From a virus, in the IMG/VR virus record IMGVR_UViG_3300022932_000002, positions 1 through 64,000 of that record: 64,000 nucleotides of DNA; one strand, written 5' to 3'. Made by a program: the position numbers and the translations under genes. Under the pieces are notes generated by a model that ran no database searches, had not been told where the DNA came from, and saw only the letters and a program-made list of their open reading frames with translations. Each line of letters opens with the position of its first letter. Positions within the stretch are counted from its first letter, which is position 1. Below are positions 1 through 64,000 of the stretch, in pieces.

Positions 1-573
1 AATTTCTATTAGTTGTTTCTCTCGAATCCTTACAGGAAATTCAATATCTTCAGCACCATATTTAATTTGAGAAGAAGTAAAAGGAGTTGAGCCTATACTA
101 AGGAATTCTAATCTTATAGCTTTTTCTACTTTTATATCTAGATACCTGAGATTTAAAACCTCCAAACTATTTTTTAACTGCAATCCATTATATAGAATTT
201 GTTCAACAATCATTGTATCATAGAGATTGTTAATTCTAATTTTATACTTATGTAGAATGTGCTTATATTCAAATTTAAGGTTGTGACCTACCTTTACTAT
301 ATCAGGATTAGTAAGCACATCTTTAACTATGCCTAAGTCAGTATTTCTTATATCTATAATAAATTGATTTTCATCATCTCCTACTTGCAACATAACTATA
401 TCTGAAGTATGTGGATCTAGTCCTTCTATTTCAAAGTATTTATTATATTTTCTTGTAGTTTCAATATCAAGACTTATTACTTGTTTATCTTTTAGGTAAT
501 TATAACATTCTTGTATTGTGGAGTGGTTAAATTCTCCTGGTATCTGTGTTTGATTAGAAATTAAATATATCAT
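1..573 (-). CDS. DNA polymerase family A (Pol I-like), N-terminal 3'-5' exonuclease domain; partial, continues past window start
   Basis: Hand translation from ATG at 573 (MIYLISNQTQIPGEF...). Exo I SLDIETT, Exo II VGHNLKFEY, Exo III YGAEDIEF. Frame is open to position 1; absent from ORF track because it has no stop in the window. Confidence 0.8.
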   Translation of the reverse strand, partial: MIYLISNQTQIPGEFNHSTIQECYNYLKDKQVISLDIETTRKYNKYFEIEGLDPHTSDIVMLQVGDDENQFIIDIRNTDLGIVKDVLTNPDIVKVGHNLKFEYKHILHKYKIRINNLYDTMIVEQILYNGLQLKNSLEVLNLRYLDIKVEKAIRLEFLSIGSTPFTSSQIKYGAEDIEFPVRIREKQLIEI

Positions 574-582
574 AGTTTACAG

Positions 583-618
583 ATAATAAAAAGCCCAGGT
601 AATTTCTTACCCAGGCTT
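583..618 (-). terminator. intrinsic terminator-like hairpin after ORF 634..927
   Basis: AAGCC-CA-GGTAA tttc TTACC-CA-GGCTT stem with internal 2-nt mismatch at 591-618, followed on the minus strand by TTTTATTAT. Confidence 0.45.
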
Positions 619-633
619 AATACTAATTAATAA

Positions 634-927
634 TTAGAATCTCTCAGACATAATTTTTGACATCTCTGCCAGATTAGTCTCAGCCAAAGCTACTTCTCGA
701 CGTGCTTGAAGAATTGCTGCAATAGAGGAGGATGGATTAGCTTCAGTAGCTTCCAGTTTATCACGCAATTTGTCAATTTGAATGTCCAAACCTGTTACCT
801 CAGAATGAGCATCTCGGTGAGCAGATTTTACTTGTCGCTGAGCGGCTTCAATTGCTTTAACATCTTCTTTTTTAGTGATGTTTTCTTTCAGTCTTTCAAT
901 CAGTTTTGTGCTTGTTGCATTTGCCAT
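634..927 (-). CDS. hypothetical alpha-helical/coiled-coil protein
   Basis: ORF track. Charged heptad-like sequence, followed by a hairpin. C-terminal segment resembles that of ORF 9932..10312. Confidence 0.65.
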   Translation of the reverse strand: MANATSTKLIERLKENITKKEDVKAIEAAQRQVKSAHRDAHSEVTGLDIQIDKLRDKLEATEANPSSSIAAILQARREVALAETNLAEMSKIMSERF

Positions 928-964
928 AATTCTTACTTTTTAAATTGTTTTTGTTTATTACTAA

Positions 965-1288
965 TTACTTGATAATCCCGAGGATTACTGCTGTGTCTAC
1001 TTCACTCGTTGTGATAGTAGAATTGAATTGAGGTGTTGGCATTGAAGTTACAGTAGATGTCTTATTAGCTCCTTTACTAATTACAGTAACATCGCTATAA
1101 TGATACCAATCAACATCTCCAATAAGGTCTTCATCATACTCATGATCTGTAATTTCTATTTCTACAGTATCATCAGATTCATCTAGATCTACTACAATAC
1201 CTTGCCAATGACCTTCTTTTTCAACTAAAGTACCTATTTCTAGATTCTCAAATTCATGTCTGTCCATAATAATTAATTTTCTCAACAA
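965..1288 (-). CDS. hypothetical acidic protein
   Basis: ORF track; same strand and spacing as neighbours. Start could be the internal MDRHEF. Confidence 0.6.
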   Translation of the reverse strand: MLRKLIIMDRHEFENLEIGTLVEKEGHWQGIVVDLDESDDTVEIEITDHEYDEDLIGDVDWYHYSDVTVISKGANKTSTVTSMPTPQFNSTITTSEVDTAVILGIIK

Positions 1289-1364
1289 AGTTAATATATT
1301 TTCTAATAGCGAGTTTCTACTATAGTTAAAATACTCACGCTAAATAGTTTAATATATTTACTTA

Positions 1365-1601
1365 TTATGAATTTGTGTCTAACTCAGTTATTTTATCTTG
1401 AATTTCAGGGGCAAATTCAGGCATAATAACTCTTAAGTTATCAAGATTGTATACATAGCTACACTCTTTTATAAATGACACAGCTAACTCAGCTGCGTTA
1501 AATTCTTTTGTTCTGCTTTCTGTACATTCAGAAACATTTGCTTGGTGATTTCCATTGTTATCACATGCATATTCTACGATATAAGCTTGATTTTCATCCA
1601 T
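1365..1601 (-). CDS. hypothetical protein
   Basis: ORF track; no recognisable motif. Confidence 0.55.
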   Translation of the reverse strand: MDENQAYIVEYACDNNGNHQANVSECTESRTKEFNAAELAVSFIKECSYVYNLDNLRVIMPEFAPEIQDKITELDTNS

Positions 1602-1632
1602 AATCTTTTAATTTAAATGATTTAAAAAATAT

Positions 1633-2001
1633 TTACAAGTTTGGAAAAGTTCTATACTTTCTTACTAATACAGAAAATAATTCTCCTGTACTTTCATTAG
1701 TATTAAATTCTCCGCTGTTTTTAGATTGTTTCAAAACTTCATTGTGTCTTGCTTTAATCTTCTTAAGTCTACTTTTCTCTTCTTTAGTTTTAGAAAACTC
1801 AGATCTATCAATTTCCAACTTAGGATTAGTTAAACCTTCTTTTTCCATCCATTCTCTTCTTGCTCCTGCATCAAACTTATCCGGATTAGATTCAGGATTG
1901 TTTGATTTATTTCTAGCTCCACCAAAAGGTGTATGTTTGTTAGGAACTTTACCAGTGAGTAATCCAATTACATAATCATTTTGAATTCTATATTTCGACA
2001 T
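1633..2001 (-). CDS. hypothetical basic protein
   Basis: ORF track; Lys/Arg-rich; antisense ORF 1742..1975 rejected. Confidence 0.6.
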   Translation of the reverse strand: MSKYRIQNDYVIGLLTGKVPNKHTPFGGARNKSNNPESNPDKFDAGARREWMEKEGLTNPKLEIDRSEFSKTKEEKSRLKKIKARHNEVLKQSKNSGEFNTNESTGELFSVLVRKYRTFPNL

Positions 2002-2026
2002 ATCTTATTTTTTATTTTATTTATAT

Positions 2027-2257
2027 TTATCTGTTGTAAAGGGATTCAAGCCATGATTTCTTAAGCTTGTTGTCTTCATTTTTCCAATCAATATCTCCTT
2101 TTTTAGGATTATCAATATGTTCTTTTTGTTTAATTTTAACAAAGTCTTTATAATCTTGTTGTCTTTTAGCATCAAATGCTAAACATCCAATTATAATCAT
2201 TGCTAAAAATAAAATCAATTGTGCAAAGTTTCCAGGATTTCTTATTTTACTAGTCAT
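2027..2257 (-). CDS. hypothetical single-pass membrane protein
   Basis: Hydrophobic segment FAQLILFLAMIIIGCLAF near the N-terminus. Confidence 0.6.
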   Translation of the reverse strand: MTSKIRNPGNFAQLILFLAMIIIGCLAFDAKRQQDYKDFVKIKQKEHIDNPKKGDIDWKNEDNKLKKSWLESLYNR

Positions 2258-2368
2258 ATTCTGGATTTATGCTTGTTTTTATAGAAGATGACTTGTATCT
2301 GTCTAAATATAATCTACGTAATTTTTGTATTTTGATTATATTTCGTCTAATCTGTCTCTCTTGCATAA

Positions 2369-2758
2369 CTAGTCAACTTCTTTATACAGTTTATTACTAT
2401 ATACCAAGAAACCTCCATTATAAGTAGTAACAGGATTAATTAATTCTCCTTTTTCTACCATTTGATTTCTTTCAACTGGTCTAACTAAATGAGCTTTTAC
2501 TTTTACTAAAGGTTCTGTATTTGCTTTAGTTATAATTGCATTTTTAGCCTTTACACTTAGTTCATATTTAGTTCCTGGACCAGCTCCGTGTCTTTTAAGA
2601 ATCTTATGAGCTGTCAATTGTTTAATTTTAGATCTTGTTGCTTCATAAGTCCTGCTTAAATTTCTAGAAATCTCTAAAGCTGGTTTACCAGCATTTAAAT
2701 TCTTAAGAAGAAATGTTAATTCTTCTTCGCTCCAGTTGTTTCTATTTGTATTTAACAT
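2369..2758 (-). CDS. putative SANT/Myb-like helix-turn-helix DNA-binding protein
   Basis: N-terminal WSEEELTFLLKNLNAGKPALEISRNLSRTYEATRSKIKQL matches the W-x-EE...IA..L.RT Myb-like pattern. Confidence 0.45.
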   Translation of the reverse strand: MLNTNRNNWSEEELTFLLKNLNAGKPALEISRNLSRTYEATRSKIKQLTAHKILKRHGAGPGTKYELSVKAKNAIITKANTEPLVKVKAHLVRPVERNQMVEKGELINPVTTYNGGFLVYSNKLYKEVD

Positions 2759-2774
2759 ATATATTTATTTTATA

Positions 2775-3545
2775 TTAGTTCATTTTTTGATTTACTACTA
2801 ATTCATCAGTTGATTCAATTCCCCAGGCACTTAGAATCAAATATCCTTTTTGTTTATTTCTAAAAACTGGTTGCAATACTACAGGATCAGGGATTTCCAT
2901 TTTAGATAATTTAAAATCTCTAACCTCATAATCCTTTAGATTAAAATCTTTGAGTGGAGCTGCAATTTCAAGCTTTGCTTTAGACATATCATATCTGAGA
3001 TATTGGTGATTTCTTAAATAATCTTTATAATGCTCATAGTCGTAATAACCCCATGTATTTCCTCTAGCACTACTATCTAGATATAGCATATCTTCTTCTT
3101 TAATTGGATTATTTTCAATCTCGGCTAAATTTTTATCCGGAACTGTTCCAATATATCTCCCTATATCTCCATAAACTAAGTTATATTTTTCACAAATTTT
3201 CTTAACTGAGTCTTCTGTAATAAATTTATGAAGAGGATATTTGAAACTAAAATATTCAATTATTTCAGCCATTTTCTTCTTCTCATTATTTATTTTATCG
3301 ATTTCTGCAAGTTTACTTGATTCTTTTTCTGCTAAAATAACTTCGGCAGTAGCTCCAAATCCTAATCTTCTTAATCTTCTAGCTTTTTCGAAAACTTCTT
3401 CTTCTACAGTTGTGTTGGATTGTAAAGTAATCTTAGCATCAGCTAATAATTTATCTACTTCTGAATAAAAAGCTTGATGAATTTCTTCTACAATTTTATT
3501 CATTTCTATAATCTTACTTTCTTTACTTTTAAATAATTTAATCAT
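2775..3545 (-). CDS. hypothetical protein
   Basis: ORF track 2775..3629 trimmed to internal ATG at 3545 (MIKLFKS), which removes the 74-nt overlap with the upstream gene. Confidence 0.6.
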   Translation of the reverse strand: MIKLFKSKESKIIEMNKIVEEIHQAFYSEVDKLLADAKITLQSNTTVEEEVFEKARRLRRLGFGATAEVILAEKESSKLAEIDKINNEKKKMAEIIEYFSFKYPLHKFITEDSVKKICEKYNLVYGDIGRYIGTVPDKNLAEIENNPIKEEDMLYLDSSARGNTWGYYDYEHYKDYLRNHQYLRYDMSKAKLEIAAPLKDFNLKDYEVRDFKLSKMEIPDPVVLQPVFRNKQKGYLILSAWGIESTDELVVNQKMN

Positions 3546-3555
3546 GGTATCAATT

Positions 3556-4371
3556 TTAATTATTGTAAACTCTTCTTGTTTTTCCACTTTTATAAAGAAT
3601 AATGACATATCCTTTATCTTCTTTTCCACAAGGTTGTCCTAGTAGATTAAGTACTTCTTCAACTTCTTCTTCCTTTACTCTATTGTCAATTGAAATAGTT
3701 TCATGTACCTTTTGTTTTCCATTTTTTACTGTTACTAATCTATAGTAATTAATAACAGGCTTGAAAGCATCATCAATTGTGAAATAGTCAATATTAGAAG
3801 AAGCATTAGTAATATTAATCTGCTCCCAATCAATTGCATCAATACTTCTTTCAATAATATAGGTATCACAATCATTATCAGGATTAATTCCCCAAATAAT
3901 AGAATTTACACCATCTATATATTGACCACTGAAGTAAATGAATTCAAGTGGTAATTGAGAGAAGCTACAATTCACAACTTGATAAGGTAAATTAGGTCCT
4001 TGAATAGTAAGATTGATACTATTACATAGATTGGATAATGTCAAACTACTGCAATCTCCACTAAATGAACTAGTAGATGAATAGGTAAAACCATTACCTT
4101 CTGTTTGAGGAATACCATCGAAGAATACATTATTATTACCACAATGAATAGTTCCTTGTAGTGTATATAGACTAGATGGTACATTAGGTCCTGTGAAATC
4201 TACAGAGTATCTTAGTAATACTTTATAAGTACAACCTCCACCATTTGTTGTAATTTGTAAACTGATTGGTTCTATTACTACATGTACATCATAATTCTGA
4301 GAATGAATGATACATTGAGTAAAAGATATTTGTTGAATTAATAAACAGATTAATAATATTAGATTTTTCAT
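3556..4371 (-). CDS. secreted protein with signal peptide and T9SS-type C-terminal sorting-domain-like tail
   Basis: N-terminus MKNLILLICLLIQQISFTQ. The W..ERS.D...W...Y.F.D....YYRL module is typical of Bacteroidota surface proteins. C-terminus LNLLGQPCGKEDKGYVIILYKSGKTRRV resembles the Por secretion tail. Confidence 0.55.
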   Translation of the reverse strand: MKNLILLICLLIQQISFTQCIIHSQNYDVHVVIEPISLQITTNGGGCTYKVLLRYSVDFTGPNVPSSLYTLQGTIHCGNNNVFFDGIPQTEGNGFTYSSTSSFSGDCSSLTLSNLCNSINLTIQGPNLPYQVVNCSFSQLPLEFIYFSGQYIDGVNSIIWGINPDNDCDTYIIERSIDAIDWEQINITNASSNIDYFTIDDAFKPVINYYRLVTVKNGKQKVHETISIDNRVKEEEVEEVLNLLGQPCGKEDKGYVIILYKSGKTRRVYNN

Positions 4372-4431
4372 AGTTTTTACTTTAAATTTGATTAAATAAA
4401 AATCCCCAATAAATTAATATTAGGGATTAAG

Positions 4432-4514
4432 TGCTCTGAAGGGGACTCGAACCCCTATGCCTAACGGCGGCAAATTTTAAGTCTGCTATGTATACCAAGT
4501 TTCATCACCAGAGC
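4432..4514 (-). tRNA. tRNA-Leu (anticodon TAA), type II with long variable arm
   Basis: Hand-folded cloverleaf: acceptor GCTCTGG/TCAGAGC, anticodon stem GCAGA/TTTGC, loop CTTAAAA, variable arm GCC-GTTA-GGC, T arm AGGGG-TTCGAGT-CCCCT. No encoded CCA. Confidence 0.85.
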
Positions 4515-4524
4515 ATAACTTACT

Positions 4525-4869
4525 TTATTTAGTAAGTTTAATTAATGTTTGAGAAGGATTGAGTTCTTGCCAAACCATATTCTTCTTTTTAAGCTGTTTT
4601 AAGAGCACTTTGTTATAATCTTCATCATAATATAAGATTAAAGTATCTTCGCTAATCTCATAGACTCCTGTGTTCAAATTACCGCTAGGCTCTACTCCAT
4701 TGATATAGAATTTCTGCCAAGTATAGGTATCTTCTGAGAAATTGTATTCTGTGTAAGTGGATGCATAGGTATTAGTAGTCCATTTACCTTCTAATCTTCT
4801 TTCATTTCTTTTTTCCTTATTACATGCTGTTAATACCAGCAAAATAAGAATTGTATAAATTGTTTTCAT
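4525..4869 (-). CDS. putative lipoprotein
   Basis: Signal peptide with lipobox: MKTIYTILILLVLTAC. Confidence 0.65.
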   Translation of the reverse strand: MKTIYTILILLVLTACNKEKRNERRLEGKWTTNTYASTYTEYNFSEDTYTWQKFYINGVEPSGNLNTGVYEISEDTLILYYDEDYNKVLLKQLKKKNMVWQELNPSQTLIKLTK

Positions 4870-5087
4870 AATTTTAGTTTTACTCTAATTTGTTCTCTTA
4901 ATATTTTTATTCGTTTGTCATGTTCTACAAACTCTTCTTTAGACATAAATCTAATTTTAGACATTCTGTCAGTAGTTCCATCATTTCTTTTCACTACATA
5001 TGAGTTTGTAGTTTCTCTAATTATCTTATATTCTTTACCATATGTAAGTAATCCTTCATAAGGCAAATGACATATTTTACTTTCCAT
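4866..5087 (-). CDS. hypothetical protein
   Basis: ORF track; 4-nt overlap with the downstream gene. Confidence 0.6.
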   Translation of the reverse strand: MESKICHLPYEGLLTYGKEYKIIRETTNSYVVKRNDGTTDRMSKIRFMSKEEFVEHDKRIKILREQIRVKLKL

Positions 5088-5244
5088 AATCTTTCATTGG
5101 TAAAACAAGTAATTTACCTGTCTTATGTGTTGAGTGTTCTAATTGTTTCTTCTTCCAGTTACAAACAGAACTTGGTTTGTTTTTTTCAATAGTTTCTTTA
5201 ATGGTCCCATTTACTATCCAAACAAGTTTATATAGTGTTTCCAT
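5077..5244 (-). CDS. hypothetical small protein (55 aa)
   Basis: Hand-found ORF below the track cutoff (METLYKLVWIVNG...). Its stop overlaps the next start (ATGGAAAGTAA) and it fills an otherwise empty gap. Confidence 0.45.
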   Translation of the reverse strand: METLYKLVWIVNGTIKETIEKNKPSSVCNWKKKQLEHSTHKTGKLLVLPMKDYGK

Positions 5245-5257
5245 AGTTATTTAGTTT

Positions 5258-6007
5258 TTAATGATTTCTAAAGCTTTTTACAGGATCAAATCCTTTAGCT
5301 TCAAGTTTTTGCTTAGAGGTACGCTCTTCATTTAATTTATTATAATTTAACCAGTACCTAAAAGTTTCTTCATCCATATGATTATAAGAACCTCTATTAC
5401 GTTTTTTATCAAGTTTATATTGTTTTCTACGTTCTGCTCGTAGTTTTAACAATATAGGATCACTAGGTCTATCAAATTCTTTTCTATAACCAGAAACAAT
5501 CACTTTTGAATAATTAGGATTTTCTTCATGATTACTATAATTATCCATAAATGAATAATAGCTTTTAGCCTCACAACCCGCGCCTGTAAATTTCCATTCT
5601 TCTTTAAAATTAAAAGAAGTAAACACAATAGGACGTTTAAGATGATTTTTATATCTTTTATATCTTTTATATATAGGAGCATTTTCACCTTTATATTCTT
5701 GAATTAATCCTTTTTCATCAATATAATACTCAGCAACATAACTACGAAAAGTTTCAAAATAATCAAGAAAAAGATATTGGTAACGTTGTTCTACTTTAGA
5801 ACAAAATTTACTGAATTCTTTAGCAAAAGATTTACCTACAGCTTGTTCAATCATTCTTTTAGCTAATTTTTGATCATTCCATCTACAACGATATCTGTAA
5901 TATATGACATTCCACATATCTCCATATCGTCTAGTTAGATTAGCTGCTCTGTTTTCTCTAAAAGGAAGATTTTCTAATTCTGTTTCTTCCCAATTATTTA
6001 ACCACAT
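5258..6007 (-). CDS. hypothetical protein
   Basis: ORF track; 249 aa, basic, Tyr/Arg-rich; no motif recognised. Confidence 0.65.
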   Translation of the reverse strand: MWLNNWEETELENLPFRENRAANLTRRYGDMWNVIYYRYRCRWNDQKLAKRMIEQAVGKSFAKEFSKFCSKVEQRYQYLFLDYFETFRSYVAEYYIDEKGLIQEYKGENAPIYKRYKRYKNHLKRPIVFTSFNFKEEWKFTGAGCEAKSYYSFMDNYSNHEENPNYSKVIVSGYRKEFDRPSDPILLKLRAERRKQYKLDKKRNRGSYNHMDEETFRYWLNYNKLNEERTSKQKLEAKGFDPVKSFRNH

Positions 6008-6009
6008 AA

Positions 6010-6423
6010 TTATTTAATTAAATTTAATGCTTCTTGTAATCCAGCTTCTAGTGCTTCTTCATGGGTTTCAAAATAACTATACTTATCCCCCATTTGTTTA
6101 AGTTTATTATCATAAGCTATTTCAAAGAAGCATTTCTTATTCTTATTATTATCTGCATAACTAGGTAAAGCAGTTACATAAATATTATGAACTTCTCTAA
6201 GCCATTTCTGAAGTAAGGTTTGTCTAACTAAGTGAATTCTTTCTATATTATCTTTGGGAGATTCTTTATAATAATCATATGTTCTTTTAGTATATATACC
6301 TTTTGTTAAAGTACCTGATTCACTAATTTTAGGTGGGTTATAAACCACTAATACTGAAAGCTCATTAAAACCTTTTTCCTTTGCTAGTTTAGCTGTTTCT
6401 AGTGAAATTAATTCTTCTTCCAT
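6010..6423 (-). CDS. hypothetical protein
   Basis: ORF track; 2-nt spacing to neighbours. Confidence 0.65.
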   Translation of the reverse strand: MEEELISLETAKLAKEKGFNELSVLVVYNPPKISESGTLTKGIYTKRTYDYYKESPKDNIERIHLVRQTLLQKWLREVHNIYVTALPSYADNNKNKKCFFEIAYDNKLKQMGDKYSYFETHEEALEAGLQEALNLIK

Positions 6424-6425
6424 AA

Positions 6426-6641
6426 TTAAATAGTTTCTTTACCTCTACTTACTAAATCTAAAGCCAGAAGTATAAGAGAGTTCATCATTGATATTCCAGC
6501 ATCTGTCTCATTTTCTACTTCTAGAGCTAATTCTTCTCCACTATAGACTTTTCCGCCATAGCTTATATAAGATGAGATACCTTTTCTTTTAAGATTTTTT
6601 ACTAGAGCTTGTTTTAGCTTATCTATATTTTCTTCTTGCAT
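6426..6641 (-). CDS. hypothetical protein
   Basis: ORF track; tight spacing. Confidence 0.6.
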   Translation of the reverse strand: MQEENIDKLKQALVKNLKRKGISSYISYGGKVYSGEELALEVENETDAGISMMNSLILLALDLVSRGKETI

Positions 6642-6643
6642 AA

Positions 6644-6841
6644 TTAAATAAATCTTGCTTTAATTTGATTAAAATTCCACAGAATACATTCATAGACTTC
6701 TTCAGACTCTCCAATTAACTTTGATCCTTTTACAATGTCTGTCATATTAATTTTTCCTGATTCTCTTACATGTTGAAATTTCTTAAGTTGTCTTTCAGTA
6801 ATATCTTTAATTTCTATGTTTTCTTTGAAGTGCTTACTCAT
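6644..6841 (-). CDS. hypothetical protein
   Basis: ORF 6644..6907 trimmed to MSKHFKEN at 6841, giving an ATGAGTAA start/stop overlap with the upstream gene. Confidence 0.55.
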   Translation of the reverse strand: MSKHFKENIEIKDITERQLKKFQHVRESGKINMTDIVKGSKLIGESEEVYECILWNFNQIKARFI

Positions 6842-7064
6842 CGCTTCCGTATGTTTGGTTATACCACTCAATCGGCAAACCATTATCAGGACAAAACTTC
6901 GTTTCATAAGCCTTTTCCAGCCGCGGCCGCTCGGTGGTGGATTTATGCTTCTCTAAAATAGATACAGCCGCACTACATGCTATCAATAACGATGTACTTC
7001 CGCCTTCCATTGTTGATTTCAGTTCCTCAATCGCGATCTGCATCGCCGTTTTCTGCTTTTCCAT
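6834..7064 (-). CDS. hypothetical protein, compositionally atypical (GC-richer)
   Basis: ORF track. Locally much higher GC, including GCGGCCGC at about 6922. Confidence 0.6.
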   Translation of the reverse strand: MEKQKTAMQIAIEELKSTMEGGSTSLLIACSAAVSILEKHKSTTERPRLEKAYETKFCPDNGLPIEWYNQTYGSDE

Positions 7065-7435
7065 TAATTTTCTAATTTAATCCAACCTAATTCTATTTGT
7101 TGTTCAACGCTATAACCCATCCACGGCAAAGCGTAACCTTTTGAGCGCAGATAGTCAAGTTTGAAATTATCTTCATAATCATCAGATAAATCTATTTTAG
7201 CCTGTGAAATACGAAATTCGTTTTCATCAACTCCTATAGAATTTAAATATTCAACAGCATCTTCATCAGTAATTTGAGAAAGTGGTTTTAATTTAGCATA
7301 AATACCATTAATGAATTCTGGTCTGAAAATTTCTAAACCTGAAACATTGAGTCCTAAACTGTCAAGAAATATATCTTGCCCCCAATATTGAGCAAAGAAT
7401 TTTGCTTTGTCTTCTATACTTGCGTTTGTTTCCAT
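7064..7435 (-). CDS. hypothetical protein
   Basis: ORF track; start/stop abut the neighbours. Confidence 0.65.
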   Translation of the reverse strand: METNASIEDKAKFFAQYWGQDIFLDSLGLNVSGLEIFRPEFINGIYAKLKPLSQITDEDAVEYLNSIGVDENEFRISQAKIDLSDDYEDNFKLDYLRSKGYALPWMGYSVEQQIELGWIKLEN

Positions 7436-7599
7436 GTGTTTTCTACTTTAGCTCCATACCAATCTTTTTTACCACCCTCTGGATAAATAGTTTTAAAACC
7501 TTTAGCTGTATCAAGTGTTTGAGGTTTCATAGTGTTTTCTAAATTACAATCTGTAGCTAATTTAGAAGGATAAAATAGAGTTCTTAATAATTTAAACAT
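7414..7599 (-). CDS. hypothetical small protein
   Basis: ORF 7414..7650 trimmed to MFKLLRT at 7599, because the longer N-terminus runs into tRNA-Arg. Confidence 0.5.
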   Translation of the reverse strand: MFKLLRTLFYPSKLATDCNLENTMKPQTLDTAKGFKTIYPEGGKKDWYGAKVENTWKQTQV

Positions 7600-7631
7600 A
7601 ATATTAGTTTTTAGTTGTTTATAATTTATAG

Positions 7632-7705
7632 CGATTCTAGAAGGATTCAAACCTTCAACCTATGTCTTAGAAGGACATGGCTCTATTCAGTTGAGCTATA
7701 GAATC
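7632..7705 (-). tRNA. tRNA-Arg (anticodon TCT)
   Basis: Cloverleaf: acceptor GATTCTA/TAGAATC, D stem GCTC/GAGC, anticodon stem ATGTC/GACAT, loop CTTCTAA, T arm GAAGG-TTTGAAT-CCTTC. D loop lacks GG and T loop has T instead of C56. Confidence 0.85.
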
Positions 7706-7714
7706 TAAAGATAT

Positions 7715-7900
7715 TTATTTATCTTTAATGTCAATATAGCCAATAATGACTCCTGTTCCAGTAAAAATACCTACTGTATAGATAATTTCAGCTTTACCAA
7801 CTGGTTCCCAATTACAACTTACAGCTTTATAAATACATCTACACCATCCGAAAATTGCTACAATATAAAGTGCAATAATAACAATACTAATTTTTCCCAT
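7715..7900 (-). CDS. hypothetical small membrane protein
   Basis: Two hydrophobic segments (ISIVIIALYIVAIFGW, IIYTVGIFTGTGVIIGYI); sits between two tRNAs. Confidence 0.6.
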   Translation of the reverse strand: MGKISIVIIALYIVAIFGWCRCIYKAVSCNWEPVGKAEIIYTVGIFTGTGVIIGYIDIKDK

Positions 7901-7922
7901 TTTATTTATTTTTAATTAATAG

Positions 7923-7996
7923 TGGTCCCACACAGGCTCGAACTGTGGACCCACAGATTATGAGTCTGTTGCTCTAACCAACTGAGCTATAGGACC
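7923..7996 (-). tRNA. tRNA with CAT anticodon (elongator Met type, or Ile2 if lysidine-modified)
   Basis: Cloverleaf: GGTCCTA/TGGGACC acceptor, GCTC-AGTTGGTTA-GAGC, anticodon stem ACAGA/TCTGT, loop CTCATAA, T arm CACAG-TTCGAGC-CTGTG. Not initiator-like (G1-C72, no GGG/CCC in anticodon stem). Confidence 0.9.
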
Positions 7997-8003
7997 TAAC
8001 CGT

Positions 8004-8504
8004 TTAATATTCTTTTAATTTGTATTTAGCAAAATCTACAACTACATCATCCCAACATGCTAGGATTTTAGTTTTAGGACTTAAAGGTTCAAGTGTTAAA
8101 TCTTCAAGAACTTCTACCCAATTTGTATTGATGTGTAGATTATAAAATTCAACTGCCCAACTAGCAATTAGATTATTAGTAACTGTGTAACCATAACCCT
8201 CTTCTTGTACTTTTTTATACAATTTCTTACAAATAGTATTTGAGATAATAGAAGAAATCATTGCAATTTCATGTACAGAAGTATCATTATCATACTCTTC
8301 CTCATCAATTTCTCTTATCTGATTGTAAAAGAACTTTACATCTTTTGTGACTTGAGCAATAAATGGATTAGCATTAGGTATAGAGAAACCAATTAACTTA
8401 AATCTCCACCATTTTTCACCATCATCTGAAAATTCATATTCTTCTCCTATAGTGTATTCTATGCCTTTTAGCGTGATTTTGGGTTTTTCTATTTTTTGTA
8501 CCAT
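8004..8504 (-). CDS. hypothetical protein
   Basis: ORF track; 1-nt overlap with the upstream gene. Confidence 0.65.
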   Translation of the reverse strand: MVQKIEKPKITLKGIEYTIGEEYEFSDDGEKWWRFKLIGFSIPNANPFIAQVTKDVKFFYNQIREIDEEEYDNDTSVHEIAMISSIISNTICKKLYKKVQEEGYGYTVTNNLIASWAVEFYNLHINTNWVEVLEDLTLEPLSPKTKILACWDDVVVDFAKYKLKEY

Positions 8505-8737
8505 TATTTTGTAATTTCTAGTTTATATGTTGAATAAAGAGTTTTGAAGATGCCTTCTTCATTCATTTCCTCAGTTACTATAGAAGTATTAAGTCTACCG
8601 CCAAAATTGTATCTTTCTCCCTTTACAGGTAAAGCTATTTTCTTAGCTTGATGTGTAACAGTATGTCCTTCATAGATTTGATTAGGATGTTCTCCATTAA
8701 AGAAATCATCCTTAAGTTTTACTAGTTTTGCTCTCAT
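8504..8737 (-). CDS. hypothetical protein
   Basis: ORF track; overlaps both neighbours by 1-4 nt. Confidence 0.6.
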   Translation of the reverse strand: MRAKLVKLKDDFFNGEHPNQIYEGHTVTHQAKKIALPVKGERYNFGGRLNTSIVTEEMNEEGIFKTLYSTYKLEITK

Positions 8738-9258
8738 ACTAGTACATTGAATTTCTCTGATGCTATTGTTTTAAGCTTATCTAAACTGTCTTTAGGATCT
8801 TCTTGAACCATTGTACTCATTACATCTAAAACAGCGCATAATCCAATGTATTGACCTGTTTTTATATTTTCTGGAATTTCTGTATAAAAATCATACCCCT
8901 CTTCAGATTTGTAAAGAGAATTCTCAAAAGCAAATTCAATTTTCATTAATTCTTCCTTAGTAAATCCTTTTTCTTTGTAGAGATTGTTTAATGCTTTATT
9001 TACTTTCTCTTCTTCTTTTGTTCCTACATAGATCAAACGGTTTTTTGAGTAACCTGCTAATTTTGCAGCTGCACTTGGAACAAAAGTATCATCTCCCCCA
9101 ATTTGTCCGTCTTTAACAGTTGTAAAATGGTGATTCCAAGCACTAGTACCTAATAGCGTACCAACAGCACAGGCGTGACAATATCCATGAAATAATTTAC
9201 CTTTATTATAAGCATCTAATAACTTATCTACTGCATTTAAATATGTTTCTTTTGTCAT
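8734..9258 (-). CDS. hypothetical protein (Cys motif GYCHACAVG)
   Basis: ORF track. Shares a C-A-[IV]-[GA]-type Cys motif with ORFs 14954 and 18673. Confidence 0.65.
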   Translation of the reverse strand: MTKETYLNAVDKLLDAYNKGKLFHGYCHACAVGTLLGTSAWNHHFTTVKDGQIGGDDTFVPSAAAKLAGYSKNRLIYVGTKEEEKVNKALNNLYKEKGFTKEELMKIEFAFENSLYKSEEGYDFYTEIPENIKTGQYIGLCAVLDVMSTMVQEDPKDSLDKLKTIASEKFNVLV

Positions 9259-9277
9259 AATTTGTTTACTATTTTAT

Positions 9278-9571
9278 TTAACATCTAGGAATACCTTCTT
9301 TAGGGTCATACCATCCATGAATACTACTCCATTTATAATCAGGATGAGGTTTATCTTCAGGTTCTTCTGGCAATTTAGTACTATGAATTTGATTTAAAGC
9401 AGTCTGATGTTTCTCATCTCCCATTTGAGGATCAATTTCATGTTTAAATACTAAATTTAAATGATTTTGAATCATTTGTACTTGATTATCAGTCATGGAT
9501 ACTCCTTGGTTATCAGCATTAGATACTTCAAAATATCCCTGCAACCAGTAACAAAAATTTACGCTTGTCAT
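9278..9571 (-). CDS. hypothetical protein
   Basis: ORF track; first gene downstream of ORF-free island A. Confidence 0.6.
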   Translation of the reverse strand: MTSVNFCYWLQGYFEVSNADNQGVSMTDNQVQMIQNHLNLVFKHEIDPQMGDEKHQTALNQIHSTKLPEEPEDKPHPDYKWSSIHGWYDPKEGIPRC

Positions 9572-9931
9572 ATTATTAACTTTAATTTATTTTCTATTAG
9601 CACCTTCAGCATTAAGCGCATTATTCTCATATGCTACTAACTTACTCTCTTAATCTGTAGGGTCACTAGTAGTAAGTGGAATTTTACCACCTCTTTTCAG
9701 CACTCCTTATAAAAGGACTTACTTGCTTTCTCATTGTAAGCTATTACTACTATTGCTGAGAACTCATTTGTGTTGTGCACCTCCATTCATAGTGTACATG
9801 CTCTAGGAGTTCCTTTCTCAAGGGAACAACACATGACAACTTTCATTGCCCATTCTTATTTATACTCGTGTCAATGTTTTCCGAGCTTACTTAGGGGCGC
9901 CAATCTACCAAGTAATTTATTAAATTATTTA

Positions 9932-10312
9932 TTAAAACAATTCTGTTTTCAAAGACTCAAGATAATCAAGAGTTTCCTTAATATACTTCTCATGATCTTT
10001 AGCTCCTTTTAATGCATTTGCCGATTCCTCTGCGATTGCACGAGCATCAAGAATATTCTGTACATTGAAAGGTCTTGCACTTTTATAAACAAGAGTAGCT
10101 GAATCAGCATCTTTCTTTGCAATCTCTTGTCTTTTTACTTGACCTTGTGCTTCAAGTAATTGACTTTTAACTGAAAGAATACCTTGTTCAAGAATATTTT
10201 TTGCTTTCTCTGCTTCTAGTGGAAGCATTTCTGCATTAACTTCTTCTTTAGACTTTTGAATCAAATCAACATATTTTGTTGATGGTTGTGTTGTTGTTCT
10301 AGCTGTTGCCAT
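9932..10312 (-). CDS. hypothetical alpha-helical/coiled-coil protein
   Basis: ORF track. C-terminal ILDARAIAEESANAL resembles ILQARREVALAETNL of ORF 634..927. Confidence 0.65.
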   Translation of the reverse strand: MATARTTTQPSTKYVDLIQKSKEEVNAEMLPLEAEKAKNILEQGILSVKSQLLEAQGQVKRQEIAKKDADSATLVYKSARPFNVQNILDARAIAEESANALKGAKDHEKYIKETLDYLESLKTELF

Positions 10313-10313
10313 A

Positions 10314-11921
10314 TTAAATTGTGATATTAAATTTACTTACTTTTAAAGCAGATACTTTATCTACTACTTGTTTTTTCTTAGGAATTTCTACTCCTGGTAT
10401 TGGTTTGATTTGAACTGTAACTTGGTTCATTGCATATTCTCTGACTGAAGGAATTGATATATTCTCTGGATCAGCTGAAGCCCATTTTGAGGGAATAAAT
10501 TTACCCATTGGTGAATTACCTAAGAATGAATCATAATCAACAATAGGATAATGCATCATATTTTTAGGAGAATCACCTACATGTTTATATATTTCATTAA
10601 GATGATTTGACATTCCTAATACATCGAATCCATTATTCTTACTCTCTTTTTCTACTTTTTTAAAGTATTTGCTATAATCAGTTCCTAAAGTTTTACCTAT
10701 TGCTACTTTAACTTTAGATTCTAATGTTACTATAACTCTGTAAATTTCATGTTCTTCTATATCTATAATTTTAAATGGTTTATTTAATTCTAAACCTCTT
10801 GTACCTGAAGAAACTATTAATCCTCCACTATCATTAAACTCTAAATAATCTCCTACTTTTACATCTTTAGCATCAATATTAGACTTAGATTCTATTGGTG
10901 CAGATACTTTTACAAAATGATCACATCCTGAGCTCCAAGTCCAATCCTCTTTGTCATCTTTAAATTGTACTACTTGCCCATTAGCTTTATATACTGCTTC
11001 TCTCACAGAAGTTATTTGAACTATTTTACCAATATACTTATCCATATCTCGATGCCAGTTCTTATTTGACTTAGTAATCTTAACCCAATCTCCAACTTTA
11101 AATTCTTCAGGATCAGTTTTAGGAATTTCTACATCAAACTCTTTACACCATTCTTCGAAAGAATAGATTTTAGAAATGTATCTTTCAAAATAGCCTCGCG
11201 AACCATATTGAGCAACTATAAGATCTATACAAGTTTTATCTTTATGAGCAGTCTTCAGACTTATATTTTTGCCCCATTTGTATCCTAATTTTTCTGTTAC
11301 AATATCCCACTGTTCTTGAGTTTCACAATGAACTACTTCATACTGGTAATTACTTTTAGCTTTCTTTAAAGCTTCTTCTCTAGGAATAAACTTATTAGCT
11401 TTAATGCAAGCATTTAACCATTGTTTTTCTTCCTTTGAAGCTTCTATTACAGTAAATACTAGAGTTTTACTTGAACAACAAGATCCTTTTCTAGTATAGA
11501 GTCCAGATTCTACATTGATAAAATTAACACTGTTATCTCTTGATCCTTTTCCTAGTACAAAATGCTCTGTAGCCTCAACTATTATTCCTTTTTCATTTCC
11601 TTCAAAAGTAATTTTATAAATTGTTCCAGGAACAATGGTATTAATTTTATTTTCTAAAGTACTAGTATCAAAAGGTTCACCTAATCTATTATACTCAAAA
11701 GCTTCTTCAACTGTAGCATATCTCCATTTAATTCTTCCTTTATTGTCAAATTGACAGTCTGACCAGCCATTCTCCAATCCAGTATCATCTTTATCTACTT
11801 GTAAATAGTAGTTTTCTCTGCTCTTTGAGTTACTTTTGTAACAAAAGTTTAATGAGAATGAACTATTATCAAGATCAATATTAGCTTCAGTTAATACTAT
11901 ATAATCTCCATTTTTAAACAT
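10314..11921 (-). CDS. hypothetical large early protein with repeated K-x-GD-[WY] beta-barrel-like modules
   Basis: 535 aa; FKNGDYIVL, FKVGDWVKI and VKVGDYLEF recur along the protein. Confidence 0.7.
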   Translation of the reverse strand: MFKNGDYIVLTEANIDLDNSSFSLNFCYKSNSKSRENYYLQVDKDDTGLENGWSDCQFDNKGRIKWRYATVEEAFEYNRLGEPFDTSTLENKINTIVPGTIYKITFEGNEKGIIVEATEHFVLGKGSRDNSVNFINVESGLYTRKGSCCSSKTLVFTVIEASKEEKQWLNACIKANKFIPREEALKKAKSNYQYEVVHCETQEQWDIVTEKLGYKWGKNISLKTAHKDKTCIDLIVAQYGSRGYFERYISKIYSFEEWCKEFDVEIPKTDPEEFKVGDWVKITKSNKNWHRDMDKYIGKIVQITSVREAVYKANGQVVQFKDDKEDWTWSSGCDHFVKVSAPIESKSNIDAKDVKVGDYLEFNDSGGLIVSSGTRGLELNKPFKIIDIEEHEIYRVIVTLESKVKVAIGKTLGTDYSKYFKKVEKESKNNGFDVLGMSNHLNEIYKHVGDSPKNMMHYPIVDYDSFLGNSPMGKFIPSKWASADPENISIPSVREYAMNQVTVQIKPIPGVEIPKKKQVVDKVSALKVSKFNITI

Positions 11922-11923
11922 AA

Positions 11924-12859
11924 TTACCTCTTTAAGATTTCAATATATGTACCTCCTTCAGCTTTACCAATTTTTACTTCATAATCAGCATGTACATAAA
12001 ATGCCCTAAGATTAAGTTCCGGTCTTTCAGAAGGCGTAGCCGAATCTAATATTTGAAAAGTTAACTTATTTCCAAATATTTTTTTACTAAGTTCATCTAA
12101 ATCATTTTTTAATGCCTTTTTAAAGGCATTTTTATCTTTAACAGGTCTTGTTAAGAATAGTTCTAGTACTTTAGTCTGAGGAGTATCTGCTGCATGAAAC
12201 ATTTCTTCTGTCTGGTCATTAGTAAAGGTAACTACATCTGAAAATGGATCTTCTCTAGCAATATTTTCTAGTTTAGTTTTCCAACTTGCGCAAGCTACTC
12301 TCCAGATTTCTTTTAATTGTAATTTAGTAATTGTTTGAGTTGTTTCATTATTATTCATAATATTTTCTTTTAATACATATTTCTTAAATTGTTCGAGGGT
12401 AATTTTTACATAGTCTCCAGGTTTTTGACTGTGGTGGCATGTGTGTTTATTTGCTAGATGTTTCCATTTATTTACAAATGGAAAGCAGAATAAGTAATCT
12501 GGGTCAGATAGTTTGGAATAGTCATAACAGTCTTGTTTATTTTCATTGAACCACATCCTAACTATTCCGTCTCTGTCTCCTGGCACACACCATCTCTCAG
12601 GAAGTATAAATTCTTCTTTATCTTCTAAAGCTTCAATGAATTCATCTATGGTTAATCTAGTACATTCCGCAGGAGGCGCATAACAACAAAAAGTTCCATT
12701 ATTATATTTATGTCCATAAAAATAACCTGTAATATTACCTTTCCAAGCACCATGATTAATACTGTTTAAGTAATCAATTACTTTTTTAAATTTTTCACTA
12801 TCAGGTGAATAATCAGGGCATTTTACGGTCCAATATTTTGGTAATTTATTTTGTTTCAT
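11924..12859 (-). CDS. hypothetical protein
   Basis: ORF track; 311 aa, 2-nt gap to the upstream gene; Cys/His/Trp-rich N-terminal half. Confidence 0.7.
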   Translation of the reverse strand: MKQNKLPKYWTVKCPDYSPDSEKFKKVIDYLNSINHGAWKGNITGYFYGHKYNNGTFCCYAPPAECTRLTIDEFIEALEDKEEFILPERWCVPGDRDGIVRMWFNENKQDCYDYSKLSDPDYLFCFPFVNKWKHLANKHTCHHSQKPGDYVKITLEQFKKYVLKENIMNNNETTQTITKLQLKEIWRVACASWKTKLENIAREDPFSDVVTFTNDQTEEMFHAADTPQTKVLELFLTRPVKDKNAFKKALKNDLDELSKKIFGNKLTFQILDSATPSERPELNLRAFYVHADYEVKIGKAEGGTYIEILKR

Positions 12860-12869
12860 GATAATATTT

Positions 12870-13052
12870 TTATGATTTTAAAAAGTAAAATAATGACCAA
12901 CAGATTATTGTTAATTTTGACCAAAATAAGATCTCATCACTTAATTTTCTTATATCTGGTTGTATCTTACAAATCAATGATAGATATTTATTTAATAATC
13001 CTAGAATAGATAGCAATGCCGCAGCAAAGACAATTGTTTCAAATATTTTCAT
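12870..13052 (-). CDS. hypothetical small membrane protein
   Basis: ORF 12870..13103 trimmed to MKIFETIVFAAALL at 13052; two hydrophobic helices. Confidence 0.5.
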   Translation of the reverse strand: MKIFETIVFAAALLSILGLLNKYLSLICKIQPDIRKLSDEILFWSKLTIICWSLFYFLKS

Positions 13053-13054
13053 GT

Positions 13055-13216
13055 TCAATGATTTAAAAAGTAAAAGATTATCCAAAAGGTAGCAGATAAC
13101 CATAATATTCTAGCTTCACCAGTAGTATTTGGTTTGTTTGTAACCCAGGTATTAATTACCGTAACAACACTATAAATAGATGTTAGAAATGCTAATGCAA
13201 ATATTAATGTGTTCAT
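13055..13216 (-). CDS. hypothetical small membrane protein (53 aa)
   Basis: Hand-found ORF MNTLIFALAFLTSIYSVVTV...; its stop lies 2 nt before the next start. Confidence 0.45.
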   Translation of the reverse strand: MNTLIFALAFLTSIYSVVTVINTWVTNKPNTTGEARILWLSATFWIIFYFLNH

Positions 13217-13643
13217 ATATTTTAATTTTAAATTATTTAAAAATTTATTAATAAATATTAAACAAGTACTGAATCACTCTACTTAGTTAATTTGTAATTA
13301 AGTTTCAAGTTCACAGATTTTCAGCTAATAATATAAAAAACTCTACTCCTCAGCAATTAGCCTCCGGGACATTACATATATTAGTGCTTTCTCGCTACGA
13401 CTATGACGGTTTGTTTAATATTTATTATAATAAAGAACTAATCCCAATATCTCTCAACTTATACAAGTTCTATTGAGGTTGTTTAATACTAAGTATATAG
13501 ACTAATTCTCTCATTATAAACTTTTAATTATAATACTTAACTCTATTGCAAACTAATGCAGCTAGGTATTGTTGACAGAGAATCTGCTCTTCTCTGAGCT
13601 TTTCTCTTTTTGTTTTAACATCTTTCATATCATTTAGATTTAG

Positions 13644-13769
13644 TTAGTCTCTATCATATTCACAGTTTGAACAATACCCTCCTGAAAATGTATAATCTCC
13701 ACATTTAGGACATTCGCAAGTATCAAAGTCAGGATCTCCTAGCCTATAAAATTTAATAATTTTTGTCAT
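13644..13769 (-). CDS. hypothetical zinc-ribbon-like small protein (41 aa)
   Basis: Hand-found ORF MTKIIKFYRLGDPDFDTCECPKCGDYTFSGGYCSNCEYDRD with CxC-x2-C ... C-x2-C; starts 2 nt after the upstream stop. Confidence 0.5.
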   Translation of the reverse strand: MTKIIKFYRLGDPDFDTCECPKCGDYTFSGGYCSNCEYDRD

Positions 13770-13771
13770 AT

Positions 13772-14503
13772 CTATTTCTTTTTAGGTACTAGATAATATT
13801 TAATTAGATAATCTAGGAAATTAGCTTCATCTGAAAAACCTTCTGGTACTTCATTTGAGGCATAGTATTCTTGTAGAATATCATCCCAACTCTCTCTTAC
13901 TTTCTTAATTGTGATAGTGTTGTCTGAAGCTACTTTGACTTTAGTATGTTGATTGAGATTATATTCTTCATCAGAAAAAACATCTTTTACTTTTTGATCT
14001 AAAATCCAAATTTCATCTAAATCATAATTTTCTGATGATTCAATTCTTGTAGCAACTTGAATTTCAATCAACACCTCTTCGATCTTTCCTTGTTCTTCAA
14101 CGTACTTCTGAATAAAAGCATCTGATGGTCTTGATAATGGCTCATTCCAAGCTGCTGGCCCACTTTCTTTATACATTGTTAAAGAAGAGTCAGTCGTTGC
14201 AATGATTTTCTTAGCTTCTTTATTTCCTTCTACTAAATCGGAGTTATGTTTAGTTTTTTGGAGTATATAATCAACCCCGTCAAAGTACCAATCACCTACT
14301 TTAATCTCTTCATCTGAAAGGAAGTAGAGATACTGAGGCGTAAAATTTCCTTCTCCTGCTATAGGATGAATATACGGTCTACTATTGGTCACATTAAACC
14401 AAATATGCCCTCCGTCTTGTACTGCGTGTTCAGTAGGCAACATCACTACCTTGCTTTTCATGTAGAATTTCCCATCTACTCTTTGGATTAAATCTGATTT
14501 CAT
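13772..14503 (-). CDS. hypothetical protein
   Basis: ORF track; 243 aa. Confidence 0.65.
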   Translation of the reverse strand: MKSDLIQRVDGKFYMKSKVVMLPTEHAVQDGGHIWFNVTNSRPYIHPIAGEGNFTPQYLYFLSDEEIKVGDWYFDGVDYILQKTKHNSDLVEGNKEAKKIIATTDSSLTMYKESGPAAWNEPLSRPSDAFIQKYVEEQGKIEEVLIEIQVATRIESSENYDLDEIWILDQKVKDVFSDEEYNLNQHTKVKVASDNTITIKKVRESWDDILQEYYASNEVPEGFSDEANFLDYLIKYYLVPKKK

Positions 14504-14529
14504 AAATTTGGATTTAAATTGTTAGTATT

Positions 14530-14706
14530 TTATTCTTCTATCATTTTTGAACCTGCTACGCAAATAATAAGAGTAATTGCTGATGTAGCAAGTACTCTTA
14601 ACCATAAACTTGGATTTTCTGTCCAAATTAAAGTGAAAATAGATATGATTATACAAGCAAATGCACTTAAACCTATACGCATAAATAATATTTCTAATCT
14701 TTTCAT
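14530..14706 (-). CDS. hypothetical small membrane protein (58 aa)
   Basis: Hand-found frame MKRLEILFMRIGLSAFACIIISIFTLIW... with two TM helices. Preferred over the implausible track ORFs 14522..14716(-) and 14519..14770(+). Confidence 0.5.
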   Translation of the reverse strand: MKRLEILFMRIGLSAFACIIISIFTLIWTENPSLWLRVLATSAITLIICVAGSKMIEE

Positions 14707-14708
14707 GT

Positions 14709-14957
14709 TTAATCAATTTTACGATAAATGCTTCCTTCTATTTGTTGATATTGAGCTGCTGGTTCTTTAGGTTTTGAAAACCTTTCTCCTATAAAAACTA
14801 TACTTATCATAATAAATAAAGCTGTTAAGAATAGACAAGGAATAACAATCAACGGTTTCAAGTATTCTTTTATATCAGTGCTTACGATATAATTTGCCAT
14901 TAAGGAGCCTTGTACAACACAAAATATTCCTGCTAATATAAATATTGTAAGTATCAT
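14709..14957 (-). CDS. hypothetical membrane protein
   Basis: Two hydrophobic helices; 4-nt overlap with the upstream gene. Confidence 0.6.
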   Translation of the reverse strand: MILTIFILAGIFCVVQGSLMANYIVSTDIKEYLKPLIVIPCLFLTALFIMISIVFIGERFSKPKEPAAQYQQIEGSIYRKID

Positions 14958-15313
14958 ACTAATTCAAGTGTTTGTGATTGGTTAATAATACTTGTTAGCT
15001 CTGTAATATCAACAGTTTCTAAATAAGCTTCAGGAACCTTAATTTCAAACTTTAGTTCGGGAAGACCAAGACGTTGTTGTGGAGTTTTAAAATATGAATC
15101 AAATAGTCTAATAAAGTTTTTTGCTTCAATTGGAAGGTAGGCAATAAACCTAATGTCACCTTCTAAATAAATTCGATGCCCTACAATAGCTTTTGGAAAA
15201 ATTTCTCGTACAGCCAACGCAATAGCACAGTTTTCACCTACATTATCATCCTTGACTCCACACATCATACTTTTACGAAGTGTTTCTTTTGTCACTTTAA
15301 TTTTTAGTTTCAT
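14954..15313 (-). CDS. hypothetical protein (Cys motif GENCAIALAV)
   Basis: ORF track. Confidence 0.6.
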   Translation of the reverse strand: MKLKIKVTKETLRKSMMCGVKDDNVGENCAIALAVREIFPKAIVGHRIYLEGDIRFIAYLPIEAKNFIRLFDSYFKTPQQRLGLPELKFEIKVPEAYLETVDITELTSIINQSQTLELV

Positions 15314-15316
15314 AGC

Positions 15317-15541
15317 TTAATGTTTAAATGATTTTCTTTTAAATTTAATTCTACCAGAAAGATATTTTACCTCATAAATAATTATTGTCTTTTTATAGAT
15401 AACCCGATGATGATCATCACATTCTAAAAAGGTTTCTCTAATAACTTCTTTCATTTCTTGAATATCCCAATAACCATCAAGATACTTTGTTAAAAGAATT
15501 GCTCCGATTGTTAAGATTATAAGTATTACTATAAGTGTCAT
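15317..15541 (-). CDS. hypothetical N-terminally anchored membrane protein
   Basis: MTLIVILIILTIGAILLT hydrophobic N-terminus. Confidence 0.6.
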   Translation of the reverse strand: MTLIVILIILTIGAILLTKYLDGYWDIQEMKEVIRETFLECDDHHRVIYKKTIIIYEVKYLSGRIKFKRKSFKH

Positions 15542-15543
15542 AA

Positions 15544-15789
15544 TTATTTAATATTAGTTAGTGGGTATGCATTTAAAATAGATGATGTGCAAACTCTTGC
15601 AGGATCACTTGGTAAATGTCGAGAATCACTTCTAAACCCACCTCCTTTTATTTCACCCTTTTCACTTGCTGCCTTTAATGCTGATTGCACATGATGTTTT
15701 GTAAAGGCTACAATTTTATCTGTAAATAAATGAGCATAATAAGGATCTAAACCTTCAAAAATGTCATTCAATGTTTTAGTATTCTCCAT
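15544..15789 (-). CDS. hypothetical protein
   Basis: ORF 15544..15843 trimmed to MENTKTLNDIF at 15789; the longer N-terminus (MVTGSNPVS) is a translation of a tRNA T-arm. Confidence 0.55.
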   Translation of the reverse strand: MENTKTLNDIFEGLDPYYAHLFTDKIVAFTKHHVQSALKAASEKGEIKGGGFRSDSRHLPSDPARVCTSSILNAYPLTNIK

Positions 15790-15811
15790 AGTTTTATTAT
15801 TTAAGTTATTT

Positions 15812-15922
15812 GTGAGGGAGACAGGATTCGAACCTGTGACCATAACCCTGCCCTTACGGGTGATCCTCTTTCGTAGGTTTTATACCAAAGCTCTACCACT
15901 GAGCTACATTACATATCCACCT
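15812..15922 (-). ncRNA. aberrant tRNA-like element (possible tRNA pseudogene or fused tRNA halves)
   Basis: Canonical D arm GCTC-AGTGGTA-GAGC (plus 15890-15904) and T arm ACAGG-TTCGAAT-CCTGT (plus 15821-15837). The spacer is 52 nt and the acceptor halves TGTAATG and CTCCCTC cannot pair. I could not find a normal anticodon arm. Confidence 0.5.
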
Positions 15923-15927
15923 ATTTC

Positions 15928-16791
15928 TTATTCAGCAACAGCAGCAGTAGGCGCTGGGATATTTGTTACACTAACTTTAGTAGCTCCTGCTCTAGCAACC
16001 ATGATATCTTTAGCAATGTCTTGAATACCTCTACTTTCATAGATTTTCATTGCTGTAGAAATATCAATAGCCTGGCGTGTTTGCTCATCTAAGTCAAATG
16101 TAAGAGTGATAAAGTTTAATTGAACTCCTAGTTTACCTAAGACTTCATTAGCTTTCTCATGTAATTCATCCTCAAGCTTACTTTGGTCAATCTCAACAAT
16201 ATCTTCAAGAATAAACATTTCTTTACTAATGTCTTTGATTCTTTTGTCAATTACCATATTTTCAGCACCTTCAAATGCACTGTCGTCAGGTTCATCTCCA
16301 TCAGAATTAGCTTTACCAAGATACTTAGCTTGTTTAATAAAGAGGAGAGGATCTGTGATTGTGTAATCATAGTCAATTTCAACTGATGCTCTTACTCTAC
16401 CTTTCAAGTTAGTAATAAAGTTAGCGGCTCCCTGCATTGGATAATTAGGGATAATTACTTTCATAAAGCAATAATTACCTACACCTTTAGGAACACTTTC
16501 TCCAGCACTGATCTTTTCCCAAGTAACGCCACAGTCAGTAGATACAACTACTTGTTGATTTGATTTGGCATGTTGACATGATGCTGTGACTAACATCAAG
16601 CCTGTTACTACAAAAATATAGTGTTTACAGAATTGAAACAATAGTGCTATTGCTAGCATGATACCTAGAGTTACAAAAGCTACTGAAACAAAACCAGCAT
16701 GTTCAAACCAATTAGTTTGAAATAGTTTAAATACTCCAAATCCAAGGAGTGTTGTAATAAATAGTACTGTGATAATGATTACTTTCTTCAT
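15928..16791 (-). CDS. membrane-anchored SPFH/band-7 (stomatin/prohibitin-like) domain protein
   Basis: N-terminal hydrophobic helices plus a possible lipobox LVTASC. The rest has SPFH-like layout (ASVEIDYDYTITDPLLFI ... LGVQLNFITLTFDLDEQTRQAID). Confidence 0.5.
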   Translation of the reverse strand: MKKVIIITVLFITTLLGFGVFKLFQTNWFEHAGFVSVAFVTLGIMLAIALLFQFCKHYIFVVTGLMLVTASCQHAKSNQQVVVSTDCGVTWEKISAGESVPKGVGNYCFMKVIIPNYPMQGAANFITNLKGRVRASVEIDYDYTITDPLLFIKQAKYLGKANSDGDEPDDSAFEGAENMVIDKRIKDISKEMFILEDIVEIDQSKLEDELHEKANEVLGKLGVQLNFITLTFDLDEQTRQAIDISTAMKIYESRGIQDIAKDIMVARAGATKVSVTNIPAPTAAVAE

Positions 16792-16832
16792 ATTTGTTTT
16801 TATTGTTTAATTATTATTTATAAATCTTAATG

Positions 16833-17507
16833 TTATAATGTAAATATATTACCATTACTGCTTAATGATCCAAACTTATTATCAGTTACTACTGATCCAT
16901 TACTGAATATAGTGTCACAGATAGAAAGTTTTAAAGTGCCAGCATTAATAATATCTTCATTATTATGAATATGCCCTGATAAAAATAGTTTAGGGTTAAT
17001 TCTATTCAATACATGATTTCTTAATGATTTGCATCCACAGTATTCTAATTCACCATTCACAGCATAAGATAAATCTAAAATGCCTTTTGGTGGTCCATGT
17101 ACTACTAATACATCAACTTTAGGTATTTGTGCCCATACAGCATCTAACTTGTGTCTAGCTTTCATAAAGGCCCAGTCTCCATAATTAGGTGTTATTGGAC
17201 TACCATAAATTTTAATATTGTCAATTATAATCATTTCACTTTCTAGATAAGTAATTCCTACAGATTCAAAATTGTCTTTAGTGATGAGACCTTTTTCAAT
17301 TGATGTATCATGATTACCAGCAACATATATTTTATGTTTAATAGGTAATTTTGAGTACCAAGTAATAAAATCTCTTACTTCTCCTTCATTTCTATAAGGA
17401 TCTCTGTAATTACTACAATCTCCTGAATGAATAACTATGTCAATATTATCAGGTACTTTCAGTAAGTTGTGATAACTATGTGTATCACTTATGTGCCATA
17501 TATTCAT
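16833..17507 (-). CDS. calcineurin-like metallophosphoesterase
   Basis: Motifs ISDTH, GDCSNY, GNHD, VVHGPP, GHIHN in canonical order. Confidence 0.85.
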   Translation of the reverse strand: MNIWHISDTHSYHNLLKVPDNIDIVIHSGDCSNYRDPYRNEGEVRDFITWYSKLPIKHKIYVAGNHDTSIEKGLITKDNFESVGITYLESEMIIIDNIKIYGSPITPNYGDWAFMKARHKLDAVWAQIPKVDVLVVHGPPKGILDLSYAVNGELEYCGCKSLRNHVLNRINPKLFLSGHIHNNEDIINAGTLKLSICDTIFSNGSVVTDNKFGSLSSNGNIFTL

Positions 17508-17797
17508 ATTTTATTTTCTAATCTTTTAATTGTTTTCTCAATTAGCGCTATTCTTTTTGCTTTACCTGTTACAGTTGCGCCTGATTCAAGCCAAAAATAA
17601 TCATTTTTAAGAAACAGTCCTTTTAAACCTAATGATCTCTTAAGTACCTTTAATATTTTTTTAAGCTCTTCATCAAGCTTTAATTTGTGAGTAAAATACC
17701 AACAAAATCCTATACATGTAAAATTATTTGTTTCTTCTTTCCAATCTTCTAGTGCTTCGTGAAGTATTTGTAATTTTCTTTCTTTAGTCATATTCAA
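17504..17797 (-). CDS. hypothetical protein, paralogue family member
   Basis: KERKLQILHEALEDW...GFCWY parallels the next ORF (RKRKLQIFKLMLEDW...GFCHY). Confidence 0.6.
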   Translation of the reverse strand: MNMTKERKLQILHEALEDWKEETNNFTCIGFCWYFTHKLKLDEELKKILKVLKRSLGLKGLFLKNDYFWLESGATVTGKAKRIALIEKTIKRLENKI

Positions 17798-18128
17798 ATT
17801 TATTTAAATAACTTGTTATCCTTTTCCAAAGAGTATTTGACTCTAAGTCAGATATAATTTGTTTTAATATTTCAACTCTAATTGCCCTACCCTCGTTAGT
17901 ATAACCATAAGATGGAAACCAATATGCTGCATAAGTTATTGTTCGGTATTTTTTTATTTCTTCTCTTATTAACCAATTTTCTTCTGCGCTAATAATACCT
18001 CTCTCTACTAACCAAGCTATATAATGACAAAATCCTTGTCCAGTAAAAGTTTTTTTGGCATGCTCCCACGGTTTAGACCAGTCTTCTAACATTAATTTGA
18101 ATATCTGTAGTTTTCTTTTTCTTGTCAT
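17784..18128 (-). CDS. hypothetical protein, paralogue family member
   Basis: See 17504..17797; tandem, overlapping by 14 nt. Confidence 0.6.
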   Translation of the reverse strand: MTRKRKLQIFKLMLEDWSKPWEHAKKTFTGQGFCHYIAWLVERGIISAEENWLIREEIKKYRTITYAAYWFPSYGYTNEGRAIRVEILKQIISDLESNTLWKRITSYLNKFEYD

Positions 18129-18130
18129 AG

Positions 18131-18325
18131 CTAATTTTTATTTCTCGTTTCAGATCTCCAACCCAATATTGCAATAGTAACTAAAAAAGTTATAAATATA
18201 TATATGCCTCTTGTTGGCTGTCCCCAGTGTTTAGCATTCATATATCCAAGTATAAATGAAAAAGCTAGGTAAAATAATATTAGTATTCCAATGGCTATCA
18301 TTATTTCATTTTTATATTTTTTCAT
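18131..18325 (-). CDS. hypothetical small membrane protein
   Basis: Two hydrophobic helices; first gene downstream of island C. Confidence 0.6.
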   Translation of the reverse strand: MKKYKNEIMIAIGILILFYLAFSFILGYMNAKHWGQPTRGIYIFITFLVTIAILGWRSETRNKN

Positions 18326-18672
18326 ATTGTTTGTTTTATTAATCTCAATGGTTTTTACATTGGTAGTTATCGACTTATATTATTAGTACTACTTTATACA
18401 ATAAGTCCCTATAGCCTTGTTCTATTACTTAGTACTCTAATAGAAACCCATTACCTCACTACCAATGCCATCAAATCTATTTATACTAAGTGTTTCTTAT
18501 TACTCACAAAACTACATTTGGATGTAGACTCTTTTCTATGACTATTATAATAAGAACCCCTCCAGGTTGCTACTATTTAATTTCTTCCACGCAGCTTCAA
18601 TGAAAATTTAATGTGGCTTTTGTATTTCTACAGTATAAATTGTCTCTTTGGAAGACTAGAGATTGATTGTTA

Positions 18673-19044
18673 TTAACTACAATATTCATCAATTATTTTT
18701 TTGCAATAATTTGTTCCCATTCTGTTTAAACCTCCCTCCTCCCAAAAGGTTGAATTATCATGTAGATCTTGAACTCTCCCCAGAAACTCTAAACTTAATT
18801 CTTGTATTTCTTTAGACAATGCGGTAGGGTAGTTTTTAATTAAATCATCTACTCCTCCTTCACATTCTACTATTTCTTTATACTGAGGATGGTTTTCATC
18901 TATGTCCAATCCAATAGCGCATTTTCTACCATCTTTTGTCCTATAAACACATAATTCTCCTTGTACAGCTCTTCTTTTTAAATCTTCTGAATAGTAAGCC
19001 ACTTTAGAATCCAAGTATGCTTTTCTTCTCTCTTGTATTGTCAT
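18673..19044 (-). CDS. hypothetical protein (Cys motif GRKCAIG)
   Basis: ORF track. Confidence 0.6.
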   Translation of the reverse strand: MTIQERRKAYLDSKVAYYSEDLKRRAVQGELCVYRTKDGRKCAIGLDIDENHPQYKEIVECEGGVDDLIKNYPTALSKEIQELSLEFLGRVQDLHDNSTFWEEGGLNRMGTNYCKKIIDEYCS

Positions 19045-19048
19045 ATTA

Positions 19049-19912
19049 TTATTTTTGAAATCCTATTTTAGATTTGACAGTTCTTTCACTTCTGCCAACA
19101 TCCATTAGCTTATCTAAGACTATTTCTTTTATTTCATCTATAGTTTTACCAATTGAAGCTTCCACTAAATCCTTTGTTTCTATTTTTAATCCAGCTTTTT
19201 CTACAAGACTTTGTATCAATTCTTCTATTAATTTTGGATCTTCTAAATGGGTTACTTCAAAACAGTATTTTATTCTACTTGGTCTTTCTGTAATAGCTTT
19301 TGGAACCATATTAAAATGATTTGTTGTAGCCATGAATATACAGTTATCAATTGATAAATGTCCATCCATTATTGTTTTAAATAATTCAGTCCAATCATTA
19401 TTTGATTTAAAAAATTCATCAAACTCATCTAGATATATTACTATAGTATTAGATTGTACTTTCCTTATATTTCTTATTATTTCCCATAGTTTTTCTATTA
19501 AAACTTTTCCTGAGAAATAAATAACAATACAATCATTTTCCTCTATTAGTTTCTTTTGGTAGTATTGTAATATTGATGTTTTAGATGTACCTGGTTTACC
19601 ATATAAACAAATACCAACTTTATTTTTAAAGTTCATATCTTTTATTTGCTTTCTAATTTGCTCATCAAAGAATTTCTCTAGAATGTTTTCTATTGCTTCT
19701 ATGAAATAGTATTTTATTAAGTTGTGAGTAGCATCTAATTTTTCTGCTGTTAATACAATATCGGGATTTGGACCATACGGATTATTTACAGTTAATGAAT
19801 ATAATCCAGGATCTAAACTACTATTTGTTTTCACTACTTTCAAAGGAGAGAAATTAATTCTTCCGTTTTCTAGATATGTAAAAGATTTTAAATCAGTTGT
19901 ATTTTGTTCCAT
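19049..19912 (-). CDS. AAA+ ATPase (classical AAA-like)
   Basis: Walker A GKPGTSKTS, Walker B IVIYLDEFDE, sensor-1 region MATTNHF, then ERPSRI resembling the RPGR second region of homology. Confidence 0.8.
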   Translation of the reverse strand: MEQNTTDLKSFTYLENGRINFSPLKVVKTNSSLDPGLYSLTVNNPYGPNPDIVLTAEKLDATHNLIKYYFIEAIENILEKFFDEQIRKQIKDMNFKNKVGICLYGKPGTSKTSILQYYQKKLIEENDCIVIYFSGKVLIEKLWEIIRNIRKVQSNTIVIYLDEFDEFFKSNNDWTELFKTIMDGHLSIDNCIFMATTNHFNMVPKAITERPSRIKYCFEVTHLEDPKLIEELIQSLVEKAGLKIETKDLVEASIGKTIDEIKEIVLDKLMDVGRSERTVKSKIGFQK

Positions 19913-20003
19913 ATTTATTTTTTATCAAATACTCCTAATACATACAGTATTAATAGCATCATTAGTATTGTACTCATATTATTGAATTTAGTAATGTTAT
20001 ATA

Positions 20004-20306
20004 CTAATTATTATTGTTTTCATGTAGTTCAATTAGATAGTCTAGGAATTTGATTCTGCTGGTTTGTTCTTCTCCTTCCCACCATGAATAGCCATCAATA
20101 TAGCCTTGTGGTGCAATATGTCTGGCTTCCTCTTTTCGACGCTGAAAGTCAGAGTCAAGTTTATTGTATTCTGAATCTGTGATTATCTCCCCCCAGTTTA
20201 GAGCGTTGATACAATTGCAGATAAAGCCTTCGTTATCATCCTTAAAGGATTTTTCTAATCTTTCCTTTACTAACTTGTATAGTTCGGATAGTTTTCTTGG
20301 TTTCAT
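20004..20306 (-). CDS. hypothetical protein, probable distant member of the 17504/17784 family
   Basis: MKPRKLSELYKLVKERL...GFICNC...; similar N-terminal pattern and length. Confidence 0.55.
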   Translation of the reverse strand: MKPRKLSELYKLVKERLEKSFKDDNEGFICNCINALNWGEIITDSEYNKLDSDFQRRKEEARHIAPQGYIDGYSWWEGEEQTSRIKFLDYLIELHENNNN

Positions 20307-20420
20307 ACATATTGTTTTAATGTTTTTTACCTATACCTAAAGCCATACCTATATAACAAACAATCATTGCTATTATAAATATGTAACTTACAATTTCTAC
20401 AAAATTCATAATTCTAGTAT

Positions 20421-20657
20421 TTAATAACCTAGTAAATATGCTATTCCATACACTATAATAGCAGCAATTGCAGTACTTATTAATAGGTTATTTGATGATT
20501 CTTTTTCTTCTTTATGAATATATCTTCTAGTTTCTTTCTCAGTTGGTGGTTTATAGTAAGTTCTTAATGGATCTTTTAATACTACACCTTTGCGAGATTC
20601 TATCCAGGTCTTTCTGTATTCATCATTTGCTAGTTGTTTAAGTCTATCTTTATCCAT
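20421..20657 (-). CDS. hypothetical C-terminally anchored membrane protein
   Basis: Trimmed to MDKDRLKQ at 20657 (ATGGATAA overlap with the upstream stop); C-terminal LLISTAIAAIIVYGIAYLLGY. Confidence 0.55.
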   Translation of the reverse strand: MDKDRLKQLANDEYRKTWIESRKGVVLKDPLRTYYKPPTEKETRRYIHKEEKESSNNLLISTAIAAIIVYGIAYLLGY

Positions 20658-21147
20658 TTTTATGTGTATTATACCATTCAAGGAATTCTACTAGAGCTTC
20701 GTAAACAGCTTGAATTTTACTTTCATTTCTAATAAAAATTGTTTTGTTTAGTTCTTTTTTATAAAGAGGATACTTTTCATAAGTTATTTCAACTGAATGT
20801 TCTTTTGATAACATAGACTTACTTATGTATACATTTATACAGGGTAAGCTTTCAATCTTTTCTAGTACAGGCATAAGCCAGTCCCATGAAGTATCAAACT
20901 GCAAATTATAAGCATAATCTGTAAATAGGTCTTCTTTGCTTATAGAACTATTGTACTCTCCATCCAAATAACTATATCCATAATGGCATGGATTTTCTCT
21001 ATACAGCTTGGTTGGATTTAGTATCCATACACTACAACTTTCAAAGTGAGAATGCGAACCCCATTGTTCTTCACTGTACTTACTACTTTTGAAGTATTCC
21101 CAACCTATGAATTTACTGATAAGAGTGTCATTTTTTTCTGTATTCAT
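20650..21147 (-). CDS. hypothetical protein
   Basis: ORF track; 4-nt overlap upstream. Confidence 0.65.
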   Translation of the reverse strand: MNTEKNDTLISKFIGWEYFKSSKYSEEQWGSHSHFESCSVWILNPTKLYRENPCHYGYSYLDGEYNSSISKEDLFTDYAYNLQFDTSWDWLMPVLEKIESLPCINVYISKSMLSKEHSVEITYEKYPLYKKELNKTIFIRNESKIQAVYEALVEFLEWYNTHKNG

Positions 21148-21446
21148 ATGTAACGTCTATTTTTCTTGAAGAATATTTCCCATATATCTTTACGAATAAA
21201 TTTAATCTTAATTTTACGGATTGCTTTTTTAGTAGCTAATTTACTTGCCAATATTGAGTTTTCTTCATCTGAGTCATGTTTAACAACAGTTCCTATTGAG
21301 ATAAGACATCCATTTTCATATATAATACATTGAGTAGTTGTAGGCCATGATTTACCAAAACCTTTGTATTTCCTCATTGGTCTAGATGTAATGTATTCTA
21401 ACCTATAGTTTAAACTGTTATCTTTAGTGCTATATAGTATTTGCAT
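21144..21446 (-). CDS. hypothetical protein
   Basis: ORF track. Confidence 0.6.
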   Translation of the reverse strand: MQILYSTKDNSLNYRLEYITSRPMRKYKGFGKSWPTTTQCIIYENGCLISIGTVVKHDSDEENSILASKLATKKAIRKIKIKFIRKDIWEIFFKKNRRYI

Positions 21447-21465
21447 AATTTCTTATTTTAAATAT

Positions 21466-21714
21466 TTACCAGCTTATAGTTATGAACATATTACCTACTG
21501 TTCCAAAGCAATTAAATGCGTCGCATTCAACTTTATAACCTTTGTCTTTGTAGTATATTTGTGATACTTGTTTACAATGTTTCCAGTTTAATGTTACTGA
21601 ATTTAATTTCTTATCTTTTGCGGATTGAATTAATATGTCAATTCCTTTTATTTGTTCTTGATCTAACTCATGTTTAAAATCAAGTACTTTGTGAGATGGT
21701 ATTGATATTCTCAT
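21466..21714 (-). CDS. hypothetical protein
   Basis: ORF track. Confidence 0.6.
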   Translation of the reverse strand: MRISIPSHKVLDFKHELDQEQIKGIDILIQSAKDKKLNSVTLNWKHCKQVSQIYYKDKGYKVECDAFNCFGTVGNMFITISW

Positions 21715-21718
21715 AATA

Positions 21719-22066
21719 TTATTTATTTAGTGTTTTTAGTTGGTATCTCATTACTTTAAATTCTCTGTACCTAATAGATTTTAGACTATCTATATATCTA
21801 AAGTTTCCAGTATCGTATTTATTGATGTTTCTGTATCTTGATTTTAATACATAAACAGAGTCTTGATAGAATACTTTTTGATATATTTTTTCTCTGTCTT
21901 TATCACTATCAGTTTTTAAATTAGTAAAGAAACATGTGACTATTAAACCTATTACAATCATGGCTATTAGACATCCTGACTCACTTCTAAATTCTTGTTT
22001 TGGTTTGTCCATAATATATAATATTGTTATTAGTATTATTATTGTTATGTATTTATAGCTTTCCAT
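21719..22066 (-). CDS. hypothetical membrane protein
   Basis: Hydrophobic segments YITIIILITILYI and CLIAMIVIGLIVTCFF. Confidence 0.6.
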   Translation of the reverse strand: MESYKYITIIILITILYIMDKPKQEFRSESGCLIAMIVIGLIVTCFFTNLKTDSDKDREKIYQKVFYQDSVYVLKSRYRNINKYDTGNFRYIDSLKSIRYREFKVMRYQLKTLNK

Positions 22067-22487
22067 TATTATTTGGATTGATTAAATTGTTTATATCATC
22101 ATCCATATATATTTTAGATGCTGTTTCATTAATATAATCAACTGAACCAATTATAATACCTTCTACTTCTTCTCCTGGTTCTTGTTTTTTTAATATTAGA
22201 TTCCATCCTAAATCTTGAGTAGCTAATATAATTAGAATTAAAGGATGAACTTTTTCTTCATCCGAATTGAATTTAAGTGCTTCATAATTTATTAAAGTAC
22301 TAGTAAGTAGTTTCTTTAATGCTTGTTCAGGAGTGATTTTACTTGTTATGTAATTGTATAATTCTTCTGCATTCATAATCTTTAATTTAGTGATAATATT
22401 AATATCAATTTTGATGTGTGGAAAGTCAAAAAAGGGTTGAAAGTAGGGGTTTGAGATGGTGTTGGGTAGTAACTCTCTTACAATCAT
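22053..22487 (-). CDS. hypothetical protein (start uncertain; alternative ATG at 22376)
   Basis: ORF track. The first 37 codons have odd composition, and MNAEELYNYI at 22376 looks like a more natural start. Confidence 0.55.
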   Translation of the reverse strand: MIVRELLPNTISNPYFQPFFDFPHIKIDINIITKLKIMNAEELYNYITSKITPEQALKKLLTSTLINYEALKFNSDEEKVHPLILIILATQDLGWNLILKKQEPGEEVEGIIIGSVDYINETASKIYMDDDINNLINPNNNGKL

Positions 22488-24159
22488 CTACTTAACTCTC
22501 ACATTTACTATGCAAAGCATAACAATTTTACTAATCTTTTAAAATAATAGAGTGTGCTTAGCTTCTGACGCTGTTATACACCACATTTTCCTCTCTATTA
22601 CCACCTGTACTTGCGTCAAGACACTTCTGTCTGTTTGACTCCAACTATAACTCAGGGTTAGTATTATAAATTAAACTAGGACTACTCCTAAACACTAATC
22701 GTAGGCTACCTCTAAGAGGGAACTAGTTTAATTTAATATTTTAAAAACAACTACAATTATTTAATAATATATAGGTTTTCACCATTATTAAAATAATCGT
22801 AGTTATTTAAGTGTCTACAATTACTGGTACGCATAGGACCGCCAGATTTACATTATAGATAAATATTTTAAAAACAACTATCTGTCACATTTCCAGTGTG
22901 AATATATAATAATATGCAACTTTATACGACTCACGTAGTGTCCACATAAAATATACATCTCTACAATAAACAAACAGCTAACTGGATTAGCTTATAATAA
23001 ACACGATATTATCCTCGTTAGTTTCACACCATTTATTACTGTTTATCTTCAAGCAGATAGTTGTCAATTCTTTTAATAATAACAGACTTTAACTGTTTGT
23101 AATATCTCTTCTGGAAATTCTATTAGAATTAAGTACAGTTCAATTTTTATACAAGCTATGAATTTCACATATATTTTTATTAGATATTTAGGCTCACTAT
23201 TCAAACTTCAACATTACTAATGCTACCTGCTATTAATAACTCAATTCTTTCGTGGCTAATATTATCATCGATATGATAATACTTACTCGTTTATATCTAA
23301 TATTTCCCCTCCATACTCAATTATAATGAGTGTTTCCATCACTCTAGGTTTCACCTCAACAGAATCTCTTCTTATCTCAGCTATTACAACTGCTATCCCT
23401 TGGGAGTTGATTACTATCACATTCAACTAGTAGCCTCTCATATTTATATAACATGGTTATGCTTTCATCGGTGGTTTTTAGTAGTCAAGTGGTTTTACAT
23501 CTTATAGGTTAGCCAAGCTTTTGTCAAGCTGATAAACACAGTGCAGAAGTCTCTATATCCACGATAGAATGGTATGTTAAAGAGAAGGCTTTGAACCACT
23601 AGAGACTTATAACAACTATAATTTTCAAATTGCTGTCTTAATCTAGTATCCTTCCATAGGTGCATTATAATACAAAGGCATCTCACCTCTTTCACTTTGT
23701 AACTAGTGTTACATCAGAGGTATGTATTACTCTGTACCAGACTTTTAACCGAATGTAGTGTGGCTGTTTTCTAACTAGCTTAAACATTGCTATCAGCGGC
23801 AATTATCTTAAAAATACTATTGTGGCCTCGTTACAAATCAACTTAGCATACAATGTAGGTGTACCCTCAATAGTATTAATATAAAAGGAATAGTAGATAA
23901 TAAATGATAAGTTAGCTTTACTTATCCTATAGACTGCTGCCATAGTTTACTTCTACTATTCCAATTCATGAGTAAGTCTCCGCGAGTCTAAGTGGTAGTG
24001 ACACAAAGACATCTAATACAGTATTAATATAGTTCCGGGAGAAACTACATCACTATATTACCTCAATAAAGCTTCATCCCAGTCTTATGTGGTCAGTTTT
24101 ATTTAAAAGGAGCAGAGACTTACTTAATAGTTTTGGTATGAAACACACTTTCTATACCT

Positions 24160-24196
24160 AATATTTTAGAAAGAGAATCACCCTTCCTCAGGGTGA
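24160..24196 (-). terminator. terminator-like hairpin
   Basis: CACCCT-tcctc-AGGGTG at 24179-24195, followed on the minus strand by ATTCTCTTTCTAAAATATT. Confidence 0.4.
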
Positions 24197-24277
24197 AACT
24201 CTAATGTTATTTACATGTTTTCATTGAATACAAACTCCCTTGTAGTCAATACTCCATCAGCTAACACCAACATGGTA

Positions 24278-24382
24278 TTAACGTTTAGATGTAGATTTAA
24301 TTACTCTGTTAGCAAAGATTGCAGACTTCTTAAGTCTTTTCAACAATGCTTTCTCTTCTGATGTTTTGGTAAATGCTGACAT
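24278..24382 (-). CDS. possible small basic protein (34 aa)
   Basis: Hand-found ORF MSAFTKTSEEKALLKRLKKSAIFANRVIKSTSKR. Speculative. Confidence 0.3.
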   Translation of the reverse strand: MSAFTKTSEEKALLKRLKKSAIFANRVIKSTSKR

Positions 24383-24407
24383 AATGATTGGATTTAAAGG
24401 GTTTAAA

Positions 24408-24503
24408 TTATCTTACTAAGCCAAGTACATTGAGTACAATAGCAATAATAACTGGAACAGCTAATACAGCTCCTACAGTGAGATTAATAACACTAGGTTT
24501 CAT
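24408..24503 (-). CDS. possible small membrane peptide (31 aa)
   Basis: Hand-found ORF MKPSVINLTVGAVLAVPVIIAIVLNVLGLVR. Speculative. Confidence 0.35.
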   Translation of the reverse strand: MKPSVINLTVGAVLAVPVIIAIVLNVLGLVR

Positions 24504-24517
24504 ATATGGATTGATTG

Positions 24518-24555
24518 ATTACAAAGAATAAGAGAGAGCCATTACAGCCCTCTCT
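24518..24555 (-). terminator. intrinsic terminator after ORF 24564..24896
   Basis: On the minus-strand RNA: AGAGAGGGC-UGUAAUG-GCUCUCUCU, a 9-bp stem whose one non-Watson-Crick pair is G-U only on this strand, then UAUUCUUUG. Confidence 0.6.
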
Positions 24556-24563
24556 AAATGATA

Positions 24564-24896
24564 TTATGCAGCGTCAGTACCGTCTTCAACAGTAACAACA
24601 GCAGGTGTACCCAGTACAACCTTACCTTCACCAAGTGCAGTACGCAGCTCCAAATACTCTCGGATGCCTACCTCACTGATAATCTTTACTTGTACATTGT
24701 CAGGATACTCAGGATTCACATGATTCTCACAAGCATAGAGCTTGTTAGGCTGTAACCCTTCACGTTGGAACATAGTTCCATTCATGATAGTACCTGAGGC
24801 TCTTCCAGCCAATACCTCACCAATCATTGGGAAGTTGCCATTTTTGTCTGCGGTGAATGGTGCACCAGTTGTGGATTGAAATTTAGCTACGAACAT
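24564..24896 (-). CDS. hypothetical protein, GC-richer, apparently monocistronic first gene of the minus-strand block
   Basis: ORF track; distinct composition (spawns antisense ORF 24558..24755); own terminator; adjacent to the divergent promoter region. Confidence 0.7.
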   Translation of the reverse strand: MFVAKFQSTTGAPFTADKNGNFPMIGEVLAGRASGTIMNGTMFQREGLQPNKLYACENHVNPEYPDNVQVKIISEVGIREYLELRTALGEGKVVLGTPAVVTVEDGTDAA

Positions 24897-25092
24897 AACT
24901 TTGGGATTTTAAATGATTACTTTGTTTATATATTTGCTAGGGGGACATTTCCCCGCCAAATTCGAGTAGGGGTGAAGTTTGGAGTTACTCATCACACACA
25001 GTTATAAAAATCCAAAAATAAAATGCCAGAAAATAATATTAAAACATAATCAATTCTAAATTAATTGTTTACCTTTGAATAAAATACAAAAG
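24897..25092. promoter_or_regulatory. divergent intergenic switch region with Bacteroidota-type -7 boxes
   Basis: TAnnTTTG on plus at 24929-24936 (TATATTTG) and 25070-25077 (TACCTTTG), and on minus at 25013-25020 (plus CAAAAATA). GGGG-acattt-CCCC hairpin at 24941-24954. Clean -33 TTG spacing not found. Confidence 0.45.
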
Positions 25093-25299
25093 ATGAAGAT
25101 AACAAGAGAAGGAATTAAGTTTGAGAACACATTCATTATCAATTTTGATAATAAACCTACAGGAATTGAAATCATGAAAGATTCTTTACCTATGACAATT
25201 GAGGGTGGAGTATTTCTAGGAATGCCTATGAGAAAAGGATTTTTTGGTAAAATAAAAATGTGTTATAAGTTTTATACATATATTAAATATTTTGAATAA
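25093..25299 (+). CDS. hypothetical protein
   Basis: ORF 25075..25299 trimmed to the first ATG (MKITREG). Confidence 0.55.
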   Translation: MKITREGIKFENTFIINFDNKPTGIEIMKDSLPMTIEGGVFLGMPMRKGFFGKIKMCYKFYTYIKYFE

Positions 25300-25679
25300 T
25301 GAATGAAGAAGTAACAGACGAACCATTAGATTATGTAGCTAATCTAGAAGTTCCTAAGAAAGAAGAAGAAACCAAAGTGAGAAATGTATATTCTAGGAAA
25401 GACTTTTTGAATTTACCTTTCCATGACTCAGACGCATCTATTTTTACATGTATTAAAGAGAACTCAGACAATTCTGAAACACCTATTTGGTATGGTATAG
25501 ACTGTAAGATTAAAGATTGTACTCACTTAATAACATTATCCTTTGGAATTAGAGATGACGAGATGTATAAAAATTCTCTTTATAAGTTAGATACAATGAT
25601 TCAACACTTAATAGAATTTAAAGATGCTTTAATAAAAGAAAAAGCACATTATGAGACAAATCTTAAATTAAAGAAATAA
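25299..25679 (+). CDS. hypothetical protein
   Basis: ORF track; TAATG overlap with the upstream gene. Confidence 0.65.
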   Translation: MNEEVTDEPLDYVANLEVPKKEEETKVRNVYSRKDFLNLPFHDSDASIFTCIKENSDNSETPIWYGIDCKIKDCTHLITLSFGIRDDEMYKNSLYKLDTMIQHLIEFKDALIKEKAHYETNLKLKK

Positions 25680-26125
25680 TGGAAAAAAGATATTACACAC
25701 CAACTGTAGAAGAAATTTATAGCGATATAGAATTACATTATTATGATGGTAAAACTAGGGATGGTTTTTTTATAAATCCTTATGTTTATAGAGATAATCT
25801 GCAAATAATAGATATCTGTAAAGAGTTTAAATCAGAAAAATTTAGAGTCAAATACTTAGATAAAGATGATATTGAAGAAGTATTAGATGTTAAACAATTA
25901 AAGGGAGATTCAATAGAATTAAACTTTCAACTACCAATAAATGATTATTTATTTTATGAATTTGATTATGATATGGAAACTATGCAACTTAGTGTAGAAA
26001 GATTCTATCAAACTAAATTAGTAGCAAAAGATACAGGAGAATATGTTTCACATACTATATTTCAAGGAGTAATTAAAAATAAATCTGAATTAAAAAAACT
26101 AATGAAACAGTTGCAGATTAATTAA
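25679..26125 (+). CDS. hypothetical protein
   Basis: ORF track; TAATG overlap with the upstream gene. Confidence 0.65.
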   Translation: MEKRYYTPTVEEIYSDIELHYYDGKTRDGFFINPYVYRDNLQIIDICKEFKSEKFRVKYLDKDDIEEVLDVKQLKGDSIELNFQLPINDYLFYEFDYDMETMQLSVERFYQTKLVAKDTGEYVSHTIFQGVIKNKSELKKLMKQLQIN

Positions 26126-26140
26126 TTTTAGTTATATTTG
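26111..26140 (+). promoter_or_regulatory. Bacteroidota-type promoter (TTG-N19-TATATTTG)
   Basis: TTG 26111-26113, 19-nt spacer, TAnnTTTG 26133-26140. Same TATATTTGCTA core as at 24929. Confidence 0.5.
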
Positions 26141-26146
26141 CTACAA

Positions 26147-26310
26147 GATTAAGGAATAAGAACCATCTATCACTGTTGCCCCAACACATCAGATGAGTAC
26201 GTTAGATAGTAGGCCAGCTAATTCTAACTTCTCTAAGGCTAGAGAAACAATAAGCCAGACTATTGACATAGTTTTTATCCTCTAGATGAAATATTCTAGA
26301 GGATTTTTTT
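26147..26310 (+). ncRNA. candidate small RNA (about 165 nt) bounded by promoter box and strong terminator
   Basis: Lies between the 26133-26140 -7 box and the perfect terminator at 26277-26310. The only internal ORF is 30 codons and ends inside the terminator stem. Confidence 0.4.
26277..26310 (+). terminator. rho-independent terminator
   Basis: Perfect 10-bp stem ATCCTCTAGA / TCTAGAGGAT, 8-nt loop, then TTTTTTT. Confidence 0.85.
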
Positions 26311-26339
26311 GTTTATATGAATATTAATACTTACATTTG
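26309..26339 (+). promoter_or_regulatory. Bacteroidota-type promoter (TTG-N20-TACATTTG)
   Basis: TTG 26309-26311, 20-nt spacer, TAnnTTTG 26332-26339. Confidence 0.5.
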
Positions 26340-26345
26340 TTAGAA

Positions 26346-26706
26346 CAATTTCTGTGACAAGAAATAAAGATAAAGTCCTTAGAAATAAGGTATCATTGTA
26401 TTTAAAATGATAGAACTTGCATAGCCTAATAAAGATGGATGATGCTTGGATCAGGTAAATACTGTTATTAAGTTAACAGCTAAACAAAAACAATAGAAAG
26501 AATGAGTTAGATGGTTCAATTGTTCTGTTGCACAAGCAGCAGTTTTTACTGGGGATTCGATGATTACCAAAAACACATGGAGGAGAGGAGGTAATCAAGT
26601 TATATCCTTAAGTTATCTTTATCTTCTTTCAAACTACAAATAAATATTTGATCATATATTATTTGCAAATAGTGTCTTATAGTTTTTACTATAGGATTTT
26701 TATTTG
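26346..26706 (+). ncRNA. candidate non-coding RNA (about 360 nt)
   Basis: No ORF longer than 27 codons. Hairpins CCTTA-GAAA-TAAGG (about 26377-26390), ATCATT/AATGAT, CTGTTA/TAACAG (26462-26479). Long-range 9-bp complement AGAACAATT (26342-26350) / AATTGTTCT (26518-26526). Terminator-like 3' end. Confidence 0.35.
26676..26706 (+). terminator. terminator-like hairpin
   Basis: CTTATAGT-tttt-ACTATAGG (8 bp, one G-U), then ATTTTTATTTG. Confidence 0.45.
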
Positions 26707-26770
26707 TCTTATTTTTAAAATTAAATTATAATTTTATAGTTAGTTATTAAAATATTTATATCTTTGTGAA

Positions 26771-26977
26771 ATGGAAGATAAAATTAAGACAAATAAAAAG
26801 TATTCTAGAGAAGAAATAGAAGATGTAGCTAATAATTTATTAGATAAAGTTTATGCGGATAAAGAATTTCAAGAATTAGATAAGAAATCAAGAAGAGATT
26901 TTATATTATCTGGTACATGTGATATTTCATTAACTGAATTAGAAAATATTGCTAAAAAAGTATTAAAAGATGAATAA
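26771..26977 (+). CDS. hypothetical protein
   Basis: ORF track. Confidence 0.6.
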   Translation: MEDKIKTNKKYSREEIEDVANNLLDKVYADKEFQELDKKSRRDFILSGTCDISLTELENIAKKVLKDE

Positions 26978-27347
26978 GACTTATACAATAAAGAAAGATA
27001 TAAGAACCTTCTACAGAGCTTATATAGAGCTGATGAGACCATTCTTAAAGGGAATGAGAAAAAGAGAAGCTGATGTATTTAGTGAATTATTATATCAAAA
27101 CTATGTAAAACAAGATATTAAGAATTCAGAGGATAGGTTTAAAGTAATATTCAATTCCGATAATAGGAAAATGATGGAAACTAATCTTAATGTTAGTACA
27201 GATGTATTTGCAGTTACTTTAAGTTCATTAAAGAAAAAAGGATTAGTAGAATATAATAATACTATTAAGGAGTTATTTCTTATTGTACCTATAGATAATC
27301 AATTCTCTGTAAGTTTTAATTTTGAAATTCAAGTTGATAATGGATGA
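26970..27347 (+). CDS. hypothetical protein
   Basis: ORF track; 8-nt overlap upstream. Confidence 0.65.
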   Translation: MNKTYTIKKDIRTFYRAYIELMRPFLKGMRKREADVFSELLYQNYVKQDIKNSEDRFKVIFNSDNRKMMETNLNVSTDVFAVTLSSLKKKGLVEYNNTIKELFLIVPIDNQFSVSFNFEIQVDNG

Positions 27348-27504
27348 TGAAGACTACGAAGAAGATTATGATGTTTCAGATGAAATAGATCTAGATCTAG
27401 ACATGACTAATGAAGAAGCTAAGAGGATTGCATTAAAAGATATTAAAAATGATAGAAGATACAGTAATAGTAGAAACAATACAACTCCTGGAAAAGCATC
27501 TTAA
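27340..27504 (+). CDS. hypothetical highly acidic small protein
   Basis: Trimmed to ATG at 27340 (MDDEDYEEDYDVSDE...); ATGGATGA overlap with the upstream stop. Confidence 0.5.
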   Translation: MDDEDYEEDYDVSDEIDLDLDMTNEEAKRIALKDIKNDRRYSNSRNNTTPGKAS

Positions 27505-27619
27505 AGCTGTATCTTTATTAGAAGTCTTCTGTGAAAAAACAAATAGCCAATATGATATTAGTATAGTTATGGGAGAATCATATAGTACAATGACAATACA
27601 ATGCAGAAAGAAACAATAA
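27449..27619 (+). CDS. possible small protein (56 aa)
   Basis: Hand-found ORF MIEDTVIVETIQLLEKHLKAV... It bridges the gap to 27601 but overlaps 27340..27504 in another frame. Confidence 0.3.
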   Translation: MIEDTVIVETIQLLEKHLKAVSLLEVFCEKTNSQYDISIVMGESYSTMTIQCRKKQ

Positions 27620-27852
27620 ACTTAATAAAGATAACGGCACATAAATATGGATTAGAAGAAGATATAGTTAAAGCTATATTTAATTCTCAATTTGAATGTG
27701 CTAGAACTAATATTGTTTCTTATTCTCCTGAGAAACCAGAAGAATATAAAAATGTAAGATTTAGAAAACTTGGATTATTAGCTACTAGTCCAGAAAAAGT
27801 CAAAACAATTAGAGAATATATAAGTAAACATAAAAATAAGAAGGATGAGTGA
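27601..27852 (+). CDS. hypothetical protein
   Basis: ORF track; overlaps the GroES-like start by 8 nt. Confidence 0.6.
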   Translation: MQKETINLIKITAHKYGLEEDIVKAIFNSQFECARTNIVSYSPEKPEEYKNVRFRKLGLLATSPEKVKTIREYISKHKNKKDE

Positions 27853-28168
27853 AGTAACAATTACAGAGAGTATTCCTAAAGCACTAGGAAGTTATATTCT
27901 GATAGAGAATCCATTTAAAAATCTATCAGCTGAATTCCTAGAAGAACTTGAGAAGCTACCACCAAATATTAGACAAGAACATGCGAACACTAAAAGAGAA
28001 GAGATGTGGGGTAATGTTAAAGTCATTAGCGCTGGACCAAGTGCCGTAGGTATTAAGGAAGGAGACTATGTTATTATTAACGGTATAGAAGTAGGCATTA
28101 ATCCTATAACTGCAGTAGGCGATAAGTATTTAGTAATTAGATCATCTTCTTGTATTGCAGTATGGTAA
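27845..28168 (+). CDS. groES: GroES/gp31-like co-chaperonin
   Basis: Aligns by eye to GroES: LGSYILIE (DRVIV strand), an extended mobile-loop region of about 35 aa, WGNVKVISAGPS (RGEVLAVGNG), IKEGDYVIIN (VKVGDIVIFN), KYLVIRSSSCIAVW (EVLIMSESDILAIV). Confidence 0.7.
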   Translation: MSEVTITESIPKALGSYILIENPFKNLSAEFLEELEKLPPNIRQEHANTKREEMWGNVKVISAGPSAVGIKEGDYVIINGIEVGINPITAVGDKYLVIRSSSCIAVW

Positions 28169-29664
28169 GAGGAACTTGTAAAATATTTGAGGGACAGGAA
28201 GTAATCAATGCTCTAAAAGAAGGTAGTCGTAAAACTGCATCAGCAGTAGGCACAACTTTTGGGCCTTATGGAAAGAATGTAGGTATCACATATACCTATA
28301 ATCTTCCCCATATTACTAAAGACGGTGTTACTGTAGCTAATAATATTAACCTGGAGTGCCCTATGGAAAATGTCTCAGCACAAATTATGAGACATGCTGC
28401 TAGAAAGACTGCTGACGTAGCTGGCGATGGAACTACTTCTACTATTATTCTTACTAATCAGTTAGTACAAAGATATTTTGATTTAATCGTACAAGGACAT
28501 AATCCTTTTTGGTTAAAGAGACATGTAGAAGAAGAATCAGAAAGAATTATTGCTGAAATCATTGCTTCTTCTAAAGTTGTAGAAAATAGTGAGGATATTT
28601 TAAATATTGCTTTAGTAGCTTCTAATGGAGATAAAGAATTATCTGAACTAGTTACAAATGCTTTTGATAAAATTGGTAAAGATGGTATTGTTACTCTTAT
28701 AGAAAGTAGAAGTTACAATACTACAATTGATGTAGTAGATGGTATTAAATTGGACAGAGGACATATAGATCCTGCACTTAATGTTACTAATGATAAAGTA
28801 ATTCATTTGCAACCAAGAATCTTAGTAACTGACTTTGATTTAACTACAGTTGAAGATGCATTACATTTAATTAATATGCAAGAAGCTTCTGAGAAGCCAC
28901 TTATAGTGATTTGTAATGATATTCACAGAGGTGCACTAGAAGCTTTAGTTTATAATAAGACAAAAAGAGGTTCTCTTATTGAAGTTATTAGAGCTCCATT
29001 TATCTCTGAAGCTAGAAGAGAAGCTATTCAGGATTTAGCTATTGCTACTGGAGCCACTGCTATTATTAAAGATGGAGGATGGAGTTTAAAAACTATTTCT
29101 CTTAGTAATCTAGGATCTGCTGAGTCAGTAGAAATTACTAGTAAAGAAACTAATATTATTGGTAGACTAGGTAAACCTGAAGCTATTGCTAAGAGAGTAG
29201 AATATTATAATACTAAGATTGAAGAAGATATAGATGGATTAGCAGATAACTATAGAAAGAGATTAGCTTTACTTACAGCAGGTGCAGCAGTTATCTACAT
29301 AGGAGGAACTAATGAAATAGAGATAGCTGAAAAAAGAGATAGACTGGACGATACTATTAAAGCTGTCAAAGCTGCATTAGAACAAGGAGTTGTTACTGGA
29401 GGAGCTTGTTCTTATGTGACTAAATCAATAAGAGCCACAACTCATAAAGCTGAAATTGAGAAAATTCTACATAGTAGTTTGCGAGAATTGTCTACAAGGT
29501 TAAGAGATGAGGTTTCATTATCTTTTGAAGATTGGGAGAAGAGTATGTTAGATAGTAAAATAATTGATCCTACTCTAGTAGTAATTAGTACTATTAGGAA
29601 TGCAGTAGGAGCAGCAGCAATGATATATACTACTGACTGTTTAGTAGTAAAAAATGAAGAATAA
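28162..29664 (+). CDS. groEL: GroEL-like chaperonin (group I, Cpn60 family)
   Basis: TFGPYGKNV, ITKDGVTVA, AGDGTTSTIIL (ATP-site DGTT motif), colinear over about 500 aa. Start taken at ATG 28162, overlapping the GroES-like stop (ATGGTAA). No C-terminal GGM repeats. Confidence 0.9.
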   Translation: MVRGTCKIFEGQEVINALKEGSRKTASAVGTTFGPYGKNVGITYTYNLPHITKDGVTVANNINLECPMENVSAQIMRHAARKTADVAGDGTTSTIILTNQLVQRYFDLIVQGHNPFWLKRHVEEESERIIAEIIASSKVVENSEDILNIALVASNGDKELSELVTNAFDKIGKDGIVTLIESRSYNTTIDVVDGIKLDRGHIDPALNVTNDKVIHLQPRILVTDFDLTTVEDALHLINMQEASEKPLIVICNDIHRGALEALVYNKTKRGSLIEVIRAPFISEARREAIQDLAIATGATAIIKDGGWSLKTISLSNLGSAESVEITSKETNIIGRLGKPEAIAKRVEYYNTKIEEDIDGLADNYRKRLALLTAGAAVIYIGGTNEIEIAEKRDRLDDTIKAVKAALEQGVVTGGACSYVTKSIRATTHKAEIEKILHSSLRELSTRLRDEVSLSFEDWEKSMLDSKIIDPTLVVISTIRNAVGAAAMIYTTDCLVVKNEE

Positions 29665-29831
29665 TGAGTATTTTTAAATTATATAGAAAATATAAAGGTG
29701 GAATCTGGTACAAGCAAACTTTAACTGGCGAGCTACCCTGTTGTTGGGGAAGTTGGTGGACTAGAAAACCTCATCCTCCACATAGATATTATTTCACTGA
29801 AAAAATAGAATACTATGGAATCAATAACTAA
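29664..29831 (+). CDS. possible small Trp/Tyr-rich protein (55 aa)
   Basis: Hand-found ORF MSIFKLYRKYKGGIWYKQ...; TAATG overlap with the GroEL-like stop, and its end overlaps the next start. Confidence 0.4.
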   Translation: MSIFKLYRKYKGGIWYKQTLTGELPCCWGSWWTRKPHPPHRYYFTEKIEYYGINN

Positions 29832-30399
29832 ATACTGGAATCCAGATCTTAGCTATTGGGAACTTCATCCGTCTATGAAGTACATTTCTTTATTTGCTAC
29901 ATTGTATAATGATGATAAATCCAAGAGTAAAGAAGCTTCTAGTAAGACTATGTGGATCATAGCTTTTCTTAAAGATCCTCATGAAGAGAACCCTTGGAGG
30001 AATCTAATGGAAGATGAAAAGAAGAAACTTTTATCAATTGATTTTATAAAAGATAAAAAATTCAACTGGGATGATAAAAATTTATTACTTTTGATAGATG
30101 AATATGTTAACCTATGTTTAACTATTCTAGAGAAAGAGTTAATAATGTATGAAAAGAAGATTGTACAAAGATCTAAATTTATAGATGAAACTGATTACTG
30201 CCTTGATTATTATGAGGAAACCGCTAAAGGAGTCAAGACTATAAAAGGTACAGCTACACAACTAGATACAATGTTAGCCAATACAAGTAAATTATTTGAA
30301 GCTGTTTATGGCTTGAAGAATAAGCTTAAAGAGGAAGCTGCTGAACAGAAAGTTAAAGGTGGAGGTAGTGAATCTGCTAGTGAAAGAGGATTAATTTAA
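29815..30399 (+). CDS. hypothetical protein (position compatible with small terminase subunit)
   Basis: 194 aa, located upstream of the large terminase. No motif recognised; the functional guess rests on position only. Confidence 0.6.
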   Translation: MESITKYWNPDLSYWELHPSMKYISLFATLYNDDKSKSKEASSKTMWIIAFLKDPHEENPWRNLMEDEKKKLLSIDFIKDKKFNWDDKNLLLLIDEYVNLCLTILEKELIMYEKKIVQRSKFIDETDYCLDYYEETAKGVKTIKGTATQLDTMLANTSKLFEAVYGLKNKLKEEAAEQKVKGGGSESASERGLI

Positions 30400-30425
30400 A
30401 AAATAACCTAACTAACTTTTATAAT

Positions 30426-30701
30426 ATGAATTTTTCAAGGATTAAAATAAGTGCTTATATTACAACTCCGGATGCACTGAGATTAAATGAATTGTATCCG
30501 GAGAGAGAATCAGAAGAAGATGACTTCCATATAAAAAATGTTTACATTATTCCTTGTAATATAAATTTCTATTATGAGGATCACTTTTTAAATAAACCTT
30601 GTTTAATCCTTGTAACAAATGCAGGGGAAGTAGTGTCTAATATGACACTTAAACAATTTGAAAATATACTGACAAATCAATATGGAATTTCTAAGAATTA
30701 A
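30426..30701 (+). CDS. hypothetical protein
   Basis: ORF track; overlaps the terminase start by 20 nt. Confidence 0.55.
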   Translation: MNFSRIKISAYITTPDALRLNELYPERESEEDDFHIKNVYIIPCNINFYYEDHFLNKPCLILVTNAGEVVSNMTLKQFENILTNQYGISKN

Positions 30702-32988
30702 TAATAGAAAGAATTTCTTAATTACTTCTGTTCCAACATTGCATCCTCAGTCATTAGATTATATTCAATACTGGAAGTCCCAAAAGAAAAGATGTATTGA
30801 AGGATTTTGGTCACAAGATAATAAGGATATAGAAGTAAATGTAGATGAAGAGTTACCAGATGAGTTATTGAACTTGTCTGGTAATTGGCGTTTTATGCCA
30901 GGCAACTGTTACTTCTATGTAAACTTCTGTACTATCTTGCATAAACCAGAAGATGCTCCTAAGTCTGCACCTAAGAAAAAGATTAGACCTTTACTTAGAG
31001 ATATAGAATGGGAATTCTTTTACAACTGGTTAGAAGCTAGAGGATTTAGTGGTTATAGTGATGATGAGAAGTATACTTGCCACAGAGATCTAATAGATGC
31101 TGGTGATAAAACTGGATTTAAATTTGATTCTAGTTGCTACAATAGCAAAGGAGATTTAAAGGAATATATTAATGCTAGAGATTATCTTAGATTACTTCAA
31201 GATAAACCTTTAGGCATTCCATTGTATCAGAATAGAGCTTCTGATTTATTTCTATTAGGTTCAAGGGGTTTAGGTAAATCTTTCTTAGTGGGTGCAGGGG
31301 TAGTACTCCATGAGCTTGTATTTGACGGAGCTAAAATATACAATGATGATTCTATTAAGAATCCTTATAAAGTTGAAATCTTTGTAGGTGCAGCATTGTC
31401 TTCTAAATCAGCTGATATCTTAAAGAAGACTAAAGAAGCTATGGATAGTTTACCAGGAGCATATGGTGATAATACTCATGCGTATGTACCTTCTCCTCTT
31501 TCTAAACAAATGAAAGGTACATTGGGACCTAACAATATGAAAAATCCTTGGGTACATGAGTATTCAAAGAAATTAGGAGGATCATGGAAAACATTAGGAA
31601 GCGGAAGTAATATTAAACATGGTATCTATACTATAGAGAATCCAGAAGCGGCAGCTGGTGGAAGATACTCAGTAATGGTAGTTGAAGAGTGGGGTCTTTT
31701 ACCTAACTCTCTTACAGTACAAGGTTCTAATGATGCAACTATGCAAGATGCACCTTGGAAGTTTGGGTCTTGTGTGTGGATTGGTACAGGTGGTAACGTT
31801 GAAAAGATTCAAGAAGGTGAGATTATGTTTAGAGATCCTGAAGGATTTGACGCATTAGCTTTCGATGATATATGGGAAGGCACTGGTAAAATAGGATGGT
31901 TCATTCCTTCCTATTACGCTATGAATGACTATAAGGATGAAAATGGGAATACTTATGTGGAGGAAGCTAAAGCAGTACGAGAAAAGATTCGTGAACAGAA
32001 AAAGAAAGCTAAAGATTCATCAGCATTGGCTTTGGAAATGATGAACTATCCTATAGTTCCAAGTGAAATGTTTTTGAATGCAAAAGGTTCTTTCTTTCCT
32101 CAAGCTGAACTTAAAGCTCATATGGCTGAAGTAATAGCTAAACCTCATCAATATCAAAACACACATTGGTTCGTAGAATTAGTTTGGGATACTAATGGAC
32201 AACTTAAATTAGAGCATTCTTCACCGCAGAAGTTGGTAAGAGAATGGCCTATTAAAGATAATAAAGATAAACCTGGCACAGTAGAGATATTTGAAATGCC
32301 TAAGAAGAATTCATCAGATGAGGTATATCCAGCTAGATATTTACAAGGAACTGACACATATGATGATGATGAGTCGTCTACTAACTCATTAGGATGTACA
32401 TGGATACTAGATTCATGGACAGATAGAATAGTAGCTGAGTATACAGGAAGAAGGGAGACAACAGAATTTTATGAAATTACTCGTAAATTAAATCTATTTT
32501 ATCGAGCTGAACACAATTATGAACAGAATAAGAAAGGACTTTATAGTCATTATAACAATAAAAATTCTACACACTTATTATGTGATACTCCCGAATCTCT
32601 TAAGGATGTCGCCAATATTACAATAAGTAAAATTGGTAATAAGAGAAAAGGAACTTTTGCTAATGCTCATGTTAATGCTCACGGGTTAAGATTAATTAAT
32701 AGCTGGTTGCTAACACCAGCTTATGGAGAAGATGAAAATTCTGAAATTTTAAATTTACATAAGATTAGAAGTATAGGTCTATTACAAGAATTAACTAATT
32801 ACAATTCTACAGGTAACTTTGATAGAGTTTCTGCATTAATTATGTTAATGATATTAAGAGATGAGAAGGTAAAATATGTTGATAGGAAGAAACAACAAGC
32901 ATCAAAAACACTAGCGGAAGATCCTTTCTTTTCTAGAAACTTTAAACCAGCCAAGCAAAGTAAATTTGCAGGTATACATTTAAATTAA
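30682..32988 (+). CDS. terL: terminase large subunit
   Basis: Walker A-like LLGSRGLGKSF, Walker B-like YSVMVVEEWG, later acidic nuclease-type cluster GTDTYDDDES. 768 aa, immediately upstream of the portal-sized gene. Confidence 0.8.
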   Translation: MEFLRINNRKNFLITSVPTLHPQSLDYIQYWKSQKKRCIEGFWSQDNKDIEVNVDEELPDELLNLSGNWRFMPGNCYFYVNFCTILHKPEDAPKSAPKKKIRPLLRDIEWEFFYNWLEARGFSGYSDDEKYTCHRDLIDAGDKTGFKFDSSCYNSKGDLKEYINARDYLRLLQDKPLGIPLYQNRASDLFLLGSRGLGKSFLVGAGVVLHELVFDGAKIYNDDSIKNPYKVEIFVGAALSSKSADILKKTKEAMDSLPGAYGDNTHAYVPSPLSKQMKGTLGPNNMKNPWVHEYSKKLGGSWKTLGSGSNIKHGIYTIENPEAAAGGRYSVMVVEEWGLLPNSLTVQGSNDATMQDAPWKFGSCVWIGTGGNVEKIQEGEIMFRDPEGFDALAFDDIWEGTGKIGWFIPSYYAMNDYKDENGNTYVEEAKAVREKIREQKKKAKDSSALALEMMNYPIVPSEMFLNAKGSFFPQAELKAHMAEVIAKPHQYQNTHWFVELVWDTNGQLKLEHSSPQKLVREWPIKDNKDKPGTVEIFEMPKKNSSDEVYPARYLQGTDTYDDDESSTNSLGCTWILDSWTDRIVAEYTGRRETTEFYEITRKLNLFYRAEHNYEQNKKGLYSHYNNKNSTHLLCDTPESLKDVANITISKIGNKRKGTFANAHVNAHGLRLINSWLLTPAYGEDENSEILNLHKIRSIGLLQELTNYNSTGNFDRVSALIMLMILRDEKVKYVDRKKQQASKTLAEDPFFSRNFKPAKQSKFAGIHLN

Positions 32989-32995
32989 TAAAATA

Positions 32996-35407
32996 ATGTC
33001 ATATAACTTAACTAGCAATTTTCCCAGTCAGAAAAGACCAATGTCTCAAAAGAATGAGCAATGGAGAAAAGATTGTATTAATGGAGCAGAATTCAATTCC
33101 TTATGGAGAGATTCAGGCATCAGACAATCTTATAGAAATAAAAAAATAAATTATGATTTATATTCAGATATACTTGATGTAAGTGATATAGAAAAGATTT
33201 GTAATCCTCTAGGAGTCATGGGGCTAAATGCTCCTGCTAAGATGCAGAACTATCCTGTGTGTAATCCTAAAATTGATCTGTTAGTAGGTGAATCTATTAA
33301 TAGGAAATTTGACTTTAAGGTAAGAGTAATCAATGACGACGCTATTAGTGAGAAGGAAGAAGAATTAAAAGAGAAGTTATTAGATTTAATTACAGCTCAT
33401 TTACAAAATCCTAATATCACAGATGAAGAAATGGCTGAAGATATGAAGAAGTTTGAGAATTATAAAAACTTTGAATATCAAGATACTAAAGAGAGAATAG
33501 CTACTCAAATTCTGAGTTATTTGTATAAAAGTCAAAAGCTGGATTATTTATTTTCTAAGGGTTTTAAAGATGCTTTGATTGCATCAGAAGAAATTTATCA
33601 ATGTGATATCATAGCAAGTGAGCCTGTTGTTAAAAGACTTAATCCTCTTAATGTATATACTGTACGTAGCGGAGAATCTCCATTTATTGAAGACTCTGAT
33701 ATTATTGCTATAGTTGGTTATATGTCAATAGGTCAAATTATTGATGATTACCATGAATATTTAAAACCTAATGAGATTGATTATATTGAAAGAGGGATGG
33801 TTGGTAATACTGGCGGAACTTCAGGAAATGGAAAATTAGGTATTGATATAGGAAGAAAACCTGATTTACCATTAATGGTAGATGGAGCTATTGATGTGTC
33901 ATTTTTATCAAATGATTTATCTTATGGATCTTTATTTGATGGATCTGGTAATATCAGAGTAATTAAAGTACTTTGGAAATCACTTAGAAAAGTAAAGAAA
34001 GTAAAGTATTTTGATGAAGATAATAATGTTCAATATGAAATATTTGATGAGAATTATAAAATAGATAAATCTAAAGGTGAGGAAGAACAAATACTTTGGA
34101 TCTCCGAATGGTGGGAAGGTCATAAGATTGGAGGTAGTGCAGCTGGAGGTGATGAGGAAGCTGTGTATGTTAAGATGCAACCCAGACCTGTACAATTTAG
34201 AAGTATGGAGAATCCTTCTAAGTGTCATCCAGGTATTGTAGGAACTATATATAATACCAATGATAATGTAGGAGTATCCTTAATGGATAGAATGAAGCCT
34301 TATCAATATCTGTATAATGTATTAGCTTATAATAGTGAATTGTCTATTGCTAAGAACTTTGGTAAAATTATGCGTATCGACTTGGCATCTATTCCGGAGA
34401 ATTGGCAGATAGACCAATGGTTATCATTTGCGCAAGGTATGAATGCAGCTTTCTATGATTCTTTTAAAGAAGGTAATAAAGGTGCTTCACAAGGTAAGCT
34501 TGCAGGAGGTATGTCAGCGCAATCACCAGTAATTGATATGGAGATGGGTAATACTATTCAGCTCTATATGAATATGATGGCATTCATCAAGCAAGAGTTA
34601 GGTGAAATCTCAGGAGTATCTCAAGCTAGACAAGGTCAGATTTCTAACAGAGCTGCTGTAGGTAATACAGAAAGAGAAGTGAATCAATCATCTCATATTA
34701 CTGAGTACTGGTTCTTAGAACATGACCAAGTAAAACTACGAGTTTTAGAATGTCTACTGGAAACAGCTAAAGCAGCTTGGAGGAACACAAGAAATAAGAA
34801 GGTTCAATATGTACTAGATGATGGTGCTACATTGATGTTTGAAATAGATGGTGTACAGTTTAATGAATCTGAATATGGATTACAAATAACTGATGGAGCT
34901 AATTCTATGAGACTTTTAGAATCTATGAAGGATCTCGCGCAAGCAGGTATTCAAAATGGAATTATGAATTTCTCTCAACTCTTAGATATCTATAGCACTG
35001 AATCAATTTCATCTATTAGAAGGAAAATTGTTAAAGCAGAAAATGATAAGCTTCAAAGAGATGCAGAGCAAGGTGAAAGAGAAGAAAGAATGCAGATAGC
35101 TAATCTTGAGGCTAATGAAAGACTAGCCGAATCTGAAAAAGAATTCAAGCGTGAGGAGTGGGATAGAGAGGATGCCAGAACAGCTGCTACTCTTGCCAAT
35201 AACCTTGAGAAAGCAATGATTGCTAAAAAAGAAAATATGATTGATACTGATGCAGATGATAATGGTATTCCCGATTTCATTTCATTAGAGAAGCTTAAGA
35301 TGGATGCTATGAAAATTGATAAGGAATTCAAGCTTAAGAATAAACAATTAGAAGAAGCTCAACGCCATAATAAAGCAATGGAGAAAAAGTCAACTTCTAA
35401 ATCATAA
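32996..35407 (+). CDS. portal protein (candidate)
   Basis: 803 aa directly after terL and before an acidic scaffold-like gene; charged coiled-coil C-terminal tail. Call is positional. Confidence 0.6.
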   Translation: MSYNLTSNFPSQKRPMSQKNEQWRKDCINGAEFNSLWRDSGIRQSYRNKKINYDLYSDILDVSDIEKICNPLGVMGLNAPAKMQNYPVCNPKIDLLVGESINRKFDFKVRVINDDAISEKEEELKEKLLDLITAHLQNPNITDEEMAEDMKKFENYKNFEYQDTKERIATQILSYLYKSQKLDYLFSKGFKDALIASEEIYQCDIIASEPVVKRLNPLNVYTVRSGESPFIEDSDIIAIVGYMSIGQIIDDYHEYLKPNEIDYIERGMVGNTGGTSGNGKLGIDIGRKPDLPLMVDGAIDVSFLSNDLSYGSLFDGSGNIRVIKVLWKSLRKVKKVKYFDEDNNVQYEIFDENYKIDKSKGEEEQILWISEWWEGHKIGGSAAGGDEEAVYVKMQPRPVQFRSMENPSKCHPGIVGTIYNTNDNVGVSLMDRMKPYQYLYNVLAYNSELSIAKNFGKIMRIDLASIPENWQIDQWLSFAQGMNAAFYDSFKEGNKGASQGKLAGGMSAQSPVIDMEMGNTIQLYMNMMAFIKQELGEISGVSQARQGQISNRAAVGNTEREVNQSSHITEYWFLEHDQVKLRVLECLLETAKAAWRNTRNKKVQYVLDDGATLMFEIDGVQFNESEYGLQITDGANSMRLLESMKDLAQAGIQNGIMNFSQLLDIYSTESISSIRRKIVKAENDKLQRDAEQGEREERMQIANLEANERLAESEKEFKREEWDREDARTAATLANNLEKAMIAKKENMIDTDADDNGIPDFISLEKLKMDAMKIDKEFKLKNKQLEEAQRHNKAMEKKSTSKS

Positions 35408-35503
35408 AATTTGTTAAAATATTGTTAAATATTTGTACTCTACTTGATCTTTTAGTAATAAGATATACTAGATATTCAAGGGATGCAAATATTTAACATG
35501 TTT

Positions 35504-35530
35504 TTTGTTAAATAAATGTGTATATATTTG
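35504..35530 (+). promoter_or_regulatory. late promoter candidate
   Basis: TATATTTG at 35523-35530 with TTTG at 35504-35507 (short 15-nt spacer). Followed by AAGGAG 6 nt before ATG 35548. Confidence 0.4.
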
Positions 35531-35547
35531 TAAAATAAAGGAGAAAA

Positions 35548-36720
35548 ATGGAAGATATCTTTGATGGAATAAGTCTGGAGGACTTAGAGAATAGTGAAAC
35601 TGGTGTAATTACCCCAGATAGTTTAAAAGCTCCAAAGAATGAAATTAAAAAAGAAATTAAACCTACAACACCAGTAGATTCAGATCTAGAAGTAGAAGAT
35701 GAAAATGCTGTAGACTTAGAGGATTTAATTGACGATACAGATGCCTCTGAAGAAAAGGAATCTCTTGACAAGGAAAAAGAAAAAGGTGACAAGGAAATTA
35801 AAACTCCTGCTGATAAAAAAGGGTCTTCTCATTCTTCTCAAGATACATTTACTTCCTTATCCTCAGCCCTAATTGAAGCGGGAGTTTTTTCCTCTTTATC
35901 AGAAGAAGATACTGTTGAAATTAAAGATGTAGAGTCTTTGATGGAAGCAATATCTAAACAAATAAAAGCTAATGAATTTAGTTCTTTAACAGATGAGCAG
36001 AAGGATTACTTAGAAGCTTTATCAAATGGAGTTGACACAGCAGTTTATGCGCAGAGAAAATCTTCATTACATGAGTATAAGGCTTTAGAAGATTCTAAAA
36101 TTATTCAAGCTCCGAAACTGGCTAGAGAATTAATTAGAAGAGCTTATATTGTAGATGGTTTATCTCCAGAGAAAGCAGATAAGTTTGCTACTCGTGATAT
36201 GGAACTTGAAACTTTTACTACTGATGCAATTGCGGCTAAAAATCTTTTGATTAAATATGAAGAAGATATTTTAGCAGAAGAGATTGAAACAAAAAAGCAA
36301 GAAAAGCAAAAAGCTATAGAAGCAGAAGATGCTAAACTTCAAGCATTGAAAACTAAAGTAAATGAAGTTTCTGATATTATCCCAGGTTTAAAGTTTAATA
36401 GCTTAACTAAAGATAAAGTATTTACTTCAATTACTAAAGCAGTAAAAGTAGATAAAATTGCAGGACCTCTTAATGAAGTAATGGATTCATATAAAAATGA
36501 TGAAAATTACAAACTAAGATTACATGCATTACACGTAGCTACAAAAGGATTTACTGATTTTTCTAAGTTTGAAAAAGTAGCTAAATCTAGTGCTGTTCAA
36601 AAACTAGAATCTCAATTAGGTACAGGTACTCAGTTTAATGGAAGATCCGGAGCACCTAATGTATCTGAAGGTATGAGTAAAGAGGATATAGTAAAAGCTT
36701 TACAAAGCGTAAAATTTTAA
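35548..36720 (+). CDS. scaffolding protein (candidate)
   Basis: Very acidic, low-complexity N-terminus and long helical, Lys/Glu-rich body; sits between the portal and capsid candidates. Confidence 0.5.
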   Translation: MEDIFDGISLEDLENSETGVITPDSLKAPKNEIKKEIKPTTPVDSDLEVEDENAVDLEDLIDDTDASEEKESLDKEKEKGDKEIKTPADKKGSSHSSQDTFTSLSSALIEAGVFSSLSEEDTVEIKDVESLMEAISKQIKANEFSSLTDEQKDYLEALSNGVDTAVYAQRKSSLHEYKALEDSKIIQAPKLARELIRRAYIVDGLSPEKADKFATRDMELETFTTDAIAAKNLLIKYEEDILAEEIETKKQEKQKAIEAEDAKLQALKTKVNEVSDIIPGLKFNSLTKDKVFTSITKAVKVDKIAGPLNEVMDSYKNDENYKLRLHALHVATKGFTDFSKFEKVAKSSAVQKLESQLGTGTQFNGRSGAPNVSEGMSKEDIVKALQSVKF

Positions 36721-36749
36721 ATAATATAATTTAACCTAATAAGAAATAA

Positions 36750-38246
36750 ATGGCAACTAGAATTTCACCATTACAAATGACAGATGCTACTGGATGGAAA
36801 GGGCTTACTACAGAGAACCATATTGGTGCATTGTGGCAAGCAGCTCCTCAGAAAGTATCTGACATGATTATGAATGTACAACAAAATTATTTTGGAAATA
36901 ATATTGATAGTGTACTTGCTAAATTCGATACATTAGAATTTGATACCGATGCTGATTATACTTGGGAACTTACTTCACAAGGATTAGACAATGTAGAACT
37001 TGTAGAAGCTCGTATCGATGGTGCAGTAATTACTCCAGCAGATATGCCAGGTCGTAACTTTGCTACTTTCGAATTAGTATTTGTTAAGGATTGGTTCTCC
37101 AATGGAGAAAGAATTGTAGGAGAACTCAATGAGATCTATCCTGTAATTATCGTAGAAGAGCCTCGTAAAGAAGGCATGTATACAGTTGTAACTGTTAAGA
37201 TGGATACAGGTGATCCACAATTATTCATGCCTTATGATGAATTGATTGGAGGTAAAAGATTCTCTGGTGAATATGCTCCGGTAACTAGAACAATGTCCCG
37301 TAAAGGTAGAGAGATTCGTTACAAGTCTCATATCTCTATGAGAAATGCATTCTCTCAAATCCGTATCCAGAAGAAAACTCCTGGTAACATGCTTGATAGA
37401 AAGATGGGTTCTTTCTTCAAAGATGATAAAGGAAATGTTGTTAAATTCTGGCAACAGTATGAATCTTTCATGTTTGACAATGCATTCCGTGAAGATATCA
37501 ATAAACTGTTGATGTTTGGTACATCTAACAGAAGTGCTGATGGACAATTCCGAATCAAAGATGACAATGGATATGCAATCACTGAAGGTGCAGGTATTCG
37601 TCAACAAATGGAATCTGCTAATACATCTTTCTACAATGTATTTGATATTGAAAATCTTGCATCTCGACTGTTAGATTTATCAGAAGGTAAACTTAAATCA
37701 GATCAGCGTAGCTTTGTATTACGTACAGGAGAAAGAGGAGCTTATGAATTCCATAAGTCACTTGAGAAGTATTCTCAATTGTTTACACCTCTCTTGAATC
37801 AAGATAGAATGTACAAAGTTAGCCAATCAGGTTTCCAAATGGGACTTGGTTATGGTGGACAATTTATTGAATATCTTGGACCTAACAACATCAAAGTTAA
37901 TCTCTCTGTAGATTCAATGTATGATGACAGAAATAGAAATAAACTTATTCACCCAAATGGTGGTGTAGTTGAATCCTATCGTTATGACATCATGGATATT
38001 GGTACAACTGATGGAGCACCAAACATTCAAAAAGTAGGTGTTAAAGGACAATCAGTTATTCATAAGTATATCCCAGGATTGCGTAATCCATTCTCACCAG
38101 TAGGTGAAATGTCAGCAATTGGATCAGCAGAAGATGCTTGGGAAGAGCACAAAATGTTTATTGGTGGAGCTATTGTAAGAGATCCTTCTCGTACAGCTAG
38201 TTTTATCCCTAACATGCAAGCTGGTTATAACGCACAATACGCCTAA
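36750..38246 (+). CDS. major capsid protein (candidate)
   Basis: 498 aa after the scaffold. Codon bias and GC shift generate long antisense ORFs. Followed by a perfect terminator. Confidence 0.55.
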   Translation: MATRISPLQMTDATGWKGLTTENHIGALWQAAPQKVSDMIMNVQQNYFGNNIDSVLAKFDTLEFDTDADYTWELTSQGLDNVELVEARIDGAVITPADMPGRNFATFELVFVKDWFSNGERIVGELNEIYPVIIVEEPRKEGMYTVVTVKMDTGDPQLFMPYDELIGGKRFSGEYAPVTRTMSRKGREIRYKSHISMRNAFSQIRIQKKTPGNMLDRKMGSFFKDDKGNVVKFWQQYESFMFDNAFREDINKLLMFGTSNRSADGQFRIKDDNGYAITEGAGIRQQMESANTSFYNVFDIENLASRLLDLSEGKLKSDQRSFVLRTGERGAYEFHKSLEKYSQLFTPLLNQDRMYKVSQSGFQMGLGYGGQFIEYLGPNNIKVNLSVDSMYDDRNRNKLIHPNGGVVESYRYDIMDIGTTDGAPNIQKVGVKGQSVIHKYIPGLRNPFSPVGEMSAIGSAEDAWEEHKMFIGGAIVRDPSRTASFIPNMQAGYNAQYA

Positions 38247-38266
38247 TACCTAAACTACAACTATAA

Positions 38267-38300
38267 AGGAATACAGTGTAAAAGCTGTATTCCTCTTTTT
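38267..38300 (+). terminator. rho-independent terminator
   Basis: Perfect 10-bp stem AGGAATACAG / CTGTATTCCT, 8-nt loop, then CTTTTT. Confidence 0.85.
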
Positions 38301-38319
38301 AAAATTTAAAAAATAAAAA

Positions 38320-39177
38320 ATGGAGAAGACAATTGAGACATTTGTAGCACCTGAGAAGACTATACTTGTAAAACCAATTATGCGAGTGCGTAATCAACTT
38401 ATTACAGATCCTGAACATGAAGCTTTCTTTTTGTTTGGTAGTGCAACAACAGATTACAGTCTACCTGTAGACAGGCAAAATAACTTACATAATCCTTTTT
38501 CTAGTAAGGAAGAACAACTTTGGTTAGAGAAAGAATTAGATCTTGATCTTAACTTTCACAAATCAAGCAATAACTATTGGCACAAGTTTAAAGTTAAACT
38601 TGGGAAAGATAATAAAAAACTATCTTTAAGAAATCCAAAAGATTATCTTCAATGGTTAGTATTAAAAGCTAATACTCTTTACATTGCTCCAAGTGGAGAA
38701 GAAATGGGTAAAAAAGCTACTTATCGATATGCTTTAGTATCAGAGGATTTTGAAACTAAGAAAATTGGTAAAAAGTCTGATATGAATATCGAAGCTTACA
38801 TGGCTTTAGGTAAAATCAAGGAAGACAGAGATGACATGGTTAATTTCTTGAAAGTATATGGTAAGAAAGTTTCACCAATGTCTAAAAAAGAATTCCTTGT
38901 AGCTGAGATTATGAAAGTAATTGAAGAAGATGTTGAAGGATTCTTGGATATCATGAGAAACAAAAGTTCTTACGATGTTAAACTTTTAATTGCTGATGCT
39001 GTAGATTGTGGAGCAATTATTAAACAAGGACGAAAGTATTCTTTACCAGGAGGTGATGTACTTTGTTCACCAGGTTTATCTCCTACATTAGATAATGCTG
39101 TAGAATATCTTACAGATAAAGCTAATCAGGAAATACTATTGACAATTAAAACAAGAGTGAAAACTGCTAAAGACTAA
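38320..39177 (+). CDS. hypothetical virion-module protein
   Basis: ORF track; 285 aa. Confidence 0.65.
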   Translation: MEKTIETFVAPEKTILVKPIMRVRNQLITDPEHEAFFLFGSATTDYSLPVDRQNNLHNPFSSKEEQLWLEKELDLDLNFHKSSNNYWHKFKVKLGKDNKKLSLRNPKDYLQWLVLKANTLYIAPSGEEMGKKATYRYALVSEDFETKKIGKKSDMNIEAYMALGKIKEDRDDMVNFLKVYGKKVSPMSKKEFLVAEIMKVIEEDVEGFLDIMRNKSSYDVKLLIADAVDCGAIIKQGRKYSLPGGDVLCSPGLSPTLDNAVEYLTDKANQEILLTIKTRVKTAKD

Positions 39178-39179
39178 GT

Positions 39180-39893
39180 ATGACTGCTCAAGAAATGGGA
39201 ACCAGATTTCTGATATTGTATGATAAAATAACTAATTTTTCAGCGCCTGGATATGAGAGTGATGAGATAAGTTACTTTCTTACAAAAGCTCAAGAAAGGG
39301 TTTTCAATAGAGAGTATAACTTCTTAGGAGATAAGTATAGAGAAGGTTTCGAAGAAACTGAATTCACTAAAAAAGATATAAAAGAACTTGTTAAAGGGAA
39401 TTCAGTTTCGCTGGTTCCCTCTACAAGTCAACTAGGTACTCTTCCTAATGGGAAATTTTATGATTTACCAGAAGATTGCCTATATGTTGTATCAGAAGAG
39501 GCTATTATTAATTCTTCTAATTCTTGTAAGAATGGAACTAGAGTTAATGTAAAACCTATCACTCATGATTTCTATTCTATAAATACTAGAAATCCTTTTA
39601 AAAAACCTACTATCCAAAACTTTATTTGGAGATTAGATTACCAAGGGCAGAAACATGAATTAATAACTGATGGTACATATACTGTAGCTGAGTATTTTAT
39701 AAGATATATTGAAAGATTACAACCTATCATCACAGATACAGTTACTATTGATGGTATATTAGGACCTTTAAATTGTAAATTAGATGAGTCAATTCATGAA
39801 AGGATAATTGATGAAGCAGTTAAAATAGCAACAGGAATTACTAATCCAGAATTATATCAAATAAAGACTATAGAACAACAATCAGGTAAATAA
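39180..39893 (+). CDS. hypothetical virion-module protein
   Basis: ORF track; 2-nt gap upstream. Confidence 0.65.
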   Translation: MTAQEMGTRFLILYDKITNFSAPGYESDEISYFLTKAQERVFNREYNFLGDKYREGFEETEFTKKDIKELVKGNSVSLVPSTSQLGTLPNGKFYDLPEDCLYVVSEEAIINSSNSCKNGTRVNVKPITHDFYSINTRNPFKKPTIQNFIWRLDYQGQKHELITDGTYTVAEYFIRYIERLQPIITDTVTIDGILGPLNCKLDESIHERIIDEAVKIATGITNPELYQIKTIEQQSGK

Positions 39894-39920
39894 ATTAATT
39901 AATTATTTAAAAATAAAAAA

Positions 39921-41150
39921 ATGGCATTATTTTCGCAAAAAGACATTCAGCTTTTGCAAATTGGTGGAATTGCTACCAAGACAACTGGTACTATTGAAGC
40001 TATGAATGCAGGTGAAATTGGGATCTTTACACCAGCAGGTGTACGACTCACTGAAGCAACAGCTGCAACAGCTAAACAATTTATCATCGTTAAGAAAACT
40101 TCTGGAGGTATTCCTTTGGTAACTGATACTATTGATAAAACTACTATCAAATTTGCTAAAGCTACATTGTACACAGCATCGCAAGAACAAATCACAACTA
40201 TTGGATACAATGGTACATCAGGTTCTCTGCAAGCAATTAATGATAACAAATATCATGTAAGAATCAGTTTGCGTCAAGGATTAACTTCTAATCATGGTGG
40301 TTTGTATCTTAAACATGGTTATTACACTTCAGATGCTACGGCTACTGAATTTGAAGTTGCTAAGAATCTTCTGTTAGATCTTTCTAACGAATTCTCTAAA
40401 GAAGCTGATAGACCTGTAATTGCTACAATGCTTTGTAACAATGCTGGTGCAGCTTTAGGAGTAGGTCCTTCTACGTTGAGTGTTAATTATGGATCTCGTT
40501 ATATTCTAGCTTCAGATACTACACATACGCTTGTAGCAGGTGATGTAGTTAGAATTGGTGGTACAGCAACAACTACTCCAGTATATGTTGTTAAATCAGT
40601 ATCTGGTGCAACTATTGAGTTGGAATCTCGTTATCTTGGAGCTTCTGCTACAGGTGTAGCTGGTGAAGTTATCACAGCTGCTTTAGCTGCCGCAGCTAGT
40701 TTTGGAATTGTATTGACAGGTGCTGCTGCTGGTTATCGAGTAGGTAGACTTGACCAAGATCTTTCTGTTAACTCTTTTGATGTTACCTTGGAGAATTTTG
40801 GAACTAGTACTTTCGGATTAACCCAACAAGCTAAACCAGGTACAGGAACAGAGAAACAAATTAAAGCTCTTGAATTCTTCCTACAAGGTAATGAAGGTGA
40901 TTATCTGAGACTTGGTGAACCTAATATCTTTGCACCTCGTGCTGAAGCATCAGGAGTATATGATATGATTGATATCTTTGTAGAAGAAATCTATACAGGT
41001 TCAATGGTAGCTAGTCCAATTCGTAAACACTATACATTGGCTATCCCACAAGCAACTCCTAACTATGCTCTAACAGGTACAGCAGATGACATTACAGATG
41101 TATTGGAAGTATTAGCTTTCGGTTCTGTAAATGGAAACTTAACAGTATAA
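39921..41150 (+). CDS. abundant structural protein (second capsid/decoration or major tail protein candidate)
   Basis: 409 aa, Ala/Gly/Thr-rich, GC-richer (two long antisense ORFs), followed by a strong terminator. Confidence 0.6.
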   Translation: MALFSQKDIQLLQIGGIATKTTGTIEAMNAGEIGIFTPAGVRLTEATAATAKQFIIVKKTSGGIPLVTDTIDKTTIKFAKATLYTASQEQITTIGYNGTSGSLQAINDNKYHVRISLRQGLTSNHGGLYLKHGYYTSDATATEFEVAKNLLLDLSNEFSKEADRPVIATMLCNNAGAALGVGPSTLSVNYGSRYILASDTTHTLVAGDVVRIGGTATTTPVYVVKSVSGATIELESRYLGASATGVAGEVITAALAAAASFGIVLTGAAAGYRVGRLDQDLSVNSFDVTLENFGTSTFGLTQQAKPGTGTEKQIKALEFFLQGNEGDYLRLGEPNIFAPRAEASGVYDMIDIFVEEIYTGSMVASPIRKHYTLAIPQATPNYALTGTADDITDVLEVLAFGSVNGNLTV

Positions 41151-41170
41151 TAGACTTAAAAATAAACTTT

Positions 41171-41205
41171 AAAGGGAGGAGGAACTAACCTCTTCCCTTT
41201 TTATA
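41171..41205 (+). terminator. rho-independent terminator
   Basis: 12-bp stem AAAGGGAGGAGG / CCTCTTCCCTTT (one G-U), loop AACTAA, then TT. Confidence 0.75.
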
Positions 41206-41214
41206 TTTAAACAA

Positions 41215-41802
41215 ATGGCATTAGAATTAAACTTTTCCACATGTGTTAAGAATGCATGTAATAACTTAGTAATTAAAGATACTACAGGAATATTTAGCGG
41301 ATCAACTAATCCAGGAGGTTGGAATGGTGACGATAATTATTCTTTAATAGAAGGAGTTCAAACAGCTACTATACAATATTTACTTCCGGGTGAAACTGAA
41401 TATGTAATAGTAGATGTTGCAGATTTACTTATTCAAGCAGGTGAAGAAGATTCTATTGCAGCAGGAATTCTTTTAGTTGATGAAGATATTGATATTATGG
41501 ATGGTCAAATTCATATTATATATACTGTACAAACAGATGCTACTAATGGTAGTCCATTAGAAACATTTACAACTGAAAGCTATATATATTCCTTATGTCA
41601 TGTAAAATGTTGCGTGAATAAATTATGGGTAAAAGTAGCTGAAGGTTGCGGTTGCTGTAATGATAGTTTAGAAAGAGCTATGGAAGCTACAGCTTTACTC
41701 GAAGCTATTAAAAATGCTGCTTGTGGTTCAGCAGATTTAAGAGATAAACTTTTAGCCAAACTACAACGAATTTGTAAATCTCAAAAATGTAATTGTCATT
41801 AA
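41215..41802 (+). CDS. hypothetical structural protein with Cys-rich C-terminal half
   Basis: CHVKCCVNK...GCGCCND...ACGS...CKSQKCNCH. Confidence 0.65.
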   Translation: MALELNFSTCVKNACNNLVIKDTTGIFSGSTNPGGWNGDDNYSLIEGVQTATIQYLLPGETEYVIVDVADLLIQAGEEDSIAAGILLVDEDIDIMDGQIHIIYTVQTDATNGSPLETFTTESYIYSLCHVKCCVNKLWVKVAEGCGCCNDSLERAMEATALLEAIKNAACGSADLRDKLLAKLQRICKSQKCNCH

Positions 41803-41803
41803 T

Positions 41804-42325
41804 ATGTGTGAAAACGATAATTGTCTAGATACTAGATTAACTCCAATAGCTACAGGTGCTCCTGGAATACAAGGTCCAGCAGGTCCACAAGGAGAACCTG
41901 GTGCAACAGGACCTCAAGGTCCAGCTGGAGCATCTGCATCAACTACTGTTTTTTATGACTCTGTACCTGCTGGAGGACAACAAATTTTACAAGGAAACCA
42001 AGCTGAAATATACTCCTGTATACTACCTGGAACAACTGGTCAATATATAATTCATTTCTATGTTAATGTATTAGGTTTTACTGCTGTAGAACCTGCTCCA
42101 GAAATTGTAGGAAGAGTATTTATTACAAATCAAACAGGCGGAATACAGTATACGGAAACTTTTAGGACAGTACATATTTTATCTACTGATAACCATAGAA
42201 CTACAAATAATGGTTTTGTAGTTGCTAATTTCAATACAAATGATGAAATTACTATTCGAGCAGAAGTAACAATAGGTAACATTGAAATTGCAGGTACTAA
42301 CATATTTATTCAAAAATTATCCTAA
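41804..42325 (+). CDS. collagen-like repeat fibre protein
   Basis: N-terminal MCENDNC, nine uninterrupted G-X-Y triplets (GAPGIQGPAGPQGEPGATGPQGPAGAS), then a beta-rich globular C-terminal domain. Confidence 0.8.
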   Translation: MCENDNCLDTRLTPIATGAPGIQGPAGPQGEPGATGPQGPAGASASTTVFYDSVPAGGQQILQGNQAEIYSCILPGTTGQYIIHFYVNVLGFTAVEPAPEIVGRVFITNQTGGIQYTETFRTVHILSTDNHRTTNNGFVVANFNTNDEITIRAEVTIGNIEIAGTNIFIQKLS

Positions 42326-42327
42326 TT

Positions 42328-42801
42328 ATGTGTTGTGGAAATTGTACAGAATCAAGTTTAATTAATTTACCTATTGGTCCTCAAGGACCTCCGGGAAGTG
42401 TAGCTGACTGTGTATGCGACTATAAATTTATCACAAGTAATTATAATAGTGGAGAATTTTATGTAAATACTACAACTTCATTTAACTGGACTAGTTTACC
42501 TTCAGCATATTTAACATCTACATTTACAGCTGCTCAAACAGGAAAATATAAGATTACTGTTGATGTAGGTTGTGAAAATGAAAGTGTTCCAAGTATTTGT
42601 CTTTTAGGTATCAGTATAAATAATGCTACTCCAGTAAATAATCCATTTAGTCAGTATAGCATTTCACCTTCTTATAACTCTAAAACAATTCATTTCATTG
42701 TTGATTTAACAGCTACTAATATTGTAACATTAAAAACAAAATTTACAACAGGTTCTATTGGTATTGATGGAATTAAAATGATTGTTGAAAAAATAGCTTA
42801 G
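42328..42801 (+). CDS. short collagen-like fibre protein, paralogue of 41804..42325
   Basis: N-terminal MCCGNC, GPQGPPGS. The C-terminal domain has the same layout and a similar ending (IKMIVEKIA vs NIFIQKLS). Confidence 0.7.
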   Translation: MCCGNCTESSLINLPIGPQGPPGSVADCVCDYKFITSNYNSGEFYVNTTTSFNWTSLPSAYLTSTFTAAQTGKYKITVDVGCENESVPSICLLGISINNATPVNNPFSQYSISPSYNSKTIHFIVDLTATNIVTLKTKFTTGSIGIDGIKMIVEKIA

Positions 42802-42805
42802 TAAT

Positions 42806-43066
42806 ATGACACTAGAAGATAAAAATAAATGGGTTGCATATTTTAGATGTACTCATTCTAATTGGCTCATTAATTTTAATAATCTTCTATCATATGATGC
42901 TTATAATATAAAATTAATGCAAAAAAATATTACAATAGTTAATCTAATAAATACTTTTAATAGTTATGATACTGAAACAGAAGATAACTGTTTAACATTA
43001 GAAGATCTTTGTACTATTAAGAATAAAATAATCAAATTACTCGGAGATTGTTCAACTTGTAATTAA
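42806..43066 (+). CDS. hypothetical protein with C-terminal Cys motif
   Basis: Ends LLGDCSTCN; possible fibre assembly factor (inference only). Confidence 0.55.
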   Translation: MTLEDKNKWVAYFRCTHSNWLINFNNLLSYDAYNIKLMQKNITIVNLINTFNSYDTETEDNCLTLEDLCTIKNKIIKLLGDCSTCN

Positions 43067-43084
43067 ATATATAAAAATCAACAT

Positions 43085-44521
43085 ATGGCAGCTAATAATG
43101 TATACTTTCCACAAATTGATAGAGCTGGCTCAATAGCAGCAGAAAACTATACTTTAATAGATAATAAAGATACAGGACTGCCTTTAAAAATTACAATAAA
43201 AGAGTTCTTAAATTACATTCAGGATAATATTGTTATAGATATTCCTGAACCTGAAGAAACAGTATTGCCATTTGTATTACCTGAAATGTATGGAGCGGTA
43301 GGAAATGGTATTGTAGATGATTCTGCTGCTATACAATTAGCTATTAATTCAGGGATTGACGTATATTTTACTAATAAAATCTATAAAGTAGAGAATACAA
43401 TTAATCTTTCATCTAAAGTAAATTTATTTGGAAACGGAGCAACATTACAGACAACTTCAAATATTGCTATTTTCAAAGCATCAACTTCTGGAGAATTTAT
43501 AAGTATAAATGATTTTATATTTAAAGGTAATAATACAGGTATTCAACAAATGGGCATTAGTATTTTAGGCTTATCTGATTTATCTGTATTAATAGAAAGT
43601 ACAAAGATTAGTAATTGTACATTCTTGAATCTCACATATGGGTTTTATACAAAATATAATTTTAGCTCTGGAATATCTAAATTTCCAAAAAGTACATTGA
43701 TACAATGTTATGCTAGAAATTGTAATGTTGGATTCTTTTGCGCAGAAAAAGCATCACAAAACTTCTTTGAAGGGTGTCATGCCGTAGAAAATTCTATAGG
43801 TTTAATAGACTATGGAGCCAGTAATAAATTCTCTGGAGGTAGTATCTCAGGTAATGCCACAGGAATTGATATTAATGGTCAAGGAGATACATCTAACTTA
43901 GATGGATATTCCTCTATTATTGGTACAACAATGACTAGAAATGATACTGTTATTAGAGTAGAAGATAGGCCATATGGTTATAGCTTTATAGGTTGTGATA
44001 TTATAAACAACGGAGCAATAAGATTAGCTACTACAGACATTATTAATTTTGAAAGTTGTAAAATATCTGTAGAAACTCTTACGATTAATAATTGTACAGA
44101 GTTATTCTTCAGAGCTTGTTCTTTTATTGAAAATCCGGTATTTGCAGTAACTCTTCCAGCAAGTAAACAGAAACCTGCATTTATGACTTGTAACTTTGTA
44201 GAAGGTAGACCTACAGAAGCTAATATTGCAGTAGATATTGATAGTGTTGTTTCTACAGAAATAGCATTCGACATTCCTTCTATTCCGACAGTTTGTACTT
44301 TTACAGGGAATGCTGATGCTATATGGATTTTACCTTCAGTATTAGGCTACGCAGGATTAAAATTACCTATTATAAACAATGGAACTGCTAATTTAACTAT
44401 TAAAAGTTTTGAAGGTACAGCCAAAATATTTTATGCTGGATCAGCAGTTACTGAGGTTACTCTTACTCCTGGAGATTTTTTAAATTTAGTCAATAACACA
44501 ATATACTATTTAAGTTTATAA
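43085..44521 (+). CDS. tailspike/depolymerase with pectate-lyase-like right-handed beta-helix
   Basis: YGAVGNGIVDDSAAIQLAINSG matches the YGA.GDG..DD..AIQ.AI signature of pectate_lyase_3-type domains. Repetitive N/G/I-rich beta-helix-like rungs follow. Confidence 0.7.
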   Translation: MAANNVYFPQIDRAGSIAAENYTLIDNKDTGLPLKITIKEFLNYIQDNIVIDIPEPEETVLPFVLPEMYGAVGNGIVDDSAAIQLAINSGIDVYFTNKIYKVENTINLSSKVNLFGNGATLQTTSNIAIFKASTSGEFISINDFIFKGNNTGIQQMGISILGLSDLSVLIESTKISNCTFLNLTYGFYTKYNFSSGISKFPKSTLIQCYARNCNVGFFCAEKASQNFFEGCHAVENSIGLIDYGASNKFSGGSISGNATGIDINGQGDTSNLDGYSSIIGTTMTRNDTVIRVEDRPYGYSFIGCDIINNGAIRLATTDIINFESCKISVETLTINNCTELFFRACSFIENPVFAVTLPASKQKPAFMTCNFVEGRPTEANIAVDIDSVVSTEIAFDIPSIPTVCTFTGNADAIWILPSVLGYAGLKLPIINNGTANLTIKSFEGTAKIFYAGSAVTEVTLTPGDFLNLVNNTIYYLSL

Positions 44522-44524
44522 AAA

Positions 44525-45931
44525 ATGAAAAAATTACTATTATTAATATTTATCTGTTCTTCCTTTTTTGCTAAATCACAAACAGCAAGTAACCTTTTAA
44601 GTGGACTAGCAATTGAAAGAGATACTTTTCCTCCTAATTATGTCTATGTAGATATATTACATGGTGTACCTATGAGGTTTTATTTAGCAACCTGGAATAA
44701 ACTTCGTCTGAATACTACTAACATTAGAAATTTTTCTGATTCTGTTAATTCTATGGCAATTGTACATGGATTTGTAAAAGCTCCAGTTATTACAACTATG
44801 TATGATAGTCTAAATGTAAGACAAAGAAAATTCACTGGGACTACATCTCAATGTGTTTTAGGAGACGGTAGTCTAGATACTAGAATTACTAACAATAATC
44901 AACTAATTAATGGAAATGGTTATATTAGTGGAATAACAACAGGTAATGTAATAGATGCTTTAGGATTTATTCCTTATAATAGTTCTAATCCATCTAATTA
45001 TATTGGAGCTGCTTCTACAGATGTTCTAACACATAAATCTGGTAATATTAGTATGTGGGCTAATGACGTAGGTTATCTTACAGCAATACCAGCACAATCA
45101 TTTAGTTCACTTACTGGGAGACCTACGACATTTACTGGTTATGGAATTACAGATGTTTATCCATTAACAGGAAATCCATCTAACTTTTTAACAGTAGAAT
45201 CTGATCCAAATGTACCTTCTTACTCAAAATCTTTAACAGGATTTAGTGTTATTAAAGCTGGTACAGATCCATTATATAGACCTATTACATATGTACCTTC
45301 TTCAGCTGAAATAGCAACTTCATTAGGTTATACAGCTATACCTAGTACTAGAACTTTTACTATTAATGGTATTACTCAAGATTTATCAGCTAATAGGACA
45401 TTTAATGTCGGAACTGTTACTAGTATAGGCATTACCTCTACAGATTTTACTATATCTAGTAGTCCTATTACAACTTCAGGTAGTATTGTAGCTAATTTAA
45501 ATACATCTGGTGTCACAGCTGGTACATATGAATTTATTACAGTTAATAATAAAGGTATTGTAACTGGAGGATATAATTCAGTCACTAATATTCTTTCAAC
45601 TAGAACTAGTGGTACGGCTTATCAAGCAACTAGTACTAGTAGAATTTATGATTTAGATTTTACAATAAGTATTTCTATTGGAGCAGGACTAATCTCTGCT
45701 AGTGATGGATCTGTAGTATTAGAAATTAGTCCTAATGGGTCAACTGGTTGGGTAGAATATACTAGATCTAGAAATGCTAACGGAGGTGTAGTAGCAGCTC
45801 AAAATAGTCAAGTAACTTATATAGAAGCTACAAATATCCCAGCAGGTTATTATTACAGACTTGTATTTACTCAAAATACTGGCACAGCAAGTTGGACTTA
45901 TATTAACGGACATGAAACTTTAAGAAGATAA
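44525..45931 (+). CDS. tail-fibre-like protein with N-terminal signal-peptide-like sequence
   Basis: MKKLLLLIFICSSFFAKSQT. Recurrent ALGFIPYN / GYGITDVYP / SLGYTAIP motifs; Ser/Thr/Gly/Asn-rich. Confidence 0.6.
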   Translation: MKKLLLLIFICSSFFAKSQTASNLLSGLAIERDTFPPNYVYVDILHGVPMRFYLATWNKLRLNTTNIRNFSDSVNSMAIVHGFVKAPVITTMYDSLNVRQRKFTGTTSQCVLGDGSLDTRITNNNQLINGNGYISGITTGNVIDALGFIPYNSSNPSNYIGAASTDVLTHKSGNISMWANDVGYLTAIPAQSFSSLTGRPTTFTGYGITDVYPLTGNPSNFLTVESDPNVPSYSKSLTGFSVIKAGTDPLYRPITYVPSSAEIATSLGYTAIPSTRTFTINGITQDLSANRTFNVGTVTSIGITSTDFTISSSPITTSGSIVANLNTSGVTAGTYEFITVNNKGIVTGGYNSVTNILSTRTSGTAYQATSTSRIYDLDFTISISIGAGLISASDGSVVLEISPNGSTGWVEYTRSRNANGGVVAAQNSQVTYIEATNIPAGYYYRLVFTQNTGTASWTYINGHETLRR

Positions 45932-45934
45932 AAT

Positions 45935-46114
45935 ATGAAAGTAGAAATTAAATATACAGATACAAACGGAGTTATACAAACAGTATATACAGATACAAGA
46001 AATATTATTGAGATTAATCAAGAAGATAATACTTCAGTAACTACTATAAAAGTATCAGCTCCTGTAGCTAGTACTACAACTCGTTGGATTGGCGGCAGAC
46101 CTGTAAGAAAATGA
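45935..46114 (+). CDS. hypothetical small protein (59 aa)
   Basis: Hand-found ORF MKVEIKYTDTNGVIQTVY...; ATGA overlap with the next start. Confidence 0.45.
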   Translation: MKVEIKYTDTNGVIQTVYTDTRNIIEINQEDNTSVTTIKVSAPVASTTTRWIGGRPVRK

Positions 46115-46494
46115 AAAAAGCCTTTAATATATTTTGGATAGGTTTGGTTGCAGGATTAGGTTTTCTATTATTGTGGAATCTTAATCATTGTTTTAACTGG
46201 GTTGAGAATGGAGATGTATTATATGGGTTAGGTACTGCTTTAACTTTATTATCTTGTAGTAGATATATAAACGTTACAACTAAAAGAGGTTGGAGAAAAA
46301 TAATAACAGAGGTTTTCTTTTATATTACACTGTCAAACTTTTTTGATGAAATCATTTTTGATCCTTATAAAGTTTGTATATGGGAATGGATTTCAGCTCT
46401 TCTAACCTGGATATTTATACACTTTTATCACAACTATTACAATGTGGACAACAATATTAATGGTAGCAATATCAGAGGCAATTACAGAAGCTAA
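46111..46494 (+). CDS. multi-pass membrane protein (lysis cassette; holin-like candidate)
   Basis: Trimmed to MKKAFNIFWIGLVAGLGFLLL; several hydrophobic helices. Confidence 0.55.
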   Translation: MKKAFNIFWIGLVAGLGFLLLWNLNHCFNWVENGDVLYGLGTALTLLSCSRYINVTTKRGWRKIITEVFFYITLSNFFDEIIFDPYKVCIWEWISALLTWIFIHFYHNYYNVDNNINGSNIRGNYRS

Positions 46495-46765
46495 AAAACT
46501 AGGCTTTGAAATCATATTTTTTATAGCAGGCGCAGCAGGAGCATTAGTATCAATGAGAAAACCTGGTAAAATTACTATTAAAGAGTGGGTTTTTAATATG
46601 ATTTCAGGAGGCTTAGTAGCAGTTTATTTAACCCCTGTAGTTAGTGCTGTAATTAGAATAAACAGTTCAGGTGTTCTCTTTATAGCCTTTGTCACAGGTT
46701 TTACAGGGTATAAATCAGCTGAATGGGCTGTAGAATATGTAAGAAATAAACTTAAAAAAAATTAA
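46442..46765 (+). CDS. membrane protein (holin-like candidate)
   Basis: Three hydrophobic segments. Overlaps the upstream gene by about 50 nt in another frame; start uncertain. Confidence 0.5.
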   Translation: MWTTILMVAISEAITEAKKLGFEIIFFIAGAAGALVSMRKPGKITIKEWVFNMISGGLVAVYLTPVVSAVIRINSSGVLFIAFVTGFTGYKSAEWAVEYVRNKLKKN

Positions 46766-46767
46766 TT

Positions 46768-47037
46768 ATGAACTTCCCTATAAAATTTTCATTTGGACAA
46801 TTAACTGCTAATAGCAATGGAAAAACAAGTGCTTCTGGTACAGCAGGTATTTTTATAGTTCTGATAGGAGGATTAGGTTTCCTATTAGGTTGTGCTGACA
46901 AAATATGGTTTAAAGGTGGATTGGATATTATTAATCAAGCTATTGTTTTTACTACATTGGGAGTAGCTTTACTTGGATATAAAAAATCTCAAGCAATTAA
47001 AACTGAAGAAAATGGAGAAGATAAAAATATGGTTTAG
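46768..47037 (+). CDS. two-TM membrane protein (holin-like candidate)
   Basis: GIFIVLIGGLGFLLGC and AIVFTTLGVALLGY helices with a charged C-terminus. Confidence 0.55.
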   Translation: MNFPIKFSFGQLTANSNGKTSASGTAGIFIVLIGGLGFLLGCADKIWFKGGLDIINQAIVFTTLGVALLGYKKSQAIKTEENGEDKNMV

Positions 47038-47542
47038 TAATATTAAATGGGCTAATATTATAACTACAGCAATTACATTTATGATTCTTATTTGTGTATT
47101 CTTTTTAGTTTTTAGGAAGAATACACAAACTACCTTAACAGTAAATAATCCTACTGAAAGGATAGAAACAAGAATTCAAGGTAAAGAAACTCAAATTGTT
47201 TTAAAAGAAACAAAAGTTACTTCTGACTTAGAAGCTATTGCTGAGATGTCAGATCAAATAGGATCACTGAGGTATCAGTTAGCAAATTTCAGACAACAAC
47301 GAGATACAGTTAAAATAATTCAGTATCAGGATACTTTGCTGTCTCAATATGTTATTAAAGATTTAATTAAGGATACTATTATTTCTTCTCAGAGAGATAT
47401 CATTACAGATCAGAGATATATTATCACATCTAAAGATACTACTATAACTATTCTTAAAGATGATAAGAAGAAATTAAAAAGGCAACGTAACATATCTTTA
47501 CTTGTAAATGGAGTATTAACAGGACTATTAATTATAAAATAA
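47012..47542 (+). CDS. N-terminally anchored coiled-coil protein (spanin-like or lysis accessory candidate)
   Basis: Start taken at MEKIKIW. TM segment ANIITTAITFMILICVFFLVF, then a helical region, and a second hydrophobic C-terminus LLVNGVLTGLLII. Confidence 0.45.
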   Translation: MEKIKIWFSNIKWANIITTAITFMILICVFFLVFRKNTQTTLTVNNPTERIETRIQGKETQIVLKETKVTSDLEAIAEMSDQIGSLRYQLANFRQQRDTVKIIQYQDTLLSQYVIKDLIKDTIISSQRDIITDQRYIITSKDTTITILKDDKKKLKRQRNISLLVNGVLTGLLIIK

Positions 47543-47543
47543 C

Positions 47544-48158
47544 ATGTGTTTAAAGAATTTTCAAGAAAAGATTGGAGCTAGCCCAGATGGCATATTTGGA
47601 AAAGAAACTTTAGAAAAAGCTATGAAATTTTATAGTTTATCTAAGGAACAAATTTCTCATTTCTTTGGACAAGTAGGACATGAAACAGGTGAATTTAAAT
47701 TATTTGAAGAAAACTTAAATTACTCTACTTCTGGATTACTGTCTACATTTAAAAAATATTTTCCTACTAAAGATGTTGCTAATCAATATGCCAGACAACC
47801 CCAGAAGATTGCTAATAAAGTATATGCAAGTAGAATGGGTAATGGTAATGAAAGTTCTGGCGATGGTTGGAAGTATAGAGGAAGAGGAGCTTTGCAATTA
47901 ACAGGAAAATCTAATTATTTGGCTTTCTCTATTTTTGTTAAAGATTCTAAAGTAGTTGAAGATCCAGAATTAGTTCTTTCTAAATATTGCTTTGAATCAG
48001 CAATATTCTATTTTACTAAGAATAATCTTTGGGATAAGTGCTTAACAGTTAATGATACAACCATATTCAACATTACCAAAAGAGTAAATGGAGGTACAAA
48101 TGGTCTTAGTCATAGAAATGAATTAACTAAAAAGTATTATAAATTACTTAATTCATAA
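47544..48158 (+). CDS. endolysin, glycoside hydrolase family 19 (chitinase-like lysozyme)
   Basis: GQVGHETGEF, FEENLNYS, YRGRGALQLTGKSNY match GH19 catalytic signatures. The short N-terminal IGASPDGIFGKETLEKAMKFY resembles a peptidoglycan-binding repeat. Confidence 0.85.
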   Translation: MCLKNFQEKIGASPDGIFGKETLEKAMKFYSLSKEQISHFFGQVGHETGEFKLFEENLNYSTSGLLSTFKKYFPTKDVANQYARQPQKIANKVYASRMGNGNESSGDGWKYRGRGALQLTGKSNYLAFSIFVKDSKVVEDPELVLSKYCFESAIFYFTKNNLWDKCLTVNDTTIFNITKRVNGGTNGLSHRNELTKKYYKLLNS

Positions 48159-48221
48159 TAAAATTTTATATTAATTAGAAAATATACATAAAATTAGGTA
48201 CTTTTGTATAAAACTAATTAT

Positions 48222-48638
48222 ATGTATACAAGAGAAGTAACATTACAAGAAGCACAACACTTTTATGAAGCAAGTGTTAAATGTTTACAGGAGGGAAGTC
48301 CTATTAAAACACCTATTGCAAAAACACTTACTAAACTAGAACCTGTACTAGGCGAAGCATCTAAAACTTTGAGAAAACAATTGGCTGAAGTAGTTGATAA
48401 ATACGATGAAGAAAAGAAAGAGCCTATCTACAAAGAAGGTAAAACTTTAGAAGATTACATGAAAGTTGTAGAAGAAAGTTCAAGTAATACTATTTCCATT
48501 GAGATTTATACTGTGAAACCTACTGAATCTCTTATTTTTCCTAACGGCACAAGAATGAGACTTATTGATTATCTTGAAAAAGGTGTTAATATTCCAGCAG
48601 GTACAGCTCTCTTTCTAATAGACAATTATATTAAATAA
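48222..48638 (+). CDS. hypothetical protein
   Basis: Trimmed to the first ATG (MYTREVTLQ); TACTTTTG box at 48199-48206 upstream. Confidence 0.55.
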   Translation: MYTREVTLQEAQHFYEASVKCLQEGSPIKTPIAKTLTKLEPVLGEASKTLRKQLAEVVDKYDEEKKEPIYKEGKTLEDYMKVVEESSSNTISIEIYTVKPTESLIFPNGTRMRLIDYLEKGVNIPAGTALFLIDNYIK

Positions 48639-48668
48639 TTGAATGAACTAATTTAACTTACTTTTTAT

Positions 48669-49919
48669 ATGAATAAATCAGATTTAAAGAAGGAGCTTTC
48701 AGCTAGACCTGGATACCTAAAGAAAAGTCCTAATTTTATTCAAAGGAGATTTAACGTTTCCTATGAACTTGCATTAGAAACACAAAAAGAAATTAAATCT
48801 GAACTAAGAAATAGCAGGGTAACTCCTGCTATTTTAGTGTCTGATAGTTCAGAACCTTTTAAATTAAATGCCTGGAATAAAGAGACAGGTAAAATGATGT
48901 CAATATCAGAGTATTGTACCTTTTATAATATACCACTAGATGATATTACTACTTATAATCTTATTACTCATACTGGTACTCCATACTACAATATCAGACT
49001 AAAGAGTAATATATTAAATGCTGATTATGAAGATTTAGAATCTAAATTTAATTCTTATCTAAGTAGATTACCACAAGTTAATAAAAAAGCTAAAGTATTA
49101 TCATCTGATACTATAGCGGATAGATTAATAATTACTGATATTCATATTGGTATGGAGCCTAATCAAGATAATACAAGTATCTTTAAATTCAAATGGAACA
49201 AAGAAGTTTTGATGAATACAGCAGATATTATTATTGAAGAACTACTGCAAAATCAAACTTCTACATTATTAATAATTGATGACTTGGGAGATTATCCTGA
49301 TGGTTTCCAAGGTAAAACTACTAGAGGAGGTCATTCACTTCCACAAAATATGTCAGATATTGATATATTTGGATTAGGTATTGAATTTAAATTATATCTT
49401 ATTGATAATCTCAGATTACATTATGACAACATCATTAATAATAATGTATGTGAAGATAACCACGGAGGTATATTTACTAAATTAATTAATGAGGCGTTTA
49501 AGAAGATTATAGATGTTAAATATGATGATGTTGAAGTAGTTAATCATTATGATTTCTTTAGTCATTACATCATTGGAAATCATGCTAAAATACTATGTCA
49601 TGGCAAAGATTCTAAAGATTTAAAGTTTGGTTTAGGTACAAAGTTAACTCCAGAGATAGCATCCAAGATAGATCAATATATTGACTTTAAAGGCATAAAA
49701 GGAGAAGCTAAGTATATAGAGTTTTCTAAAGGTGATTCGCATCAGTGTCTATTTGATATGGCATCTAGTGATAATTTTAACTATATGAATTATCCAGCAT
49801 TATCTCCTTCATCGCAATGGGTTCAGACTAATTTCAAAAAAGGCAGAAGAGGCTTTGTAATTGAAAATATTGATAACAACTCTAATTCTCCAAACTTCAA
49901 AATTAAATTTATAGACTAA
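48669..49919 (+). CDS. hypothetical protein with metallophosphatase-like motif series
   Basis: ITDIHIG, DDLGDYPDG, CEDNHGG, GNHAKILCHGKD appear in the order of calcineurin-like phosphoesterase motifs I-IV; degenerate, unverified. Confidence 0.6.
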   Translation: MNKSDLKKELSARPGYLKKSPNFIQRRFNVSYELALETQKEIKSELRNSRVTPAILVSDSSEPFKLNAWNKETGKMMSISEYCTFYNIPLDDITTYNLITHTGTPYYNIRLKSNILNADYEDLESKFNSYLSRLPQVNKKAKVLSSDTIADRLIITDIHIGMEPNQDNTSIFKFKWNKEVLMNTADIIIEELLQNQTSTLLIIDDLGDYPDGFQGKTTRGGHSLPQNMSDIDIFGLGIEFKLYLIDNLRLHYDNIINNNVCEDNHGGIFTKLINEAFKKIIDVKYDDVEVVNHYDFFSHYIIGNHAKILCHGKDSKDLKFGLGTKLTPEIASKIDQYIDFKGIKGEAKYIEFSKGDSHQCLFDMASSDNFNYMNYPALSPSSQWVQTNFKKGRRGFVIENIDNNSNSPNFKIKFID

Positions 49920-50605
49920 TGGCTACTTATAATGAAATAATCTTTGATACTTTAGAAACATTAAGAAATAACTATATTTCTGATGATACTCTAATATCAG
50001 AAAGCCAGATACTTTACCATTGGGATAACCAGAGAGCTTTGTGGCTTTATAATGAACTAGGTAAACCTGGTATACAAATAGATCCTTCTTTAGAACAAGA
50101 CCTAGGTTGTTTAGAATTAGAAGAAGTAGATGCTGCTTCTTGTTGTAATATTACTACTGAATGCACAGCATTAAGAACTAAATTAAAGCTGCCAAAGTTT
50201 ATTAATTTACAAACAGGTCCTGCTATAACAAGGGTAGGTCCTGTAAATAAGATAAAGATACCTTTCAATTTTACTAATTATAACAAAGCTATGTATATTA
50301 GTTTTGGTAAATATAGTAAAGGTCTCTATGGATTTCTTTTAAATGGTTATATTTATGTAATAAGTGAAACTAGTAATCTGCCGTTATTAACTAATATTAA
50401 TGTCAGAGGTATTTTAGAATCACCTTCCGATATAGAACAATTTAAATGTAATAGTGATCCTTGTTTTTCTTTAGATGAAGAGTACCCTTTGATTACAAGG
50501 TTAATTCCTTATATGAAAGAAGAAGTTATTAAGCAATTCTTAATCTCTATGAGGATACCAAAAGATAATAATAATAATGGTAAAGAGGATTTAACTGAGC
50601 AATAA
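49919..50605 (+). CDS. hypothetical virion-module protein
   Basis: ORF track; TAATG overlap upstream. Confidence 0.65.
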   Translation: MATYNEIIFDTLETLRNNYISDDTLISESQILYHWDNQRALWLYNELGKPGIQIDPSLEQDLGCLELEEVDAASCCNITTECTALRTKLKLPKFINLQTGPAITRVGPVNKIKIPFNFTNYNKAMYISFGKYSKGLYGFLLNGYIYVISETSNLPLLTNINVRGILESPSDIEQFKCNSDPCFSLDEEYPLITRLIPYMKEEVIKQFLISMRIPKDNNNNGKEDLTEQ

Positions 50606-51183
50606 TGGAATGGATTCAAAAGAAATTAGGGAAACAACAAGAAAATCATAAAGCTCATATAAAGTCTAAAGAGTTTTATGAATTCTATGCGCGTCTTTAT
50701 TTTAAAAGCTTTGCAAATTCAGATTCCAAAAGAGCTATAATAAATAAACAAAGTCCTTATAATATACCATATGATGTTTACTGTAAGATATTAAGTGATT
50801 TGAATTCAGGTATTGCAAAATTAATACTCACAAGGAACTTTGAATTTAATATGCCTTATAGATTAGGAACTCTATCAATTAAAAAGAAAAAACTAACTCC
50901 ATATATTGATAAGGAAGGCAATTTTGTAAATAATCTACCTGTTGATTGGAAAGAAACTTGGGCACTATGGAGAAGAGATAAGAATGCCTACGAGAATAAA
51001 AAGTTAGTCAGATTTACTAATGAGCATACTAAAGGTTACATAGGAAGGTGGTATTATTCAAAAAGAGTAGCAAACTATCCGAATAAAGGTTTGTATACAT
51101 TTATACCTTGTAGAACAAGTAAAACTGAATTAGGCAGCATCTTGAAGGATGAAAATAACAATATAGATTATTACGAATTATGA
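50605..51183 (+). CDS. hypothetical protein
   Basis: ORF track; TAATG overlap upstream. Confidence 0.65.
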   Translation: MEWIQKKLGKQQENHKAHIKSKEFYEFYARLYFKSFANSDSKRAIINKQSPYNIPYDVYCKILSDLNSGIAKLILTRNFEFNMPYRLGTLSIKKKKLTPYIDKEGNFVNNLPVDWKETWALWRRDKNAYENKKLVRFTNEHTKGYIGRWYYSKRVANYPNKGLYTFIPCRTSKTELGSILKDENNNIDYYEL

Positions 51184-51971
51184 TAACAGGATCTAAATAT
51201 ATCTCAGTATACGCTATAATCAATAAAGTATATAGAGACATGGGAATGTCTGATGCTATAAACTTAAATGATGCAATTGAATGGGCTGGCGAAGCTATGG
51301 AATTTATAGGAGCAGCCTTAAGTTATATTGATAAGACAAAAGAGATTGAAATAAAAGATTACAAGGGTACATTACCTTGTGGTTTACATTATATAGAAAC
51401 AGCTAGTGCTAGTGCATATAAACATGATGAAGTAGATGAAGACTGTGAATATAAACCTCATTATAGACAAATGAGATATTCTACAGATGCTTATCATCAT
51501 ACCTATTGTGCAAATAATAGAGATTGTAATTGTATCTCAGATTTAACTTATAAAGTTAATGATGATAGTCTTTACACTAATTTTGAAGAAGGATCTGTAC
51601 TTTTAGCATATAAGAGTATTCCTGTAGATGATGAAGGCTATCCTATGATTCCTGATGATGTTAAGTTTAAAAATGCAGTAGCATATCATATTATGTATAA
51701 ACTAGCATTTATTAAATTTATGGCAGGTAAAATCTCGCAGAGAGCTTACGATATTATAGACAGAGACAGAGATTTCTATATAGGAGCTGCCAATACAAGA
51801 GCTAATTTACCTTCTGTAGATATGGCTGAATCTATTAAAAACAATTGGATAAGATTAATTCCTAAAATTAATCAACATGCTGATGGATTTAAAAGTGCTG
51901 GTTCAGCTGAACAGAGAAACACACATAATTCGTACAATGGTAGCAGGAATATATACAATAACAAATATTAG
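51180..51971 (+). CDS. hypothetical virion-module protein
   Basis: ORF track; ATGA overlap upstream. Confidence 0.65.
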   Translation: MITGSKYISVYAIINKVYRDMGMSDAINLNDAIEWAGEAMEFIGAALSYIDKTKEIEIKDYKGTLPCGLHYIETASASAYKHDEVDEDCEYKPHYRQMRYSTDAYHHTYCANNRDCNCISDLTYKVNDDSLYTNFEEGSVLLAYKSIPVDDEGYPMIPDDVKFKNAVAYHIMYKLAFIKFMAGKISQRAYDIIDRDRDFYIGAANTRANLPSVDMAESIKNNWIRLIPKINQHADGFKSAGSAEQRNTHNSYNGSRNIYNNKY

Positions 51972-52611
51972 GAATAATAAAATTTATGTAGGTAGTAGTA
52001 ATGATATTTACTATCGAATGACAAAACATAAAGAAACTTTAAAAAGAAACAGACATTATAACTTATATTTACAATCTGCTTTTAATAAATATGGAGAAGA
52101 TAGTTTTAAGTTTGAAATATTAGAAGAAACTAGTTTAGAAAACAGATTATATATTGAATATTATTGGATTAATATACTGTATACTATGAATCCTAAATAT
52201 GGATATAATCTATTGCCACCAGATATAGGAGGTAATAGATTTACAAGTTTTAAAGAAGTAGATGAATATGATATAAATGGTATATTCATAAGAAAATGGA
52301 GTTCAATTAAATCAGCTGCTTCTTTTCATAATACAAGTATTTCTACTATAGTAAAGGTATGTAAAAGAAAAGTTAATTATACTTCTAATAGAATATTTAG
52401 ATATCATAAGGAAGAATTAGGAGATGTTTCAAATAATAAAAGAGGTGTTAAAATAATACAATATACTATGGACGATAAAATTATTAAAATATGGCCTTCA
52501 ATTATATCGGCTGGATTAGATTTAAATGTTGACTCATCTGCTATTAGTAGGGCTTGTAGAGGGTTATCAAAAACTAGTGTTGGATTTAAATGGCAATATT
52601 ATGGAAGCTAG
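51937..52611 (+). CDS. free-standing GIY-YIG homing endonuclease
   Basis: GIYTITNIRNNKIYVGSS, R...H, YN...FNKYGEDSFKFEILE (GIY-YIG catalytic domain). Two C-terminal NUMOD/IENR-like HTH repeats (SIKSAASFHNTSISTIVKVCKRK, SIISAGLDLNVDSSAISRACRG). Start taken at MVAGIY. Confidence 0.85.
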   Translation: MVAGIYTITNIRNNKIYVGSSNDIYYRMTKHKETLKRNRHYNLYLQSAFNKYGEDSFKFEILEETSLENRLYIEYYWINILYTMNPKYGYNLLPPDIGGNRFTSFKEVDEYDINGIFIRKWSSIKSAASFHNTSISTIVKVCKRKVNYTSNRIFRYHKEELGDVSNNKRGVKIIQYTMDDKIIKIWPSIISAGLDLNVDSSAISRACRGLSKTSVGFKWQYYGS

Positions 52612-55600
52612 TCAATCATACTTCGCAGGAATGAATCAAGATACAGCTCTTAATAAGAGAAGTCCTGATTCATATTACTATATGAAAAATCTTCGTGTAG
52701 TAACTGAAGAAGGTTTATCTACAGGATCTCTAGAAAATGAAAAAGGACACCTACTAGGATTTATAGTTCCTAATATAGGTGAAGTAACTTATGGTGATAC
52801 TGTTATACCAGCACAAACTAATTTAAAGATTATTGGTTGGACAACTCTTAGGGAGTATATTATAGTATTTACTACAAGTGAGACTTCTGATAGTCCTACT
52901 AATTCTGTTGGCCAAATTTGGAAAATAGAATTTAACGAAGCTACTAATACCATTATAGGGGCATCAAGTGGTGTATTGAACTCAACAATACATCTCATAT
53001 ATAATAATTATGTGAACTTTTCTACTTCTTATAGAATTAAAGCTATCGGAAGATATGAGAATGAGAATACTCAAGGAGTTTACTGGACTGATTACTATAA
53101 CGCTGTTAGAAGTATTAATACAGCAGATCCTAATTCATTATTATTAGATCCTGCTACATTAGATTTAACTCCTTCGGTGTACTTTACACAAGCTGAAGTA
53201 TTGGATATTGGTAATGGTAGTTTACCTACAGGTGTAGAAATACAATTAGGTTATCAATTATTAAATGCTGGTGGAGCTGAAACATTGTATTCACCTTTAT
53301 CTCCATTGATACCCTTAACCTTCCAAGGATTCGATATCACCAACTTTAATGATTTTGAAGGAACAGGTAATCCTACTTTATTACAAAGAAGTATTACTTA
53401 TCAGATTACTGGTATTGATACTACTTACGAAATTATTAGACATATAGCTGTTGTTTATACTGAACCTGGAGTTTATACAGTTTATAGATTTCAAGAAGAT
53501 CTAATTAATAGCACAGGAGAAACTACAGTTACATTAACTAGTTTAACTGATGCTATTCAGATACCGCTAGTAGAATTTAATATACTCTCTTCTGGTTTTG
53601 ATGTAGCTAAAGATATTGAATCTAAAAGTAATAGATTAATTGCAGCTAATACAAAGACTAAAAGTTTTGATTTAGATTATGATGCAAGAACTTATAGATT
53701 TGATGTAGCAAGAGATGCTTTAATTAAAGATTCTTCATTAGGAAATATAACGATAGATGGAACAGCTCCTGATTATGATATTAATATTGAACATAATGCT
53801 ATAAATGATTATAATGATGAATCAATTGTAAACTGGGCAGTCAATAGCCAATATAAATTTCAAGCTGACGGTACTACTTTAGGAGGATCTGGTCCTAATA
53901 TTTCTTATGAATTTGTTACTCAGGAGTTAGCTTCTAATTTTAATTTAGGTAATACTTCAGCACCACCACATATTGCTGTTAACACTTGGACAGCTATAGA
54001 TGGACCAAGTACATTAGATGTACTTAATAAAGATGGAAGTAATAAATTAATTAATAGAGTAGGACAATTTAAAAACTTTGCTTCTCAATGGGCACATAGT
54101 AACTTTGTAGGTTATTCAAGAGGAGAAACCTATAGATTTGCTATTGTGTTTTACAACAAAAAAGGAAGCGTATCATTTGCAAAATGGATTGGAGACATTA
54201 GATTTCCAGATGTTGAGGATGGATTCCCATTACAGAATACTATTTCAGGTATACCTTATCTCTATTCTTTAGGTATTAGATTTACTGTAGATACTACTTC
54301 TATATTAGATCAAATAAGTGGCTTTGCCATTGTAAGAGTAGAAAGAAATGAAGAAGATAAAACTAAATTAGGATCTGGTATATTAATGAATTTTGATATA
54401 CAAGATCCTGATGATGAGAATTCTATTATTCAAAGATGGCAAACTACAGGTCCTGAAGGAGGTACTTTTCCTGCTGTTGATAATGATGTAGATATTGTAG
54501 GTTCTGTTGAATCAGGTAATTTGCATTTAATGGATAGACCAGGTTTTGGAGCTATTGCAGCTGCTAACCCTGGAGTTAGAAGGTTCTGTACTATGCTGAG
54601 TCCTTTAGGTCAATTTTATGCACCAGATTTCAAAACAGGAGATTATATAAGGACAAGAGCTTTTTATAGTTCTAGAGCTTATAAATATGGAGGTGATACT
54701 TCAGGATCTCCTTCTGACTCAGATTATGGTTTCTCTTATAAATTAGCTGCTTATGTACCTAATGACAATTATGAATTATTTGAAATTAGAAAACTAAGAG
54801 TCCTTAGAGGAGGAGAGTTTATCTTTGGCTCTGATTCTTATATGTCAGATGAAGCTCCAGGTAACAATCTAATGAATGCTTCTTATTCAAGAGAAGGCGG
54901 AGGAGCTAATGAAGAAGTACCTCTAGGTGTTGGACCTCAAAAGATGTCTTTTATTTTACATAGTACTCCTACTATACCTAACAATTCTGGTGATCCTGCT
55001 TTTGAAGCATCTTGGATTGGAGAGTGGAATGCTGAATCTAGTATAGATTTTGCTGGTACAGATATTACAAGTACTGTGTTTAATTTTAAAGAAATAGTAT
55101 ATGCTAGATATTTGACATCTCAGTATGGTGGTAATACATATGTGAATAGAAGCACTAATCAATATATATCTACAAATCATTATCAAGTAACAGAAGATAC
55201 TACTAATCCAATATATACATTTAGTGTATTTGGAGGAGATACTTATGTAAATTATTATGATGATGAGCAAATAGAACAGTATAGAACTCCTGATACTGTT
55301 ATAAATGCGCCATATAAAGGCCCTGGAGACAATAAGTTATCAGTAGCTATATGTTTCCCTGTAGAGTCTCCTTATAATACAAATTATAGGCCTAGGAGGC
55401 ATTGGGCTACTGATAGAAATGGAAGTGATATGGGTTCTTATTCTGGTTATATTTTTCCTTACAATAAAGTATGGCTTCAAGAAAATTCCACCGAAGAGAA
55501 ATACTTTGCTAAAGATTTCTTATTTAGATTTACAGAGGAGCACCCACATCAATTATGGGCATCTGAAGAAAAGATAGATGGAGAATTAATTGATAGCTGG

Positions 55601-56803
55601 AGAATATTCAAGATAGCAAATGCTACAGAAGTAGAAGGTATTTATGGTCCTATTAATAGAATTATAAACTTTAAAGACAATCTATACTTCTACCAAGATG
55701 CTGCTTTTGGAGTTGCTTCTATAGATGAAAGAAGTTTAATAACCGATGAATCAGGACAACAACTTACATTAGGTACAGGAGGTGTGTTTCCTAATTACAG
55801 TTATATATCTAGAAATACTGGTAGCATTCATCAATTTGGAGTAGTTGCTTCAGAAAATGCTTTATATCATTATGATGCTAGACTAAAGAAGATTTATCAA
55901 TTTTCTGGACAACTAGGAAGTCTATCTGATTTAAAGGGAATGAGTAGTATGTTTGACAATGATATTAATGGGAATATACTTAAAAAAGATAAGACACTAC
56001 AAAGAACTAATGAAGGACCTATAGGTATTCATAGTGAAGTTGATTTTAGATATAATAGGATTCTTTTCACCTTTCTTAATAGAGAAACTGTATTAGGAAT
56101 TGAAGATTATTCTCCTACAGCTAGTATCTATGTGTTCTCTGTAAATGATATAGTTTATCAAAATGGAATCATTTATAAAGTCTTAACTAACTCTACTATA
56201 GAGTCTGATGATTTGATATTAGCAGATTATCCTTTAGTGTTTACTTCTATAAAAAGAAGTGCTAATGCGGATCTAACAATTAGTTACAATGAAATGATTC
56301 AAGCATTTGAGTCTTTTTATGACTATACTCCAGGTTTATATTTACAAACAGGTAGAAGACTATTGTCAGCAAGTCCTTTCCAGTTGAATAGAGCCTTTAT
56401 TCATAATGTAGGGAATTACTGTAAATATTATGACCAGACAGAATCTGACTCTATTATACATACTATATTAGGAATAGGAGGTAATAGTATGAAAATATTT
56501 AACAATATTCAGTTCTTGAATGAAGTATATAATAGTACCAATGGTGATATATATAATGAGACTTATTCAATGTTGAGATTTTATAATGAATATCAAGATA
56601 CAGGTAATATAAATCTACTTCCAGATGTTAATATTAAAAGAAGAATGAGAACCTGGAGAACTATCATACCTAGAGATATGACAGATGGTAAATCTAGGAT
56701 GCGCAATGCTTGGTTACATTGTGTAATGACTTTTAATAATAACAACAATAAAAGAAATGTTTTACATGAATTGACATATAGTTTTACACCATCTCAATTC
56801 TAG
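52601..56803 (+). CDS. very large virion protein (about 1400 aa), function unknown
   Basis: Start at ATG 52601 overlaps the endonuclease stop. Asn/Thr/Tyr-rich beta-type composition. Confidence 0.75.
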   Translation: MEASQSYFAGMNQDTALNKRSPDSYYYMKNLRVVTEEGLSTGSLENEKGHLLGFIVPNIGEVTYGDTVIPAQTNLKIIGWTTLREYIIVFTTSETSDSPTNSVGQIWKIEFNEATNTIIGASSGVLNSTIHLIYNNYVNFSTSYRIKAIGRYENENTQGVYWTDYYNAVRSINTADPNSLLLDPATLDLTPSVYFTQAEVLDIGNGSLPTGVEIQLGYQLLNAGGAETLYSPLSPLIPLTFQGFDITNFNDFEGTGNPTLLQRSITYQITGIDTTYEIIRHIAVVYTEPGVYTVYRFQEDLINSTGETTVTLTSLTDAIQIPLVEFNILSSGFDVAKDIESKSNRLIAANTKTKSFDLDYDARTYRFDVARDALIKDSSLGNITIDGTAPDYDINIEHNAINDYNDESIVNWAVNSQYKFQADGTTLGGSGPNISYEFVTQELASNFNLGNTSAPPHIAVNTWTAIDGPSTLDVLNKDGSNKLINRVGQFKNFASQWAHSNFVGYSRGETYRFAIVFYNKKGSVSFAKWIGDIRFPDVEDGFPLQNTISGIPYLYSLGIRFTVDTTSILDQISGFAIVRVERNEEDKTKLGSGILMNFDIQDPDDENSIIQRWQTTGPEGGTFPAVDNDVDIVGSVESGNLHLMDRPGFGAIAAANPGVRRFCTMLSPLGQFYAPDFKTGDYIRTRAFYSSRAYKYGGDTSGSPSDSDYGFSYKLAAYVPNDNYELFEIRKLRVLRGGEFIFGSDSYMSDEAPGNNLMNASYSREGGGANEEVPLGVGPQKMSFILHSTPTIPNNSGDPAFEASWIGEWNAESSIDFAGTDITSTVFNFKEIVYARYLTSQYGGNTYVNRSTNQYISTNHYQVTEDTTNPIYTFSVFGGDTYVNYYDDEQIEQYRTPDTVINAPYKGPGDNKLSVAICFPVESPYNTNYRPRRHWATDRNGSDMGSYSGYIFPYNKVWLQENSTEEKYFAKDFLFRFTEEHPHQLWASEEKIDGELIDSWRIFKIANATEVEGIYGPINRIINFKDNLYFYQDAAFGVASIDERSLITDESGQQLTLGTGGVFPNYSYISRNTGSIHQFGVVASENALYHYDARLKKIYQFSGQLGSLSDLKGMSSMFDNDINGNILKKDKTLQRTNEGPIGIHSEVDFRYNRILFTFLNRETVLGIEDYSPTASIYVFSVNDIVYQNGIIYKVLTNSTIESDDLILADYPLVFTSIKRSANADLTISYNEMIQAFESFYDYTPGLYLQTGRRLLSASPFQLNRAFIHNVGNYCKYYDQTESDSIIHTILGIGGNSMKIFNNIQFLNEVYNSTNGDIYNETYSMLRFYNEYQDTGNINLLPDVNIKRRMRTWRTIIPRDMTDGKSRMRNAWLHCVMTFNNNNNKRNVLHELTYSFTPSQF

Positions 56804-56854
56804 ATTTATATTTTATAAATCATTAATACATAATGACATACAAACTAAAATTAG

Positions 56855-56884
56855 AAGGGGAAATATTTTGTATTTCCCTTTTTT
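56855..56884 (+). terminator. rho-independent terminator
   Basis: AAGGGGAAATA-ttttg-TATTTCCCTTT (11 bp, one G-U), then TTTT. Confidence 0.7.
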
Positions 56885-56897
56885 ACTTTTACATTTG
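56868..56897 (+). promoter_or_regulatory. Bacteroidota-type promoter (TTG-N19-TACATTTG)
   Basis: TTG 56868-56870, 19-nt spacer, TAnnTTTG 56890-56897, 27 nt before ATG 56925. Confidence 0.5.
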
Positions 56898-56924
56898 TAT
56901 AACCTACTATTAAAAAAATTATTT

Positions 56925-59081
56925 ATGGCAACTAAGAAAAAAGATAAACCCAAATTTGAGTCTCTCAAAATAAATGAAATAGCTTATATTACCAGTCTTG
57001 CTGATGGAGGAGTACTTCCATATGGTCAAATTGGTAATGCATTAGGTAGTATTGTAGAAGGTATTCCTGCTCAAGAAGATAATGATTTATATAGAATCAA
57101 TAAAGGTAAAATGGTAGGTTCTACAGCATTAAGAGGTGCTGGACAAGGTGCTTCTATTGGCTCTAATCCATTGTTAATGGGTTTAACTGGAGGACTGAGT
57201 GCTCCTATTGGAGCAGCTGCGGGAGCTATCACAGGTGGAATTATTGGTAAAATTAAAGCAGATGATCAGCAGGAAGCATTAACAGATTCTTGGAAAGAAA
57301 ATGTTTATAATGAGAACATGGTAACTTCTCCTTATTATGCACTAGGGGGTTCTCTTAAAGATATGTATGAAGATGGTGGTGCAATCCCTAATCAGGAAAT
57401 TGTAGATATCAATGGTCCTAAACATTCAGAAGGAGGTATTGAAATGGCTAATAATGCAGAAGTAGAAGGAGGAGAAACTAAAGTAGGAGATTATATTTTC
57501 TCTGATACTTTAACTTTGTCTGATGGTAAAACTACATTTGCTAAAGAATCTAAAAAGATTCGTAATAAATATAAAGAAAGAGAAGGTGATGGACCAGCAA
57601 TGAAATCTCAAGCTAAAGATTTAACTTTACTAATGGAAGCTAATGAGCAAGCTAGAATTGCTAAAGAACAAGAAGAAGCGCAATTACAATCAGATTTAGA
57701 AGCAGACTATCTTGAATATGGTGGTTCTATCGCTATTAATGATGATGGATTTCTTGAAGCAGATACAGAACTTCAAGATAAGATATATGAATCTGCTAAA
57801 ACTAGAGGATTTAAGCCTAATGAATACATGGCTAAATTATTCAAATGTGGAGGCATGATGTCTAAGAAGAAAATGGCTGATGGAGGTCTTATGCCAGATC
57901 CTCCCCCTGAAAATGTGGAAGATCCATTAGATATGGAAGCTTATGCTAATCAATGGAAAGAGTGGGAACCAGTTACTCCAGGTTTACCTGATCCTAAATC
58001 CTTTATTGGTAACTATACTATTAATGTGAATGGTAAAGGAGCACCGGGAGTTAATAACCCAAATGCTATAACAGATATTAAGATACCTTATAATAGTCAA
58101 GAGGAATATAATGCTATTAGAAAGGGAGTAGTAGGAATTAAATCCTATGAAGACTACGCTAAAAGTCCTTACTATAAAAGTAGATTTGCACTAGGAGGAC
58201 CTCTAGATGGGGTAGATCCAAATGTATTGACTTCTTTAGCTCAAGGATATAATACAGATCTTGCTGATCTAGCAACATTTGATGATTATATGAGTACTAG
58301 AAATCTAGGAATAGGTAATCCACTTGAAAGTCCTGTACAACCTAATGCTATTATTAATAACCCAGGAACTGTAGAACCTGTAGGAACTACTTCTCCAAAT
58401 ATAGTTGATGAAGACCCAAGACAATCTCAAAGAGATAATATTAAAAAGTTATTCTCTTTAGAAGGTAATGAAGAAGAATATGGTTTATTAGCATCTAATT
58501 TACCTGCTTTAGATAATACACTTAAAAGTTTAAATCCAGCAGTAACTAATTTCAATAGAGTAGATCCAGAAGAAGTTGATTTATCTAGACAAAGACAATT
58601 AACTGAGAGACAAGGTACAATTGGTAGAAATATTAATAGAGAAAATATTAGAGGTAATGCTACTAGTTCAGGTCAAGCATTATCAGCTTTAGCATCAGGT
58701 AATGCAGCTATTACAGAATCTTTGATTCAAAGTGATTTACAAAGTTTGATGAATGAGGAAACTACTAATGTAGGAATTAGGAATCAAGCTGACCAAATGA
58801 ATACTCAAATAGGCAATCAAGAAATAATTGCTAATGAACAAAATAATGCTATGGCCCAATCTATTGGAAATATGGCATTAGCTGATATGGGTAATAATTC
58901 TCAAGGTTATATGAGAGATAAAAAGTTAACTCGTGAAAACTTGAGACAAAATGAAAGAGTTATGTCTATTGTAAATCAATTGGCTCCAAACTATAAAATA
59001 GGAACTGATCCTAATACTGATGAAATGATAATTAAATTCATAAGTGATATGGATAGAACTACTTCAAATAATAAGAAATAA
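56925..59081 (+). CDS. large virion protein (internal/ejection protein candidate)
   Basis: Track ORF 56868 trimmed to MATKKKDKPKF, because the longer N-terminus lies in the terminator/promoter. Gly-rich hydrophobic stretch GLTGGLSAPIGAAAGAITGGIIG. Confidence 0.7.
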   Translation: MATKKKDKPKFESLKINEIAYITSLADGGVLPYGQIGNALGSIVEGIPAQEDNDLYRINKGKMVGSTALRGAGQGASIGSNPLLMGLTGGLSAPIGAAAGAITGGIIGKIKADDQQEALTDSWKENVYNENMVTSPYYALGGSLKDMYEDGGAIPNQEIVDINGPKHSEGGIEMANNAEVEGGETKVGDYIFSDTLTLSDGKTTFAKESKKIRNKYKEREGDGPAMKSQAKDLTLLMEANEQARIAKEQEEAQLQSDLEADYLEYGGSIAINDDGFLEADTELQDKIYESAKTRGFKPNEYMAKLFKCGGMMSKKKMADGGLMPDPPPENVEDPLDMEAYANQWKEWEPVTPGLPDPKSFIGNYTINVNGKGAPGVNNPNAITDIKIPYNSQEEYNAIRKGVVGIKSYEDYAKSPYYKSRFALGGPLDGVDPNVLTSLAQGYNTDLADLATFDDYMSTRNLGIGNPLESPVQPNAIINNPGTVEPVGTTSPNIVDEDPRQSQRDNIKKLFSLEGNEEEYGLLASNLPALDNTLKSLNPAVTNFNRVDPEEVDLSRQRQLTERQGTIGRNINRENIRGNATSSGQALSALASGNAAITESLIQSDLQSLMNEETTNVGIRNQADQMNTQIGNQEIIANEQNNAMAQSIGNMALADMGNNSQGYMRDKKLTRENLRQNERVMSIVNQLAPNYKIGTDPNTDEMIIKFISDMDRTTSNNKK

Positions 59082-59083
59082 TT

Positions 59084-61276
59084 ATGGCCAGCACTAGCAG
59101 ATTTTACAACCCTTCACGGGGAAATTACCAATCAATGTTTGTTCCAAATGTATTACCTACTGAATTAATGGTAGGTGCTTTAGGCGCAAGACAAAAGAAA
59201 GAAGACTTACAGAGAGCAGCTGCTGTAGAGTTAGGCAACTACCAAGAGAAAGCTTTACCTGGTTATGACACTGAATATGTAAAAGGTATACAAGGTGAGT
59301 TACAGAATTTTGCTGGTAACTATATCAATGCTGAGATGTCTTCTCCTGAAATGCTTAGACAATATCAGCAATTTCAGAGAAAGATTAAAACAGATCCTGG
59401 CTTACAGTCTGTAAGAGGTGCTGTTGCTACTCATGACCAGTATATAGATAGAATTAAAGAATTAGAGAAGCAAGGTGCAACAGAAGCAGCTGATGTCTTA
59501 AGATATGATTATAAACGTAGATATGGTGAATATACCAAGTCAGGAGGACAAGGTTATACTGGTGATATCTCCCTAGGAGATCCTTTAATTAGAGAAGGAG
59601 TTGATGTACAAGCTGAAGCTGAAAAGTACTTTGATGATATGAAAGCTAATGGCTATGAAGGAGCTAAATCTATAAGTGATGCTTTAGGTACTTCATATTA
59701 TAAGGTTGGAAGTGAAGGAGTTAGTCAGGCTAGACTAGATGATAGAACTAGAAGTATGATTGATGGTATTTTACAAGCACCTGTAGGGCAACAACTTCAA
59801 AAAGAGTATGCAGTAAGAAAAGGTATTGCAGATTATGAAGTAGACAAGATGTCTGAAAGTGAAAAGAAAAACTTTCAAAAAGAATCTGAGAAATATGTAT
59901 TAGAAAGAATGCGAGATATCTCAGGAGAGTTTGCTTATAATAAAACAACTACAGATTTAGCAGGTGCTCAAAATAGAATGGAACAAAGGAAATTTGAAAA
60001 TCCTGAAGCTGTCATTATGGAAGGTACTCTAGGTGTTATGGATTCTCCTCAAGGTAATATGAATTGGGATGCTCAAATTAATAATGAGAATGCTTCACTT
60101 AAACAGTATTATAATAGTAAGGCTGAATATGAAAGAATGCTTAAATTAGATCCTAATAATGTTGCTTTGCAACAAGAGTATAATGGAATATTAAGAGACA
60201 TTAAAGAAGCAGATAACAGAAAAGCTTTACTTAATAATGAGAAGTCTCAAGCTTGGAATCAAATGATGGCTAATAATCCTGAAGCTCAAAGATATCAGAA
60301 ATTAGTTTTAGCTAAAGAACAGGAGTTACATGATAAGACTGGCTACTTAACTAGAGAGCAAGTAGCTAATCTAGAAAAAGCTAAAGGAACTAAAAGATAT
60401 TCAGAATTAGTAGAACAGTATAGTAAAGGAGTTAAAAATACTTCTTCACAAGAAGCTTTGAGATTAGAACAGGAATTACAAGTTTTAAAATCAGGTTTGC
60501 AAAATACTATTGCAAAAGATTGGAATCAGTATTATACAGGAAATACCAATACTCAAAAACAAGCAGGTATTGTATCAGTACCAATGCTTCCAGGTAGTGT
60601 AGGTAAACAGGAAGAGACTTTTATTAATAATAATCCTACAGCTTATAATTATTATGATGAAAAAGGTAATCCTATTAAATTAACTGATAATCAAGGATTA
60701 AAAGCTTCTGATTTTAAATTAGGTTCTATTACACAAGAAGATTTTCAAGGTACTAATACTAATGGTAGAGTTGGTACAATGAAAAAAATTGTACAAAAGA
60801 AGGATAAAGATGGAGAGTTAGTATATAGATCTGATGGTACTCCTGAGACAGAAACAAGATTGATACAGGTAATTGCTGTTCCTAAGTCTGGTAATGCTAC
60901 AGCATTTACTAAAGAACAATATGCTAATACTTATCTTAAATCAGCTGAAATGAATGTGAGAGCAGGTGATGTTGAAACAGCTAAACTTGCTAAAAGAGAA
61001 GCTTTAAAACTGTTAAATCCTGAGTTAGTTAAACAACTATATAATACACAATCAGAAGACTTTAAGAGTGGGGTAGTGACTTATAACGTAAATAATACTA
61101 CAGATCCTAGAATTGCTAGAATGGCAGATGCAAATGGTAGAGTAACATTAGTAATAGAAAAAACACCACAAGGAAGAATTCAAGTAGAATCTACTAATAG
61201 AAGTGCTTGGGAGTCTCCTATTATATTCAATGATGTAGATGATGCTGTAGAAGGATTTACTACACCTATACAATAA
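59084..61276 (+). CDS. large virion protein, function unknown
   Basis: ORF track; 730 aa, 2-nt gap upstream; helical, Gln/Glu/Lys-rich. Confidence 0.7.
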   Translation: MASTSRFYNPSRGNYQSMFVPNVLPTELMVGALGARQKKEDLQRAAAVELGNYQEKALPGYDTEYVKGIQGELQNFAGNYINAEMSSPEMLRQYQQFQRKIKTDPGLQSVRGAVATHDQYIDRIKELEKQGATEAADVLRYDYKRRYGEYTKSGGQGYTGDISLGDPLIREGVDVQAEAEKYFDDMKANGYEGAKSISDALGTSYYKVGSEGVSQARLDDRTRSMIDGILQAPVGQQLQKEYAVRKGIADYEVDKMSESEKKNFQKESEKYVLERMRDISGEFAYNKTTTDLAGAQNRMEQRKFENPEAVIMEGTLGVMDSPQGNMNWDAQINNENASLKQYYNSKAEYERMLKLDPNNVALQQEYNGILRDIKEADNRKALLNNEKSQAWNQMMANNPEAQRYQKLVLAKEQELHDKTGYLTREQVANLEKAKGTKRYSELVEQYSKGVKNTSSQEALRLEQELQVLKSGLQNTIAKDWNQYYTGNTNTQKQAGIVSVPMLPGSVGKQEETFINNNPTAYNYYDEKGNPIKLTDNQGLKASDFKLGSITQEDFQGTNTNGRVGTMKKIVQKKDKDGELVYRSDGTPETETRLIQVIAVPKSGNATAFTKEQYANTYLKSAEMNVRAGDVETAKLAKREALKLLNPELVKQLYNTQSEDFKSGVVTYNVNNTTDPRIARMADANGRVTLVIEKTPQGRIQVESTNRSAWESPIIFNDVDDAVEGFTTPIQ

Positions 61277-61279
61277 AAG

Positions 61280-64000
61280 ATGGCGAAACAAATAAAAGAT
61301 ACTCCTGAAAAGGCTATAGCTAAAACAGAGAATACTGTACAGAAGAATATTTATGAAAGATTAGATGCTGCTTCACCATACTCAGAAGGTACTAGTTTAA
61401 AGCCTTCTACAGTAAGGTATTCTTCTAGGTTAAAACCTACAGTAGAAAAAGTAAAAGAAGCTACAGGAAGGGAGTGGAATCCTCAAGATGGATTAAAAGA
61501 GTTAAGTACTCTTTCTACTAAAGTAGATTATGATATTGCAAAAACTAAAGCTGATGAACAAGGTTTATTTGGTGAATTAGGTGCTTTTGGTGCTCAAGCT
61601 GTAAGTGAAATAGGATTAGGAACACTTGAAGGAGTAGGTTATCTATTAGACTTTAAACAAAACTTTAACCTATTAACGGGTAATAAAGTAGAGTGGGATA
61701 ACTGGTTTTCTAAAGCAATGAGTGGAGCTAAAGAAGAAGTTGCAGCTTGGGCCCCTATATATCAAGATCCTGGCAATGAAAATAGAAGTTTCTGGGAAAA
61801 TATGTGGCAAGGTGATGGGTGGTGGGCACAAAATGGTGTATCTATTGCATCTACTGCCTCTATGTTTATTCCTGTGATGGGAGCTGTGAAAGGATTGTCA
61901 GCTGCTGGTAAAGGATTATCTTTATTAGGTAAAACAGCAAAGACAGCAGCGGCTACTAATAAGTTTGGAAAAACTGTAGGTAAAGGTACTAGATGGATTG
62001 ATGAAGGAGCTAAACTTGGTAAAGAAGCTTTAGAAACTGGCAAACTTGGAAAAATAGGAGAAATAATATCTGATCCTAAGTTTGTAGCTAGTATTGGTGA
62101 AGGAATAGCTTCAGGTATTGTTTCCAGACATTTAGAATCTACTATAGAAGCTACGGGTACTTTTAGAGATAAATATGAGGAATACTTAGCTAAAGGTTTT
62201 ACTCGTACTGAAGCTAATCAAGCAGCAGCTGAAGGTGCAGCATTTGCTTATAGAGAGAATATGGCTATTGCAGGAGTGGATATCCTTCAACATATATTAA
62301 TAGGTAAAGGATTTAGTGCTAATAAAGCTATAAGTAGTGCTAAATTAGCTAAAGCTGAAGGAGCTTCTGTTGCAGCTGCTGTAGCTAGATCTGTAGCTAA
62401 TCCGCTAACTCAATTTGTATCAGAAGGGTTTGAAGAGTACTATCAATTTGGTGTTGCAGAAGAATCAAAATATGTAGCAGATGTAGCTTTAGGATTAAAG
62501 AAACCTAGAGATGGAGGTATTGTGTCTAGACTACAAAGAAGTTGGAATGAGTCAGAAGCTTGGACATCTGCATTCTTTGGAGGATTAGGAGGTTTAGCTT
62601 TTTCTAGTATAGGTCCTAAAATTAAATCTTCATATGATAATCTATTTTCTAAAAATAGTGCTAACATGTCTGAAAGAGATAGAAGATTAGCAGAAGTACA
62701 AGAAAGATGGATTAATGTAAATAATAATGTAAAGGCTTATCAAGAAGCTGTAGAGAATAATAATGAAAAAGGTGCTGCTGTAATTAAATCAAGAATGGCA
62801 ACAGATGCTGGTATTAGGGCAGCAGAAGCAGGTAACTTAAATGGATTACTAGATAGTCTTGAAAGACTTAAAAAAGCTACTCCAGAAGAAAGACGTCAGT
62901 ATGAGATTGATGATGAATATATGGATGATTTTGTATCCAATATTGATGGTTTTATTTCTGATGCTAATGACGCAGCTCTTAAATATGAGAAGAATAGAAA
63001 TATTTTTGATAATAATGAAAGAGGGATAGCATTAGCTAGACAAGTAACCTCATTGCAAATGACTCAGCAACATTTTCAGAAAAGAAAACCTGAGTTACAA
63101 AAAGAAATAGAAACAATTAATGCTACTATTCCATTCTATACTGAAGCAACACCAGAAGCACAAGGTTTATTTAATCAACTCTTACAAGTTAAAACCTTGG
63201 AGAGAGTTAAAACTATTACTGAAAAATCATTAGCTGAGACACCAGAAGATGAAGCTAAGAAGAAATATTTAGATGAAATAAATACAACTTTATCGGAAGT
63301 TAAAGAAATTGTAAAAGATATTCCTACATTGTCCACTAAGGATCAAGCTTTAATTGATTCTGTAAATTCAACTGAAGGAATTGAATTATCTAAACTAAAG
63401 TCTGAACAAGAACTTATTAATTATACATTAGCTACAATTCCTGGTCAGATTCAAGAATACCTAGGAATGAATAAAGCTACTGTAACTCAAGAAACTGCTA
63501 AACCAGTAAGTAATGATAAACAAAGTGAAATATTAGGAGATACAGAGCCAGTAAGTCAGAATAATGAAATATCTATAGCTTCTCTACAATCTAATCCTCA
63601 AATGCTCAATATGATTGAGATGGGGTTGAATAGTGGTGATATAAGTTTAGAAAGCTTTACTAAAGAAGTACAAGATTATATAATTTCTCAAAGAAATTCA
63701 AATTCTTCTGTTGATGTAGATGTTGATAATTCTTCAGAAATAGAAGAAACTTCTGAAGTAGAATTACCTGTTGATACAAATCCTGCTGAGAGCTTAAATT
63801 CAAATCATGAATTAGCAGTAGGTTATATTGATATGTCTGATATTCCAGATAATCCAACTACAGATAGATCTTGGAGACTTGGGGATGATAGAGAAGATAT
63901 TTCTATTACTAACAAGGTAAATACTTTGGCTTGGAAATCTGTTAATAATAGTGAAACTAAGGAGTCAGAAAAAACACCTGAAAATATAGCATTATCTAAT
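61280..64000 (+). CDS. very large virion protein, partial (tape-measure-like or ejection protein candidate)
   Basis: ATG at 61280 (MAKQIKDTPEKAIAKTEN...). Frame hand-checked open for the first ~650 nt; no plus-strand track ORF interrupts it. Gly/Ala-rich hydrophobic segments (IASTASMFIPVMGAVKGLSAAGKG) plus long coiled-coil regions. Absent from the ORF track because it has no stop in the window. Confidence 0.65.
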   Translation, partial: MAKQIKDTPEKAIAKTENTVQKNIYERLDAASPYSEGTSLKPSTVRYSSRLKPTVEKVKEATGREWNPQDGLKELSTLSTKVDYDIAKTKADEQGLFGELGAFGAQAVSEIGLGTLEGVGYLLDFKQNFNLLTGNKVEWDNWFSKAMSGAKEEVAAWAPIYQDPGNENRSFWENMWQGDGWWAQNGVSIASTASMFIPVMGAVKGLSAAGKGLSLLGKTAKTAAATNKFGKTVGKGTRWIDEGAKLGKEALETGKLGKIGEIISDPKFVASIGEGIASGIVSRHLESTIEATGTFRDKYEEYLAKGFTRTEANQAAAEGAAFAYRENMAIAGVDILQHILIGKGFSANKAISSAKLAKAEGASVAAAVARSVANPLTQFVSEGFEEYYQFGVAEESKYVADVALGLKKPRDGGIVSRLQRSWNESEAWTSAFFGGLGGLAFSSIGPKIKSSYDNLFSKNSANMSERDRRLAEVQERWINVNNNVKAYQEAVENNNEKGAAVIKSRMATDAGIRAAEAGNLNGLLDSLERLKKATPEERRQYEIDDEYMDDFVSNIDGFISDANDAALKYEKNRNIFDNNERGIALARQVTSLQMTQQHFQKRKPELQKEIETINATIPFYTEATPEAQGLFNQLLQVKTLERVKTITEKSLAETPEDEAKKKYLDEINTTLSEVKEIVKDIPTLSTKDQALIDSVNSTEGIELSKLKSEQELINYTLATIPGQIQEYLGMNKATVTQETAKPVSNDKQSEILGDTEPVSQNNEISIASLQSNPQMLNMIEMGLNSGDISLESFTKEVQDYIISQRNSNSSVDVDVDNSSEIEETSEVELPVDTNPAESLNSNHELAVGYIDMSDIPDNPTTDRSWRLGDDREDISITNKVNTLAWKSVNNSETKESEKTPENIALSN

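What the first reader, a model, noticed from the sequence alone, without database searches (positions are those of the whole stretch)
22488..24277. About 1.8-kb ORF-free, stop-saturated island inside the early gene block
Elsewhere in this window genes abut or overlap by a few nucleotides. This stretch has no plausible ORF: the only track ORF of 60 aa or more, 23495..23695, has a Cys/Trp/Tyr-rich composition unlike any neighbour. I hand-checked minus-strand stops over 22501-22680. All three stop types recur, so reassigning a single stop codon cannot open a frame. The sequence is visibly less AT-rich than the flanking genes and keeps the same strand skew (C over G on plus) as the transcribed minus-strand genes. 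Local structure includes a perfect 9-bp hairpin TATTATCAT-cgat-ATGATAATA (23260-23281), CACCCT/AGGGTG (24179-24195) and AGCTT/AAGCT (about 23517-23531). Candidate explanations are one or more large structured non-coding RNAs, a replication origin or regulatory hub, or heavily decayed genes. Large ornate RNAs such as GOLLD and ROOL are known to be phage or prophage encoded, often near tRNAs.
Basis: partly seen in the sequence, partly recalled or inferred. Interest (0 to 1): 0.8.

Follow-up and report, generated by a model that had tools for sequence, protein, structure and literature searches.

The report
Phage non-coding island with new RNA
The 1.9-kb gene-free stretch in this crAss-like phage is real, and it holds at least one small folded RNA from a phage-only family, absent from the Rfam RNA catalogue, that sits among tRNA genes in other phages; most of the stretch remains unexplained.

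Summary
Window 22377-24277 has no credible ORF, its stop density matches random sequence, and it is the only such 1.8-kb stretch in the 64 kb.

It is not GOLLD, ROOL, a tmRNA, an intron or a row of decayed genes.

On the minus strand at 23065..22873 lies a 193-nt RNA ("RNA1"). It belongs to a conserved family that I assembled from about 17 distinct phage sequences. Its parts are:
- a 10-12-bp closing helix, seen in 13 sequence versions;
- a loop-E-like internal loop;
- a three-way junction with one variable arm;
- a loop-loop kissing interaction, seen in 8 co-varying versions.

Rfam 15 has no match. No bacterial or archaeal genome carries it.

In two contigs RNA1 sits inside 22-23-gene tRNA arrays. 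It is also present in the cultured crAss-like phage phi14:2, whose early intergenic regions are published as abundant, stable non-coding RNAs of unknown function.

The rest of the island contains several strongly folding stem-closed units. About 350 nt are conserved, with a non-coding substitution pattern, in one relative. The remaining sequence is lineage-specific.

Best reading: a cluster of small non-coding RNA elements in the early region. Function is unknown.

The parts
24170..24205 (-). Intrinsic-terminator-like hairpin (GAGUUUCACCCUGAGGAAGGGUGAUUCUCUUU) that ends the upstream 110-aa / 31-aa / 34-aa gene group. It marks the upstream edge of the island.
   Evidence: Terminator scan. Fold -17.8 kcal/mol, z = -3.96.
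23971..24124 (-). A 154-nt stem-closed unit. A 13-bp closing helix (AGUAAGUCUCUGC/GCGGAGACUUACU) encloses three branches. It carries CCACUUAGA next to its 3' strand, as in one RNA1 subtype. No homologue was found.
   Evidence: Inverted repeat I15. MFE -52.3 kcal/mol, z = -6.36, 0 of 200 shuffles as stable. Helix listing. Not hit by model R1.
23887..23962 (-). A 76-nt stem-closed unit (11-bp helix GGAAUAGUAGA/UCUACUAUUCC, no G-U pairs), 8 nt after the previous unit.
   Evidence: Long-range helix listing.
23813..23877 (-). A 65-nt stem-closed unit (about 10-13-bp helix) followed by UUUUUAAGAUAAU, 9 nt after the previous unit.
   Evidence: Inverted repeat I14. Fold z = -1.7. Helix listing.
23482..23580 (-). 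A block conserved at 68% with relative L138 (1330-1426). Stop codons lie inside the conserved stretches.
   Evidence: blastn E = 5e-7. tblastx fragments contain stops and change frame. Alignment.
23300..23405 (-). A candidate second conserved RNA element. The helix UCCC..CAGUUGUAAU / AUUAUAAUUG..GGGG is kept in L138 through G-U to Watson-Crick changes, around an interior that varies in sequence and length.
   Evidence: blastn 23425-23057 vs L138 1452-1834, E = 7e-8. Indels are not multiples of 3 and there is no third-position excess. RNAalifold gives 15 pairs, 4 with one-sided changes. Only two sequences are available.
23260..23281 (.). Perfect palindromic hairpin UAUUAUCAU-cgau-AUGAUAAUA (extends to 11 bp).
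   Evidence: Fold z = -3.79.
22873..23065 (-). RNA1, a 193-nt member of a conserved phage RNA family.
- P0: 23065-23054 pairs with 22884-22873.
- 5' domain 23053-22959: loop-E-like P1 extension, P1 (AUAAACA/UGUUUAU), and P2 with a variable insert.
- P3 hairpin: 22992-22976.
- P5 hairpin: 22901-22885.
- Kissing pairs: P3 loop UCCAG (22986-22982) with P5 loop CUGGA (22896-22892).
   Evidence: Model R1 scores 66.2 bits, E about 1e-10, and this is the only strong hit in the window. MFE reproduces P0, P1, P2, P3 and P5, z = -3.15. Covariation.
22745..22872 (-). Two stable hairpins directly after RNA1. The segment ends in a 19-nt exact copy (22753..22735) of the RNA1 3' end plus spacer (22880..22862), UAGUUGUUUUUAAAAUAUU. 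It looks like a partial tandem duplicate of the RNA1 3' half.
   Evidence: Direct repeat D3. Fold z = -3.76. 18-bp helix.
22667..22735 (-). A 69-nt stem-closed unit (13-bp helix UAAAUUAAACUAG/CUAGUUUAAUUUA, no G-U pairs).
   Evidence: Inverted repeat I1. Fold z = -1.8. Helix listing.
22377..22487 (-). Probably non-coding leader. The mechanical ORF 22053..22487 starts here, but the gene caller and the homologues start at 22376.
   Evidence: Homologues align only to residues 36-125. Called gene is 107 aa, L012 12521-12844.

Best explanation
The island is non-coding DNA read leftward (minus strand), downstream of the terminator-like hairpin at 24196-24178. It carries a cluster of small structured RNA elements. 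It is not genes, and it is not one giant RNA.

Shown. One element, RNA1 (23065..22873, 193 nt), belongs to a conserved, phage-restricted RNA family with a compact fold. A 10-12-bp helix joins its two ends. Next comes a loop-E-like internal loop, then a three-way junction whose second arm tolerates inserts of 20-150 nt. A Watson-Crick kissing interaction joins the loop of hairpin P3 to the loop of hairpin P5.

Shown. The same RNA lies on the tRNA strand inside 22-23-gene tRNA arrays in two phage contigs. It lies in early-region gaps of other crAss-like phages, including Cellulophaga phage phi14:2.

Inferred. RNA1 is excised from a longer early transcript as a stable small RNA, in the way tRNAs are, and acts in trans through its shape. 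It could be a protein-binding scaffold or a decoy linked to the phage's tRNA, tmRNA and translation toolkit. I cannot say which.

Inferred, and weaker. The flanking stem-closed units (24124..23813 and 22872..22667) and the 23580..23225 segment, which is conserved in one relative with a non-coding pattern, are further lineage-specific RNA elements. They do not look like junk.
For: No coding capacity.
- Stop statistics match random sequence.
- tblastx against relatives finds no protein conservation.
- Six-frame translation against PHROGs gives 0 hits at E <= 1.

RNA1 is a real family member.
- Model R1 gives 66 bits in the window on the minus strand against 6 bits on the plus strand.
- It gives 59-92 bits in 15 other loci.
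- It gives 32.5 bits, E = 7.6e-5, in phi14:2.

The 5' domain co-varies.
- 96.4% of cells pair, and 18 of 23 pairs show compensatory change.
- 0 of 500 shuffles reach the observed values; slid controls pair at 37-62%.

P0 co-varies.
- There are 13 distinct versions.
- 98.7% pair with their own partner against 58% in cross-pairings.

The kissing loop co-varies.
- At least 4 Watson-Crick pairs occur in 13 of 13 sequences, in 7 versions: CUAG/CUAG, UCAG/CUGA, UCCAG/CUGGA, CUAAG/CUUAG, CAGG/CCUG, GCUAAA/UUUAGC and UCUAAG/CUUAGA. Cross-pairings reach this in 15%.
- An eighth version, UAUCA/UGAUA, is in phi14:2.

Single-sequence folding recovers the comparative fold.

Context.
- RNA1 sits inside tRNA arrays in L044 and L033.
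- Tandem diverged copies occur in L084 and L033.
- RNA1 is conserved at nucleotide level between phages whose shared proteins are only 25-40% identical.

Published precedent. The long early-region intergenic regions of phi14:2 are transcribed above most genes and remain stable (10.1101/2020.03.07.982082).

Rest of the island.
- 24130..23965 folds with z = -6.4, and 22872..22750 with z = -3.8.
- The minus strand has 17 long-range helices of at least 10 bp, against 7.6 in shuffles.
- 23580..23225 is 60-68% identical to L138, while the adjacent protein gene is 69% identical. Stops lie inside the conserved blocks, indels are not multiples of 3, and there is no third-position excess.
Against: - Only 193 nt (10%) is assigned to a family with strong evidence, and about 350 nt more to a two-sequence comparison.
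- The remaining 1.3 kb or so has no detectable homologue in any locus I obtained, by blastn, nhmmer or CM. That includes relatives whose neighbouring 110-aa protein is 64-76% identical.
- Sliding-window fold z-scores are near zero over much of 23100-23850.
- The excess of long-range helices is modest. Two of 70 control strand-segments equal or exceed it.
- No transcript data exist for this phage.
- No promoter was identified: a Bacteroidota-type -33/-7 search found none on the minus strand.
- The function of RNA1 is unknown. No conserved protein neighbour was found.
Confidence: 0.6

Rival explanations
1. Mostly dispensable spacer or decayed DNA, such as remnants of lost early genes, that happens to contain one small RNA gene (RNA1) and a terminator. 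The extra hairpins would be chance products of AT-rich sequence.
For: - Stop density equals the random expectation.
- About 70% of the island has no homologue, even in phages with a 64-76% identical neighbouring protein.
- Relatives carry different content at this position: ORFs in L003 12610-15091, and other RNA blocks in L003, L010 and L137.
- Fold z-scores are near 0 for much of the middle.
Against: - No protein remnants were found in any frame.
- Genes are tightly packed elsewhere in the window.
- 23580..23225 is conserved about as well as the adjacent coding gene, but with a non-coding pattern.
- 24130..23965 has z = -6.4.
- Three stem-closed units lie head to tail, 8-9 nt apart.
- The analogous 1.7-kb early gap of phi14:2 is highly transcribed.
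Confidence: 0.22
2. Replication origin or another DNA-level regulatory hub next to the divergent early/late switch.
For: - The island lies 0.3-2.5 kb from the strand switch at about 24.9-25.3 kb.
- The cumulative GC-skew minimum is at about 24.8-25.0 kb.
- There is a perfect palindrome at 23260-23281.
Against: - The skew minimum lies outside the island.
- The island is GC-richer than the early genes to its left, not an AT-rich unwinding element.
- There are no iterons or arrays of direct repeats, only one 19-nt duplicate.
- The RNA1 helices use G-U pairs and score on one strand only, 66 against 6 bits, which indicates RNA rather than duplex DNA.
Confidence: 0.08
3. One large ornate RNA of about 1.8 kb, GOLLD- or ROOL-like, spanning the whole island.
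For: - The island is phage-encoded, ORF-free and structured in places.
- Its strand skew is the same throughout.
Against: - No Rfam hit, even at E <= 10.
- RNA1 is a self-contained unit, bounded by tRNA genes on both sides in L044.
- Conservation is patchy and the units are individually closed by terminal helices.
- Fold z-scores are near zero between the units.
Confidence: 0.05
4. A tiling of very small protein genes (under 60 aa) missed by ORF thresholds.
For: - Gene callers called 50-64-aa ORFs in the homologous part of L138.
- Small ORFs of 31-47 aa exist on the minus strand.
Against: - Window and L138 ORFs do not correspond in frame or sequence.
- Conserved blocks contain stop codons.
- Indels are of 1, 2, 4 and 5 nt.
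- Mismatches are 36/46/41 at codon positions 1/2/3.
- Most of the window's small ORFs start with TTG or GTG.
Confidence: 0.05

Closest known systems
Early-region 'long non-coding RNAs' of Cellulophaga crAss-like phage phi14:2 (Drobysheva et al., bioRxiv 10.1101/2020.03.07.982082)
   Same: - Both are crAss-like phages with roughly 1.7-1.9 kb of ORF-free sequence inside the early gene block, on the same strand as the early genes.
- In phi14:2, spurious small ORFs were removed from the record in 2020.
- phi14:2 also carries an RNA1 homologue, at 1287-1567.
   Different: - The two highly expressed phi14:2 gaps contain a tmRNA at 4031-4502 and a different conserved element, 'RNA-X', at 2905-3300.
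- In the window, RNA-X lies elsewhere, at 9572-9931.
- No tmRNA is present in the window.
- RNA1 in phi14:2 sits in a third gap (g002-g003), whose expression the paper does not discuss.
- No transcript data exist for the window's phage.
Small stable RNAs embedded in phage tRNA clusters (T4 species 1 and 2 RNAs, rnaC/rnaD; from my own knowledge)
   Same: A small non-tRNA RNA of unknown function on the tRNA strand inside a phage tRNA cluster, presumably matured from the same precursor.
   Different: No sequence or structure relationship was tested or is expected. RNA1 has a kissing-loop pseudoknot and a long closing helix. In the window itself there are no tRNAs next to it.
tmRNA (Rfam RF00023)
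   Same: It occurs in the same phage lineage and in the same kind of early-region gap (L033, L007, L008, L011, phi14:2). It is a structured RNA with pseudoknots.
   Different: The island has no T-arm/acceptor module, no tag reading frame, no ARAGORN or Rfam hit, and none of the conserved block of the relatives' tmRNAs.
GOLLD and ROOL large ornate RNAs (Rfam)
   Same: Phage or prophage association and proximity to tRNA genes (from my own knowledge).
   Different: No covariance-model hit at E <= 10. RNA1 is 165-320 nt, not 500-800 nt.
Bacterial Y-RNA-like RNAs (YrlA, RF02553)
   Same: The 5' and 3' ends are joined in a long helix. There are modular inserts that sometimes look like tRNA T-arms (L084, L079). 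Both occur in phages near tRNAs.
   Different: No Rfam hit to RNA1. No Ro/Rsr-type gene was seen nearby. The conserved motifs differ.

Membership tests
RNA1 family (defined here; no Rfam accession) | 5' domain: loop-E-like P1 extension (CUUGAAG / UGUARAG), P1 (AUAAACA/UGUUUAU), P2 with a variable insert, and the P3 hairpin, scored by covariance model R1. | tested here: met
   Window 22959-23053 (-) scores 66.2 bits, E about 1e-10 to 1e-12, over the full model length. The family range is 59-92 bits.
RNA1 family (defined here; no Rfam accession) | Closing helix P0 of 10-12 bp that joins the sequence just 5' of CUUGAAG to the 3' end and is followed by a U-run. | tested here: met
   GACAACUAUCUG/CAGAUAGUUGUU gives 11 Watson-Crick pairs plus 1 G-U, followed by UUUAAAAUAUU.
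RNA1 family (defined here; no Rfam accession) | P5 hairpin abutting the P0 3' strand, whose loop pairs with the P3 loop (kissing interaction). | tested here: met
   P5 is UCACA-CUGGAAA-UGUGA. P3 loop UCCAG pairs with CUGGA, 5 Watson-Crick pairs.
tmRNA | tRNA-like domain (acceptor stem plus T-arm with a GUUCRA-type loop) and a tag reading frame ending in a hydrophobic ..AA. | tested here: not met
   ARAGORN finds none in the window. Rfam has no tmRNA hit at E <= 10. A T-arm scan found nothing convincing. The conserved tmRNA block of the relatives is absent.
GOLLD / ROOL / other Rfam large RNAs, group I and II introns, riboswitches | A match to the family's covariance model. | tested here: not met
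   cmscan of the whole window at gathering thresholds gives only 3 tRNAs. At E <= 10, 22300-24600 gives only two chance-level hits, SNORA25 and VrrA.
tRNA gene array | Canonical tRNA genes. | tested here: not met
   No tRNA lies in 22300-24700. The window's three tRNAs are at 4431-7996.
Pseudogenes / decayed genes | Colinear protein-level similarity to real proteins, interrupted by stops or frameshifts. | tested here: not met
   tblastx against 17 related loci finds none. Six-frame translations with stops masked give 0 PHROG families at E <= 1. I did not search the 5.8-billion-protein collection.
Replication origin | Iterons or initiator boxes next to an AT-rich unwinding element, at the skew switch. 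| tested here: inconclusive
   No repeat arrays. The island is GC-richer than the left flank, and the skew minimum is at about 24.8-25.0 kb, outside the island. DnaA-box or phage-initiator sites were not searched. Initiation mapping is not possible with these tools.
Stable, processed trans-acting small RNA | A discrete transcript with defined ends that accumulates during infection. | not testable with these tools
   There is only indirect support: its position inside tRNA arrays and the published stable early ncRNAs in phi14:2.

The most novel reading that the evidence does not exclude
RNA1 is a new functional class of phage RNA that belongs to the tRNA-array toolkit. It could be a ribozyme that helps mature the array. 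Or it could be an RNA whose kissing hairpins mimic a tRNA elbow and so decoy or inhibit host tRNA-targeting defence nucleases or processing enzymes. The variable P2 arm would then carry lineage-specific specificity modules; some inserts already look like T-arms. On this reading the island is a lineage-specific battery of such RNAs.
Probability: 0.12. Interest if true: 0.85.

Novelty: new variant of a known kind. Interest (0 to 1): 0.62.

Why it matters
crAss-like phages are among the most abundant viruses known. In the one transcriptomically studied member, phi14:2, the most persistent early transcripts are non-coding RNAs whose function the authors left open.

This work gives those non-coding regions content:
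- a new pseudoknotted RNA family, RNA1;
- a second conserved element, RNA-X;
- a tmRNA.

RNA1 is conserved at the nucleotide level between phages whose shared proteins are only 25-40% identical. It also sits inside tRNA arrays. Both facts argue for a selected function tied to the phage's RNA and translation toolkit.

RNA1 is present in a culturable phage-host pair (phi14:2 and Cellulophaga baltica). The question can therefore be tested directly by Northern blot, deletion, structure probing and pull-down.

Tried and rejected
Searches that found nothing.
- blastn of the island against 50,697 GenBank phages found nothing. The same search with an RNA1 sequence also found nothing.
- Rfam at gathering and at E <= 10 found nothing.
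- Relaxed ARAGORN gave only noise.
- blastn, tblastx and nhmmer of the island against all related loci recovered only RNA1.
- Apparent hits of 22823-22750 to L005, L011 and L085 were AT-rich noise.
- The window 22744..22658 unit and L008 RNA2 share a short string but not a structure, so I dropped that link.

Relatives through flanking proteins.
- The 144-aa protein gave only distant loci without an island.
- The GroEL-like protein gave nothing.
- The 110-aa protein gave many loci, but their downstream regions differ.

Pattern scans.
- A loose DNA pattern returned about 90 random AT-rich loci. I filtered these afterwards.
- The metagenome scan gave only 10 stretches.
- The genome scan gave no true hit. 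The L132 hit lies inside a methyltransferase gene.

Structure searches.
- A generic three-way-junction descriptor was too permissive in AT-rich sequence.
- My first automatic hairpin finder mis-assigned P3 and P5. I replaced it with a manually curated table whose entries were checked against the sequences.

Signals.
- A search for Bacteroidota promoter motifs found none on the minus strand.
- The recurring UUUUUAAAAUAUU-like motif after stems occurs 5 times in the island among 23 minus-strand matches in the window. It is too AT-rich to interpret.

Literature.
- The supplement of the IMG/VR structured-RNA catalogue (PMC10690425) is not held. I could not check whether RNA1 is among its 8,495 unnamed candidates.
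Full report
**What the window is.** The major capsid protein, portal and large terminase match crAss-like families. The capsid protein is about 40% identical to Bacteroides, Flavobacterium and Cellulophaga crAss-like phages. Genes left of about 24.9 kb run on the minus strand and genes right of 25.3 kb run on the plus strand. The cumulative GC skew turns at about 24.8-25.0 kb. An identical 95-kb contig exists in public assemblies.

**Check of the observation.** In 22488-24277 the longest stop-free stretch in any frame is 72 codons. Shuffled copies give 79 on average. Reassigning TAA opens 163 codons in one plus-strand frame; every other frame and reassignment stays at or below 97, so no frame opens across the island. 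No other 1.79-kb stretch of the window is this closed. The downstream gene really starts at 22376, so the gap is about 1.9 kb. The claim 'less AT-rich than the flanks' is true only relative to the left flank.

**Known families are excluded.**
- Rfam 15 finds only three tRNAs in the whole window, all far from the island. At E <= 10 it finds nothing meaningful in 22300-24600.
- ARAGORN finds no tRNA or tmRNA in the island.
- GenBank phages have no blastn match.
- There is no protein-level similarity to related loci.
- The six reading frames, with stops masked, match no PHROG family.

**Finding relatives.** The 110-aa protein just upstream (24564..24896, minus) has 98 homologues. I fetched the contigs that encode several of them. 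One IMG/VR contig (L003) shares two short DNA blocks with window 22957-23058. The same blocks recur in L005 and L008. They also recur in about 16 IMG/VR contigs found by a pattern scan and in a few metagenome contigs.

**RNA1.** Aligning these sequences shows an RNA of 165-320 nt. In the window it is 23065..22873 on the minus strand, 193 nt. Its elements, in order, are:
- **P0.** A 10-12-bp helix joins the ends and is followed by a U-run. There are 13 distinct sequence versions. They pair at 98.7% with their own partner and at 58% with partners from other sequences.
- **P1 extension.** CUUGAAG lies opposite UGUARAG. This gives C-G, U-A and U-R pairs, then G.A, A-U and A.G, a loop-E-like core, then G.U.
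- **P1.** AUAAACA pairs with UGUUUAU. Compensatory versions include AUAAAU/AUUUAU, AUAAACG/CGUUUAU and AUGGACA with G.U pairs.
- **P2.** AUAAUA pairs with UAUUAU and caps a variable insert of 20-150 nt. In L084 the insert contains a T-arm-like hairpin.
- **P3.** A hairpin.
- **A variable region.**
- **P5.** A hairpin that abuts the 3' strand of P0.

A covariance model of the 5' domain (R1) scores 66 bits in the window on the minus strand, 6 bits on the plus strand, and nothing else in the window above 19 bits. It scores 59-92 bits in 15 other loci. On the model-fitted alignment, 96.4% of cells pair and 18 of 23 pairs show compensatory change. No shuffle out of 500 reaches these values, and slid controls pair at 37-62%. 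That alignment leans towards the model, and it includes two weak hits.

**A tertiary contact.** The P3 loop is complementary to the P5 loop in every sequence, and the pair co-varies. The versions are CUAG/CUAG, UCAG/CUGA, UCCAG/CUGGA (the window), CUAAG/CUUAG, CAGG/CCUG, GCUAAA/UUUAGC and UCUAAG/CUUAGA. All 13 of 13 sequences reach at least 4 Watson-Crick pairs, against 15% of cross-pairings. An eighth version, UAUCA/UGAUA, is in phi14:2. The P5 stem itself co-varies: UCCA/UGGA, UCACA/UGUGA, GAAG/CUUC and CCAG/CUGG. Minimum-free-energy folding of the window sequence alone reproduces P0, P1, P2, P3 and P5, with z = -3.15.

**Where RNA1 lives.**
- In L044 it fills the gap between tRNA-Glu and tRNA-Ala in a 23-tRNA array. 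In L033 it lies in a 21-tRNA array that ends in an Rfam-recognised tmRNA. In both it is on the tRNA strand.
- L084 and L033 carry a second, diverged copy directly downstream. That copy has the same architecture but largely different sequence.
- No bacterial or archaeal genome in the 185,579-species collection carries it. The one weak hit lies inside a methyltransferase gene.
- It has no constant protein neighbour.
- The phages that carry it share few proteins with the window, at 25-40% identity.

**A cultured precedent.** Drobysheva et al. reported on the crAss-like Cellulophaga phage phi14:2. Two long intergenic regions of its early block are transcribed above most genes, appear early and stay stable. 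[quoted passage not shown] In the GenBank record the small ORFs there were removed in 2020, which leaves 2905-4601 ORF-free. I find three elements in that early block:
- an RNA1 homologue at 1287-1567, with R1 at 32.5 bits and P0 AAGCUCUUUA/UAAAGAGCUU;
- a tmRNA at 4031-4502, with Rfam at 46 bits (gathering score 47) and an ARAGORN tag GSSVQKLAMVA;
- a third conserved element, RNA-X, at 2905-3300, shared with L084, L008 and L022.

In the window RNA-X lies elsewhere, at 9572-9931. No tmRNA block is present in the window.

**The rest of the island.**
- On the minus strand, three stem-closed units follow the terminator head to tail, with 8-9-nt spacers: 24124..23971, 23962..23887 and 23877..23813.
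- The first of these folds at -52 kcal/mol with z = -6.4.
- After RNA1 come two stable hairpins, z = -3.8, which end in an exact 19-nt copy of the RNA1 3' end. A 69-nt unit closed by 13 bp follows.
- The minus strand has 17 helices of at least 10 bp that close 40-260 nt. Shuffles give 7.6 (maximum 14), and other window segments give 3-18. This is a modest excess.

One closer relative is L138, whose 110-aa protein is 76% identical. It aligns to 23580..23482 at 68% and to 23425..23057 at 60.5%. The neighbouring coding gene is 69% identical at the DNA level. The conserved blocks contain stop codons and shift frame. Indels are 1, 2, 4 or 5 nt. Mismatches are even across codon positions, 36/46/41. 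A long helix (UCCC..CAGUUGUAAU / AUUAUAAUUG..GGGG) is kept through four G-U to Watson-Crick changes around a variable interior. This looks like a second RNA element, but it rests on two sequences only. Everything else in the island has no detectable homologue.

**Interpretation.** The best-supported reading is a cluster of small non-coding RNA elements in the early region. One of them is a bona fide member of a new, phage-restricted, pseudoknotted RNA family. Its position inside tRNA arrays, and the phi14:2 precedent, suggest a stable RNA matured from a longer transcript and acting through its shape. Its function is unknown. The main rival is that most of the island is dispensable spacer around RNA1. 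Neither an origin of replication, a single giant RNA, nor tiny genes has positive support.

**Novelty.** Phage-encoded small structured RNAs are a known kind. This family is absent from Rfam 15, and I found no description of it in the literature searches. I could not check whether it is one of the thousands of unnamed IMG/VR candidates in PMC10690425.

Noticed in passing
window 9572-9931 (minus strand); core at 9750-9776: A second non-coding gap holds a conserved element, 'RNA-X'. Its near-invariant core is ACAACACAAAUGAGUUCUCAGCAA, preceded by UGUUGUUCCCUUGAGAAAGG. The arrangement UGUUGU..UUGAGAA / ACAACA..UUCUCA suggests a possible pseudoknot. It is homologous to phi14:2 2905-3300 (one of the published abundant early non-coding RNAs), L084 8071-8412, L008 15051-15222 and L022 5311-5459. 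Rfam does not match it.
   Followed up: partly
L134 (phi14:2, NC_021806) 4031-4502; L007 ~15850-16470; L008 15934-16439; L011 ~4454-4739: phi14:2 carries a tmRNA: Rfam 46 bits against a gathering score of 47, E = 2.6e-16, with ARAGORN tag GSSVQKLAMVA. It fills the g005-g006 'long non-coding RNA' gap and is not among the record's annotated features. Homologous genes in window relatives have long tag frames ending ..LIAA or ..VMAA and escape ARAGORN and the Rfam thresholds. The window has none.
   Followed up: partly
window 24564-24896 (minus), 110-aa protein: The first gene of the leftward block is 64-76% identical among phages whose terminase and portal are only 30-40% identical. It has no PHROG match. 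It is unusually conserved for an early phage protein.
   Followed up: no
L003 10865-10960; L010 8528-8625; L137 and L138 just after the 110-aa gene: Another stem-closed non-coding block (..CCGACAUUA..AUUGAAGAAAGCUGUUAUAAUAAGU.UUGGUUACAGC..) is more than 95% identical between L003 and L010. It is present in L137 and L138 and absent from the window. Related phages fill the same position with different RNA-like elements.
   Followed up: partly
L084 7293-7486 and 7500-7680; L033 4952..4755 and 4743..4524 (minus): RNA1 occurs as tandem diverged paralogues. The second copy keeps P0, P1, P2, P3 and the kissing pair, but with largely different sequence.
   Followed up: yes
L033 ~4520-4330 (minus); similar starts after RNA1 in L022 and L079: A type-II-like tRNA (GGUCAGGUGGCGGAAUGGUAGACGC ... 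CAGGUUCGAAUCCUGUCCUGACUA) has an insertion of about 130 nt and was missed by ARAGORN. It may be an intron-containing tRNA.
   Followed up: no
window 22377-22487: The mechanical ORF 22053..22487 (144 aa) is probably 107 aa and starts at 22376. The first 37 codons have no counterpart in the homologues and were not called by the gene caller.
   Followed up: yes
window 24408-24503 and 24278-24382 (minus): Two tiny ORFs lie between the 110-aa gene and the island. One is a 31-aa hydrophobic peptide (MKPSVINLTVGAVLAVPVIIAIVLNVLGLVR), preceded by a strong terminator-like hairpin at 24555..24531. The other is a 34-aa basic peptide. Neither is conserved in the relatives examined.
   Followed up: no
window 4431-4514, 7631-7705, 7922-7996; L007 10594-10681, 18092-18372: The window and relative L007 carry the same tRNA trio: Leu-UAA, Arg-UCU and Met-CAU.
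   Followed up: no

Follow-up and report, generated by a model that had tools for sequence, protein, structure and literature searches.

Comparative sequence evidence for a conserved, structured RNA gene at the head of the chaperonin and packaging gene block of a marine crAss-like phage

The DNA analysed here is a 64,000-nucleotide stretch (IMG/VR record IMGVR_UViG_3300022932_000002, positions 1 to 64,000), hereafter the window, from a marine crAss-like phage; its large terminase (TerL) and that of Cellulophaga phage phi14:2 share 50% identity. Between plus-strand genes, a gap at 26126-26770 has been interpreted, in a sequence-only reading, as two promoter-to-terminator units that produce separate RNAs. 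On direct reading of the sequence we found each feature listed for this gap in its place, and the open reading frames are indeed short, at 30 codons (26193-26285) and 27 codons. All three kinds of stop codon are present in all six frames, so that recoding rescues no ORF, an alternative genetic code is ruled out and the gap is truly non-coding. The proposal of two RNA units held for only one of them: unit 2 is conserved in sequence, has a host-type promoter and five covarying helices, and lacks a conserved ORF, whereas unit 1 has a chance-level promoter and no homologues. Sequence comparison thus indicates that unit 2 is an RNA gene. In the window, three terminator-like hairpins in series precede a block of genes of about 35 kb with few gaps. 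Searches of Pfam, PHROGs, NCBIfam and PDB sequences with the six to eight small ORFs next to the gap gave no significant family. The features of the region are collected in Table 1.

Table 1. Features in and around the gap, with positions in the window.
Feature	Position	Strand	Details
Unit 1 promoter-like site	26110..26140	+	GTTG 26110-13, N19, TATATTTG 26133-40; overlaps stop codon of 148-aa ORF
Unit 1 body	26141..26276	+	Orphan; G+C up to 40% against ~22% in flanks; fold z = -3.6
Intrinsic terminator	26277..26310	+	10-bp perfect stem 26277-26304, 8-nt loop, T7
Bacteroidetes-type sigma-A promoter of the RNA	26308..26339	+	TTTG 26308-11, N20, TACATTTG 26332-39
Phage-specific 5' leader	26340..26414	+	Two hairpins: 26377-26390 (GAAA loop), 26391-26412
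Family-defining core	26415..26455	+	ACUU 26415-18; P2 GCAU/AUGC 26419-22 / 26442-45; loop AGCCUAAUAAAGAUGGAUG; UUGGAUCAGG 26446-55
P3 hairpin CUGUUA / UAACAG	26462..26479	+	Strands 26462-67 / 26474-79
A-rich junction AACAAAAA, then P4	26480..26524	+	AACAAU 26489-94 / AUUGUU 26519-24; GG-containing loop ..GAUGGUU..
P5 hairpin and U5	26525..26547	+	CUGUUGC-ACAA-GCAGCAG; terminator-like, kept in all crAss-type copies
Junction J5/6, then P6	26548..26597	+	UGAUUACC 26561-68 / GGUAAUCA 26590-97; purine-rich loop GGAGGAGAGGAGG 26579-91
3' tail	26598..26706	+	C/U-rich tract 26617-33, A/U-rich sequence, terminator-like hairpin 26676-26699, T-run
-7-like box TATCTTTG	26759..26766	+	4 nt before ATG (26771) of next gene; chance-level taken alone

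The start signal ascribed to unit 1 is present but does not exceed chance level, since exact TAnnTTTG boxes are frequent in the AT-rich 64-kb window (62 on the plus strand, 28 on the minus strand) and the -33 element reads GTTG in place of TTTG, a partial match to a Bacteroidetes sigma-A promoter. The textbook terminator described at its end proved to be the strongest plus-strand terminator-like site within 24-29 kb in a terminator scan, and it probably ends the operon 25075-26125. No homologue of unit 1 was found in about 310 related loci (nhmmer, blastn, tblastx). At its position relatives carry only the terminator of the upstream gene and then directly the promoter of the RNA; in five of them (L303, L304, L305, L311 and L022) a terminator hairpin lies at the equivalent place, immediately 5' of that promoter. 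On these grounds unit 1 finds no support as a second independent transcription unit; more probably the three-gene operon upstream ends here with its 3' UTR and terminator, the body of unit 1 being either 3' UTR or a strain-specific RNA. That unit 1 yields its own small, strain-specific RNA of about 165 nt, reaching from the start signal at 26133-40 to 26310, we consider unlikely: the exact -7 box with TTG 19 nt upstream, the fold z-score with raised G+C and the strong terminator at the end would fit such an RNA, but its promoter cannot be told from chance, homologues are lacking, relatives show just a terminator there, and an RNA derived from a 3' UTR would look identical.

Bacteroides sigma-A promoters consist of a -7 box, TAnnTTTG, and a -33 TTTG about 19-21 nt upstream, and the promoter of unit 2 has exactly this form. 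That it lies above chance is borne out by a count over the 64-kb window, in which TTTG-N17-21-TAnnTTTG has four plus-strand and no minus-strand matches. Across the family, an exact TAnnTTTG on the same strand is found within 120 nt upstream of the RNA in 65 of 96 unique members, compared to 8 of 96 for the opposite strand, and in 46 of the 65 boxed copies it stands 10-29 nt upstream of the core. The leader of the window, which includes the CCTTA-GAAA-TAAGG hairpin noted earlier (26377-90), is not kept in relatives, where the core usually begins 10-29 nt past the -7 box. A 9-nt complement between 26342-50 and 26518-26 likewise exists as described, but it is not conserved; it shares positions with the 3' strand of P4, which has its conserved partner at 26489-94. 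Similarly, the distal hairpin with its T-run (26676-26706) is present, but its 8-bp stem contains only two G-C pairs, below the G-C criterion of the terminator scan, which recognised 26277-26310 (10 bp, T7) and 26525-26547 (7 bp, U5) as intrinsic terminators. C/U-rich tracts also occur 3' of the purine block in the nearest relatives and in short-form RNAs. Beyond the tail, the box TATCTTTG may be the next gene's own promoter; the TAtcTTTG variant seen in TATCTTTG drives the RNA in L016, L017, L019 and L137.

The core that defines the family is the sole match to its pattern in the window, where none is expected. A 22-base degenerate version of this pattern matched 100 IMG/VR stretches in 84 unique contexts; the exact 17-mer TTGGATCAGGTAAATAC, tried as a query, gave mostly chance matches inside coding sequence and was given up for the degenerate pattern, which was productive. 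Among 70 distinct core sequences 25 columns are invariant. In the MAFFT alignment P2 is 99.6% paired compared to 55% in shuffles, a level reached by 0 of 500 shuffles, with compensatory changes at all four pairs and 8 G·U cells. The large conserved loop of P2 is dispensable in distant members, and the remainder of the RNA differs between forms.

Four further covarying hairpins, P3 to P6, lie 3' of the core in the crAss-like relatives. The CTGTTA/TAACAG hairpin of the sequence-only reading (26462-67/26474-79) is P3; of 21 class-A RNAs, 17 have a hairpin at this position, and its stem takes 16 different sequences. P4 stems differ in 19 of the 21 phages and are better than shuffles at p<=0.05 in 12 of 21, while the junction and the loop GG columns are kept in alignment A3, as is the ..GCAG of P5 with its U-run, the P5 stems covarying. 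P6 is built from 17 distinct stem sequences in 19 phages around a loop that contains a near-invariant GGGAGA. Only one purine run in the window is richer in G than that of P6, and the phage uses no Shine-Dalgarno (SD) sites. Pairs were counted for P3-P6 by a script on the hand alignment with a shuffle control. In 28 phages 98% of cells are paired compared to 53% in shuffles, in a hand-made alignment that leans towards pairing, and in that same alignment both sides have changed at 30 of 33 pairs. The presence of G·U (16 cells) and the absence of A·C (0 cells) in this alignment point to the plus strand as the functional strand.

An anchor-guided hairpin scan that used no hand annotation also found hairpins at the places of P3-P6 more commonly than in shuffles, and the MFE fold of the window sequence reproduces P2-P6. 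MAFFT with RNAalifold on full-length RNAs recovered only P2, as the stems are out of register. Single-sequence folds beat shuffles only modestly (z = -3.6 for unit 1, -2.7 for unit 2 and -1.4 for 26413-26600), so that the evidence for structure is comparative and not thermodynamic. By eye, CCUAA in the P2 loop could be matched to UAGG in the purine block, ACUU to AGGU, and the U-run after P5 to the A-rich junction, but none of these pairings was backed consistently and all three were dropped. A long-range UUGG / YYAA pairing appears in the MFE fold of the window and varies on one side only.

The comparison with relatives, which had been proposed as a way to separate an RNA from a micropeptide mRNA, speaks for RNA and refutes a micropeptide in unit 2: compensatory changes on one strand, the mark of a structured non-coding RNA, are found in the helices, and no reading frame is conserved. 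The longest ATG ORFs across members range from 1 to 35 codons at varying positions, and frames through the core hold stops or 1-nt indels in some members. It is extremely unlikely that the 30-codon ORF of unit 1 and/or the 27-codon ORFs of unit 2 (26511-26594 and 26560-26643) are functional as micropeptides. These ORFs exist, and the AUG of 26511 falls within the conserved AUGGUU of the P4 loop, but ORFs from that AUG have 6-29 codons in relatives, their peptides align over three residues at most, and the phage does not use SD sites; for unit 1 nothing positive supports a peptide, and its ORF has no relatives.

The Rfam scan suggested earlier was run on the window with Rfam 15 and returned only three tRNAs at the gathering threshold, and ARAGORN found no tRNA or tmRNA in the gap. 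Unit 2 is not a member of any Rfam 15 family, including tmRNA, 6S, RNase P, riboswitches, ribozymes, HEARO, GOLLD and ROOL. At E<=10 the region 25900-27000 gave four sub-threshold chance matches, the best being the unit 1 terminator to NsiR1 (19.9 bits, threshold 39), and in six other family members and five MAG copies nothing was matched over the motif. Full-text searches of the literature retrieved no description of it, and GenBank phages gave no DNA match to the locus or the motif. The RNA family is previously uncatalogued and absent from Rfam. Among 185,579 species genomes the core pattern was present in only five, as a single copy each and never in arrays. A CRISPR-repeat mimic (an RNA anti-CRISPR) was rejected on this basis, as was a sequence-level mimic of host rRNA, tRNA or RNase P RNA, the core being missing from most Flavobacteriia genomes. 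The segment UUGGAUCA may share 8 nt with the 3' end of 16S rRNA, too brief an identity to be telling.

The motif occurs in at least 100 viral contigs of several unrelated phage types, marine crAss-like phages included, and the RNA family is carried by well over a hundred uncultured phages of marine Flavobacteriia. Relatives of the window were gathered through a TerL alignment; the flanking 125-aa and GroEL proteins, used as single queries, retrieved none. With a covariance model and an HMM we found about 35 crAss-like loci that carry the RNA upstream of TerL and on the TerL strand. All crAss-type copies share this strand and stand at the head of the late operon, 5' of the conserved p125 gene block, so the location of unit 2 before the chaperonin and packaging genes, pointed out earlier, is also kept in crAss-like relatives. 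The first downstream gene varies among them. None of the other intergenic gaps near unit 2 is conserved. The neighbouring proteins are only 30-52% identical. No conservation was seen in the early-side gaps of the window (22488-24563), which are equivalent to the lncRNA gaps of phi14:2. In phi14:2 the motif is absent from the 32 kb searched, syntenic region included.

The RNA is modular: its 5' core and its 3' domain are each found without the other, two alternative 5' domains exist within the crAss-like clade, and each genome has one copy. A shorter form is present in other phages, between lysis and recombination genes and away from packaging genes; some copies adjoin tRNA genes, and polypyrimidine/polypurine tracts lie 3' of short-form copies. 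The next gene runs in the same direction as the RNA in about 88% of short-form copies, and copies of this form have no clear intrinsic terminator before that gene. In seven unique short-form copies (L126, L127, L136, L154, L184, L189 and L213) promoter and RNA are inverted with respect to the genes on either side, so the core behaves as an autonomous gene. No phage protein constantly accompanies the RNA in both forms, and the comparison of neighbouring genes showed no protein constantly encoded beside the RNA that could be its partner. Sites complementary to the RNA are in mild excess in the window (8 compared to 3 expected), but they are scattered in coding regions on both strands and lend themselves to no interpretation.

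What the comparison shows is conservation, covariation, strand specificity, association with a promoter and the lack of an ORF. The function that we favour, as a guess, is that of an independent RNA which binds to a conserved factor of the host; we infer both the trans mode and the partner, the former mainly from the inverted minority of copies. We are evenly divided over this reading in full, namely that unit 2 is a conserved structured non-coding RNA gene acting in trans on a host factor and that unit 1 is a 3' UTR and terminator. Host RNA polymerase would transcribe the RNA from the near-consensus Bacteroidetes promoter at 26308-26339, and the transcript, starting at about 26340, would fold into P2-P6. 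Termination at the conserved P5 with its U-run would give about 210 nt and termination at the distal site about 360 nt, so that the gene would reach from about 26340 to 26547 or 26706. The product would act as RNA and not as a template for a peptide. As a trans-acting decoy or scaffold, it may present its invariant single-stranded segments to a conserved host macromolecule. The candidate docking segments are the ACUU and UUGGAUCAG(G) that flank P2, joined in the crAss-type RNA by the P4 loop and the purine-rich P6 loop. Two observations count against a trans-acting RNA: crAss-type copies, co-oriented at the head of the late operon with a terminator-like P5, have the anatomy of a cis leader, and short-form copies without a clear terminator may be read through as 5' leaders.

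A cis-acting leader of the middle/late operon, that is, the promoter-proximal part of a long plus-strand transcript, is somewhat unlikely in our judgement. The core, P3 and P4 would form a sensor that binds a phage or host factor and sets termination at P5, P6 or the distal site against read-through into the p125, GroES-GroEL, TerL and structural genes, as an attenuator or as a put-/nut-like site of processive antitermination comparable to lambda PR'-6S-tR'. The constant strand and place of the crAss-type copies 5' of the p125 block, the conserved P5 and U-run, the three serial terminator-like hairpins and the co-orientation of most short-form copies, without terminators of their own, all speak for it, as does the P6 purine-rich loop, which lies 8-35 nt before the first AUG in many relatives. 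In phi14:2 the host-RNA-polymerase promoters P110 and P108 stand at the head of the same block, and no separate late promoters were reported (10.1101/2020.03.07.982082). But phi14:2, the sole relative with transcriptome data, is the phage in which the element was absent from the 32 kb searched. The first downstream gene is not constant, and in the window the next gene starts 180 nt past P6 with its own -7-like box. Inspection by eye revealed no pairing of the core with the 5' strand of P5 that could serve as an anti-terminator. In the seven short-form copies that face away from their two neighbours or run against them, a leader role is excluded for the core. A rule that riboswitches and attenuators always lie in cis and co-oriented holds in all crAss-type copies and is broken by these seven.

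Two other explanations appear much less probable. The hairpin flanked by ACUU and UUGGAUCAG could set the ends of the RNA as a small self-cleaving ribozyme or as a fixed signal for nuclease processing, which we regard as highly improbable. Short covarying stems with invariant junction nucleotides are typical of small ribozymes, and the element is present in phages in either orientation and in some copies beside tRNA genes, but no Rfam ribozyme model matched it even at E<=10, and with a dispensable P2 loop and a variable remainder no common catalytic core is evident beyond about 13 nt. The chance that the locus acts as DNA, with hairpins in a single-stranded replication origin, packaging site or protein-binding site and the RNA irrelevant, is close to negligible. 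Its location at module boundaries and the polypyrimidine/polypurine tracts after short-form copies would suit such an element, but the G·U cells in P2 and the G·U-without-A·C pattern of P3-P6 fit a plus-strand transcript only, position and orientation are fixed relative to the promoter, and on an informal reading of coordinates copies are not enriched at contig ends.

Several known phage RNAs resemble the unit 2 RNA in part. The lambda PR' - 6S RNA - tR' module works with Q antitermination, and HK022 put RNAs are cis-acting antiterminators that modify polymerase. As in lambda, a host-polymerase promoter heads the late genes and leads to a short, structured, terminated transcript, with the late genes directly downstream on the same strand. 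However, the two are alike in neither sequence nor structure, the analysis identified no Q-like gene and no qut-type DNA site, the core of the unit 2 RNA also occurs away from late operons and even inverted, and the 6S transcript itself is not a conserved folded RNA with invariant loops. Like put, the RNA is small, folded and made right after a promoter, with terminators downstream, and in short-form copies the core starts 10-29 nt past the -7 box; unlike put, which consists of two stem-loops and occurs twice per genome, it has one copy per genome, with a hairpin between invariant single strands, no homology was found, and its inverted copies have no co-oriented genes to antiterminate. The phi29 packaging RNA (pRNA) is likewise phage-encoded, independently transcribed, about 120-170 nt long and kept more in structure than in sequence, and the unit 2 RNA is encoded beside packaging genes; however, the folds are not similar, the short-form relatives lie between lysis and recombination genes, and we saw no evidence of phi29-style intermolecular loop-loop pairing. 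It has been reported that phi14:2 produces highly transcribed intergenic lncRNAs at its g004-g005 and g005-g006 junctions, in the early region transcribed by the virion polymerase (10.1101/2020.03.07.982082). These come from the same phage clade and are abundant non-coding transcripts of long intergenic regions, whereas the unit 2 RNA is on the middle/late strand with a host-type promoter.

As to what a trans-acting RNA might engage, Bacteroidetes ribosomes normally keep their anti-Shine-Dalgarno tail sequestered. A speculative and quite improbable idea is a phage take-over RNA aimed at Bacteroidetes translation, in which the invariant UUGGAUCAG, with its 8-nt match to the 3'-terminal region of 16S rRNA, and the displayed GGAGG/GGGAGAGGA loop would engage the 30S platform or bS21 and retune the choice of mRNAs that are initiated late in infection. 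A decoy for a host defence nuclease would be an alternative of equal standing, and a regulatory sRNA and an anti-defence decoy, both suggested earlier, are candidate roles. A precedent for engaging a component of the small subunit is OLE RNA, a large structured non-coding RNA that displays an SD-like purine run, its P6 being an SD/anti-SD mimic bound by ribosomal protein bS21 (PMC12054373). OLE is an RNA of about 600 nt from Bacillota without homology to the phage RNA, whose own purine run lies in a loop or beside a C/U tract with no conserved CCUCC partner.

Bacteroidota are a dominant group in ocean and gut. To our knowledge, few phage-encoded structured RNAs have known roles and almost none have been described for Bacteroidota phages, and we know of no explanation as yet for the late transcription switch of crAss-like phages. 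The motif is widespread, modular, rich in invariant nucleotides and outside Rfam, and unit 2 merits annotation as an RNA gene and not as empty intergenic DNA. Situated at the entry to the crAss-like late operon, this RNA offers a testable handle on the late switch or on a new phage-host RNA interaction.

The sequence-only reading had placed two RNA units, each running from a promoter to a terminator, in a gap between plus-strand genes, and every promoter, hairpin and terminator that it listed is present in the sequence. Its view that the gap holds no credible ORF was also borne out: TAA, TAG and TGA occur in all six frames of the 645 nt, so that the gap is non-coding whatever stop codon is reassigned. 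A scan of the surrounding 5 kb ranked the unit 1 terminator as the top plus-strand terminator-like site and called an additional site within unit 2 that had not been singled out before. Bacteroidetes-type promoters combine a -33 TTTG with a -7 TAnnTTTG, a type that the proposed motif matches, and the full pattern is rare in the window (four occurrences on the plus strand, none on the minus strand). It is present in the promoter of unit 2. The promoter claimed for unit 1 has the -7 box only, which by itself is frequent (62 occurrences on one strand, 28 on the other), so this promoter weighs little and is at chance level. In unit 1 the terminator is separated from the upstream stop codon by about 135 nt of orphan sequence, a feature that is unusual in the window as compared with relatives. 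The raised G+C of unit 1 and its fold z of -3.6 would suit a strain-specific or 3'-UTR-derived RNA, but the chance-level promoter and the lack of detectable homologues among about 310 loci, whether compared as DNA or in translation, make such an RNA doubtful; unit 1 is most simply read as a 3' UTR closing in the operon terminator.

TerL of this phage shares 50.5% identity with g094 of Cellulophaga phage phi14:2, a marine phage of the Crassvirales, and gut crAss-like phages gave weaker TerL matches. A Logan assembly holds the same phage as a 95-kb contig. The window (31% G+C) carries minus-strand genes in its left part and, from 25075 to about 61.3 kb, a plus-strand block with GroES/GroEL-like genes, TerL, portal and structural genes; none of its tRNA genes is a suppressor. 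The equivalent block of phi14:2 comprises middle and late genes, which need the RNA polymerase of the host, and sigma-70-like promoters lie at its head (10.1101/2020.03.07.982082). Very highly transcribed intergenic lncRNAs are found at the g004-g006 junctions of phi14:2 (10.1101/2020.03.07.982082), and their counterpart position, on the minus-strand early-gene side of the window, is taken by two stretches free of coding sequence, each about 0.9-1 kb long; these stretches had no Rfam match and no sequence conservation among the fetched loci. Intein/homing-endonuclease domains (PF05204, PF14528) were seen within the large terminase of several relatives (P0027, P0040, P0085, P0109), and in one lineage within the GroEL-like gene.

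Coordinates of features in the window and in relative loci (L-numbers)
Feature	Position	Strand	Remark
tRNA Leu(TAA)	4431-4514	minus	in minus-strand block
tRNA Arg(TCT)	7631-7705	minus	in minus-strand block
tRNA Met(CAT)	7922-7996	minus	in minus-strand block
SD-like purine run	18731-18743	minus	GGGAGGAGGGAGG; rare
Non-coding stretches	22488-23494; 23696-24563
Unit 1 terminator	26277-26310	plus
Unit 2 promoter	26308-26339	plus
Core ACUU	26415-18	plus
Core P2	26419-22/26442-45	plus
Core UUGGAUCAGG	26446-55	plus
Long-range helix	26446-26452/26555-26561		UUGGAUC/GAUUCGA
Long-range helix	26454-26459/26544-26549		GGUAAA/UUUUAC
Additional terminator-like site	26525-26542		plus T5
TerL	30682-32988
SD-like purine run	41171-41184	plus	AAAGGGAGGAGGAA; rare; 31 nt upstream of ORF at 41215
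Alternative 5' domain copies	L013:130-405; L021:1000-1228; L223:1790-1988; L308:2000-2215
GroEL-like gene with insertion (PF05204/PF14528 type)	L305:3692-6172		826 aa; usually ~500 aa
Acb2/Tad1-hairpin (anti-defence type) protein	L310:2687-2938		accessory gene at RNA locus, close upstream
-7 box in terminator loop	L311:2075-2110		equivalent site in L022
Patatin-like phospholipase	L311:2349-3302		accessory gene inserted between RNA and conserved 125-aa gene

DNA searches of GenBank phages gave no match and turned up no cultured carrier of the RNA, and single flanking proteins used as queries retrieved very distant loci only, or none. An alignment of TerL homologues from a large protein collection led to crAss-like loci in IMG/VR, JGI/TARA and Logan, and nhmmer with unit 2 matched the syntenic gap in three of them. 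These loci and the window have in common the core CCUAAUAAAG..GGA.G....UUGGAUCAGGUAAAUAC. Searched as a degenerate pattern with 22 specified bases, the core was found in at least 100 IMG/VR stretches (counts from collection scans are lower bounds) and in only five prokaryotic stretches, with one genome examined for each of 185,579 species; all five are single copies in Flavobacteriales or Cryomorphaceae MAG contigs. By this distribution it is a phage element of marine Flavobacteriia. The small number of prokaryotic matches rules out a host housekeeping RNA, and their single copies a CRISPR repeat. Two tRNAs lie about 400 nt upstream of the RNA copy in Cryomorphaceae MAG contigs (L218:305-1469, L220:594-1709), one tRNA lies 20 nt upstream in viral contig L129, and the MAG copies have longer, more G+C-rich non-coding sequence downstream; MAG copies next to tRNA genes may be integrated elements.

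The core alignment comprises 70 distinct sequences with 25 invariant columns. Its helix P2 pairs the four variable positions that precede a conserved 19-20-nt loop with the four that follow it, and standard pairs fill 99.6% of 280 cells, as compared with 55% after shuffling; sliding the partner by 1-3 columns lowers pairing to 25-49%. Changes on both sides were found at all four pairs, G·U in 8 cells, and the observed covariation was reached in none of 500 shuffles. Stop codons in the core frames of some members and a loop length that differs by one nucleotide show that the core is not a conserved peptide, and of the roles suggested earlier for unit 2 it is the RNA, with its compensatory stems, and not the micropeptide that holds; the product would be a plus-strand RNA. 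The window core is the sole copy in 64 kb. A covariance model built from the core found more divergent copies in crAss-like loci, in which the big loop is reduced to 5-7 nt and ACUU and UUGGAUCAG are kept.

About 35 crAss-like loci share a series of elements 3' of the core: the P3 hairpin, a junction rich in A (GAACAAAAG), P4 with GG..GG in its loop, P5 and a U-run, a GGUGAAGA-like junction, and P6, whose loop has an A-run and (U)AGGGAGAGGA. MAFFT puts these stems out of register, so that RNAalifold recovers P2 only. The helices have support from three further sources. In an anchor scan of 21 RNAs, guided solely by invariant alignment columns, hairpins beating 95% of shuffles were found in 11 (P3), 12 (P4), 5 (P5) and 10 (P6), where about one per helix is expected. 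The stems have 16-19 distinct sequences per helix, all verified verbatim in the loci, and a 5' strand is fully complementary to another phage's 3' strand in only 2-4% of combinations. In a hand-made structural alignment of 28 RNAs, on whose manual annotation the P3-P6 statistics rest, 98% of 629 cells pair, as compared with 53% when shuffled; the alignment was built to pair, so it is not this percentage but the shuffle contrast and the asymmetry between G·U (16 cells) and A·C (0) that are independent evidence. Both sides change in 30 of 33 pairs. The window MFE fold reproduces P2-P6 exactly, with a z of only -1.4, and thermodynamics alone would thus have missed these helices. The fold adds a long-range helix closing the P3-P4-P5 junction, and in relatives CCAA, UCAA or UUAA in J5/6 faces the invariant UUGG; this pairing is consistent with the data, the variation being one-sided only.

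Most IMG/VR matches are a short form, which in unrelated phages is flanked by a NinG/Rap gene (phrog_5034) and by a lysis cassette made up of endolysin, holin phrog_3427 and a basic ORF of 44 aa. Its promoter leads, in some copies through a 5' hairpin, to the core, after which come an A/U hairpin, a UAGGRGG-like block and 40-60 nt of (CUUUU)n. A conserved, extremely basic ORF of 43-44 aa (..RKRKGIH.K.K.S..KSSKNYFK.YKGQG[RK]*), matching no PHROG family, always lies 5' of the short-form RNA after the holin gene and ends about 46 nt upstream of it (L148, L150, L120, L153 and many other loci). In L013, L021, L223 and L308/L309, the last being the closest relative of the window as judged by the downstream 125-aa protein, the 5' domain attached to P3-P6 is another one: a longer hairpin and then CUACUAGGUCUU, where other copies have ACUU..UUGGAUCAG. 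The 5' and 3' halves are therefore exchangeable modules. Neither the core nor the 3' domain was found in the 32 kb of phi14:2 examined.

Upstream boxes support transcription of the RNA: in 65 of the 96 unique copies with enough upstream sequence, the 120 nt that precede the copy contain an exact TAnnTTTG on the RNA strand (at 10-29 nt in 46 of the 65), as against 8 of 96 on the opposite strand. CrAss-like relatives have the order upstream gene, terminator hairpin, -7 box, RNA, which the window shares, its peculiarity being a 75-nt leader with two private hairpins. In L311 and L022 the upstream terminator hairpin (AAAUCUACC-UUAUAUUUGU-AGGGUAGAUUU) carries in its loop the -7 box TATATTTG of the RNA promoter, so that terminator and promoter physically overlap.

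The invariant parts of the RNA are single-stranded segments and loops, a pattern expected from recognition by a macromolecule or from a tertiary fold. If the partner is a protein, its gene does not adjoin the RNA in both forms; no library searched gave a significant family for the ORFs that immediately flank the gap. An SD-like 4-mer was found for only 5 of 66 window ORFs (background 10%), and the phage does not use SD sites; yet the RNA presents GGAGGAGAGGAGG, the purine run that ranks second in the window for G-richness. As leads only, UUGGAUCA presumably resembles the 16S rRNA 3' end and GGAUCAGGUAA part of the E. coli RNase P RNA. We favor, at about even chances with the claim of identity included, a stand-alone RNA that would dock a conserved host component. 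The strongest rival, in which the RNA would act in cis on the late operon as a leader, attenuator or antitermination site, is possible but less probable: in the crAss-like clade the RNA always heads the late block and has a conserved terminator-like P5, but the gene that comes first after it is not constant (a 68-aa ORF in the window, patatin in L311, others elsewhere). Furthermore, 7 unique short-form copies from two lineages lie in inverted orientation between holin and NinG, so that they converge with one neighbor and diverge from the other; promoter and core are kept, and the core therefore works without a co-oriented downstream gene. An obligate cis element was rejected on this co-orientation test. 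For the crAss-type form, the stand-alone and cis readings need not exclude each other.

By position, the RNA is similar to the lambda PR'-6S-tR' module and to HK022 put, and, like phi29 pRNA, it is a phage RNA gene near packaging genes, although sequence and fold are shared with none of these. No Rfam family matched the window or other members, and full-text literature searches gave no relevant account of the motif or of a comparable RNA in Flavobacteriia or crAss-like phages. We treat the RNA as a new family within a known category, the phage-encoded structured ncRNAs.
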